Assembly (NCBI RefSeq): GCF_006345805.1
Contig: NC_043003.1
Location: forward strand, 110,050,001 to 110,114,000
DNA: 64,000 nt
Direction of reading: 5' to 3'
DNA from: Octopus sinensis
Taxonomy: Eukaryota
A program made the position numbers and the translations under genes. Positions 1 to 64,000 of the stretch are shown here, piece by piece. A model generated the notes under the pieces. The model saw nothing but the letters and a program-made list of their open reading frames with translations. It searched no databases and was not told the DNA's origin. Numbering within the stretch: position 1 is the first letter of the stretch; the number at the start of each line of letters is the position of its first letter.

Positions 1-1135
1 CTGTACAAATAAAGAAAAATCACCATATTGTCACAATAAACAACCTCAAGTATTTGAAGTTTTCAAACATTAATAATTGTGAACACAACACACAGAAAGA
101 AGGGAAAGGAATTCTAAAACCAAGGGCAATAATCTGGTTAGATTGAGTAACCGCGAGGTTTTCATCAAACAATGAAATGCAAGGCTTTAAAACTGCCGGC
201 TAATGAAGTTCGGCATGGTACAGAGTCTGTCTATTTCTGTAGCTACGTTACCCACTAAAAGATGGAAATAGATCTCCATTCAAGCACATTTATCTGAAGA
301 CACATAATGATGCTTGAAAGCATGTAGCTTCCACCAGTGGAGTACTGCTAACCTTTATCTCCAAAAATATTCCCATCTACTGCCAAATGACGGTCAATTT
401 TGGACAAGTTTATAAATGATGAGCTGCTATTGGTGTGACTCTTATGAAAGTTATGTGATACATATCTCATAAAAATAATACATCAACCTAGGCTGGTAAG
501 TTATTCAGGGTAAAAGTGGCATGAAGTGTGTTACAGCCATTTATTTCATGAGCAATGATTAAGTGAATTCATTCAAAATCGATTAGAAAACCACAATGTA
601 TACATGTCTCCGTCTCTCTTCCAGTTCTTCTGCCCCCTCTCTGTCTGTCTGTCAGTCAGTCTGTCTGTCTATCTATCTATCTATCGACACACACACACAC
701 ACATACATATATAGAGAGGGGGTGGAGAGAGGAAGAAAGAGAATCTGATTGAATTTTACATAAAGCTATGCTTTACAAATTTGCTCAGATAGGATGTACC
801 TATCATAGGTACATCCTTTTGCCAAGAGTCAGGGTTCTCGAAAAATCGATGTCTGAGATTCCTGATAGATGGCGACTCTGAACAAGCCGGATGTTTTAAC
901 AATTTTTTACCATAAGACAAATATTTTCTCCACGGTAACTGCAGTGAAATTACCTTTTAGCAGTTGAAAGATGTCTCAAATATATTTTTACTAACCTAAA
1001 TTTTGCTTATACGTATATATATAATATAGATAATTATATATAATATAGATAATTATAAGTGCATGTATAGATGTGCTTATGTGTTTCTATCTAGCTATCT
1101 ATCTATGTATGTATGTATGTATCTATCTATCTATG

Positions 1136-1166
<31 letters not shown>

Positions 1167-1246
1167 GTGTGTGTGTGTGAGTGTGTGTATTAACATTCGG
1201 TGTGTATTTACTGTATGGTTGTTTATTTAATTCATTTTTGATTTAT

Positions 1247-1508
<262 letters not shown>

Positions 1509-1911
1509 ATTCTTTTACTCCTTTGCTTATTTCAGTCATTGGAAAGCGGCCATGTTGGAGCACCGCCTTTAGTCCAACAGCTCAACCACTGGGCTTATTC
1601 TTTGTAAGCGTAGTACTTATTCTATCGGTCTCTTTTGCGGAACTACAAAGTTACGGGCACGTAACCACACTAACATCGGTTGTTAAGCGATGGTGGGAGG
1701 ACACACAGCCACACAAATATATATATATGATATATATATATATATATTCACATACATACACATGACGATCATCTTTCAGTTTCCGCCTACCAAATCCACT
1801 CACAAGGCTTTGGTCGGCCCGAGGCTACAGTAGAAGACACCTGCCCAAATTGCCACGCAGTGGAACTGAATACGGAACCATTTGGTTGGGAACCAAGCTT
1901 CTTACCACACA
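1509..1911 (-). mobile_element. tRNA-derived SINE, family A (octopus-type), with internal TA run
   Basis: Reverse complement reads gtggtaagaagcttggttcccaacc...ggttccgtattcagttccactgcgtggc...ccttgtgagtggatttggtaggcggaaactgaaaga; matches copies at 43546 and 46470. Confidence 0.8.
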
Positions 1912-1984
1912 ATCCCAAAAATGCATGCATGCATGTCTGTATATTTATGCAGTCTTTCTCCTTTTAATTCAGAATAAATTTTGA

Positions 1985-2640
1985 CCACCTGCCTGCTTGG
2001 TAGCAAGGTTGTTTTGAAGGTAAGTATCTTGCTTTATTCATTAACTTTTGAGTCTTTCCACCGGCTTGCTCCTCAGTCACTATGTTCTTCTATTCACAAT
2101 GATCCTGAAGGAATTGTTTGATATAGCTGGTGTACAGTTTGTACATAACGTTTAGTCAAGCAATGGGCCTATAGTTTTCAGCCAGTTTGATGGTTTTATT
2201 CTTGGCTACAATATGTGTTCGTGCAAGCCACCTTGATGCGTCAATCTGATCTGCAATAGTACGTTTGTATATACATATTAGTAGTTTCCTGCAAAATACC
2301 ATACTCTTATACTAATATCCATCAATTAGATACCTTTGAAGAGTTTGTGTGAAGAATAACCACAGGGTTTTGTTAATTTATTCAAAAATGCTATTGGTGA
2401 GGTGTTAACTTATTGTTAACTTATTATTCCTCTTACATTTTAATATTTTGGTTAACCATCCAATATGGCGTTGCACATTGTTCCGGTTTTCTCCAAATTT
2501 TGCTTTCCATCTACTTTGCTTGCGTTCAGTTGTTTCATTGTCGCGTTCGCTGCAAACATTTGTTAGGTGTTCTTTAAGAGTGATAGTAACTGTGTATATA
2601 AGGGTATTAATATTCCAGTAATTTACATCACATACTTTTA
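1985..2640 (-). pseudogene. Non-LTR retrotransposon RT fragment (R4/Dong-like), decayed
   Basis: Minus-strand translation WLARTHIVAKNKTIKLAENYRPIA*LNVMYKLYTSYIKQFLQDHCE*KNIVTEEQAGGK fits the RT N-terminal motif (NYRPITCL..YKL.T...EQ.G). Confidence 0.75.
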
Positions 2641-3290
2641 TTTACACCCCAGCGACATTGTCAATATATTTTATCAATACAGCTGTTGGAATTTTTCGAA
2701 ATCGTGTTAAGAATAACATAAGTTGATGTGAGATCCGCCCCACCATTTTTGCTAACCGCTTCATATACCCCACAGTAAGGTCTGAACGGGATTTTTCATA
2801 ATATCGAAATAGATCTTGCTTTAGATCAAGAATCCAAGTATAATGAGAGGAGAACCTCCGACGTCTCAGAAAGCTTATTGATGCAGCAGTAAAGTTTCCG
2901 TCGGCGGTGTAATTAATTTCAACCATGATCATGTTAGAGAAATTTCGCGTAGCAAAAGGTCTGAATAATGCTACGTTGATAAGGTAAATGTATTTCTATT
3001 ATTTATAATTGGAAAAAATAAAACAGTTACTGATTTAGCTTGGAGGAGTCAGCATAAATGTGGAAGAAATGTTCAAAATAGAGTTTATAGTTTGGGTAGA
3101 ACAAACAAGCAAGAGTAAAAGAAAATTACATGACTATACATATAATGTAATTTTTAATCGACAGAATATTATTAAAGCAACTCAGGCGCCGGAAGGCTAT
3201 ATGTATGCATGCACACATTCATATGCACATACATATATACATACATATATATGAACATATTGGTATATACATACATATATGCATACATGC

Positions 3291-3324
<34 letters not shown>

Positions 3325-3521
3325 GTATATATATATATATATATATTCTTTCAGATGCTGACGGCTGTTGCATAAAATGATTACGGCATTCCTACGAGGT
3401 ATGTTTTGTATCACGATTTCTCTTTTTCCTCTGATGAGAGGCATCCTTACGAACTCACACGCATACACGCACATACATATAGATACATTCACACACTCAT
3501 ACACACATACATCCATATACA

Positions 3522-3595
<74 letters not shown>

Positions 3596-4132
3596 TGTCA
3601 CACCTGCGCATATCCATAAACAAGTACATACACACACATTCACACGCACACATAGATAGCCAATGTTCCAGAAAATTCTAAAAAAAATGAATGTTATTGT
3701 TATTTCATATATCTCGCTTTTGCATTCTTGAAAGATTATTCATGGTATCTAAATTAAAATTGACATTTTGCCTGTGATTTTATTTCTGTTCATGTGTGTA
3801 AGTGTTTCGGTGCGTATGCATACACCCATACATATATATGTCTACAAACATAAATACGTGCCTACACGCACACCCATAACCACACACACACACACACACA
3901 CAACACACACAACACACACACATAATGCCTCTCTCTCTTTCTATATATATATATAAATTGAACGAAGGAAAAAGCAGTTTGTATATTTGTATATTTACTT
4001 ACATATATCTCTAAATATATATATTTGTTGAGGCCTTTAAACAGAATGCCTCGTCGTAATATGTATACAATCACATACAGTGAACACTGCTCTCGGTGCA
4101 AATTGTTGTCTTTCTGTTAACAGCTGTATGTA

Positions 4133-5240
4133 TTGGGTCATCCCATAAATAATGCGGTTTTTTCAATTGCATGAGATAAAAGTTGGAAGGGGACGGGATA
4201 AACTACCTGCATCAACTTGCTATAAAAGCAGATATTAAGTCTACCGTGTACTTATTGTTAGTAAGAATGCAGTTCGATTTTAACAGTTATTTTTTTCAAA
4301 GCTTTAACGGAAGTGACGAAGAAGCATATTCGACATATTTTGCTTTAGCAACGGAAACTGCGAAGAACATTAATGCAACATATAAGGATCGGACAATAAG
4401 CGTAAGCCAGTTTCAACGGTGGTTCCAGAAATTCTGAGCTTGAAACTGCAATCTAGAAGACGAACCTCGTCCTGGAAGATCTGTAGACTAGGGCGAGGAC
4501 GCCTTGCAATCTCTGGTGAAAGAAAATCCTTTCGTAACTGTTGAGGAACTAACAGAGAAGTTGGTAATTCAGCCATTCATCGACACCTTCGTGCCATCGG
4601 AAAAGCCAGCAAATTAGGTCAATGGGTTCGTCCCAAACTTTCCGTGTCTAATTGCACACAGAGAATGAATGGGTGTTATTTGCTGTCACATCTCACGAAT
4701 GAACCTTTTTTCAGACCGAATAGTGACTGGTGAAAAGAAATGGGTTCTCCATAAAAATGTCAATCGCCGAAGTCGGTGGGTAGGGAAAGGAGAAACACCG
4801 GCACCGCAGGCTAAAGAAGGTCTTCATCCGCGAAAGTTGTTGTTATCTGTTTGGTGGGATGTGAAATGTTTAGTCCACTTCGAACTCTTAAACCCAAACC
4901 AAACGCTACCAACGGATAGCTAGAGCGAGTGGCTTGTGTGGTTCCAGTCAGCGCTAGAAGAAAAACGACCATCTTTTGTTACAACATGAAAGATTTTCTT
5001 CCATCAGGCTGGAGTAGTTTGAATAGGGAACGATGCTCCATCCATTATATTCGCCGGGCAATGCCCCATCTGATTATTATTTAATTCTCAGTTTTCAAAA
5101 TCATTTGGACGGAAAAAATATGAATTTTGTAGACCAGCCCAGAAAAACGGTGCAGGAGTATTTTTCGTCTCGGACAAGTGAACTTTGGAAGAGGGGTCTT
5201 GTATATCTAGAAGATAGATGGAAGAGCATTGCTGATGGAG
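4133..5240 (+). mobile_element. Mariner transposon relic, copy 1 (left TIR kept, transposase disrupted)
   Basis: TA plus TIR ttgggtcatcccataaataatgcggtttttt at 4133; motifs QRWFQKF, DRIVTGEKKW, LLSVWWD, HPLYSPGNAPSDYYL; many stops and frameshifts. Confidence 0.92.
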
Positions 5241-6411
5241 CTATTTATAGCACTTGCTATTCAATCAAATGTTGAACTTGGTGTTTCCGTGGAAGGAGTA
5301 TGAAATGTAGGCCTACAGGTGGTCAGATGGTAGAGAGGACATTAATCTTCATGTATGATAATATAAAGCTAATTTATTATAAGAGATGGGCTGTTCTATA
5401 GTAGGATATGGGTACTTCGTTTAAGAAAACACACACACACACGCGCGCTTTATTTACTGATTGAGTTAGAATCCTGATAGTTGTAGTTTAAGTCATCACC
5501 CAAAGTATATGCATAAAATATTTGACTTCATCAAATAATATTCCTTTACCATAGAGGAATAGCACTGCAGCGTCAACAATTTCGGAAGCTGTACACAAGA
5601 ATCTTTCCTCTTCATGAAGTTGTAGATAATTGTAAGGAAGGCCCTTTATCGAAAAAGTACTATTTCTCTTTTACCAGTGTAGGGATTCAACAAATGAACA
5701 AGAGCAGTCAACAAAATGTACAATCGTTAAAGAGACATCAACCGAATTTGTATTTATTGTACTTAAATTATGTACCTTATTACCCCCATTGTTAATAATG
5801 TGCTTACATTTGCTATAAGAATAGAGTTAATGCACAACACTAAATATTCTCAATAGTAATGAAACCGGTTAGAAAAGATCTGAGCTAACTATGTATTTAT
5901 CATTAACTTTAAAGATTGCACGAAAGCCCAGAGCTGGATTTGCAGTCACGTTTTCATTTTCAATTATGAAAGCTATAACGATTTTGTAAATATAAAGCTA
6001 TAAAATAGTCTCCATCAGATAGGACATCAATATAATCTATCCGGGCGTTCCAGTCCTTCGTTAAATGTAAAATTATTGTCTGCATTCAGGCTTTTCGGTC
6101 AGTTTGTAGACATTGCGTTGTGGGAAATCAGTTGTTCATGTAATGCCTTCGATGGATAATGTTTCTGATACCTAACAATCCACCTAAGACAGATCCCTGA
6201 TCCTTAATATCCTTCAGGGAAGAGAGGAAGCTGAGTGAACCACAGTTAACGTAACATCGATGATAACTTAATTCGGATTTAAGTTCAATCTGTACTGGAT
6301 TTATTAGCGGAAGAGATGAGTTAGCTCTTAGATTAATATACTGGAAACCTGTTTTCCACTAGGACAATAATAGAAATAAGCGCACTGCGAATATTTAATG
6401 ACGAACATGCA

Positions 6412-6460
<49 letters not shown>

Positions 6461-7027
6461 TTCTGTGTGTGTTGGCTTGTGTGCGTGTATGTTATTACAT
6501 TGTGGATTAAATAGTAACACATATGCCAGTATATTCTTTCTCTACAAATGCTTAACAGAAACAAAGATAAAGTATTTTTCCGGGGGAACTGTATCATGCT
6601 TAGTTTCATTGTTGTTCACCAATAGTATAGTTCAGCTACTTATATAGTCGTTACAAATTAGGCTTGCCCTGTGACGGGCAGTCAAATTTGCACATTTTCG
6701 CTTTCGACTACACGTCTTTAATAAAAGCAGACTTCTGTATATTACTCGCCTTTAATTGAAAAATATCTGTATATGCACAAAACAAGGTAAATCGGAAGAA
6801 CAAAAATAAATTTAAATTTTGTAAATCATCACAGTGTATGATTTAATAAGAATAAGACTTTCAATAATATTGGCGTGCAGAAGGTAGATGTATGGTGCCT
6901 TCCGATTGAGCTTTTAACGATTTGTAGACCATTCTCCAAGAAGTCGTATGCAAGACAGGCTATCCATCTCTGTGATGGCCTAAATTATGACTTCCATATA
7001 AGTCAAGCGGTTAATACAGTAACCACT

Positions 7028-7230
7028 AGTCGCCATGATAGATCGTTAGCCACTACACACATTTTTTTCTCTCCTTGTTTCTCACCTTGTTGTTTCTGTG
7101 TACCTTTCTGTAGAAGAGCGTAGGCTCGAAACGTAAAAGACTTTTTCTCTTCCTGAGCGTTATACCAATACATCTGTTTGTTTTGTACACCACCTGTCTT
7201 CGTCTTTTATTTTTTTGTAAACTCTTCCTA
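7028..7230 (+). mobile_element. ~200-bp HHR-bearing interspersed element, family H1 (PLE pLTR-like)
   Basis: Near-identical inverted copy at 26174-26422; related copies at 33395, 45220 and 50938. Confidence 0.75.
7104..7139 (+). ncRNA. Minimal type I hammerhead-like motif, variant core CUGUAGA
   Basis: cttt-CTGTAGA-a-gagc(gtag)gctc-GAAA-cgTA-aaag: stems I and II pair, palindromic ACGT stem III. Confidence 0.5.
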
Positions 7231-7597
7231 CACACATATATACACATACAAGACGCACACACATATATACATATACAAAGGCATAAACTTCAGTTCCTTT
7301 TTATAATCTAAATCGGGATTATCAACATGTTATTCTTTCTAAAACTTGTTGGGAGTTCCATAAACTTTGGCAATAATCAGTACGATAAAGATGAGAATGA
7401 TTTACTGGAAAATATCAAACCAAATAGATAGCAGTGTGGTATATCATTTTGATAGTAGAATGAACGCATCAGCTTTAGGATATTCTTTATGGTGATAAGG
7501 AGAGTCTAATGAGTGACTGCTAGGCTCCATTATAGACATATTCTACTGAGTAGGAAAACTCATTTATATAGCAAAAACCTACAATGTATCATGTATA

Positions 7598-7630
<33 letters not shown>

Positions 7631-7635
7631 CGCTA

Positions 7636-7638
7636 TCC

Positions 7639-7720
<82 letters not shown>

Positions 7721-7721
7721 G

Positions 7722-7777
<56 letters not shown>
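7636..7777. repeat. (TATC)n + (TA)n + (TG)n compound microsatellite
   Basis: Directly visible. Confidence 0.95.
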
Positions 7778-7778
<1 letters not shown>

Positions 7779-8891
7779 TGTATGTATACATATCCTGATT
7801 GCTTTTGACAAAGCACAAATATCCACAATTCTAGATGAAGTGAAATGGAATATTTTATTCCCTAAACCTTTCACGAGAGTATTAACGACTTTTCTTTAAA
7901 TGTCATACTAAATTCCATCCAGAAAAAAGCCAGAAATTGCTGACATAAAATTTGCATTCCTTTATACGTTTGACACAAATTGCATGTGTAGTCGTTCGAG
8001 ATAGACGCAGATGTATATATGTGCTCTGTATATACCAGAGAAGGAGAAAACAGTAAGGGAGAATGGAAGGTAATCATGACAGTGATGGTGACAATGACAG
8101 GTATGCATATTACCTACACACCCACACACACGCATATATTTACATATAGAAACACTCACAAATATACACATACCTTAGAGTGAGAGAGAGAGAAAGAGAA
8201 GGAGAAAGAACGAGAGAGAGAGAAAGAGAAGGAGAAAGAACGAGAGAGAGAGATCTATTCTAAACTAAATGAGGGCCGGTAAGCTGTCATCATGCCAATT
8301 TTGTGCTTCGAATGGTCATCGTTGTTGTCAATTGCTCGCCCGTACAATTCATCACATTAACATTTACGGAGGCTGTCTCTGCAACAACGAACTTTCCACT
8401 TCAGGTCTTTGCATCTAAATTATCTCTCACAAATACGCGTGCGCGCACACACCCTCACACACAGACGCAGACACAGATGCACTCACCCCCCCACACACAC
8501 ATCATGAAGATATTCTCAGAAATCTTTATTTGTTTGGCTTGGCAAAAGTGGTTGGGTTGTAAAAGTGGTCTTGCGGATCCTAGCAGATGGCCGCTGAATA
8601 TGAAGTGTATATTCTGCTTATGCGCTTTTTATATTCTGCCGGTGACGGCTGGAAACAGGTGGGAAATATCAGAGGTCTAATGATCTGGCGATGAAGGTCT
8701 CATCGTAAAGTTTCGAACAGATGGATAGAGGAAATAGACATAAAACTCCGTTTAGTACAACTCCAGAAAACGGGGCTATTAGGGACATCTAAGATACTAA
8801 GGAGGGTTCTTAGCATCTAAGTTTATTTGTTGTAGCCTGATGTTAGTTTTTTTTATCTCCAACAGTCTAATCTGTTAAGTGTATATAAAAA

Positions 8892-8899
8892 TAATAATA

Positions 8900-8974
<75 letters not shown>

Positions 8975-8981
8975 GTGATGA
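8892..8981. repeat. (TAA)n(TGA)n trinucleotide repeat
   Basis: Directly visible; gives a spurious poly-His ORF. Confidence 0.95.
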
Positions 8982-9500
8982 TTAGCAGCTCTGATGACTT
9001 CTGATCTCAAGTGATTGAAAATGTTATCATGTACATGTTTTGTCTTGGTGTAAAAGATGGGCTGCAGCAAATATTCCGCTCAATACCACCGATTTGCTTG
9101 TCAGTTGTTTGACCATACCCAGTTGAATATGTCCCTCGGTGGCTGGCGATATGCGCATCTCTGATAACGAGCAGAAGTAGTGAGTGGGGGAGCATCATAG
9201 TAATGTGTTATGAGGAATTATTTGGGGTTTGAATACTTCATTTCAGGAAATATGAATGTATTGTTCAACATCCTTAAACAGCCCTTATTCAGGGACCTTT
9301 TGATTGAAAAAATTCTAACTGGGTTCCAGCTGCAAGGTCATGAGCTGTTTATTTTGATATGAAAGCACCATGTCTCGCACATATGGTTGTGATGCGTTTG
9401 CCTGCTGTACACTTATCAGACGGCTAACCATGATGAGTATATTGAGTTTCGTATACTTTACCCCATTTTCAGTTTGATGGTATGCGCTGCATTCTCAATA
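8982..9500 (-). mobile_element. ~520-bp non-coding interspersed repeat flanked by TAA/TGA triplet runs
   Basis: Complex-sequence block between triplet runs; resembles a high-copy octopus repeat (from memory, not searched). Confidence 0.5.
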
Positions 9501-11514
9501 ATAATGAGAAGGAGGAGGAGGAGGAGGAGAAGGAGGAAGGGGAGGGGAACTGGGGAGATCATGTGAGAGTGGGCGCTTGATGATATGGAGGCTTAGAGAT
9601 ATAAAAAATTTGCAATGCACAAGAAGCCAAGCATAGCTTAAGGAGAAAAATAGCCGCCAGAATATATCTGCGAGATTGCGAAGGCCAAGATTAAGAAATG
9701 TTTGGCTATCAAAAAGAGTTACCTGTTATTTTCATTTCCGATGTTGCTTGTTTGATTCGTGCGGTATCATCACTGACAATTTTCAAACGAAACTTTGACG
9801 AATGTGTTAGTGAGAAGCCGTTTTTGGTTACTAATAGACTGAAGTTTGATTTTTCTAGTCGATAGGAATTTGATATTCTTCAGTAGAAATATTTCTTAAA
9901 AGGTAATCTAACCAAATATTTCTTAAAAGGTAATCTAACCAAATATTCTATTTTAAACTTAGGACATTCTCTGTATGACCGTATCAACCAATGTATTTCT
10001 ATATTCCGAATAAATGTACAACCGTCATATAATATATCCATGGTATTTCTGAAATTATTAACATGTTTGCTAAACTCCAAAACATTATTACAATAAGTTT
10101 AGACAGAATAAACTTGCATGTATAAACAAAATTAAGTAAGACGATATTTGAAAGCAACATATTTAGAATAATAAACAGCATAAAAGCATAAATTTTAGAT
10201 AATGGCTCATGATTTAATTTATGATTGCCATATGGAAATTGAAGCTTTTCTTATATTTTAAGTTCTATATATGTTGTTAATCACTAAAGTATTCAGACGT
10301 CGAACTGCATTTTGGCCCGTTTTCTATCTCTTAAATTCAAAGGTCATGTAAAATATTAAATGTTTAAACGCATCATATAAAAGAATATTCACAGCCACAC
10401 ACATACACGCACGCACACACACTTATGTATATGTAAGTAAGTATGCGTGAGTATGCGTACATACATGTGTATGTTTGTTTGAAAGTGTATGCGTGTATAA
10501 TGCCATTTGAACTTGATTTCAACTTTGAATGATTATGTGCGTAGCTTTATAAACTAATGGCTCTTCTCGTAATCTACTCGGATCTTTTAAACCATGCTCT
10601 CCTTTAGCATGTCTTTCAAGATTATCTTCTCAATCATTGTACAAAAGTATACCATTCCAATTCTTGTCAGAGGGACTTTTGTCAGCTAAAGATAGAAAAG
10701 TCAATGTCAAACTATCTCTCTATTAATAGTTGCATTGTGTGATCTTTGCAGAGTTATTTCGAATTACTTTGATTAGCAACGAACAACGTATTGCAAATCA
10801 CAAACAATCACCGTAAATATAAAGAACCTATATCTTGGAAAATGGAATCCTGGATGTACAAAAAGAAAGAAATGCATACGTGTGAGTAAAAAGGGTTTTT
10901 ACAATGTTTCCTAAAAGAAATTGTTCTTGGTCTAAACAACAACGTAGTATATAAGCCAAAAGGACATGCTGTACTTCTATATCGCAACATACTCATTTTG
11001 TTTACATGGAAAACAGCTTGATTTGTTAGCAAATTTTAGAGCTAGAATTTTTAAAACAATCCCTTTGCTTCAGTGCTTGCTGTATCGATAATATCGTAGA
11101 GATTCTTGAAAATTAAAACAAGTATGATAGAGCACAATTTAACAACATGACAAATTCAAATTCAGGGCCAATTTTCTAAATTAGAAGCGGTGTTAGTTAT
11201 AAAAAAAAAGCACACTACAATATACTTTATATTGAACAATCAAAGTCAGTGCCAGAAACTCAGATTAATCATCAACAATTGCGTTGGATATTCAATATAT
11301 ATAATTCATCAGTGATGGATACTTTCCAAATACTATGTCATTCATATTGTTCGTACGAAATGTAAAAAACAAACAAACATGTTCTGTTATAAAGAATTAT
11401 TTTAAGAGTAAAAACTACCTTATTTCCTTTTACATGAATGAGTGAAAACAGAAAATAATGCAGATACCAAGATCAGCGCGAAAAAGAGCACAGGATTTGC
11501 GGCATATGTAACTT

Positions 11515-11845
11515 GATAGCTATAACTATGCAGTATAATTAGCGACAGATACACATTGTTAACTATAACTATATCATATAATTGGGGACAAATACAATCA
11601 ATGGCTATAAGTATATCTTATAGTTGTGGACAGATATCATATAGTTAGGAGCATATACATATACTGATAGTGATACTTCTATCGTATAAGTGTGTACGAC
11701 GAAACAAAATATATATCGTGTAACTGGGGAGAGAGATATACTGATAAATATAACTATATCTCATAACTAGGCTACTAAACAAATAATTATAAGTACATCG
11801 TATAACTGGGTACAAATGTAGGCTAATAGCACAAACTATATAGTT
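11515..11845. repeat. Degenerate minisatellite, ~43-bp period
   Basis: Recurring unit approximating ctataactatatcgtataactggggacagatatactgatag, about 7 copies. Confidence 0.7.
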
Positions 11846-12151
11846 TAATGAAACACTTCAAAGTGGTCGAATGACACAGATTTTATGGCTGGTAATTCCT
11901 GTCCGAGAACCTGCCTACAATGGGACGCATGCACAGCAAAATATATTCGAACGTGTAATAACAGAGACAGTCACTCACACGCATAGAGCACAGAAACATA
12001 TTCCCACATGGTCATACAAACACAGTCCCCCACCAACAAATGATACATGCACACTAACATGTATATAGTAAAAACTACGAGCACATACACCGACATACAC
12101 GCTCATAAATGTGTACACATATACGTATACAGATATACGTACATTGATATA

Positions 12152-12192
<41 letters not shown>

Positions 12193-13323
12193 GAAAAGGG
12201 GATTAAGAATATAGACAAATACTTTATAATCACTCTGTAGGGATAGATCAAACTTAGATAGCTAAATTGTCCAGTGAAATTCATGAACCTGTTAAATACA
12301 CGTAGGAGTATATGTGTCTAATTTGTAAATCCGTAAGTCAAACCCCGATAATATTCGGTTTACGGTCATAAAGTTTAGTAGTAAAAGACAAAAGAATTGC
12401 CATTCAATCACAATTAATTCCAAACAAGCTGTGAGTAGAAAACAGGTTGATTTTATGATAATCCCAAAGGAAAATAATCACAATAGCATTCACTTAGGAT
12501 GATATTGTACTTCAAAATCCGAAGAATTGTAATATGATAAATAGAAGATAAGATAAAAATAAAATTAAAAACAAATTAAAATAATAAAACTTAAATAAAC
12601 AAATAAATATATAGCTAAATTAATTGAAAATTAAGTTAAAAATGAAAGTTAATGAAATAATCTAATTAGACAAATAATATCAACATTAACAATATCAATA
12701 ATGACTAGATTATAAGTAAAATAGTTAGATAAAATGAATATTAGTTTATCAAGTAAATAATAGTAGCTATGCTAAATATATCAAGTATACTTGACTGAGA
12801 AAAGTAGACACAACCTATTTTATACTTAGTACACAAATTAGTATTCTATGTATTTGAGAAGATTGTAAAGGGTCTTCTAAGTAAATGGATACATCATAAT
12901 ATTTCTTTTATTTGGCTGTAAAAAAAATCCTGTGTCTCCTCGAATTCTATGTTGCCTAATACAGTAATTGACTCCCTATTATAGCTCATTTAAAATCATA
13001 CCCAGCATTCCACTCTTTGAGGTTCCAGAAAAAATTTTCCCATTTTTTCTTATATTTAAACGAAGAAATATGATTGTGTAAAGTGATGATTTATTGCCAA
13101 CTTAAGGACACAGCGCTTGTATAAGTCTCTCTGAGAGTTTTAGAGATGCAATATTTTTAATATGATTACATAATTTTGATTAAAAATCAGTTGTGCAAGT
13201 AACCGAAAATTTATATAGTAAGAATTTTAAGTATTGGTTATCTAATGGACATTTTAGATTAGTATTGTTTTATAATTATAGCGAGAGTTTTCGTCTGAAA
13301 AGTTCGCATTTTGCCTATTATGA

Positions 13324-13467
<144 letters not shown>

Positions 13468-13469
13468 AA

Positions 13470-13740
13470 CCATGATTTCAGCCTGCTACAACTCTGTCAT
13501 TCTGGATGCTAAAATTCCACATTTTTACCCCTTACTTTATAGCCCTTTACTAGGTTCGTGTTCATACCACTTATCAGCATGTCCAAACCTTAGCTTTCTA
13601 CATATCTCCCAGTGGGTTATTCTCCCTAGATTCTCATGTCTTTTCTTGTACTTTCTCTGTACCAGCGTACTACATTCACTAATGTCTTCCTTTGATGTAC
13701 ATAACCTATATTGGAAATGTGCCTGATTTTTGTCAGGTAA
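13470..13740 (-). pseudogene. R4/Dong-like (RLE-type) LINE fragment: Zn-knuckle and RHD region
   Basis: Minus translation DKNQAHFQYRLC..ISECSTLVQRKYKKRHENLGRITHWEICRKLRFGHADKWYEHEP fits the CRLC..HI.SEC..YK.RHD....HW.LC...KWYEH.P motif. Confidence 0.8.
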
Positions 13741-13744
13741 AGTG

Positions 13745-14700
13745 TCTTACTATTATTCTTCCTATTAAAGTACGCCTTAGTATTTTTATTGTTACTGCGA
13801 CTGCTATGCCTTTTTATCCGTTCCACTACTTCTATAACTTTATGTATATCCTTAATCTTAGTATTAAGAATATAAAGAATTTTCCCTTTATAATCAGCTT
13901 CGGCTAAATCTAATTTCTAGCATTTCACGTATTGTTTTTCGTATTTTTCATTAGTTGAACGTTTGGAAATTCTAGAAGGGACGCTCCTAATCATAGTATT
14001 CATAATCGCTTTTGGATGACTTTACTTTCGACTCGCCTAGAAGATATTCTCAATGGGTTTGTTTTAAGTATGCAGCCCTGCATTAATGTCTAAAGTACCA
14101 TCCAGGAAATTTAAAATTCTAATTTTTTCAGCGGAGATAGGTAGTCCTACGCCCGTAAAGAATTTGAGGTGTTTGTGACTGTGCTTTTCTAAGTTAGTCT
14201 TCCTACACCTCTAAGCAGTAAATAAGTGTCGTTCTTATACAATCCCCTCCACTAACTCAAGAAAGTTCCTTTTTTAAACATTGTAATGTATATATGCTTA
14301 CTAAATCAGTTACTTATGCAGAGGGGATTGACCTTTCTGGTTCATTATTTACTCAGAAGTTTAATTATAGTCTTCCTAGCGCATCCCGAGGATGAGTGTA
14401 ATATTCAGTAAAATGGATGAATAATAACTTGATACAGGGATCTATTAGGATAAAAATTTGATAGATTTCTTATCTCTAATTTCTTTAGACCAGTGTATTA
14501 TCTCATAAAATTTATACCTAATTTTATTATCTTTCTATGTTTGCCTATATATCAATCAAAGTTCAATGTGCAAAGTTTTACCTATGTCTAATACGGAAAG
14601 GCATATTAATCCAGCTGTACGATTGGTTAAATTGTCTTCTAATGGATTAAATGAGGTAGAAATTTTGCCATCAATAATCTTCAAATGTTGGGGTTGTATG
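13745..14700 (-). pseudogene. Penelope-like element reverse transcriptase relic
   Basis: Minus translation includes VTDLVSIYTL (cf. VCELVGLYIL), GLYKND (cf. GLYRDD) and ILNFLDGTLDINAG..KP....SHPKAI....RISKRS, a PLE RT palm/thumb pattern. Confidence 0.75.
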
Positions 14701-15149
14701 GGGTGTCATATTTCAATCCTATCATAATCTGATAATTACCACCATTAAATAGATCTGCCGAAATGCATTCATACACCTTGTACTGGTCAAATGTTGTTAG
14801 TTTTACTATTCTCTATCTCCGTTAAAATGTTATTTATTCCAAGCGGTTTGGTATAGCTTAGATAAGGATGAGGTCATGTTAAATTTTTCTAACTCCCTAG
14901 AAAAGTATCTATCAAATATGGAATCTTTTAATACACACGAATATGAATAGTGTATAACAGATATTGAGAATTTGCCAACATATCCGAAACGTGTGTAAGC
15001 TGATTAAGTAACGTATAATTTTCCGTTCCTTTCTATTTCTCTTAGTCTTTCTCACTCTCTTTCTTTCCTCCTTTCTATCTTTCTTTCATTATTTCTTCCT
15101 TCTTTTCTTTCTTTCTCTCTCTCTCTCTATCAATTGCTCTCCCTCTCAC

Positions 15150-15174
15150 TATATATATATATATATAGAGAGAG

Positions 15175-15250
<76 letters not shown>

Positions 15251-15653
15251 TGATATACATATATATAAATATACACACACACACACACACATATATCTAC
15301 AGATATAATGAGAGATTGAGAATCTAGGAGATATACGTGTGTATAAATTGTCACGTAGTATTAATATTTAAGAAAACTTTTCTTATATTTTGTCTCGAAA
15401 CGTGACGATGAAGAGGCGGAGTTGTACGCACTGCATACCTTGCCTTGATTCATGTGCGTCATGACTTCATGACATCTTTTCGACAAGGCTATGGTATTTA
15501 TGTGTAAGTCATGACGGAATAGGGAAGCATTCATACTAAAATGCCGTCTTATTTAATCTGCGGGCGATGAGGTTTTCCTTTGTAATCACGCAGTCGCTCT
15601 AAAGTGATATGCATACGTATATATACGTACATACATATGTGTGTGTGTGCGTG

Positions 15654-15719
<66 letters not shown>

Positions 15720-15731
15720 TATATGTGTGTG

Positions 15732-15771
<40 letters not shown>

Positions 15772-15877
15772 TATATGTATATATATGTATATATATATAT
15801 ATCTATATCTATATCTATATATATATGTACACGCACACACACATATGTATATATATATATATAGTTATATATATATA

Positions 15878-15927
<50 letters not shown>

Positions 15928-16076
15928 CATATATAAATCTAAATATGTGTATTCATGTATAAATATATGTTCATATGATATATGTGCTGTGTGTATACAC
16001 AAGCAGATACAGACATGGGTATGTAAGTATATTTATGCGTAGATCTATCTCTTAAGGCACACAAACACACACGCAC

Positions 16077-16138
<62 letters not shown>

Positions 16139-16642
16139 TATATATATATGTATATATATATGTATATATACCTAAACATAAGATAGAATTATATGAGTGT
16201 ATGTATGGATGATTCCTTGTGTGTTTATATGTATGTGTGTATGTGCATAATAATTTGCCACTAGCATGTGTGTATGTGCGTGTGTATGTGTGCGTGTGTA
16301 TGTGTGTGTGTGTGTGTGTGTGCAAGTTTAACATATAGGCTATCAAATTAAATCACTTTCCTTTGTTACCAGAAGCAATGGAAATTTGTGTAAATCTACA
16401 GATATTGTATATTTCTATGCCTAATCTTATTTCATGCAACAGATAATTAAACAGGCATAGAATAGGATGGTTCTATGTATCTGTGTGCAGCAGAATTAAA
16501 TCAGAGAGAATAATTTCAACTACGCATAAATTCGTATGTGCTTCTCCAGTGAACTCAATGCATATATACGCGCATACATTAATATTATATATATATGCAT
16601 GTATACATACACCTATATTCATTGATACATCCATCTATATCT

Positions 16643-16673
<31 letters not shown>

Positions 16674-16708
16674 CATATATTTTGTGAAATAGATAGATAG
16701 AAAGATGG

Positions 16709-16777
<69 letters not shown>

Positions 16778-16804
16778 TAGATAGATATATAGATAGATAG
16801 ATAG

Positions 16805-16879
<75 letters not shown>

Positions 16880-16890
16880 TAGATGCAGAT
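15150..16890. repeat. Cluster of (TAGA)n, (TA)n and (TG)n microsatellites
   Basis: Directly visible; interspersed with short unique stretches. Confidence 0.9.
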
Positions 16891-18051
16891 ATTAACAATT
16901 CCATAAATTGTACTGTATGTCTGTTTTGTTAACCCTTAAATAATATTATGTATAGAGGTGTGCAGGTGTCTGTAGTTTCAACCGGATTCCTGTTGGTTCT
17001 AACACCAAATGAATCTAATATGATTTGGTAGCCTCAACTGGAAATTTGTTAGATGCTTAATATTCAATGGTTTCCCTGGCTTTTAGCGCTTATGTCTTGG
17101 TTCTATGTTCAAGATACATTTTATGGAGCTTAAACATGGATTTATATAAGCACACAAACACACACGCACATACACACATATTTACGTATACTTATTTACT
17201 CTGGTTTTGTTATTTGTAGTATTTCGCTGGTGGGTTCCCAGACGGCGTATATAGTTTTAATGTTGTGGATAATACCGTATTAAGTGGCACAGCCTAGGTG
17301 CCGGAACGATAGTGATATCCGTTTGACAGCTGACGATGGAAATACACATATGTTATGCTTGATTGTGAATTTCTTATAACTTAGTCACGTTAGTTTGAGT
17401 TGTGCTTCATTAAACTGATTTGGGAGGTGTTTATGAATTCATTGCATGTATGGATCGTTTAATTTGGCATTATTTTGTTTTCTTTATAGGTAATCTAATT
17501 AGGCTTAAATTATGATTAGCTATTGGTGACTAGTTATTTTGGTGGGGGAGGGTTCTGTTTTAGCCATAGATACACGCGCGCACGGAGCTTCTCCATAGTC
17601 TCCTTATACTGAAGTTCCCTTACAAGTCAATATCCCAGAAATCGGTGTTCTAGAAGGTACATAATTCATGTTCTGAGCAGTTGGATTGAGCCTTGTACTA
17701 TCTGGCTGCAAAATGATCGCCTTAATTGCACATCCATGCTCAAGCCATTAGAAAACTTTATACTTTTTAACCAATTGTGTTTTATAATTTCTCTTAGGGT
17801 ATTGCGTTTGATATCTAAAATAAATGGAAAATTTCTCCGAATACTAAATCTTTGACTTAGAAATCTTGATTTATATGAGACATAACTGATGAAAAAAAGT
17901 TTGAGAGATTTCTCTATAAATGGCCGAGAAAGTTCTTTGATAGTATTTGATATCTAAAATGTGTATCCCAACTGCGTTAACGCCATAACTTATTTCAAGT
18001 CAACTGAAATTATACACTAATCAAATACGAAGCCTATATTTTGCTTAAATA

Positions 18052-18450
18052 CTCTTTTCTACTTTAGGCACAAGACCCGAAATCTTTTGGGGATGGAGGC
18101 CAGTCGATTAGATCGACCTCAGTACGCAACTGCTACTTAATTTATCGACTCCGAAAGGATGAAATGTAAATTCGACCTCGGCGAAATTTGAACTCAGAAC
18201 GTAAAGACAGACGAAATACCTATTTCTTTACTACCCACAAGGGGCTAAACAAAGAGGGAACAAACAAGGACAGACAAACGAATTAAGTCGATTATATCGA
18301 TTATATCGATTATATCGACTTATTTAATCGACCCCGTAAGCATGAAAGGAAAAGTAGACCTCGGCGTAATTTGAACTCAGAACGTAACGGCAGACGAAAT
18401 ACCGCTAAGCATTTCTCCCGGCATGCTAACCTTTCTGCTAGCTCGCCACC
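18052..18450 (-). mobile_element. Dimeric SINE, family B, with 16-bp target-site duplication
   Basis: Two tandem core units (gacctcggcg.aatttgaactcagaacgta); TSD atattttgcttaaata at 18036-18051 and 18451-18466. Confidence 0.9.
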
Positions 18451-21324
18451 ATATTTTGCTTAAATATTAAATGAAATCTAAAACTGCAGTGACTTAGAAA
18501 GTTTATCAAATTACTCACGTATAAGCTGATAACATATCTCAACCTTCCCTATATGGTTGAAACTTTTAATGCTTAAATGGCAGCGCAATTTATTGTTGCA
18601 ATAAGCAACAACACATTATATCTAATAAAACAATTTCACATGCTGTTGAGTTTAAATTAAAATATGATTGCTTTCTTTGGATAGACCGATCTCCCTAAAG
18701 TCAAATCCCTTTCATTAAAAATAAGTATCCTATAAAACCCGAGGCAGTAACTCTAATGAGGGGATTGAAATATATAATTACCTTCTATTTGCTGCGTACC
18801 AACGCTTTTGCTACCTTATTTCTTTTCAAATATAATGACCTTGTTTCAATATGAAAATAATGGGGAGCAATAACTTAGTCATTATTACGCTGGTGCTTGG
18901 AGCATGAATTAACATTTGATGGAACGTTTTAGGCCAAATTAATACAAAGGTAGGAAAGAAGAGCCAAACGCCAGTCTGTGGTGGTTTGATATGAAAAGAG
19001 GTAACCCTTTTGACACCAGCTTGTCTGCATATATGGGTTCTTTAGGATTAGTTATAAGGCTGTAATTTTTCAGAACATCATTATTGAGAAACATGAAAGC
19101 GAAATCACTTTGTAATTTAGATGATATCGACTTTACTGTCAAAATTTATGTAGACATTTTCAATTAAATTACATTAGCAGTAAAGGACCAATGTTAGCGT
19201 TTTATCGAAGACATAATTGTATAATTTATTTCTAGTTCAGTTAGGTCCTATATTTCCGATTGCTCCCTGATATAATTACATAAAAATTTATTTACACATT
19301 GTGAATTTTTGATGTTATTCTCAGCCCACTCTCCTCTCAAATTAAACTAATTAGTAGACTAAAGGATTAAGAATGGATTTCATACACGTTGAAAAATATG
19401 ATTCATTTTGTAAATTGTTATTTTTTTATCCCTACCTATTTCCTTATCCTGTTTACAATCAGATTACAAAAGACTCTGACAACAGTAGTACTACAAGTTG
19501 TCTATATAGCCTTGTTTATTTTACGTGTCATGATTCCTAGGTAATACACAAGAAATGGTTACAGTGGTAAACCTACCTGGTTATCAATAATTACACAATA
19601 TTACATTAATGTCTATATCAATGTGTAATTATTATAGTTGAATTAGTGCGACATACATTGGTTTTAGAATAGAATTGTAATATGGTGATGATGGAATACA
19701 TTTGTCAGAATTGGCTGTTGTTTCACCCAACAAGGCATCGAACAAGGAGAGCAAATATATTCCAACCATGATCACCACATTGTCATTCAAACATACTATA
19801 TTAGTCAATGCTTCATTCCCTTTCTAGTCAACAATTCATTCTCTTTTCAAAATAGTATTGTGTAACTTGAGTTAGATCTGGCTGCTATGTATAGAAGTTC
19901 ATATGACCACGTAGAAGTTCCCTTTGACTCCTTTCACGTGAAGTTGATAAATTTGTTTTTTCTTTAAAGTCTCGTGACAGTCGAGTATGTGTATGAAAAA
20001 AAAACATTGACTTTTAAGTATGAAAAACATAACTTCAAGTATGCGCATGCGCGGAACTTAGACGTGCCATTATTTTGCTAGGGAATTGATTCAGTCCCTC
20101 CCACTTAACTGATAGTATGTAGTGATAAAATATACTGTGAAGCGAATCAACTCGTGATGCATTTCTTAAAGCATGAGTAACACAGAGACACTAATAATAT
20201 TCTTTTTTTACAAAACAACAACAATAACAAACAGAATAAGGTTATGCTTATATTATAACAATAAAACAACAAACATTTTTATAACAATAAATGCTACCAA
20301 CGCAAAATAAGAGAAAAAATGCTACAATAAAAGCAAATATACAAACAAATATTTGTTTCTTAGTTTATAGCGATTTTTTCTTAGTTTATATCACTAGGAG
20401 TGAACTTCAACTCAACACATGAACTGTCATTATGTTATAATTTCTTTATTTATTTAAAAAATATTATAAAAACCAAATATGTATTTTTACTGTTATTTTA
20501 AAAAAACTAGTTCGCCTATGAAATGACTATAATTATCCAGATTTTCTCTATGTTAACAAAATATGTAAAATATAATGAGCTTTATGGTGTTTTGTTGTGG
20601 TTATTATTATTTTTTTTTTCTGTACAATGTTTGGTTTAGCTTCTAAATGCTAATGGTTGGTGGACACTGCCAAAATCAAATCTGTCATTCGTAGCATGTT
20701 TTTTTATTGTCATTTAACCCTACGTAACTATAATGGAATTCGAGAAATTGAATTAAGATCTGTGGAGATTAAAGTCATATTGCTTCCAATAATGTAACTG
20801 ACCGTATCTCTAAAAACCTTGTAATCATTGGGGTCCTAGTATTGATGACAACGGCATCTTTTAGTAAATACCAAGAGACAATGTTAGTTGGTAAAACGTT
20901 AAATTGGTCGATTTACCCCACGGGTATTAATGGTAATTTATTCCACGAATTCTGCAAATATAAACGGTAAAGTTAGCAAATGTAGCATGTGAAACAATAT
21001 TCCTTGTTTCACACGCTGCATTCATAATAACGATTCCTAACCCTTGTACGGTACCAGGTTACATATTTCTTTGCTGTACAATATAATCAGTTGAATTGAA
21101 TAGGTCTTTGCTTGAGCTTCTTTTGTGAAATTCCTCTGTAAGGAAAGCAAAATCCTTAGTAGCATTTAAAATTATGTCATGAAGGTAGCTATTTAGATAT
21201 AGCAAATCACGTTAGTCCTATCACTTTTGCCTACATCACTACTCAGAAATAGTGAATATCGACGTAAGCATAAGACATGTATATGGCGGTATAAGATATA
21301 GTCGATCGAATTGATGTAGAAGAC

Positions 21325-21503
21325 GACGAGCTGGCAGAAACGTTAGCACGCCGGGCGAAATGTTTTGGGGTATTTTGTCCGCCGCTGCGTTCTCAGTTCA
21401 AATTCCGCCGAGGTCGATTTTGCCCTCCATCCTTTCCAGGTCGATAAAGTGAGTACCAGTTACGCACTGGGGTCGATGTAACCCACTTCATCCGTTTGTC
21501 TGT
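21325..21503 (+). mobile_element. SINE family B copy
   Basis: gagctggcagaaacgttagcacgccgggcgaaatg...gttcaaattccgccgaggtcga, with B-box-like GTTCAAATTCC. Confidence 0.85.
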
Positions 21504-22499
21504 CTTTGACTAAATGCTGGAGCACTGCCTTTAGTCGAAAAAATATACCCTAGAACATATATTGGTCTGAGAAAACTTGATTTTTGCTTCCGAAGCGCCG
21601 GCAACTTGTATCGCAACAATTTTAGTTCAGGAAACAAGACGATGTTGTTTTTAAGAAGAAAGATGACGCACTCACAAGTAGATATAAACACTGTGTGAAG
21701 TTGTATAAGTAGCGGTAGTCCAGTGCCTTAATTATTTGTCTCAAAATTACGAATATATTCTTTCGAGTATAACCTATTCCCAATCCTGGGACAGAACAGT
21801 AAAGTTATAATCTTTAAAAATAATTTATAGCTACGTAAATATATTAACTAAGTCAGAAATTAATTATAGGTCTCTAATGATTTACAGTTTAGAAAGTTCT
21901 TAAAGAAAAATGTCTCAATAATTTGCCTGGTAAATTAATTCAGCAACAAATAAATTAATCATTATATGAAGAAATTATTTTCGTCCCAACATTAAATTAT
22001 ATCAACTGATATAATTTCATTTTGCCGAAACCTTGATATATCATCTATATTCATCACAACAATTCGTTATTTAAATCTGTAATCACATTTTATCATCACA
22101 ATCATCGTAAAGCGACAGATTATGTTAACTTGAATATTCAGTATTTCTCTTGAATAGACGCAACACATTCATAAATGTGTAATTGAGAGGAAGCAGTATG
22201 CCATGTTACTGAAGCCTATCGAAAAAGGATAGGGTGATTTTAGTGAAATTAATTATGCAATTTAGTATTGAAATACGACCTAATACTATTTCAGGAGACC
22301 ATGCAATTTCATCAAAACGGTAATTGCGGTGTACGGAATTGAAGTTGCGCCAATGCCATTAAACGAATTATTTCCTGTTTCCTATATATCGAAGCACGTA
22401 TTAAGCAAGTAACGAACGGATGCATGGTATTGACAAACCCCAAGTAAGGCACAATATGCTCGTCCTGCTCGAGAATCATATACCTCTGATATACATTCT

Positions 22500-22930
22500 G
22501 TTTTTAACTGTTTTTAACAAGCCCGAATATGCTCAACAACAACACTGAAGTCGTCAGTAAAAGAAAATGTGGAATTAATGGAGGGATCAGTGTTCTTCAA
22601 ACAGGGACAACGTTTCACAGTCAAAAACAACTTCACATGTGCTTCGGAGAACCTGATATACGCGCTAAACTGCTCTGGGTGTCAAGAACAATACACAGGC
22701 CAAACAAAAAATAGTCTACGCCAAAGGATGGCTCTGCACAGATCCCAGATCAAAATTCAAAAAAATGCAAAAATAGCATTCAGCCAACACATTGACATTT
22801 TGCGCTGAAAACAAAAATCCAAGCTCCAAATATTTCCCTCTATCAATTCAAGGACGATAAAACCAACGAATTAGTAAAGAGTCTCTGTTTATTACAAAAT
22901 ACAGACCCATTTTGAACACATTCACAACAA
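22500..22930 (+). pseudogene. Penelope-like GIY-YIG endonuclease fragment
   Basis: FTVKNNFTCASENLIYALNCSGCQEQYTGQTKNSLRQRMALHRSQI...FSQHID; homologous to the 57154 fragment. Confidence 0.85.
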
Positions 22931-22979
22931 ATGACATATCCACCACGACTTTAGAATAAACAAACATACAAATATTAAA

Positions 22980-23345
22980 AATGATACATTCAAAAGAGAT
23001 ACACAAAAATTCATTACAAACCCATCCAATAACTGCTATAATCGACAACGAGCTACTTTTAGGACACTTGACCATTTAATATCCTACTTTCATCCTACCA
23101 CCCTGCGTTGTATTATTATTGTGTCTCCTTCTTCTTCGACATCTTCTTCTTCCTCTCCGACACATCCTTCCTTACTTTACTACTAGTGTTTAGAATGACA
23201 TAGTGCTTGATATGAAAAATAAGCCATTTGGGGTTAGGAGTAAATATTATAAACAATACATTCAAAAGAGATACCTCAAGAATTCAGTCACTACTAACAT
23301 CCACAACAAATCTCTTTCAGGGAACTTGACCATTTAACATCCTAG
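22980..23345 (+). repeat. Diverged direct repeat downstream of the PLE fragment (pLTR-like)
   Basis: atacattcaaaagagatac...acttgaccatttaa.atccta occurs at ~22985-23085 and ~23256-23345. Confidence 0.6.
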
Positions 23346-23391
23346 CACTCGGGCATTATTTTCCTTCTTGTGTGCTCCATTTCAACCTTCT

Positions 23392-23424
<33 letters not shown>

Positions 23425-23446
23425 AACATATATGTATTTGTATATA

Positions 23447-23485
<39 letters not shown>

Positions 23486-23851
23486 CACACACATATATAT
23501 ATATAGGTATATATGGAATATAAGGTTAGAAGGATATATACATGCATACATACAAACAAACACACATAAATACATACATGCATGCATACATATATACATA
23601 CATACAGACACATATATTTCTTTCTTACTTATTTATTGAACTGTAACGAGGTAACCATTTCAAAATACGCATCAACCACGTGACATTGAACCTGTTTTTA
23701 CAATTTGTCCCAGTAAAATTCAGCGTAATTCCATTATCCCTCTTATATAAATATGAGCCCCCTTGATTTGGAATCATTTTGGAAAAGCCCAATATAGAAT
23801 ACTCTCGGCCCTTGAGTCACCCTGTAACTTCTGTCAGCTATTAATAAAAAC

Positions 23852-23905
<54 letters not shown>

Positions 23906-23987
23906 GGTCCCGGGTTGAGTCGGGGTTAACCACAGTAAATAAGGTGCTCAATACATAGCAGAGTAAATTAATTTATTTTATAGAAGG

Positions 23988-24038
23988 AGCTTCTACAGGA
24001 CTAGAACTGTTTCATTCAAATGAAATCATCAGGAAGCT
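23988..24038 (-). ncRNA. Type I hammerhead ribozyme candidate
   Basis: Minus strand agcttc-CTGATGA-tttcatttgaat-GAAA-cag(ttctagtc)ctg-TA-gaagct: 6-bp stem I, intact core, GUA cleavage triplet. Confidence 0.75.
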
Positions 24039-24227
24039 TGCTGTCAAAATAAGTTTTGGCATTTATACATTTAGGCAGATTTAATGGGGTGGTGGCGGGG
24101 GACTTTTTTGGGTAAGCAGGGCACAAACTGTCTTTCTTAGGGAGTGGTCAAAGGGATCAGTGATAAAGTAGATAAATGAATAAATAGAATAATAGAATAG
24201 AGTTTTAGGTAAATAAGAAGACTATCG

Positions 24228-24275
<48 letters not shown>

Positions 24276-25139
24276 CACATACATATACGCACACTTATAT
24301 ACACACATATATATACATACAAATACACATACACATACATGCCAACACGCAAGCACACGCACACATATGTCTACACATATATATATATATATATATAAAA
24401 AAATATACACACCCGTACACACCCACATATATATATATATGTATACACACATATATATACACACACATTATATACATATATATACACATACACATACATA
24501 TACATATATGCACATATATACATATACACATATACATACACATACACATACATACACCCACACGCATATATACATATATATACATATTTTTTCTCTCCTC
24601 GTCTTCCTCCCTTATTTTATTTTTATTTTTATTTTGACCGTCTTCAGAGTCATAAAAGGTATGACCTACCTACCCGCCGACACACATTTAGTGGCGCTGG
24701 AGTTGACGAACCCTAAAAATTCTTAGAACTCCCCAGGGTGTCAGCAGGCCTAAATGAAATCCATTTACCGCTCCCCTCTCCCTCCTTTCTATCTCTTACA
24801 AACGCAAACACTCACACACGCACACACATTCACACGCACACTCATACACATACACAAACACACATGTTCTCTCGCTCATTTCCTTCTCATCCACTCATAC
24901 TTATGTATATATCTCTCTCTACAAGCACACATATATATACACATGAGAAGGAAATGAGCGAGAGAACATGTGTGTTTGTGTATGTGTATGAGTGTGCGTG
25001 TGAGTGTGTGTGATCACTGATCCTTTTGACCACTCCCCTAAGAAAGACAGTTTGTGCCCTGCTTACCCAAAAAAGTCCCCCACCACCACCCCATTAAATC
25101 TGCCTAAATGTATAAATGCCAAAACTTATTTTGACAGCA

Positions 25140-25190
25140 AGCTTCCTGATGATTTCATTTGAATGAAACAATTCTAGTCCTGTAGAAGCT
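25140..25190 (+). ncRNA. Type I hammerhead ribozyme candidate (inverted partner)
   Basis: agcttc-CTGATGA-tttcatttgaat-GAAA-caa(ttctagtc)ctg-TA-gaagct; one stem III mismatch. Confidence 0.7.
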
Positions 25191-25214
25191 CCTTCTATAA
25201 AATAAATATATATA

Positions 25215-25259
<45 letters not shown>

Positions 25260-25298
25260 GTGTGTGTGTATATATATATATATACATATATATATGTG

Positions 25299-25330
<32 letters not shown>

Positions 25331-25921
25331 TTATATATATATATATGTGTGTGTGTATGTGTGTGTGCGTGTGTATGTATGTATGTGTATGTATGTATAT
25401 ATATATAAACATTTAAAATAGTGGTCTGTGCTCAACATTCTTAGCATGAAGTTACGAACGACAGTTTACAATTGGTTTGGAAATAAGCCATTTATTGATG
25501 GCAATATTTCAAGAGAAAAACAAAAATAACTGTAATTTTCTATATCATTTCTAAAACAGTAAAAGTTTGTGAACGTGTTGAGTATATAATTTAAAACTCA
25601 ACAATCTCATCTTATCTGTACTTACAGACTTTATTCACTAAACTAAATTTTGGCACTCTCACAATTGAACAATTTCCGAAATAATTTCTGATTTAAACAA
25701 AAATAAAAAGAAACTTAATTGAATTAAATAACGAATGCTGTTTGCTACTGTGTATGTTACTAATCTATCGAATATTAAAGGTTCCTGCTATTGTAGAAGT
25801 TAATAATTGCATTTGACCTTCTATCTTGGGCGGCTCTTTATTTTATCTGATTTATTTCATACCGCAATTTGTGAACAATAATGTCGTTCGATACAGGTTG
25901 ACAACGAGCAATCAGGCTATT

Positions 25922-26128
25922 TCTGACGGCAAGAATGACAAGGATGCACCAGCTCCTTCATATATTCTAAAGCATCACTTTTTTTAATGGTTTTCTTCGT
26001 TTTAATTTTTGCGCTTGCCAATATACACGGGCGAAATATGTAGATACACACCACACACATAAACATAATCGCTCGTATACGAGTGTAAATATATATATTT
26101 GTGGGTGTGTATGTATGTATTTATATAT

Positions 26129-26164
<36 letters not shown>

Positions 26165-26418
26165 AATATATATGAGAGTTTACAAAAAAAAACAAAAGAC
26201 GAAGACAGGTGGTGTACAAGACAAACAGATGTATTAGTATAACGCTCAGGAATAGAAAAAGGTTTTTACGTTTCGAGCCTACGCTCTTCTACAGAAAGGG
26301 ACACAGAAAAAACAAGGAGAGAAACAAGGAGAGAAAAAAGGAGAGAAAAAGGGGGAGAAAAAGGAGAGAAAAAAGGAGATAAAACATGTGTGTAGTGGCT
26401 AATGATCTATCATGGCGA

Positions 26419-26460
<42 letters not shown>

Positions 26461-26985
26461 TTGTGACTCCGGCACTCGGGCTGTTCGGGCTTAGCCCGAG
26501 TATAACTTTAGTAAAGTGAACGTAAAGTGGAAGCCGATTTAATTTCTGTCAGCACTGACTTCAAGTAAGTAATTTTAGGCAATAACACAGGATCCTTTTA
26601 GTGAGCCAGGTTGCAGTTTATTTATTTTCGTTTAGCGTCTAATGGTTGTCTTAGAGGTGCCCTGTTTCAAAAAATATTATTTGTAGCAGACGTTCTCTCG
26701 ACATCGTTTACAAGCGCCTAACTCGGGTTTAAAAGTTACATCTAGAGTTGTTATCTAAAATCGTAAAATTTAAAACTAATTCATATTCAATGTTTTCTTG
26801 AAACGGCAAATTTCTGTAGAGATTACGATTTAAATTCCAATCTCTGACGGCAAGAATGATAAGGATGCGCCAGCACCTCCATATATTCTAGAGCATCACT
26901 TTCTTTTATGGTTTTCTTCGTTGTAATTTTTGCGCTGGCCGATATACAGGGGCGAAAGATGTAGATACACACCACTCACACAAGC
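25922..26985 (+). repeat. ~140-bp direct repeat pair (25922-26060 / 26843-26982)
   Basis: tctgacggcaagaatga.aaggatgc.ccagc...atgtagatacacaccac in both copies, roughly 85-90% identical. Confidence 0.85.
26174..26422 (-). mobile_element. Family H1 element inserted in (TA)n; HHR-like motif at 26263-26298
   Basis: Reverse complement of 7028-7230, same CTGTAGA core, with an expanded ggagagaaaaa run. Confidence 0.8.
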
Positions 26986-28975
26986 ACACAAGCATTCATC
27001 TTTACTCTTATCACAATCGAAAGATCCAATGCAGTATACTATATCCGCTTAGAATTAAAAGACCATTGGGAATTGACAGTTAAGTTCTTGCTACTGATGA
27101 TAAACTAATTAATGTCAGATAATGATAATAATATAGGAATTTTTTCAAAATTTGGATATACATTTTCCCCCCTATACCCATAATACCCTCTTAGATATCA
27201 TTGAGACCTCCATTGTTTTCTATTTTAAGCCTTTTTCATTGATACTCATAATATAGTTTAAGTCACTCTTACCCTTCCTCTTTCTGGTCATCTCCTATAT
27301 ACCATCATCTTGCTAGAATCTTCTGAGGCATGTTTTTTTTATGTAGATATGGCGAATATATAGTCACAGTCAAATAAGGGATGGGAAGAGTATCTGACAT
27401 TAATTAATTTTGTTGTTGTTGCTGTTATCCTTATTATTATTGTCGTCCCCCCAAATTCGAGGCCTGGTGCTTCCAGTGGAAAGAAGTGTTCTTATTCTTG
27501 TTGTTGGTGCAGTAACGCTTCGTTTTATTCTGCTCCACAGTTTTAAGTAATTTCTTTAATTGTTTGCCCATTCATTTGTTTTCCAAACTTTTTCAGTTTT
27601 GAGAAAGGAAAGAAAAACGAAAAGAAAAAGGAAGAAATTTAATGAAATCGTTTAAAATATAACAGCGAATTTGACTATCAGGAAACAAATTAAATGGTGA
27701 AAAAAAAAGCCGTGAAAAAAGTGAGATTACTGTATCTACTTAATAGTTGTTCACAACTGCGCCAATTTACCATTAAAAGCTTCCATCTTGACTTATCAAT
27801 AACGCCTTCCTATCTCAACCAGAAAAGCAGCTACAACCACCATTACCACTAATACAAGGTAACATTAAGTTGAAGAAGTAGAACTTATATCAATAAGTAC
27901 AACGAATGTCCTGTCAACATCAAAAATCCTACTGAGTGTGAACGGGAAATTACTGATAGCACTGAAGACCGAAATAACAAAAGCAACAACAACAGCAACA
28001 CAAATAAAATAAAAGGATAAAAATTAGGACGTCCAATATCAAAGCCAACAGCATAGCGATGATCAAGTGACTATTATAGAAATAACAAGATGAATGCCAC
28101 CATATTTACTATAATACCAACAGCATTTAGTGTTTCAGTTACGGCGGACACTAGTAATATTTTCAACAGTAGCAACAATACAATATCATCAGGGTCAAGC
28201 GGAAAATGGCGGCCAGAGTTTCTGCATTCACCGGTGCGACAAATCATGCTAATTTCATTAAAGACAAAGCTAAGAGTAGCTAGAGGAATGAAGATGTAAG
28301 ATGACAGAAAGCTCGTTCAATCGTCTCTTTACAAAAAGGACAAGGAGATGCATAGCAATGTTTTGATAAATATAAATATATAGAACAAAGAAAGACTCGT
28401 GCATAATACAAAAATACTGAAAACAGAAGTAGAAGCAAACGTGCAATAAGATGAACATCTTCACTCGTGGCAATTGTTACTGATATTAGTTAAGAGTCAC
28501 TCCATAGCCTTGTCAAGAACAAGGGATTCATCTCCTTTCTATCATAGAAGTGCTGGTCAGTGGTGAAAATGAGCGCAGTACATTTTTAGGGCTGAAACAG
28601 CAGGTCGTAACGTTTGTGGAAGCAGGACGGTGAAGATATGTAAAACTTGTAATACGCCTAGAGATAATTATCGGATCTCTTGATAGAAACAGATTAGGAA
28701 AGACAGAAATCACTTGAAATAGATGCCAAATTGTACTCATTTGTTCGTGAAATACAAGAGAGAAGGTTCCGATACCGCAGTGACATTAACAACAACAACA
28801 ACAACAACAGCAGCAGAAGCAGCCTGCATAGCAACACCAACGATAGCAACACTATAAACACCACAGCAATAACAGGAGCTACATTTAAAATTCTTCGTCA
28901 AATCAGAAGATATAAATACTGTAATATGCGAAAACAGGTCTTCCAGAATCTCGCATATTGGTGTGTCAATCGCCA

Positions 28976-29162
<187 letters not shown>

Positions 29163-29699
29163 ATTGTGGTTCACCAACACCAGACGCGTAGTAGCTCTTC
29201 ATTTTGTACAAGTTTGGATCTCTCTCAAATTCCCTTGAGGTTGACTTTGCCTTTCACCCTTTTGGGCTTGGTGAAATAAGTACCAGCTGATCACTGACAT
29301 CGATGTAATCGAGAAATGCCCTCTTCCAAATTCTAGGTTTTGACCCAATTGTAGAAAGGATTATATAGCAGTTAAATGGCATCAATGTGAACATCAACAG
29401 AGTCGAAGGTTTAGGAAATAAATATCGATAGAGAAGTATTTCAGAGGTAGGTTGGCAAGAGAATAAAAGAACTGATTAGAAAAACAAGCATGATCGACAT
29501 TCTAGCGGTGAGATGTAGCCACGTTTTTGTCAACGAGTTACACGAAGACTGTTGACAGAATGAGTGAATATGTATATAAAACGGCGTAAAGTCCAAAGTT
29601 AGTCTTCTAATGCATATTTGAAATGTTTAAAGCAAAACAATAATATCGCCATCGTTCAAAGTTCAATAATCAGCCTTTCAGTTGGAAGCATGGTGTGTA

Positions 29700-31800
29700 T
29701 TCATCATTTGACTATCATTTGTTTAGGCGTGTTCAAGCTCCAGTTTCCACGCTCAAGCCAGAGCACAGAATCGATATTTGGTGGCGAGATCTGCATCCTC
29801 ACTTGAAGTCGATGATCTGTCTACAGGAATCTCTACGTTCTGATCACATGCGATGTAAGAGCAACGTTTCATGTACCTGCGAATTTCTGCTGCACAAGTT
29901 TCGAATCAAACCTAGGGATTCGAGATTCAGACAATCATTTTATGTTCCCAATCTTGAGCCACGTATCTATTTGGCCACTTTTCTTTCTACTATACACTTT
30001 TCGATTGATAAATGACGACCGAAACCACTTCTTTGCCTCCACCACCTATCAATACAGTACACTTGGTATCTTGCCAGTTATTGAGTGTGGAGCTGATTAG
30101 TAGTGTATAAAGGCAGTTCAAGAGTTCACGCTCAAGTCAAAACCTTTTTTATAACATTTAATATCACATCACCCTTTCCTCTGCTCCATTAAATAAAGCA
30201 CGAAAGCAATAATTTGGTTACAATTTCAAATATCTGGATTTACAACAGTTTTCAAATTCACAGGATTGGATGTAAGGCCGATTGTTGGTTTAAAATGTTT
30301 TAAGCAAAGCTAAAATAACGAACAATTTTGTCAGAATTTATCAAATAGTATTCTTGCCCATTTTCATAATATACCATTTATTGCATGCACTAATTCCTTT
30401 ACAACATTGTGTCTATCGTCTCTTGCAAATTCGTTCCAATTTTCCAGGTAGTATGGTTAGTTTTCCAATCTGGCTGGTGAGTTTACTTCCGTTTCAATAT
30501 CCCTATCAAAGCTTTTGCATATTCTTCCAAAGTCTTTATTGATTATAGACCATCAGTTGTGTATACTGGATGTTTGTTTTCAATCTGACTTTCAGAATTA
30601 GCTTTGTGAAAAAGTTGAAATATCTATTTGGCATTTTGTTCAATGGTACAATATTTCGTCCTCATACCACAATAGCTGAGAAAACACTCAACTCGGAACT
30701 GAAGTTTAGGAAAAGTTTTGGAATATTGTCATCTAAATTTAACGTGTTACGTGAAATATTTCTACACATATTGTTCTTTGGTCAACGATTCCGTATCCAT
30801 TTTTCCAATATTTCTTTGCCTATTCCTAAAGCTTTTCCTTCTTTGCTCGAAAATTTCGTCCAAATTCATGACTAATCTGGATCTACAATTTTCCATAAGA
30901 TAATCCTTTTTCTCTAGATTATTTTCTCGGGAAATTTTCATATGTATAGTTTAGGACTTTGCATATAACGTAATTTCTTTTTTGATCGTTGTTCAGTATT
31001 TTATTGTTTCTTTGCACAAACTCAATGTACTAACTTTTAGCTCTAGAATGTATTTTGGTAAAACGAACTTCAGTGTGTTTTTAAACTGCCAGAGTTGTGA
31101 AAATTTCTGGATTTTATCTGTCTACATTTGCGAAAATGAGCAATATTACTATTTAATAAATTCTGACGTGTATTATTAATGTGTATTATTTTATGGTTGC
31201 TAAAACATTTTAAACCGAATTCGAAAACTGTTGTAAATATAGATTCATTGAAATTGTAACTAAATTATTGCTTTCATTCTCTAACTGATGGAACAGATGA
31301 AAGGTTGTTGAGATTTTATTTGTTATGAAAGCTTTCTGAAGTTTTGATTCTTTTACACGTTTACTACATGTTCTCGCTATAAATCTGTCTTTGAAGATGT
31401 ATGCTATATCTCTGAAGATAGTCACGCAGTTTCAGATTTTCTTCGACCATAACATCAACAACTCAAATTTCATTCTTTTGAAACGAACTGTACAAATAAT
31501 ATTTCATCATCGAAGTCTTACTTTCTATATCGAACTTTGACATCAATTTTCAAGGACATCAAAAAATTCATTTTCGAGTAATCTTTTCGCATTATCAAGG
31601 CTTTACCCATTTTAAACATTTAAGCATCATTTCCGTTGATAAAATATTTTAATTCATTTCGTCTTTGGTAATGTCGTTCACATGAAAATACGTTTCCATT
31701 CTGATCACATAATCTTTCCAACGACCATCTCCATGGCAATATATTGAAAACTTGACTTTTTCTGTTTTGTAGTTTGAAGTTATTAGTTTTGTTATTATTT
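29700..31800 (-). pseudogene. Decayed gypsy-type gag-like coding relic followed by a K/E/N-rich tail
   Basis: Minus translation GDGRWKDYVIRMETYFHVNDITKDE...IFKDRFIART resembles the gypsy gag N-terminus (W..Y.ERLE.YF.AN.I ... LRDRFV.G); many stops; distal boundary uncertain. Confidence 0.5.
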
Positions 31801-33303
31801 CATTCATTGTATAATCATGGTTTCATAATTTTCAAACGATTAAAAAGAAAAGCTTTTTTTGCAAATCAAAAAATTCGTCGTCACCAAATGTTGTTGAAAT
31901 ATTTTCGTATTCACATTTAAAAAAAATTTCCAAATTGTTGTCAACGTGTTTTGTAAAACAACCTTATTATCATTTCTTTATTGCTCAACAATCTACAGCG
32001 ATTGCCATAAAAGTGTAATATAATAGTTTTTTTTTCTAAATTGAGTCATAAGGTAAGCAATGTTGATGGACGGAGTTCAGTGGGTACTGCAGAACTTTTA
32101 CAAGTATTTTAATTTATCGTTGCAGAAGATATGAAAACAAAGTTTACCGTGAAGGGAATTGTGGATGTGAACTCAGAACATAAAGAGCCAAAGGAAAAAA
32201 GTATATAATTTTTTCTTACATTCTAACGATTCTACCAATTTGTCCACTCGAAGTGTAGTATATCAATAAGATCGAAGGGAAGGTCTTCAAAAATTAGGTG
32301 ACACTAGAGTATAAGGGTTCAGCGAAATGAGATAGTGTTTTTCAGAATCAACAATTTATAAAGCAAAGACATGTTTAACCATTCTTGAGACATCCTGGCA
32401 GAGACTGAAAGGATAATATCGGATCGTTGTTGCTTTTTAGCCATTGGAGAATATTTCTTTCGTTAGATGATATGTATTCAGAACGTACTCGACGCTTGCG
32501 GTGTAAAGGAGATATATAGCACCTCAGTGTTTCAACTTTGTTATGTGTCTTCTCAGTCAAAGCTATCGCTACCGTAGCTAGAGTGTGTGCTGCTCGGGAC
32601 AGCTCTTCAGTTTGCCGCTTCTGAGGCCCCACAAAAAAATACATTTTGCCTACAGCAATCCCAAAAGTGGTGTTGCTACCCAGAAAAGCCCCGTTCTAGG
32701 TACGCTAATCTACTCTACCACTGATGAATCTCATTAAATCACGACTTCTTTTTGTTATATAAATCATTGACCAAACTACTTGCAAATTAGTGGCGATGCC
32801 TTCCAAACAGATATTAATAAACGGATTGCACACGAACAGGAAGATTCCAACAATAAGTATCTATTTATTCTGAATATTCTCTGGCAGAATCTAACACGAA
32901 TACCTATTAAGTGTTGCTTTTAATCATGTGAGAAAACCGCCTCTTTTAGATGATGTACGTTCAAAATACACGATATTCACCGAGATAAGCAAACACTCTG
33001 AGACACCGAAGTGCTTTGACATCATGCATCATGAACACTCTGATGTTTGAAATAGCAATCAGACATTCACGTTCGAATATAAGGAAACATGTTAAGAATG
33101 AAGAAATGCATTATCCCTAAAATTCTCAGTTTTGCGTGGAAAACTTTAATAAGTAACGATATGTATGTACGCATGTATGTATGTATGTATGTATGTATGT
33201 ATGTATGTATGTATGTATGTATGCATGTATGTATGCATGTATGTATGTATGTATTCATGTATGTACGAATGTATGCATGCATGTATATATATATGTATTC
33301 ATG

Positions 33304-33355
<52 letters not shown>

Positions 33356-33394
33356 TGTCTGTGTATATGATACATATATTCATATACATATGTG

Positions 33395-33585
33395 ACCTCA
33401 TGTGTACCGTTGGCGGTTGTTTTTCCTCCGTCTTCCCTTCTCTGGATCTTTCCTTTTCCTATGTTTCTCACGAAGAGCTCCACTCGAAACATAAAACCCT
33501 CCGTCTTCAATTCTTTCCTGAGCGTCCAATAATACTATGTTTGTTCCACGTCCTCGCATTGTTATTTTTTCATGTTTGGATTAAC
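33395..33585 (+). mobile_element. Family H1-related element; decayed HHR at 33463-33497
   Basis: gttt-CTCACGA-a-gagc(tcc)actc-GAAA-caTA-aaac, followed by the ttcctgagcgt motif shared with other copies. Confidence 0.65.
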
Positions 33586-33616
<31 letters not shown>

Positions 33617-33621
33617 AGAAG

Positions 33622-33912
33622 ATATATATGAAATTAATATGAGTTTATTACCAGCATCAAATCAATCATTATACCTTATAGTTGTTTCAATTATACAAAA
33701 TAGAATTAATTGAATATTAAAATTATTACAGTCTGCTGTGATGAGTCAACAAACACACAAAATATCTCAGAGTATATTCTTTTCCCTCGGAAGAATATGC
33801 TTAGAAATATGATTTTAATATTTAATTAATGTCTCTGTGTGTAACTGAAACAGCTGTAAGGGATAGCGATCGATATGTTGCTGATAATAAATTCTTATTA
33901 ACCTCAATATCT
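33622..33912. repeat. Diverged inverted repeat (33622-33728 / 33810-33912) with HHR-like motif at 33783-33863 (family H3)
   Basis: tccct-CGGAAGA-long spacer-GAAA-cagctg-TA-aggga; the inverted arm reads ...gaaacaactataaggtat...gctggtaataaactcatatta. Confidence 0.6.
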
Positions 33913-34279
33913 CCAATTTTTCTTCTTAATTTACACGAATATAAATTATGGTTTATATACAAATCTATTATTTTATGAATATCAATTACCTTAAAAATAT
34001 TAGGTGTTGAACAGTATTTCCTTAGATGACTCATTCCTTTCATGAGGGTAACATAACCTCTAACTGAATTCCATATATATAAATATATATAATATACCAT
34101 TTTTTTACCTTTGTCGGATCCTTTATCACACATATATGTTACGTATTAGCAGATCATGCTGGAAATAGCAGCAACATCTTTGGAAGTGAGATAAAGTTGA
34201 ATGCACTCAGAAAAACCTAAGGATAAAACTATTTAACACCGAAGGTAGGAAGTTCATGAAAGATGTGTATTTATGTATG

Positions 34280-34313
<34 letters not shown>

Positions 34314-34624
34314 TGTATGTATGTATGTATGTATGTATGTATGTATGTATGTATTTATGTATGTATGTGTATGTGTGTATGTATGCATTACGTATGCAGA
34401 TGTGTATATACGTATGCATATATATGTACGCATATACGCATGTATGTATTCATGTGTGCATGTATGTATGTATATATGTATGTATGCATATGAACATTTA
34501 CGTACGTAAATGTGAAGACGTGTCTCCGTGTGTGTCTATATGTATGTATATGTAAACGGATGTTTATGTACTGATATGTGTGTATATTCAAGTTGTATAT
34601 ATGACTGTTACTCTGTCGAAAGTT

Positions 34625-34669
<45 letters not shown>

Positions 34670-35481
34670 TATAAAAAAACAAATCGTATTTTTTTGTTGT
34701 CAAATCAGTCTAATCCAAAGGTTTCAGTTTCTTCCCTTTCAGGATGAAGTTAAACGCAGAACATTACGCATCGTTTTGGGTATTTATACCCCAAAACCCA
34801 GAATATATCAATAGCTATTGCTCCAATGTCGCGAAACTTGTTTCATTCTGTTCCTATTAACATTTCAGGGGAAATTTTTTAACAGTATTTTCCTATCATG
34901 CGCCAGTTTGCCTGGGTAATATTGCAAGCAGGCAAGCAAGATTGAAACTGAGTTTTAGTATTATAGATTAATATAAAAAGAAAAGAAAACGTAGATAAAA
35001 GCAAATAAATAAAATAAAATAAACGTGAATAAACAGGGGATACTGATAATGCAGGTACCTTGTACATTCACACAAACACACCAAACAAAGACTCACATTG
35101 TTTTTTGTATATTCGTAATCTCCGATATGTGAAGCGTAGGAATCCGTAAAAATGTTTTTAAAAAATGCTCTTTTCAAGGAGAGGTGCGAAACTGCATTAG
35201 CCCCGAAATTAGATACCCACTACCTCTTCTTGTAATCAAATTTGGTGAAATTTTATGACATCCAGGAAAGCCACACACACACACGCCCGCATGCGTAGAT
35301 ATATACACATACACATGCATTTCCACGCATACGCATGCATACATATGCATGAGTATGTGTATATGAATATATATATGTTTTTCTGTATATATGTCTACTT
35401 TTATGTATGACCACATAAATTATGTATGCCTGTATGTATATTTGTGTACATGTATTTATATGCTTGTATGTATTTATGTTT

Positions 35482-35518
<37 letters not shown>

Positions 35519-36439
35519 AATATATATATATATAACTTTATCTTTTTATTTATCTATCTGCATGTATGTCTGCATCTATATGTATAACTATTTGTTTGTT
35601 TGTGTTATATATGAAAGTACTGTTGTAGGTGCTGCACAGGGATCAAATCAATCAAACACCGGTAATCGTTTCGGTGTCTCACTCTAATTTCATTACAAAT
35701 TCCTATCCTTAGTTCCGCAAGCCTTGAATTTCGGAGATAGTTTAGATAATTCATTTCCTTAAGCATCTTCTTGTGTTACAGTGACATTTTTTAGCTCAAA
35801 GCTAAAACCTCTTTTAAACGTAACCGCCTATGAAAACGTCACCGGGTATGATATTCACAAAAGGAATACAAAAAGAAATGATTTCCGGTTACTTTGAAGA
35901 TATAAGTTTGAAGACTGAGCAAAGTATGTCAGTCGTGATAATCGTGGTTCTTAATTCACCATTTTCCAACAAATATATACCCGTTACACCACACACACAC
36001 ACACACACCGTTACACCCGCTAACATAGATGAAGCTTCCGCTGAAAGGTACCTCTCTTTATATTTCTAGAAGACTTGCGATAAAGTTCTTCCTCGTATTT
36101 CTGAAAATAAAAACAAAAAAGTTAAACTCTGAAAAGTGAGAAAGTTGAAATGAAGAGATGAGAGAAAGACATGATAGACAGCAATGTATAAACCGATGCT
36201 AAGTCGGTGCTATCGGCCGCAACTCTTACTGAAGATGCTTAAGCTGATGATGTTGATGCTGCAACTGCGGGAGCTAAACGTACAGAAGCTTATGCTGGCG
36301 GTAATATTGGTGAACATGTATAATTGATGATGAAAGCAAGTAATAAAGGGCATTTAAAAGGTATAATAAAAGCAAGTGAGCGTTTATGGATGCTAGATTT
36401 TCTTCCATTAGTTTTAATAAAACTATAAAGCGAAACTTT

Positions 36440-36579
36440 TGTCGGTGAATTAATGCAGGTATGGCTTTATGGTGAAGACGTTCACTTTGCAACAACGTCT
36501 TTGCAACAAATTTGCGCGCGACACATCGAGACGATACAATACGGTGTGGAAGTTTTATAAAGATTTTACGAACACCCTG
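36440..36579 (-). mobile_element. Possible solitary Tc1/mariner-type end
   Basis: Minus strand TA-CAGGGTGTTCG..., the same terminal heptamer as the end at 45120; no partner TIR found. Confidence 0.35.
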
Positions 36580-36581
36580 TA

Positions 36582-36612
<31 letters not shown>

Positions 36613-36617
36613 CTATC

Positions 36618-36689
<72 letters not shown>

Positions 36690-36694
<5 letters not shown>

Positions 36695-37412
36695 GTACAT
36701 TTAAGTACAAGAGAGAACTATCTTTAATAGGTAATTTTTACATGCTACGAGAAGCAGTCAAAACGACCAAAACCACATTTAAGACCAATTTTCGAAGGGA
36801 ATGATAAATAAAAATAATTTTACCTTGTTATTTCTTATTTCTAGGTTTCGGACTATATCAGAGCAAATAAAATAATCTGCTAGGCGAATCCCCATGAGTA
36901 ACAGTGCCTTAACAATTAACATATAATTTAAAGACAAATAACACGCGTCTCATCATTATATATTATAATTTTTCAAAATTCACCGCGCAAGCGCAGTTTC
37001 AGTCTGCAGTAAGATGCGAAATGAACCGATCTGCGAAAAACTTAAATCACAATCGTAAAATTATATAGGGTGGCGAATCTTTTTCGAAATTTCATCACCA
37101 GTGGCCTAGCATGTATGAAAAGTCAACAGACAACATATTCTCAATATAAAATAGTGTACATTTTAACACAAAAAACTACCTTTAATAGGTAATTTGTACA
37201 TGCTAGAAGAAGCAGTCAAAACGACCAAAACCACATTTAAGAGCAATTTTCGAAGAGAATGAAAAATATATTTTACCTTGTTATTTCTTGCGGTTAAATA
37301 TAGGTTTCGGATTATTTTAGCAAATAAAATAATTTGCTAGGCGAATCCTCATCAGTAACCGTGCCTTAACAATTAACATTTAATTCAGGGACAAATAACA
37401 CGCGTCTCATCA
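36690..37412 (-). repeat. Tandem ~460-bp-period repeat (about 1.6 units) carrying hammerhead motifs (family H4; retrozyme or pLTR-like)
   Basis: 36692-36957 aligns with 37153-37413; an HHR motif is present in each copy. Confidence 0.85.
37291..37361 (-). ncRNA. Type I hammerhead candidate with extended stem II
   Basis: cggtta-CTGATGA-ggatt cgcc tagcaaat(tatttt)atttgcta aaat aatcc-GAAA-cctatatt-taaccg; stem III degraded. Confidence 0.65.
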
Positions 37413-38494
37413 TTTTTTTCCGAAGCTATAATAGAAGGAACAAAGGAGCATACTTGGCATATTTTGCTTTGTGAGTTCTATAAAGGCAACAACACAATGA
37501 AAAGTTCGAGGAATATTAATGCAGTATATGGAAATCGGACAAAAAGCGTAAGCCAGTGTCAATGGGGATTCCAGAAATTCCGAACTGGAAACTATAGCCT
37601 AGAAGACTATCGCCATCCTGGAAGATCTGTAGAGCTCGCCGAGGACGTCCTTCTAATCCCGGTGGAACACAATCTCATCATAAATGTTGAGGAACAAGCG
37701 GAGAATATTGGATTTGGTAATTCAACCATTCATAGACACCTGCGTGCCATTGGAAAAGTCAGCAAATTTGGTCAATGGATTCGTCACAAACTTTACGAGT
37801 CTAATCGCGCGCAGAGATTAGAGATCTTCCCTGTAACGTCTCATGAAAAGAATGAATCATGACGACAAATGGTTTCCTGTAAAAATATCAAGCGCAGAAG
37901 AGAGGGAAAGGCGAAACACCGGCACCCCAGGCTAATGGTCTAATCCACGTAAGGTGTTGTTATCAGTTTGCTGCGATATGAAATGTTTTGTCCACTTTGA
38001 ACTTTTAAACGCAAACTAAATCACATCAAAGTATATCTAGTGCGTGCAGCTTGAGCGACTTAAGTCAGCACTAGAAGAAAAGCGACCATCTTTATTTTCA
38101 AGAGGAAAGGTGTTCTTCCATCAGGATAATGCTCGGACAGATACAGCGAGGATGATATTCCAAAGGCTGGAGCAGCTTGAATGGCAAACGATGCCCCACC
38201 CACCATATTCGTCAGATATTGCTCCATCTGATTATCATTCATTCCATAGTCTTCAAAGTCATTTGGACGGAAAAAATTCTGAATTCTGTAGAGGAGGTCA
38301 GAAGAGTATTGGAGCTGTATTCATTGTCACGGACAAGGGAATCTTGGAAGAAGGGGCTTGCAAATCTAACAGATCAATGGAAGTCCCTTGTAGAAAATGA
38401 AAGAGAGCATATTTTAGATTAAAAAAGAACTTTGTTTATCTTAATTTTAAAAAGTAAAGTATAAAAAAACTGCATTATTTATGGGATGAACCAA
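37412..38494 (+). mobile_element. Mariner relic, copy 2 (same family as 4133; right TIR kept)
   Basis: Motifs GQWIRHKL, FHQDNAR, HPPYSSDIAPSDYH; ends aaaaaactgcattatttatgggatgaaccaa+TA, the reverse complement of the 4133 TIR. Confidence 0.93.
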
Positions 38495-40637
38495 TAGTTT
38501 CACTGGAATTTATACTAAGACAAGAGTAATGGTAAGATCTGATGAAAATGGTGCATATTTTCACTGTTCTTCTCACCGATGGAAATCTGTAAGTTTCACG
38601 TTGGCCGGTCTCTTTCTTTGCTTGAAAATTGTAGCTTTTTCAGATTGTTATCTGGAGATGTAATAACATACATAACTCTATCAATGATTATTGGTATAAA
38701 ATGTGAATTTATAATCAGTGTAGAGAATCTGAAGGTTTCAAACCAGTTTATATCCTATCTCTTGTATCCGACGTTGTGCTTCTATGTAGCCAATGCTCAT
38801 TACATTTATCAGAGATTTTCCACTGCTCATATGTGTACATAGAATACTTCTTTTTGTTTTGCAATCCAAAGCTAAGTATGACAAAGGCTCCCGTAGATAT
38901 GAAAACTCATTTCACGCGCCGGAAACATTTATATTGCATGATTACCCTCAATTCATTTTCAACCATCATTCCACAGTGTATTGTATTTGGAAATGGTGAA
39001 TGAAAATGTTTATTTCGATTTTGTGTGTTTAGTTCTTCAAAGTCACTGATAAGTGTGCTTGAGAGGACAGCAGCAAATTTTCATGAATTCTTTGCTCCTT
39101 ACATTTATGTCGATTGATTGTGGTAAGAACAGAATTCAGAGTCGATAATATGAAAAGTGTTAAAAACAGCAATGAAGCCATTCATAGATAATTATATACA
39201 TCGTGCTAACTACAGATTATTAAGTCAAAGCCTCAAATCAATGCTTACTAGCTTCAAACATTTTACATTACGTCTTTATTGTTAGTGAGTCACTTATAAA
39301 CGAATACAATGTTTACTGATTGACTGTGACCTGTGTGTGATACACACTTATTCTAGATTTAGACGGGTTATTATTGGATCTAATAGCAACTCAGACAGAA
39401 GTGAGTCTGCTTCTAGTGATTAATTATTACACCTGCTTGATACTTCTTTCTCTAAAGTTGTAGAAGTGTTTGGTTACACCCCTGCATCATACTATATCGA
39501 AATATATACGAACTATAAAGTATTTTCGGGATTTATAATGATTGAAATATCTGAAATATAGTATTTGCGTATGGTTAGTCGAATTGGTTCATAGAATGTA
39601 AGTCATTTCGTCAGGTCTACATCAAGACAACGTTGATAAGAAAGAAGTAAAAATATTTTCAAGTGGCTGTATGTCAGCTTGCCAGATCAGAAAATTCTTG
39701 AAGCTTATATACAACAACAGTAACATTTTCTCTTAATTTTTCTTCACCTTTTTTAAGGCATCTTGTTTAGAGAAGAAATGTTTAGAGAAGAAATGTTTAG
39801 TTCGAATTTAAAAGCAGTTTAAATTAAAACAAGCAAGCAATTATTTTTATAAAAACGGAAGAAATTAAAAACAAACATTTAAAAGTCCCAGCGCTCATTT
39901 ACATTATCTAAAAAGCGATATGAGAAAAAAATTTTAAAGAGATAAAATTTAAAATAAAACAGGAAACCATATCCTTCGGGTTTGGTTTGTATTTAAACAA
40001 AACACTGCTGTTCTCTGGCAAAACTGAATATATAGAGAGCAACATTTTGATGTTTGAAAACATTTCCTTCACTCGCGATTGCAAAATAGTGGTTTGATTA
40101 AAGTTGCCACTCTCAATTATAATTGCAGCTATATATTTTCCTTGAAGGATTAAAGTCTAAAAAATATTTAGCTAACATTAAATATTCATTAAAAAGAATC
40201 CCAAGTACCCCAGGATACCAAAAGTTCATTCAAGAAACAAAAATGTTATCTAATTTGTTTTACAATACAACTAATGATGCTGAGGTTAATGTGCGGATAT
40301 GTATATAAGTAACTAGAGACCTACCACCGTATAATGTGAGTAAGAGAGAGAAAGATGGAGAGAGAGAGAGAGAGAAAGAGAGGCAGACAAATAGAGAGAG
40401 GGGAGTACCAACGCATAGATGTGTTACTCTTGATCAATTGCGAAGACCACCTTATAAAAACATTGGTTGATTTGTTAACCCACAAAGAAAGTACATACAT
40501 ACATACATAAATACATACACACACACACACAAACATGCAAACGTATTCACAAACACTTGTATATATACAAACACACACACACGTTTATATATATGTGTGC
40601 GTGTGTGTGTATTATATAAATGATCATGGGTAAGGTC

Positions 40638-41640
40638 AGAAGAATGCGAAGTAAGTGCAAGGCAAATAAGAAAAATATATGAATTAATGTAGACTTACCT
40701 TGTATTCAATATTTCGGGTTATGACTTCATTTTCAAGAAATTAGCGAATGTTGCCGACGCGCGCGTGTGTGAGTGTTTGGAGTGGACATGCGCGGAAAGG
40801 TGTTGCTATAGCAACCAGATAGCTTCCTGTAACTCTCTTCTGTTGTTGATCTTAGGTTCTTTTGGTGTATGAGCATAATCTCAGAGATTCCCGGGTGAAT
40901 TCCCGGGTCTGGCATATCCATAGATATTTCTTTACGGCAGTGTGTGCATGCATGTGATCCTTAATGCGTATATGCATTCCTCTTCTTGTGCTTCCTATGT
41001 AGGATGCGCCACATTTGCCACAGATGATCTCGTAGACAACATAGGGCCACTAGTACTGTTCAGGGTCATTGACGGGGGTAGTTCGATAATGTGCACTCAT
41101 TGGAGTACTGAGATGTGTTGTTCTGAGATAGAGCTTTTCTCAGTGAAGGGCCGGTGTGCAGTATCTGTATGTCGAGTCCTTCCCTGTGGACTGCGTGTTG
41201 TATCGCTACAGTAGTTCCGTCGTCAAACTGTGGTAGCTTTAGAAAGCCCGTGCCGGACTTGGGAGTATGATGATTGTTCCGGGGATTAATGACCTTAATG
41301 TTCTTTTAGTTTCTGTTGTTTATCTAAAGATGGTGGGTAGCCATTCAGGGTTAGGTCTCAGAGGAACCGCTTGGTATTGACGGTATATGATTATATTCAT
41401 ACACCAAATGAAACCTAAGATCAACAACAGAAGAGAGTTACAAGAAGCTATCTGGTTGCTATAGCAACACCTTTCCGCGCATGTCCACTCCAAACACTCT
41501 CACACACGCGCGCGTCGGCAACATTCGTTAATTTCTTGAAAATGAAGTCATAACCCTGAAATATTGAATACAAGTTAAGTCTACTTTAATTCATATATTT
41601 GTTTTCCTGTGATGTGCCTTGCTTTCACTTCGCATTGTTC
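40638..41640 (-). mobile_element. Penelope-like 3' fragment (GIY-YIG) enclosed by ~240-bp inverted repeats
   Basis: Minus translation VVYEIICGKCGASYIGSTRRGMHIRIKDH; arms 40638-40880 and 41390-41640 are reverse complements and encode a PKINNRRELQE C-terminus. Confidence 0.85.
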
Positions 41641-41675
41641 TACACAATACTTCTTAGAAATCATTCCATTATAAC

Positions 41676-41774
<99 letters not shown>

Positions 41775-41837
41775 ATATATATATATGTATATATGTATAT
41801 TTGTATATATGTATATATGTATATATATATATATACA

Positions 41838-42005
41838 TATTCTTTTATTCTTTTACTTGTTTCAATCATTTCACGGCGCCCATGCTGAAGCACCCCTGTG
41901 CTTATTCTTTGTAAGCTTAATATTTATTCTATCCTTCTTTTGCCGAACCGCTAAGTAAACACACCAACACAGGTTATCAAGTGGTGGTGTTGGGAAAACG
42001 GACAC
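41838..42005 (-). mobile_element. SINE family A tail fragment
   Basis: Matches 1509-1700 (ttcttttattcttttacttgtttcaatcattt...gccatgctgaagcacc...ttattctttgtaagc). Confidence 0.65.
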
Positions 42006-42055
42006 AAGGATACACATACACACATAAACATATACACATATAGGTATTTATGTCT

Positions 42056-42094
<39 letters not shown>

Positions 42095-42210
42095 TATATA
42101 TATATATACACTATGCACAAACCTAATATATAAATGTACATATCTATTCCTCTATCTTTCTGTTTGCATATTTTTATGTATAGATACATATATGCTGTTT
42201 GTGCGCGTGT

Positions 42211-42247
<37 letters not shown>

Positions 42248-43309
42248 AGTGAACTAGTTTTTGTGAACTTCAAAGTGGTATAGCTATGTCTCTACTGCTA
42301 ACACTTAAGTCAACAAATTTGTCAATGTATTTATATAGTTCAGTTAAGAATCACATTCATTATATCGATGCACTCTGGGCATTTTTTTTTCTTTTGCACT
42401 CTATACGTTACCTTATACAAATGTATTGAATAGGGTCGTGGAATGTACTCTTGAAAATTTAATGTGCTTTATGAATGAGAGTCATGCTAAATAAGCCGTA
42501 CGAAAGTAAAGTAGATTTTGAAATAACAAAACACATTGCAAATAAAACATTCACGTTTATTGAATCCGTATATATCACTGTATCAACAATACGTAGAATG
42601 AAAAGACGCCATTTAAATAGTCCCTTAAGTTAAATGTCTTTTATATCGTATATCTGAAATTTCACTTGCGCAGTATGCTTTTGTTATGCAAGTCAAATGT
42701 CAGTTATATATTGTATGAATTCTTTCAGCTACACACTGAATACTTTGGCATTTTTTCTGTATATAGTTTTGTTAATAAGTAAGACAGCAATTAAGAATGC
42801 ATGATGTACAGCGAACTATACTAACATATATTTACCATGACTATGAAACGTGATAGTGAGAAGAAGATTAAACCACATAGAAACCTTTCAACTAAACTAT
42901 AAAAAAAACATTAATATACTAATATAAATGATAAGTGATCATAAAACATAACATACCAATTTAAATACACATCTTAAAATATACTTTCAGTGAATTTGAC
43001 ATCCTTTTATTAATGATGTAGTATTTATAAAGAATTAGAGACGGCCAATTCCATAGCGGAAGTCAACTTTCAGGTGGATGAGTCATCGATTTTCACTCAG
43101 TCATCAGCATTGTGCTGTATCAAACAATAAATCATCTTTACGTCGTTTGTTCAACACTTCCTGTTACATACATATATTAGGAGCTGATATGTATAAGTAA
43201 TAAGTGTATGTTTAGTTCTGATTATTACATTGACGTTCTACTATATCTTACGCATTCATTAGCAACCTAAAATCTCACTAGAAGTGTTCATAATAACTTA
43301 TGGGATATT

Positions 43310-43525
43310 GCAAGGCAGCACGTTGGCAGAATCTTTAGCATGCAGGGTTACATGCTTAGCTGAAGTCGCCCCTCTTTATGTTCTGAGTTCGAATTCCACG
43401 GAGATAGACTTCGCCTTTTGTCCCTATGGGCTCAATACTATAAGTACCATTTGAGCACTGAGGTCGATATAATCGTCTTACTTCATCCCACAAAATGTCG
43501 GTCTTGTGCTAATACTTGAAACCGA
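43310..43525 (+). mobile_element. SINE family B, diverged copy
   Basis: ttggcagaatctttagcatgc...gttctgagttcgaattccac...taagtacc...ggtcgatataatcg. Confidence 0.7.
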
Positions 43526-43545
43526 TATCTTATGAAATAGTATAC

Positions 43546-43946
43546 AGGTGTGGCTGTGTGGTAAGAAGCTTGCTTCCCAACCACAGAGTTCCGGATTCAG
43601 TCCCACAGCCTGTCAACTTGGTCAAGTGTCTTCTGCTATAGCCCCAGGCCGATCAAAGACTTGTGAGTGGTTTTGGTAGATAAAAACTGAAAGAAACTCG
43701 TCGTATAAATGTATGCGTGTGTGTGTGTGTGTGTGTGTGTGTTTCTGCGTGTCTGTGTTTTTCCCTACCACCACCGCTTGACAAACGGTGATGGAGTTTT
43801 ATGTCCCTCGTAACTTAGACCAATAGCATAAGTACCAAACCTTGAAAAACATAAGTACTAGGGTCGATTCAATCGACTAAAAGAATTCTGCAATGTGGTG
43901 GCTCAGCATGACCACTGTCTAATGACTCAAACAAGTAAAAGATAAA
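43546..43946 (+). mobile_element. SINE family A, full-length-like copy
   Basis: A-box-like tggctgtgtggtaag, B-box-like gttccggattcagtccc, internal (TG)n and tail matching 1509-1911. Confidence 0.82.
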
Positions 43947-44519
43947 CGATAATACTAAGATAAATGAAATGAAATGAGCCTACCTGTATGTTCATTCTAG
44001 AAATATATTTACTGTTGCAAAGTATAGTCATAATTTTCAGCTTCATAAACCATTGATCGTTAACATGATCGTTTGATATCTTTACTGCGTAATGTTGTTT
44101 ATGTTGTCTCCTATACACCCTGTGTTAATGAATCGCTTTTACAATACATAAATCGGCTTCAACGAAGTTGTTCTTTATTTAGAAATATCTTTCACGTAAC
44201 CATTCCAAAAATAAGATATCCTTGTTGTCCAACATTGGTCTATAGTGATTCATATTAACGATTCGATAAAGTAAATGTCTCAATTATATTAAAATCAATG
44301 AGCCATCTATGAACAATAGCTCATTCCTGTGTTGTTCTATTGCAAAGAATGACTTCAAACTGTCGAAACTATGATTAAGTAAGTTATTCAGCCTCCAAAC
44401 TTCAAAGAAGAATTATGCACAATTGAAAACATTCTCAAAAAGTATTATATTTCTAGTTAGTTATATCATCTAAATTAGTACTGGTTCTCAACTATACCCA
44501 CTATGAAGTGTAATCTGGC

Positions 44520-45120
44520 TCCGTCGAGGGTAGAATTGCAAATCAACGTCAAAATCCACAGTCAGTTACCATTTGGGCGGCCGTAGCAACCAGTAGAAGG
44601 TCTCCCTTCATTTTTGTGCACTCGTGTGTTAAGATTTTAACCCAACGATACATTAGCGGCATTCTGGAAGCTGAATTGTTTCCATGGGCGAATGAACACT
44701 TCCAAAGTACACCTTTGCGTCCCGACAGGACTCGGTACCATTCAACAGCTACAAACAGTCACAAAACTGGATTCAGAGAAACATTCCTTTGTTCAAAGGC
44801 AAGGATGCATGCTCCTCAAGAATCCACAGTCTCCACCCCTTTGACTTTTCTCTTTGGTCAATTTTGGTGAAGAGGGTCTTGAACAATCAACGTACTTCGC
44901 TGGACGCGCTGAAAGCAAAACTGCGCGAGACATTGGCTGAGATTCCGCAAGAACGGCTGCGTGCCGCGTGTGAAACATTCGCACCATGACTTAAGACTGT
45001 GATTCTAAGCAGTGGTAGTCGTATCAAATAAATGTGATAGTGTGATAACTGTGTTTGCTTTACCGTTATATTGCAACGCTTGGACCCAAATGCTGGTTGC
45101 GTTAATTTTAAGGCACCCTG
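44520..45120 (+). mobile_element. Tc1/mariner superfamily (maT/DD37D-like) transposase 3' half with right end
   Basis: PQSVTIWAAV...SPLIFVHSCVKI..RYISGILEAELFPWANEHF...LHPFDFSLWSILVKRV...SLDALKAKL; ends ggcaccctg+TA. Confidence 0.75.
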
Positions 45121-45219
45121 TACATATATATACATATATATACATATATATGTATATATATGTGTGTGTGTGTTTGTGTGTCTGTATGCGTGCATACTTT
45201 TATATGTATACTGGTTCGG

Positions 45220-45410
45220 TGTCACATCCGTACTCCTTTTCTCTTGGACTTTCCTCTGTCCCCTGTTTCTGACGAAGAACTTTGCTCGAAACGTAAAACT
45301 ACCTTTCTTTCCTTCCCTCAGCGTCTGCTAATAATTTGCATGTACCACTGCCTCACGTCTTTTCTTGTTGTGTTTGTCTTTCTTTTTTTTCGGGGGCGAG
45401 GTTTACTATA
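45220..45410 (+). mobile_element. Family H1-related element
   Basis: Homologous to the 33395 copy; flanked by TA/TG runs. Confidence 0.65.
45265..45299 (+). ncRNA. Minimal type I hammerhead candidate with intact core
   Basis: gttt-CTGACGA-a-gaac(ttt)gctc-GAAA-cgTA-aaac; one stem II mismatch. Confidence 0.6.
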
Positions 45411-45423
45411 TAGACATACATAC

Positions 45424-45575
<152 letters not shown>

Positions 45576-45580
45576 TATAT

Positions 45581-45629
<49 letters not shown>

Positions 45630-45769
45630 ATATACATATATATGTGTATGTATATGTGTGTATGTATGTGTGTGCGTTTGTGTATACACACACATATATA
45701 AACATATATATATTTATGTTAAGGGCATCTATACACACAAATGCCTCACGCTATGAGGGGCTCTTAAAG

Positions 45770-46290
45770 TCAAAACTAGTGTTTCGTTATCTTTCGAAGT
45801 CCATACGTAGCTAGCCAACTTAGTAGCTTTACATTTGTATCTACGTCGGATGGAAGCCATGTGACTGGAATAGCGATTTTTGTATTCACCTTACATAATC
45901 CAATATAGGCCTTCTTGTCAGTTGTATTATTATTTAGGGTTGCTATAACTTCTGCTTCATATATGATAGATTTAGTCATATTGTTGATCAAGCGGACAGC
46001 ATTCTGGATCACGACAGTTGCAACTGGATTCAGGCTCTTGCTATTGACCACATATAATGATACTCTTCGTATTAGGGCAGTAGCAATATCATATATTCAC
46101 AGTGCACCTGTTAAGTATTTTCCTGTTTCTGTGAGTGGCTAGAAAGTATGTCTAGGAGAGAGACAGGAATACTTTGCCAATATTAGTTTTTATATTAAGG
46201 GAAGAAGCAGGGAGGGGCGAAACAAATAAACCTATATTTAGGTTTCTTATTATCCTGATCAACACAAGAGTGGTTACGTACTACTTTATC
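45770..46290 (-). pseudogene. Penelope-like linker plus GIY-YIG fragment
   Basis: FICFAPP..IKTNIGKVFL...CNCRDPECCPL..TKSIIYEAEV...KAYIGLC..KNRYSSH across frameshifts. Confidence 0.8.
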
Positions 46291-46347
46291 TTTGATGCCA
46301 ATACTGGAATATATGTATGGGGGTGTGGGAGGATGTATGTATACGTG

Positions 46348-46406
<59 letters not shown>

Positions 46407-46469
46407 GATATATATACATATATATACATATACATATATATACATATATATACATATATATATGTATAT

Positions 46470-46616
46470 ATGACGGGCTTCTTTCAGTTTCCGTCAACCA
46501 AATGCACTTTCAAGGCATTGGTAGATCCGAGGCGATAGTAGAAGACTTGCCCAAGATGCTACGCAGTAGGACTGAAACCAGAACCATATGGTTTGGAAGC
46601 AAGCTTTTTACCACAA
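46470..46616 (-). mobile_element. SINE family A head fragment
   Basis: Matches 1762-1911. Confidence 0.8.
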
Positions 46617-46913
46617 AGTCAATAAGTATATATCTGTACATGCGTGTATATGTATTGGAATATATGTGTGGGAGTGTGGGAGGATGTATATATGTATAAT
46701 ATAAAAAACGTATATATATATATATATATATATATATCTGTGTATCTAGCGACATGTATGTGTGTATGTTTATGTGCACGTAGTTTTACACATACACACA
46801 TACACACACACTCAATCACACACACGCGCAGACACACATGTTGATGTCAATGTATATCTCTCTCTTTATCTATAAATGCATCTACTTATCTACCTATCTC
46901 TATCTCTCTCTCT

Positions 46914-46989
<76 letters not shown>

Positions 46990-47386
46990 ACACAGGCACA
47001 TAGCATAAGCATTTATAAAACTTTCCGATATATTGGCACTGAACACTAATTTAGATAAATGAATTTCAGTGATTTCTCTGGAGGTATTTTTCGTACGAGC
47101 AGCGAATAACTGTATTGCTTTGGGCATTAGAGGTTAAAATACTGATGAGTACGACTGGAAGCTTATTAATGATGCTTGGGAAAGAAAGCAGGTAGTTCGT
47201 AAACTCAAACACATTTTAATATTATCGATCACAGAGTCACAAAGCCCTGACTATTTATGCTCTACTCAATACTTTTAACTTGCATGTTAACCTTTCTGCG
47301 CATATATAAACATGTGTATCCATGTGTGTATTCATATATGTATATACATATATTTATATGCGTATATATATATACATATATTTATA

Positions 47387-47438
<52 letters not shown>

Positions 47439-47825
47439 CATACATACGCTCACGCACATTTATAAATACATACATATATACAGAAGCGGTACTACAAACC
47501 AGTCTAGGTTTTGCGAAGTGTTTTCCCGGGTCACTGACCTTCATTTTTATATTACTGAAGTGAATGATAGACAAAATTGCGGTTTTGTCAATCTATCTAT
47601 CTATCCATCTGTCTGTCTGTTTGTCCATCCGCCCCTCCGTTCGTCCGTGTGTCTTTCTGTTTGACTCTTTTTCTCTATCTCTCTCCCTATCTATTTGTCC
47701 CTCGATTTAGATATCTATGATGGCTAACTAAAATGTTCCTTCGTTGCCGTTGCAGTGCTTGGATTTCATTATTATTAATGCTTTCATCGTGTTATTAACA
47801 ATTATTAATAACAGATATGATGTCA

Positions 47826-48600
47826 TCACTCTGACAATGGTTCCCAGCCAGGTGTGTTTTTAATTTTGGGGAACAGGTGATATATTGGAGCCAAATCAGA
47901 AGAATAGGGAGGATGATCAACCTGTCCAAATGCACTGTCACGTACAGCAGCCATTGAAACTAAGGACTTATGAGCTGGAACATTGACTTGATGAAACAAA
48001 ACCCGCTTCGTCAATTTTCTTAGGCGTTTGGTTTCGATAGACTTTAATGATTGCCTCAGCAAGTTGGTATTGAACTCTCTACAGGTGGTGCTGTCCTTCT
48101 GAATATAATCAATAAATACAAAGCATTTTGCATCCCCCAAATCTGAGGCCATAAGCTCTCCTGCAGATGAAACAAGCTTGGCCTTCTTTATGGCAGGTGA
48201 AGATGGGTGTTTTCATTGTATAGATTCTCGCTTCGTCTCTGGAACCAGCTGGATGTGCCCCAAACATTGTCAAATTTTCCCTTGGAATTATCGACCTGGT
48301 ACGCTTTTGATCAGGTGTCAGAAGACGTGGCCCTTAGCAGCAGGAACCTTCATCATACCAAGTCCATTCTACAGAATATTCTCGATTCTTTCACGGGAAA
48401 TGATAATAATAGTGAATATTTGATTTATAGATAATCACCTGCCATCCATCACTATATGGTGAGCAAGATCAAAATTTTCCTCGGTCGTGGTATTTGGAGG
48501 ATGCTTAGTCCTTGCTTCATGTTCAAGATTCCGTTTCCCTCCTAAATTCAGCTGTTCAGTTTTACACTTGATAAAGCTGTAGTCTCATTCCTAGGTATGA
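47826..48600 (-). mobile_element. Mariner transposase relic (irritans/Himar1-like), a different family from 4133
   Basis: KVMAS..DAK..FIDY, VLFHQVNVPAHKSLVSMAAV...DHPPYSSDLAP. Confidence 0.85.
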
Positions 48601-49730
48601 AAAAGGCAGGAGATCTTATGAAAACCTACCTAGACCCGTGTCTAGGTAGGTTTTCATAACACAGCTAGGTCTCACATTAATCTACGCGCTTGGAGCACTT
48701 GGTCTAATCAATTTGCAAAACAGGGCAATACGTTGTTTTGCAAATTTCCTTGTCATATATTGTATCAAGAAATTACTGTTTAACGAAAGCCATGCATCTA
48801 AAAATGAAACACGTAATATGACATCAGCACACAAAACTAACAAAAACTTTTCTCTCAAAATTTCTGAGCAACCGATATTTCAGCAAATATTTTCTTAGTT
48901 TGTGATTGATAAAATAATTTTCTTGTGGATGCTTGTTGGAAGGGCATCGTGTGCTCTACATTCAGATTTTCCTACCTCTTTCTATTTAATCTCCGTACTT
49001 AGTCGTAAGTGTCTTTCTCCGAATCTGTAGAAGCACACTGGCTCTTTTGATTGTCCCAATAAGTCATTGTCTTCCCATCCTACGTTTCGAAAATCTTGTG
49101 AAAGGTCATTCGTCTCCATCGTCTTCATATTTCCATCTTTAATGTCGGTGAATTTTTAAAAATATTATCACAGAATTAGCACTTTTATCGTAGATATTAT
49201 TTTGTTACATGGTAACAGACTCGGGATTTTAAGAAAATTGTATTTAAGATATTTAGTAATTTTTCAGATTATAGTGTGAGTTGTAACTAGTAGCAATGTA
49301 GACTGAACCAATAACATGAAACGAACATTTTGTCAGTAGACAGACATCCTATCGAATCGGCTCGATATGACGAACAACAAAAAATAACACCACTAATTAA
49401 CATTTTGTAGAATCTAAGCTCGATTTGATGTGGAAAAATGACAAAGGAGTAACAAGTAGATATGCTAATTCTTTTCTTTATTGAGAAGGGAATACTTCGC
49501 AGGACTGGCTTTTAATACCGTTTCCCACAAAATGTAAGTAAATGAAACGATGACTTTTTAAGACTTGATTGTAAGTAGATAAGGAGATTTACCTCTGAAT
49601 ATGGCACGTTTGTCGTAAAAATCTGATATTTACTTTCAACTGCACTGTGAACAGAACCGCTGTATGTCAAGTCATATAAGTGATCAGAAATTATAAGTCA
49701 CCTAACCAAATGTTAATTAATACTAATATA

Positions 49731-49963
49731 TATTTCTTTATTGCTCATAGGGGGCTAAACACAGAGGGGACAAACAAAGGACAGACACAGGGCTTAAGTC
49801 GGTTACATCGACCCCAGTGCGTAACTGGTACTTAATTTATCGACCCCGAAAGGATGAAAGGCAAAGTCGACCTCGGCGGAATTTGAACTCAGAACGTAAC
49901 GGCAGACGAAATACGTCTACGCATTTTGCCCGGCGTGTTAACGATTCTTCCAGCTCGCCGCCC
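49731..49963 (-). mobile_element. SINE family B with 14-bp TSD
   Basis: Well-preserved copy; TSD ttaatactaatata at 49717-49730 and 49967-49980. Confidence 0.9.
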
Positions 49964-50592
49964 TAGTTAATACTAATATAACTTCAGGAACACCAATGCT
50001 GTGAGAGTTTACAATCATGTCAATGAACGCATACGTCATTGGTTTTGCCCCTCGCCGCTCGAAAACCGGTTTCGATTTGTTTACGTTATCACAACCCTAG
50101 TGATTCGACAAAAAGAACTGACGAAAATAAGGAAATAAGAATAAATTGAAATACGTATGGTGAATGAGCTGGTGTTTTAGAATAGCCACAGTCTGATAAA
50201 TGATATTAGCTATATCTCTGACAGTCTGTCAGACTGTCTTTCCGTATACAATATGTACATGTATGTGTGTGTTGAATTTCAAGGATTTCTCTCTCACTCA
50301 CACTCTCACCCTTTTCTATATATGAGCGATGTATTATATTTTCCGCATTTTTCGCATTGTATTAGATTCTGAAAAGTTGTTGCGCGAAATATTACAATAT
50401 ACTTCAAAGTTAAACTGTTAATTTGTGTGTAAGTATATTAAAGTGGATATTTGCATTCATGCATGTTCATCAGCATATGCATGACTTTATCAATCAATCT
50501 ATCTATCTATCTATCATCTATCTATCTACTATCTATCTATCTATCTATCTATCTTCTATCTATCTATCTTCTATCTATCTATCTATCTATCT

Positions 50593-50627
<35 letters not shown>

Positions 50628-50677
50628 GTCTGTCTGTCTGCCTGCCTACCTCTCTCTCATACTCTCCCAATATATAT

Positions 50678-50741
<64 letters not shown>

Positions 50742-50896
50742 GATTCAAATGAATATGGTACTTAAGTTACATGCACCAGAATTTTGTATGGTGTTATCCA
50801 TATAAATCTATGGGGTGATTATAATCAAATTAAGCAACAAATTACCGAAGCTACTCTTGTTGCTTATTTTGATTATAGATATATATATATAGATAT

Positions 50897-50937
<41 letters not shown>

Positions 50938-50940
<3 letters not shown>

Positions 50941-51130
50941 GAATTTACAAAAAAAATACAAAAACAAAAGACGAAGACGGGTGTGTAAACAACAAGCAGG
51001 TGTAATATTTTGACGCTCGGGAAAGTGAAAACGTCTTTCACATTTCGAGCCTGTGCTTTTCAACTGAAAGGAATCAGTGAAAATATACGGAAAGAAAATA
51101 GAAAACTTGTGGATTTGGCGGGCAATATTT
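50938..51130 (-). mobile_element. Family H1 diverged copy; decayed HHR at 51035-51070
   Basis: gagaatttacaaaaa...aaagacgaagac.ggtg...acgctc.ggaa...tttcgagcct matches 26174-26300. Confidence 0.7.
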
Positions 51131-51184
51131 ACAATTGCGGTATTTGTTAATTTCCAATATTTGATACAAAAAGAAAACGTATGG

Positions 51185-51590
51185 TTAATAAACATACGAC
51201 ATAACGTGTACTGAGTGTAAGACCGGATGACAAACACAGAAAGTCCCTAATTCTTCAACAGTTATCATCCTATTACTAATACACATTTTCGCACCTTTAA
51301 GTATAAAACTGAGAGCTTCGCATTTGGCGGCGCCCACAAAAAACAATTCCTTTTTGCGGAGAATTCAGGGCCGAGAGCTTTATTTTGTTTTGTTTGCTCT
51401 CGACCCTGAATTCTCAGCAAAGAGAATTTCTTTTGCCGGCGCCGCCAATTGTAAAGCACTCAGTCTTATAAATAAAGGCGTGAAACTGTATTAGCAATTG
51501 GTTGATAACTGTTGAATAATTAAATACCTTCTCTGTTTGTCTCCCGTCCGGCTTTACTCTCTGTATACGTTATGTCATATGTTATTTACT
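51185..51590. repeat. ~400-bp imperfect foldback with 17-nt loop
   Basis: Centre gagaattcagggccgagagc / gctctcgaccctgaattctc; outer matches ggcggcgcc/ggcgccgcc, tcaacagttatca/tgataactgttga, gacataacgt/acgttatgtc. Confidence 0.88.
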
Positions 51591-51648
51591 ATACATTTTA
51601 ATTATATATATATAATATATATATATAATATATATATATGAATATATG

Positions 51649-51711
<63 letters not shown>

Positions 51712-51796
51712 GTATATACATATATACATATATATACATATATACATACATACATATACATATATATATATATATATTATTATATATATATATATA

Positions 51797-53234
51797 CACA
51801 CCCAGAACCACGATAATATCTTCGGAGTGAAATTTAGGATTTCTCTGTGAATTGATTTTGGTAAAAGTTCTTCCGGCTGGTTTGCACACTATAGCAAAGC
51901 CATTGTTATGTTTACATTATTCTGTGTAATGTCCTTCATTTTTTAATGCTTTATTTCAGATCTTTCAGTTTCTGCGTGAACTACGCTATTAGCTTTTGAA
52001 TGAAAATGCCCCATCTAGAGATTGTTTTTCCGAAAATGAATGATAATGATATATATTAAGCATACACTGGGTACATATTTAACAGAAAACCATAATAACA
52101 ACATTTATTGACGTAATGAATTATTTAGCCACATGAACGCCATTTTGACGATAAATTCAAAAGCCCTATTAGTCATGGAATTTGTTGACTTCTTAATAGT
52201 AGCAGGATGGACTGACTCTGCTGCAGATTTGATGGTCACCCATAAGACATCTTTCGACGTAAATTGGCATCCATCGGCATAAACATCTTGTTTAATGATG
52301 GACCAAAGATTTTCGATAGGGTTGAGATACAGACATGCTGGCGGCCACAACACCATCAACATTTCACCTGGTATGCCGTAAGACCCTAGTAGTGTTTGGG
52401 TGGTCCTAGCAGAGTGGAGGGAGCCTTGTCATGCATGAATACGAGATTCCTTAGTGACAGCAGTATATCATCTAGCCGGTGATCCAAGACCTCCTTCAGG
52501 AGATTGCAGTAGGCGACTGCGGTCCCTTTAACAACTTCAGGCACCTTGACTGGGCCAACAAGTTTGTTCCCAATGATGCCAGCCCACAGCATGTCTCCAA
52601 CACCCTGTTGTTGACGTCGAAAACTTTAGTGACGCTCATCTCCAACCGCCGCGTCCATCAGAGTTCGCCCAGGTTTCGTCAGCGAGCAGAACACAACTCA
52701 TGTCTAACTTCATGCACTTTGGGGCCCATTAAAGCCTCAAATTGCTGTGACAGGACGTTAAAGGAGGCAGTTTAAGATGTTCTTGCACGGGAACCATGCT
52801 CTTGAGGACGTGATTTCTTGTGGTTTTCGATACATGACGAAGTCAAGAGGAGGTGAAAATGGTTTTGCTTGTTTGTCTAACTTTCTCACATAACTTGTGG
52901 CCAATATTCCTTGAAACCCTAGCTATCACAGTCTCGGAGGTCCCACAATCGAATCGTCTAACCGTGCCCACGTGACGACCTAACTTTTCCTCAATGACAT
53001 GAAAACTTTAACACTTTACTTGATGATGACAAATTTTCTTCATCGTTAAGGCATTTTCGTTAAGACGCTGTTAGCATGGTTCACCCCAAAACGGAAGAAT
53101 ATGAAATAAAGGACGTTACGCAGAACAATGAGAATGATGTTGCCATAGGGTGCAAACCAAAAAAGCAAAATCGATTCACAGAAAAAAGAGAAACCCTAAA
53201 TTTCACTCGTAAGCTATTAGCGTGATTCCGGGTG
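51797..53234 (-). mobile_element. Tc1-like (DD34E-type) transposon, near full length with both TIRs, transposase disrupted
   Basis: MLWAGI..KLVGP, VFMHDKAP, WPPACLYLNPIENLWSIIK; TIRs cacccagaaccacgataatatcttcggagtgaaatttagg / cctaaatttcactcgtaagctattagcgtgattccgggtg; TA-flanked. Confidence 0.9.
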
Positions 53235-53283
53235 TATACATACATACATATATATATATATTATATATATATATATATATATA

Positions 53284-53348
<65 letters not shown>

Positions 53349-53926
53349 TATATATGTACGTATGTATGCGGACATACATTATCCTACTACTTGTCAGTTG
53401 TCCAGTCTGGAATTCAGGAGATCTAACAACGTGAAATTATTTGATAATACGTCAGATTTATTTAAAGTTCGACTCAGAAAATAATATAATCATTTCCACT
53501 ATAGCAATTAATTTCACGTTTGGTTACATCTGGATTATATTCAAATGTTCAGCGTGATAAAGTAGAATTTTAAGTGAACAAGACGTAAACTTTCCTTTCA
53601 TATTTGAAATAAAACCGTCGACTCTCATTTTGTGAGAATGAATGCCAAGAGTATTTGTTAGAATGAACTAGCATTGTTTATTCTTTTGACTTCTTAGATA
53701 TTGATATCAGCTGTGAAATAATACAGAAATACATCTTTTCAATGAAAATAAGTCCGCCGCTTGATAGCTTGATAGTGCAGCGTTAACAATATGGAAGTAA
53801 TCGAAACACTGAGACGACCAGAGTTATTTAGCGTGTCATATAGCGTCAAACTGCCCGTAATATTCTTTCGTTGACTCAGCATAATATATCCCTAATGATT
53901 TCAAATATATAACATTTCATAATAAA

Positions 53927-54316
53927 CTAGTAGTATCGCCCGGCGTTGCTCGGGTTTGTAAGGGAAATAACTATATAAGCATTTTTAGAGAGTTATAACC
54001 AAAAAATAGCAAAAAAATGCATTAAAATGTAAAAAAAATTATGGTAATTTTTTTTTAAATCGTGGACTCATCGTAGACATTTTTAGAGAGTTACTTCCCT
54101 TATATAATAGCGAAAAAATACATTAAAAATGGAAAAAATGATGGTAAATTATTTTTATAATCGTAGACTCATCATAGACGCGCGCTAATACCCAGAAGGG
54201 CTCGATATGAATCACGACTATAAGATACCCGCTTTTGGTTACACTGCACCGCAAAATATAGTTAGGAATCTAAATCGTAGGAGACAGACACACAACTTGA
54301 ATTTTATATATAAAGA
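53927..54316 (-). mobile_element. Non-autonomous Helitron
   Basis: Minus strand starts A|TC and ends with hairpin cccgagcaacgccggg then CTAG|T; no TSD; internal ~100-bp tandem duplication. Confidence 0.85.
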
Positions 54317-54654
54317 TGTAGCCCATCATGACTGAAACTACTGAAATTATTTTAAATTTGTCTTTTAATGAGGATGTACAATTTCCGAATGGGTTACTGA
54401 TGAAAGATTCTCCATAAATTCTAGTGTACTACACTGTCACTGTGTTTGCGTCGTCAGCTACTTTATCCGTCCATTGTATGTCCGCTGATATTCGGTTTCA
54501 CACTGGTAGTTTACGAGCCACTTAATACCCCGATGCATTCATAGATTCTTAAAAATGCACACATAATTCATATATCTCATATTTATAGGTATTTATATTG
54601 CGTGATTTTCTCCTGAAGTAACTTGACTGTTTTATATACTTACATACATACATA

Positions 54655-54960
54655 CATGGTGGCTGCCCCTTAGTTATCAAGTATGGTCATTACACAAAGC
54701 TTAATCAATGTTGTTATCGTGCAATGCCTGTGCAAGAAGATTTTTTTTTACAGCGAGGAAAGGCTGTGCACTGAGTCAATCCCACTCACTAAGCAACAGC
54801 AGCCATAATCCGAAAAGAAGAACAAGTCAACATAATCGGTAACCACTGAGCCGCAGGTTTTATGTCGGAGTTATCCCAGTTACCTGAGTTACCTTCTACT
54901 AGAAGGATGCCCTAACAAAGGCTAGGAGTCCTTCACTCCCAATGGTTTAACCGCGCGATC
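54655..54960 (-). mobile_element. Interspersed repeat resembling an RTE-type LINE 5' UTR
   Basis: GC-richer block between (TACA)n runs; minus strand cctagcctttgttagggcatccttctagtagaaggtaactc; resemblance from memory only. Confidence 0.35.
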
Positions 54961-55644
54961 GGGTATTCAGTTCGATTATTTCTATGACCCCGCGCATGAT
55001 ACAGCCTTAAGACATTTATTGGATACATGTTACCAGTAGCACTCGAAAGTGACCTGACATACATACATACATACATACATACATACATACATACATACAT
55101 ACAGACTCGACTGCAGTCGTCATTGTACAAAGAACAATTGCATAGCCTAAATAAATAGTTGAGATGTGCCTGTCAGTACCATCTAGTATCTATAACTCTA
55201 ATATGTCCCCAACAATGCAGTACTTATTACTTTTAAAATGTTTAGACTTGGAGGTTTGAACAGAATGGTTCAGTGGGCTAAAGAGGAGGGGTTTTTCAGC
55301 ACCCTGTAGGTCATAGAGGATAGAGTAGAGTTGACACGAACCCCGGAGATACCTGAATGGTGTCAAGGAGAGTACAGAAATATCTAAGTGATTCCACTAC
55401 TTGTTTTAGCTCCCCTAGCCGTTTCTTTTCCCAAGGCTTTCACAAGGTAATAGGAGGATAAGCTGTAGGTTTCTCCCATAATATGCTAATTAATCAATTT
55501 AACATAATAAACTGAAATTAGGAAAACACAAACATCATAATGAGTTTAGTAACAGGTACGTTTTGAAGTAAGTAAAGAAAGCATACGAACTTAGGCACAC
55601 ATGATATTATATATATATATATATTATATATATATATATATATC

Positions 55645-55948
55645 ACCGTGATCCCCGTGACCAACCAGGCTATCAGATGTTGCTACACATCGCCGGTCAC
55701 AATGCACTTTGCATTGTTTTCAAATGACGCCACCACGCAGGCTAAGCGGGCAGGCCAACAGAAGAAAGTGTGAGAGAAAGTTGTGGCGAAAGAGTACAGC
55801 AGAGATGTCCCCCCTTCCCTGCCAGAGCTTCGTGGAGCTTTAGGCGTTTTCGGTCAATAAACACTTGCAACGCCCGGTCTGGATATCGAAACCACGATCC
55901 TACGACCGCAAGTCCGCTGCCCTAACCACAGGGCCATTGCGCCTCCAC
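55645..55948 (-). mobile_element. tRNA-derived SINE, family C (octopus OR-like)
   Basis: Minus head ggaggcgcaatggccctgtggttagggcagcggacttgcggtcgtaggatcgtggtttcgatatcc has A and B boxes in a tRNA-like layout. Confidence 0.82.
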
Positions 55949-57039
55949 ACACACACACCACACACACATATATATATATATCAGAAACAAGTTAAAAATT
56001 ATGGCCATTACATAATTCTTTTATTTGAACAAATTTCGTTTACAGCTGTTTCCGGTTGTCATTATAAGTACATTGGTGAAACGTCGACTCAACTGGTCTG
56101 TTGATCAGTTGAGATAAATTGAAATCCCCATCTCCCAAACGTTCCCCACACAATAGCCATTCCTTAAGTGCTCTACAAATGGATCTGACGAAAGTAGCAT
56201 TAATTTTCTTAGGTCGTTCAGTTTGCCTCAATTGATCAATTGACCAATTGACTAAACCAATGAAAACAGCAGTATGACTAATTTTCTCAAATAAACGAAT
56301 TATATCTCATGACCACTATTATATGTAATGACCGTTATTTTAAACTTGTTTCTTTTATATGTAAAAACAATTTTATGCGGATCCCATCCACGGATGTACA
56401 ATATAGAATTGTGATGAACCATAATCTGTGACCGTACCAAAAGATTACCTGGAATTCTTCACTAATCTTAGTAATACTATTAGCATGGTGTGCTAACAGA
56501 GATCTTATGAAGTATTTTGCCCGGACTGATAATCCCTCACTATTTGTTCTCTCTCTCTTTCTCTCTCTTCCCCCCTCTCTCTCTACATACATAGATATAT
56601 ATACCTATAGATACAAACATATATACATATATATAGAGAAAGTAAGAAAAAAAAAGCGAAAATGCACATTGAATATAAAAAAAATTATGGCTCGTTTTAT
56701 AAAATGTAGCGATAAATAAATACAATTAGATGAACTGAAGTAGAATTAAGAGGAATTCAATTCATTATTTTGAATTGTTAAAGATATTCAAAGTCAAACC
56801 GGTATCGTCATTGCTGTTCACTGTACTTGAATGTGCACCGATTATCAAACGGTGTCGGGTTTACTAGTCCCTGAGTAAAAAGATTGTGTCAGGGAGGTAA
56901 GTGGTTCTGGAATTAGGGTTGATATAATACTGTAATATAAATATTGTAAGGGATGTATGGGTGTTAGTGATATTATTGGTAAGGTTAGTAGTGTTCTCTA
57001 TTATGTTGTGTTCATGTTAAGTTGTGGATGATATTGACC

Positions 57040-57600
57040 AATGTTGGTACTTTATTCATTCTTTGCTGCACTGAGGTGTTCTGTGAACATTGATAGAAAG
57101 GGGAAAATTAGAAATTAAGATTAAGATTCTTAGCACACCTATCTATGTGTACACTAACCTGTCTTTGTATTATGGGTGGCGGATTTGTTATTTCTGAAGA
57201 GTGGTTCTTTGGCGGATGACATTCCTGTTTGGCCAATATATTGATTACCGCACCCTAAGCAGGTAATGCCACAGATAAATTTTTCCGACGCACAGGTGAA
57301 ATTTGATTTAAACTTAAATATTTCACTTTGTTTTAAATGGGACTCTGTACTCTTCAAAAAGGTGGGGGCATGTGCTACAGTTAGGCCGATTACATTTTTT
57401 CACTTTAGGTTCCGTTATCAATAGTCAAAGTCTTGCGTCGGTCAATATTTTTTCAATGATTTCGCTTGCAATTTGCTCTTGATAATTTTTGTGAGCCTAA
57501 ATTTTGTTAATTGTTTTATGTCCTCGGAGAATGGATAGATTTGGGATGATAATGTCGAAGGCTTCGTTGTTTCTTGGGTTATGTGTGGAGATGTATGGGA
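57040..57600 (-). pseudogene. Penelope-like linker plus GIY-YIG fragment (same family as 22500)
   Basis: PYISTHNPRN...KCNRPNCSTCP...FKFKSNFTCASEKFICGITCLGCGNQYIGQTG. Confidence 0.85.
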
Positions 57601-58519
57601 GATGCATGTATTTCTATTATATATATATGTGTGTGTGTGTGTGTATAAGGTAATACATTCATGCGCATATTAATAGACTCAATAGATTTAGCAGTTCATA
57701 TTTAGGAGAGAACCACGCAATTTCTTTAAGGGTTAGTAAAATGTTATGATGTGTAGATGAAAGGTGTGTTGCGCCATTGTTTTCGGTGGTAGAACTAATT
57801 TTCTGATTACCATCAGATGCTTCTGAATGAGACGGCAGTTTGGGAAAAAGTAGAACTTGCTTTCTGAATTGCATGAACATTTATATCGATTCTAATGTGT
57901 TTTATGCTTTATAGTTTGTAGCGGTTCTGAGCTTCACAAACATCGTGGTTTTATTCTTGCACTCATAAAGTTTGCTTCTTCGAAGAATCGTACATTTCAT
58001 GTTGAGGTTAGTAACATATTCTTTCAATTTCCAAATACAATATCACAAATATGGAAAATTTATGAACACTAATCTGTAATGGAAGTTGTTTAATTTGTGA
58101 AATTATATGCGTCGAGCAATATATTGAGGAATTGAAATTAAACCTAGACTATAAGATAAATAATCTATACTACAAGATGAGTAAATAAACCTAAACTCTA
58201 AAGAATTTTTTATTGACGTAAAGTATGTAGCACTTGAAAGCAATAATTCTTAAATCAATATGTAGAGGGCAGAGACAAGTACATAAAATATAGAAATGAG
58301 ACGAAGAAAAGCGAAAAGATATCGAATAAAATGTGATGGGTGTAAGCAGATTGGTGAAAAAGTTCAAGTACAGAAAATGATAGGTTATCATCGATAACAC
58401 GGAATAAGTTAAACAAAATGTTAATTCTTAAAGTATATTTATGAGAAGATTGAATAAACCCATAGTATATCAAAGAAGGACTTTGCATGACAGGAAAATA
58501 AAAGAATACACACAGCATA

Positions 58520-59050
58520 CACACGGATAATCGGGCTAGTTCTCCATGGGCTGCAGACTGTGGGCCAGAAATTTAGGAAAATTCTGAAGGAGACAAAATT
58601 CAAATATTGAAATCGTTGAATAGCCAGGGAACGCTATCAGATCACAGTTATGTACGACGTACCCCTTTTAGGATACCCCATGGATCAATGAAAATTGCAT
58701 GGTATGTAAGAGTAACCCTGGCATTAACTGTAGAACTAGATATGTAGTTTAATGCATAAAGTGCATAGAGGGTGCTTGTAAAGACAAGAACATGGTAGAC
58801 ATTGGGGAGACATCTAGGAGCATTGCGGAGAGGGTAAATGAACACTTGAGACAATATGACGACAAAAAAAAATAGTTCTCCATACTCTACCAATATGCTC
58901 AAGACCAACTTGGAGGAACATGGGGTCGACATAACATTTGCATTTTATCTAATCACTTGACATACGCATTTTATCCAAGCCACATACTGGTAAATACTGG
59001 AGTACATCCTCCAAAATGAAACATCCCCTGTACTAAATAAGAGATAAACA
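58520..59050 (+). pseudogene. Penelope-like GIY-YIG fragment (another family)
   Basis: NCRTRYVV*CIKCIEGACKDKNMVDIGETSRSIAERVNEHL...PVLNK. Confidence 0.75.
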
Positions 59051-59447
59051 TAGAAGGTAGTCATGTTCCAATACCCACAGTGTGTACATACAAAAGTAGA
59101 TTTGTTAGACAGGCACACGGGTAATACATTTGTAATACAGACAGACAGACAAACACACACACGTAGATACACAACAGGAGACGGAAACACACGACCATAT
59201 ACACGCACGTACACTCCACACACACGCAAGGACGCATGTGGAGACACGCATCTACACATAACAGTTGCGTGTACATAGTCACCCAAACATGCGCACACAA
59301 GGAGACAGAAATACACACATAAATGCGCATACACACATATAAACACGCAATCATACACAAACACATGAATATGAAGAATACCTACATACAAATATACGCA
59401 TACACACTTACATACACAGACACACACATATATATATATGCATACAC

Positions 59448-59670
59448 CTTTCTTTACTACCCACAAAGGGCTAAACATAGAGGGGGCAAACAAAGACAGA
59501 CAAAGGGATTAAGTCGATTACATAGACCCCAGTGCGAAACTGGTACTTTATTTATCGACCCAGAAAGGATGAAAGGCAAAGTCGACCTCGACGGAATTTG
59601 AACTTAGAACGTAACGACAGACGAAATACGGCTACGCATTTCGCCCGGTGTGCTAACGTTTCTGCCAGTT
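59448..59670 (-). mobile_element. SINE family B copy
   Basis: Matches 49731-49963. Confidence 0.88.
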
Positions 59671-60367
59671 ACATACACACATACATCATATAAACATACA
59701 TACATACATATGTGTATACAAATACACAATGACGCGTACACATGCGCACAAACGAACAAACATAGAGAAAGGACGCAGCGTCGATGGCGGGCAGAGTGAA
59801 CAACTTTCGCAGAGATTGCAAGAATCGGAGATAATTTTAGAATAAAATAATGAGTGGAAAGTGAACCGATGATTGTGTTAATACGGTATTAAAAGATAAT
59901 AACTTTCCACAGACATAACAAAATATGCTTTAACACACGAATCCCCATAAAGAATCTTGGAAACCAAATACTAAAACGAAATATATATATTACATATATA
60001 TTTAATCGTGTGAAATGCCTAGGCAATTACATACTCGTATATACGCCAACAAAATCGTACACATGCACACGCAAAGACACACACACTCGTACATATATAT
60101 GTATCCATATACATACACGCTTGCATACACAGATACACAGATATACACACATGTATACACAATTTGTGTGCATTGTGGTTGTCATGCACCAGCATTAAAA
60201 ACATGAGAGAGATTCTGGTCATGTAGTCGGTAAAACACGAAGGTATGAGTTTATGTTTTGGATTCCTCTAAGTTCTTTGGTTTATATGTACAATCTTATA
60301 CACTCCCATATGTGTATATGAGTGTGTAGAGATCAGTATATATATATATATATTTATAGATATATAT

Positions 60368-60554
60368 ACTCATGCATAAATTCATATGTACCCACATACA
60401 CGCCATATATATATATATATTATATATATAGATATAGATATACATATACCCTGCATTAATTCGATGTACACATACACCGCCATATATATATTATATATAT
60501 ATATAGATATAGATATATATTACCCATGCATAAATTCATATGTACACATCACCG

Positions 60555-60593
<39 letters not shown>

Positions 60594-60665
60594 AGATATA
60601 GATATACATATACCCATGACATAAATTCATATGACAATACACACCGCCATATGTACACATACACC

Positions 60666-60670
<5 letters not shown>
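60368..60670. repeat. Minisatellite of cccatgcataaattcatatgtacacatacaccgcc units separated by variable TA spacers
   Basis: Four to five copies visible. Confidence 0.8.
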
Positions 60671-60707
<37 letters not shown>

Positions 60708-60907
60708 TATATATACATACATAAGCGAGAGAGAGAGAGAGATGGGCAATCATCACAAGCATGTATTAAAAAGTCCTCCTTTCTTTGTAAAGAAAGAGAC
60801 TTGTCCATAAAAATCAAAATCATTTGTCACGGATGAATGATGAAGAATATACAGAAGACGTGTAGTATAGAAAGTGTGGAGTTTTTAGATATATAGGCTG
60901 AGATAAG

Positions 60908-60908
<1 letters not shown>

Positions 60909-61006
<98 letters not shown>

Positions 61007-61019
61007 CAGATAGATAGAT
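60909..61019. repeat. (TAGA)n microsatellite
   Basis: Directly visible. Confidence 0.95.
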
Positions 61020-62999
61020 GGTGAGAGAGAGTAAGTAAGAAAGAAAGAAAAACGAAAGGAAGGAAGGAAGAAAGAAAGAGGGGTGAAGTGAGTGGGTATG
61101 GGATAGATGAAAGACTATGCGAGGAAAATGTGCAACGTTAATATAAGCGATACTCTATACAATGGAAAATTATCGCCACCTTTTGCAAGAAAAGACCTGT
61201 GTTTCGATTGTTAAGATTTATTTGTATATGGAAAATAGACGCATAAGCGAAGAACATGTTTATATGAAAGGGTACACAATCATCTACATACATATACACA
61301 CACGCACACAGACACACACACGCACACGCACTCAGAAACTTACATACGCACACACGCACTAACAAGCACACTCCTATATACACGACACTAAATATATACT
61401 CGACTATGAATATATACGCTATACATAACACGTAAACACATTTTACACGCCTACACCCTATATACTGTATATATTGTAAAACTGTATTCTATATCTATAC
61501 ACATGCCAATGCAGAAACAATGCATAACTGAATCTGCACCCATATATATTCATACACACAAGTGTGAATACATATACATACACACATTCGCATGTGTGTG
61601 CTCGTGTGCATGTGTATATACCAATGTTTGTATTTATGTACCGTTCCTTGTAACTGGCACTTGTATTGAGAGCGTTATGTTATATTTCGTTTGCATCATA
61701 ATGCTATGATGTGTGAGGTGTATGTGTTTTGTGTATGTGTGAATACATATATTATACATATACATACATGTATATATTTATATATACATATGTATGTACA
61801 TTGATATATCTATGCGTGAATATATGTATGTATGCGCATATATAACGCTTTTTCTTATTTTATATACTGTTCCGGAAATTAAACGTAGGAAAGTAAAGAG
61901 GTTGTACAGTTGTTTGTGAATCAGACTTTGGAAACACATTTCCAGAACGTAATGGCTGATAGCACTGTTTATGTTGTTAATTTTATTTTTTGTTTAGTGC
62001 GGACATATGTGTGCAGTAATAAAGCATATACTTTTACTTATTTTGCCCTTGAACTATTGAATTGAATATATTCTACCTGTCGCTTAGTGACATCATCGAA
62101 AAGTGAACATTTCTGCAACAGAATCAATATAAAATTGGTATATTGATGTATTGTCACCAAATTCTGGTAAAATTGCGAAAATATTTTCTATAGAAATAGT
62201 TTTATTACGCTATATAATTTACTTGGAAATGTTTTCTGTAGAAACATTCGAATAATTCTTATTTCCGTCCTGTTGCTCTTGGCATATAATATATGCTCTA
62301 AACGACATGCGTTCATAGATCCTATGTAATGTCTATACCGTCATACTATTCATAAACCTATTTTAGTGTTTTGCCTTTTGGGATTTATATTTACTTATTG
62401 CTGAATTTATAAGAATTTAGGGACAAGGCCAGCAGTTTTGAAGGGAAATGATTAGTATATCTCAACGTATCTTAAATATTTTTACCTATGGACCACTTCG
62501 GTTCCTATTTTACTCGGGTGGACTCTTCTAGCCATGTGATGTTAAAAAACCCTATTCTGTTTTTTATAATTCAATATTATTACCCAGAGCGGGAGTTAAT
62601 ATAGTTCCATCTGCCATTCCATCTTAATATTGAGGATAGATGACGAATTATTTTCCATTATCTTTTTGCAGGTGTAGAGAGCTACTTCTCCTTTTCTAGC
62701 GAATAGCGGAATCTCTGTCGTCCCTGCTGTGCTAAACTGTCATATTTTCATACTTCTAACGTTAGATATATATGTTATAAATAATGACTGACGGAATAAG
62801 TATGTAGCGCTATGGAAGGTGACACCGGTTCATAACATCTTGAGCCTAGAGACATATCAGAATCCCACCCCTCTTGAATCCTAGTTGATTCTTTGGGTCG
62901 ACTAACAACTCGAATTATTCTCAACGAAACGGAAAATTTATAAGAAACCCCATCTTAATAGGAATAAAAACAATAAAGACATACGTAATATTAATTTCA

Positions 63000-63125
63000 T
63001 ACTTTGGCACAAGGCCAGCACGTTCGGGAAGGGGCTAAATCGATCACATCGACCTCAGAGTTCTACTGGTACTTGCTTTTGCAGCCCCGAAGGGATAAAA
63101 GGCAAAGTCGACAAGGCGGTATTTA
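63000..63125 (-). mobile_element. SINE family B tail fragment
   Basis: ctttggcacaaggccag...atcgacctcag...ctggtactt...aaaggcaaagtcgac. Confidence 0.7.
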
Positions 63126-63867
63126 ACAACATAGGTAATATTAACTGTAAAAACGATAATTCTGTCAACTCTAAGATGAATAATGGTAATAATGTAACTA
63201 GTAACAGCAGTAGTAACACTGAATACTATAGATTTCTATGAAAAGTTTTCATAGAAATCTACAAAAGGTTTCCCTCTATGTACAATATAGATAAGTGTCT
63301 AGCAACATCGTTTACAAATGCGAGGTTGATCTAATCTAAATTCGTTTAGATTGGTGCTTTGTGCAGCAAAACTGGATCCTTGCTTTTACCAAACGTCTAG
63401 ATCCGAACGTACGGCTGGCAGCACATCTCTTTGTAAGAAAATTTGTGCTTTATAGAGGGACATGATGGAATACTCAATTGAATGTCAGATCGTTCGACAG
63501 GCAGCTTCGGTTCGAAGAATAAATGCTCCTTATATATTGTCGAAATTACGGCAATCATGGGTTGTATAGAGAGCGTCATAAATATATTTGATGCAATGAT
63601 TATGAGGCGTAATCATATATTACGTCACACTTGTCTCAGCTACAAAACTTGAGTCATATTTAGACATTAATTTTACTTATCAATGCCTAACTACGATGCC
63701 TATCTTTCGTTCGCCTTAAGAACGTACATATACGTGTGTGTTCTTGTTTATTATCAGCTATTTTACTTAGTCATATATATCGCCATACGATTGAACCATT
63801 TTTTTACCTTTTACTACAACGTGGTGGATAAAACTTGTCTTTAGATTTTAATATTCGTTCTCCTCTA

Positions 63868-64000
63868 AGGTGGCGATCTGGCAGAAACGTTAGCACGCCG
63901 CGCGAAATGCGTAGCCGTATTTCGCCTGCCGTTACGTTCTGAGTTCAAATTCCGCCTTTTATCCTTTCGAGGTCATTAAATTAAGTACCTATTTCTTTAC
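63868..64000 (+). mobile_element. SINE family B copy running off the window end
   Basis: ggtggcgatctggcagaaacgttagcacgccg...gttctgagttcaaattccgcc. Confidence 0.85.

Follow-up and report, generated by a model that had tools for sequence, protein, structure and literature searches.

A head-to-head pair of truncated Penelope-like element copies in Octopus sinensis, and the two 3' ends of its family

Architecture of the unit

The window analyzed here, a 64,000-nt stretch of Octopus sinensis DNA (NC_043003.1, positions 110,050,001 to 110,114,000 of the forward strand), contains a unit at 23902-25207 in which two inverted arms, each with a type I hammerhead motif, are embedded in a (TA)n tract. The parts of the unit, numbered from the first letter of the window, are as follows.

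23855..23901, no strand: left (TA)n target tract, adjoining the unit
23902..24940 (5' end approximate), minus: copy 1, a 5'-truncated 3' UTR and terminal repeat of a Penelope-like element (PLE) with the long (tailed) 3' end at 23902, colinear with copies that reach upstream to the ORF
23902..23970, minus: 69-bp tail between the two 3' end sites of the family, in full-length copies the stretch directly upstream of the ORF start
23971..24164, minus: left arm, the stretch of copy 1 repeated in copy 2 (arm alignment)
23988..24038, minus: left type I hammerhead motif, with the majority sequence of the family; cut predicted at 23994/23993
24230..24587, minus: microsatellite-rich stretch of the family 3' UTR (repeat content and match to other copies)
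24591..24800, minus: non-repetitive block of the 3' UTR, earlier called unique DNA, present in other loci
24821..24890, minus: inner inverted repeat, arm inside copy 1 (inverted-repeat search)
24943..25012, plus: first piece of copy 2, 70 bp equal to 24890-24821, followed by a jump to the 24164 position (match to copy 1)
25013..25207, plus: right arm and second piece of copy 2, stopping at the short 3' end of the family (equivalent of 23971; arm alignment)
25140..25190, plus: right type I hammerhead motif, its helix III altered by a private G-to-A substitution at 25171; cut predicted at 25184/25185
25208..25346, no strand: right (TA)n target tract, adjoining the unit

The inverted arms (23971-24164 and 25013-25207) are 97.9% identical over 195 bp, with three substitutions and one indel in a pairwise alignment, and each contains, facing outward, the type I order of AGCTTC, CTGATGA, stem II, GAAA, helix III, GTA and GAAGCT. 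The (TA)n tract is present on both sides, and the open frames over the unit are microsatellite read-throughs only. The initial annotation, which described near-identical arms of ~195 bp with outward-facing hammerheads in an ORF-less unit within (TA)n, was accurate in all these respects, but its view of ~200 bp in the middle as unique has to be withdrawn, because 14 of 29 other arm-picked loci contain the block at 24591-24800, at 78-91%. Moreover, the unit is asymmetric, as the left copy runs unbroken from 23902 to ~24940 and carries the 69-bp tail, whereas the right copy is tailless; within (TA)n, a minus-strand copy of 1.04 kb meets an inverted copy of 265 bp head-to-head. A second inverted repeat, absent from the initial annotation, pairs 70 bp at 24821-24890 with 24943-25012, and the whole of 24943-25207 is an inverted copy built of 24890-24821 followed by 24164-23971. 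A spliced intron was considered as the origin of the jump in copy 2 and was rejected, as the acceptor side lacks AG.

The insertion is young, as had been proposed, since the arms depart from the subfamily majority at only 4/269 and 1/195 positions. The four differences between the arms are all private changes and represent private decay, with the one at 25171 damaging the right hammerhead, and both arms carry a minority allele (10 of 43 copies) at 24155. The internal junction has no high-identity match elsewhere among 40 scored candidates; the sole match spanning it (86%) was dismissed as a microsatellite likeness and not a second copy of the unit. Contigs from four sequencing runs over 24865-25205, with the repeat-like part skipped, neither bridge nor contradict the junction.

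Read-through RNA from the unit would be a long hairpin masking the ribozyme. In predicted folds of either strand, 50-51 of the 51 motif nucleotides are paired to the far arm, so the long duplex over the hammerhead that had been envisaged stands as a prediction, although the regulatory role attached to it does not: the duplex block is a by-product of a geometry common to most copies, with no sign of selection at the locus. The window copy is most likely inert, and the locus is an ordinary one, of the sort that insertion by this high-copy family usually leaves.

The parent family and its clade

A search of the 2.72-Gb genome with the left end of the unit (23902-24160) returned 1,920 candidates, of which 40 were scored. 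In 30 arm-picked loci, the match continues through the microsatellites and the middle block over variable lengths, and in several it goes beyond 24939, from which it follows that 23902-24940 is one 5'-truncated minus-strand copy. All 30 loci end at the equivalent of ~23902, where they adjoin a simple repeat. An upstream walk from 19 of them led, on the hammerhead strand of locus L031, to a frame with an RT thumb, a cysteine linker and GIY-YIG, with loci L034 and L041 colinear.

The protein of this ORF has many near-identical genomic copies (150 scored). Among 88 ORF-picked loci, a set of best-scoring, divergent and N-terminal matches rather than a random draw and including one that stops at a contig end, 76 carry the arm in the orientation of the ORF and downstream of it, and in 39 an inverted arm lies upstream. 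In all 8 loci picked by the ORF N-terminus, the arm or tail is found directly upstream of the ORF, forming the classic pseudo-LTR, and in L143 the exact hammerhead of the window occurs on both sides of the ORF. The layout of the family is shown by these loci to be a terminal repeat, an RT/GIY-YIG ORF, a microsatellite-rich 3' UTR of ~3 kb and a terminal repeat with the hammerhead, spanning ~6 kb in total. This linkage bears out the attribution of the motif to PLE type I hammerheads in the initial annotation, and the genome-wide arm search suggested there for copy number, orientation and linkage has revealed a high-copy family, mostly in outward pairs and linked to a PLE ORF.

The family has the features of EN+ PLEs. 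In other copies, the window being without such an ORF, a single ORF with open frames of 480-690 aa contains the RT motifs LDIEDYY and YRDDG and then VYxC...YIGM. It also shows a partial tandem copy that forms a pseudo-LTR, truncation at the 5' end, an inverted copy that is likewise 5'-truncated, and a tail. Atlas neighbours of the ORF protein lie at 0.95-0.99, some of them with GIY-YIG. Pfam, run on four pieces of the family ORF, returned sub-threshold noise only and no RT or GIY-YIG match, and a comparison of the ORF with solved structures by sequence gave nothing under E 1.9.

By the motif definition of the Hydra clade (PMC8557442, section 11), the family has DKT instead of DKG, a CxCx5C linker (CNCPDKTTC), CxxC (CDLC) and CxH (CMH) near the C-terminus; its GIY-YIG domain is devoid of the CCHH cysteine pair and has a single cysteine between the GIY- and YIG-like motifs. 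The C-terminal GIY-YIG, these motifs, the preference for (TA)n targets and the type I hammerhead near the 3' end are shared with Hydra-1_Obim and Penelope-13_HM of that clade (PMC8557442). Assignment to Neptune or Nematis was ruled out by the linker and CCHH motifs. There are differences as well: RWR occupies the N-terminal place of the RWK of the Hydra clade, which is retained in a 41%-identical sister family, and the tail is 69 bp, compared with 30-40 bp in the Hydra clade (PMC8557442). The Hydra elements listed in that source are 1.1-3.0 kb, whereas the window family, at ~6 kb with a ~3 kb microsatellite-rich 3' UTR, exceeds the size below 3 kb that is general to the clade and not diagnostic. 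Hydra-1_Obim, as far as it is represented in PMC8557442, is a clear homologue, but its protein and hammerhead differ from those of the window family in a by-eye comparison. The family thus appears, from sequence motifs and references compared by eye, to be a Hydra-clade PLE with a long UTR, apparently undescribed. The sister family, a second one of the Hydra type (loci L151-L158, L161 and L162), has many near-identical uninterrupted ORFs of ~720 aa with RWK and DKT.

The hammerhead motif

C3 of the motif lies at 24032 on the minus strand and at 25146 on the plus strand, which places the predicted cuts at 23994/23993 and 25184/25185. Exact genome matches number 5,427 for a 30-nt stretch of the hammerhead and 0 for its reversed control, so the sequence is not due to chance. 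The core (CUGANGA, GAAA and UH) and three helices are all present, helix II being only 3 bp. Among 114 distinct copies, 0 of 37 core and stem positions vary in at least 5% of copies; the corresponding figures are 3 of 5 for N7 together with loop II and 42 of 132 for upstream positions, the variants counted being shared by descent and not independent events. The core is therefore conserved across genomic copies, as expected from the initial annotation, and the pattern of variation assigns U.U and UUC/GAA to helix II, with a loop of 4 nt.

The loop of helix III is palindromic, with a predicted self-duplex of -12.8 kcal/mol versus -1.4 as a hairpin, which suggests a dimer. The change at 25171 in the right arm breaks a helix III pair, and the predicted self-duplex falls to -4.8 kcal/mol; a loop III variant at the equivalent of 24005, carried by 6 of 113 copies, extends the palindrome to six bases and would favour dimerization. 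The active register of helix II has a predicted probability of ~0.02 in the ensemble.

Rfam gave 0 matches for the whole window at gathering score. With the threshold relaxed to E 10, the unit gave 71, none of them a hammerhead; most were models of miRNA hairpins that fell on the inner repeat and the microsatellites. The covariance-model search suggested in the initial annotation as a check has thus failed to recover the motif. MFE folding of the motifs lent no support, with z near 0. No compensatory base changes occur within the family, since invariant stems leave no covariation, and in the 41%-identical sister family a motif descriptor detected no hammerhead in 12 loci of 7 kb. With no Rfam match and z near 0, the ribozyme reading rests on motif and conservation, and the hammerhead in the parent element is likely to be a selected, weak ribozyme assisted by dimerization or protein.

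The minimal type I hammerheads of metazoan PLEs (PMC4209133) have the core, a palindromic loop 3 and a predicted dimer in common with the window motif, which differs from those described there in having no G10.1-C11.1 pair, a 3-bp helix II behind U.U, and a longer helix III (4 bp and an 8-nt loop). The lack of a G-C closing pair in stem II, noted earlier as a reservation, is real but not unusual, as the same U...U flank is found in 14 of 26 Hydra rows (File S2, PMC8557442).

Copies of the family end ~20 or ~90 nt past the predicted cut. The position of the inserted end is therefore not determined by cleavage, and on this ground hammerhead cleavage was rejected as the origin of the 3' ends. As both window copies continue beyond the predicted cut, the templates from which they were made had not been cleaved at that point. 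These ends are in line with the report that hammerhead cleavage is not needed for insertion (PMC11167929).

Paired copies and their integration

Among the first 100 exact hammerhead matches by position on contig C1, 70 form 35 pairs within 6 kb, and all 35 close pairs are outward-facing. Extrapolated from these 70 of 100 listed matches to the total of 5,427, the genome probably holds well over a thousand similar pairs, which, where transcribed, could supply the host with long double-stranded RNA. Apparent singles were revealed as pairs with a mismatched partner in at least 2 of 7 cases and, among 18 further tail or single loci covered over 2-7 kb, in 10, leaving 8 of the 18 without a partner in that range.

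The copies have two 3' ends. Of 111 copies, 64 end near 23902 (tailed) and 47 near 23971 (short), sites 69 bp apart, and the tail motif has 3,077 genome matches versus 5,427 for the hammerhead motif. A tailed end is combined with a short one in 12/12 partners of anchors picked by their tail (the window is among them, as are two that probably reflect a segmental duplication), in 34 of the 35 position-ordered pairs, a set with two local tandem duplicates and one repeat of locus L006 whose remaining pair is complex, and in 33 of 34 ORF-anchored pairs, the last of which ends ~10 nt past the short site without the full tail. Within the ORF-anchored set, 40 loci were sampled only after this had been predicted; they contain 19 pairs, of which 18 are discordant and none is concordant (p ~4e-6 for 18/18). 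Two outward tail pairs occur among the first 100 tail matches: L244, which truly has two tailed ends, and a second in which a further copy follows a tailed/short pair. In 18 of 34 ORF-anchored pairs the short end belongs to the long, ORF-bearing copy, and in the other 16 that copy carries the tail. That pairs hold one tailed and one short 3' end, and that either end can sit on the long copy, is new here and is a near-strict rule.

The inverted copies, the opposite-strand hammerheads and the U.U-flanked stem II in such elements are already known, and inverted 5'-truncated copies with opposite-strand hammerheads and a tail at one end have been published (PMC8557442, PMC4209133, PMC3846280). Penelope-13_HM has an inverted 5'-truncated copy with two hammerheads on opposite strands (PMC8557442), and dual hammerheads 100-700 bp apart on opposite strands have been noted in PMC4209133. 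How PLE inverted repeats form is named as an open question in PMC8557442. Neither a strict one-of-each rule nor twin priming in PLEs is stated in the literature searched; Arkhipova 2006, Evgen'ev and Arkhipova 2005 and Pyatkov 2004 may hold one.

The unit is best read, with a probability of about 0.8, as two 5'-truncated copies of the high-copy PLE joined head-to-head in (TA)n, likely in one insertion event with priming on both target strands. As to how this came about, twin priming is the probable route. The endonuclease would nick both strands of (TA)n, the two RTs would start at different RNA sites, one distal and one proximal, both cDNAs would stop early, and the two truncated ends would be joined, in the window with a 70-bp template jump. 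One-of-each ends with either end on the long copy favour twin priming from two RT start sites over fold-back. Against a single event of twin priming stand the two-tailed pair L244, the 8 of 18 tail or single loci without a partner in range, and the ORF-anchored pairs in which a copy other than the partner matches better. In 21 of these 34 pairs no copy matches better than the partner (median 0.99 vs 0.958), and in 13 another copy does.

In L1 twin priming, cDNAs primed from both target strands produce an inversion, and the products copy non-overlapping parts of the RNA. In the window family, unlike L1, a single terminal region would serve as template for both cDNAs, begun at two fixed start sites. 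A precedent exists in a different PLE, the PAc Poseidon element of Anolis (PMC11167929), in which two RT start sites flank and define the tail, both strands are extended, the target is AT-rich, a dimer is predicted and cleavage is not needed for insertion. In vitro, the start site of PAc Poseidon does not differ between strands, and the text of PMC11167929 examined contains no one-of-each rule for inverted pairs.

The inverted copy may instead have been produced by fold-back self-priming of one cDNA or on an antisense template, with the endonuclease cutting or resolving the short end at the AT-rich boundary of the tail. PMC3846280 has proposed that self-priming takes place on an antisense template, and PMC8557442 that the tail comes from resolution by the endonuclease. 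The high similarity of partners is compatible with fold-back, and it would also explain the short joins, as 20 of the 35 position-ordered pairs join within 50 nt, inside the 5' half of the hammerhead and often at the stem I palindrome. The 70-bp inner repeat of the window looks like fold-back, and fold-back-like pieces are likewise found at the junctions of L076 and L102. However, in the 18 of 34 ORF-anchored pairs with a short-ended long copy and a tailed short partner, the latter cannot be a fold-back copy of the former, because a tail is not copyable from a strand without one. Moreover, most ORF-anchored pairs are two differently truncated copies butt-joined, with truncation points usually kilobases apart. 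Fold-back is thus unlikely as the general origin of the pairs, but it may contribute at junctions such as the 70-bp piece of the window. With thousands of young copies to draw on, the qualitative 'tail often at one end' becomes a near-strict rule, one by which twin priming can be told apart from fold-back.

The initial annotation proposed a young non-autonomous cassette moved as a unit, with the arm duplex regulating self-cleavage. Young age and a predicted arm duplex that masks the motif agree with it. It is nevertheless largely refuted and now highly improbable: the inner junction has no second copy among the 40 scored candidates, many copies of the unit or direct tandem monomers were not found, junctions differ between independent pairs, the middle is UTR of an ORF-bearing family whose 3' end makes up the unit, and all four arm differences are private, including the one that damages the right hammerhead. 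Two independent insertions into one microsatellite, or an assembly fold-back artefact, are equally remote, for although the family targets (TA)n and has a (TA)n-rich UTR, and although no contig from the four runs spans the junction (repeat-like part skipped), independent insertions would not yield one-of-each ends, 35/35 outward close pairs or matched partners, a mirrored assembly would not have arms that differ at four places and end differently, and both arms carry the minority allele at 24155.

Twin priming may be more than an occasional event. We lean slightly towards the head-to-head pair being the standard integration product, in which an RT-endonuclease dimer would prime both strands, one subunit per fixed RNA start site, every insertion would be tailed on one side and short on the other, and both RTs would stall mainly at the hammerhead fold. 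If true, PLE inverted repeats and the 'optional' tail would be explained by one mechanism.

Several observations lie beside these results. Loci L076 and L102, on different contigs, have nearly identical junctions beside the RT region and opposite end types; their common junction is possibly that of a rearranged source copy. Tail-only insertions occur in L002 (143-212), where the piece stops at the short-end site, and in L248 (1588-1637 and 1718-1767). Fragments of further PLE families lie at 2300-3200 of L033 and 6500-7900 of L038 (oriented coordinates), and the one in L033 carries, between RT and endonuclease, an insert rich in asparagine that resembles those described in PMC3846280. Non-LTR retrozymes are also non-coding and PLE-related with a type I hammerhead, but are direct tandem repeats, whereas the window unit is an inverted pair from an ORF-bearing element (10.64898/2026.07.22.740005; PMC7229834). 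Locus L026, with three copies ~351 bp apart in a tandem repeat and a different type I hammerhead layout in each unit, looks like such a retrozyme. Other, unrelated type I hammerhead-like motifs, some without the G-C closing pair, are present in L042, L077, L097, L103, L113 and L150. Elsewhere in the window, broken transposase frames are found at 37377-38400, 44514-44870 and 47826-48212, which we take to be mariner/Tc1-like from their resemblance.
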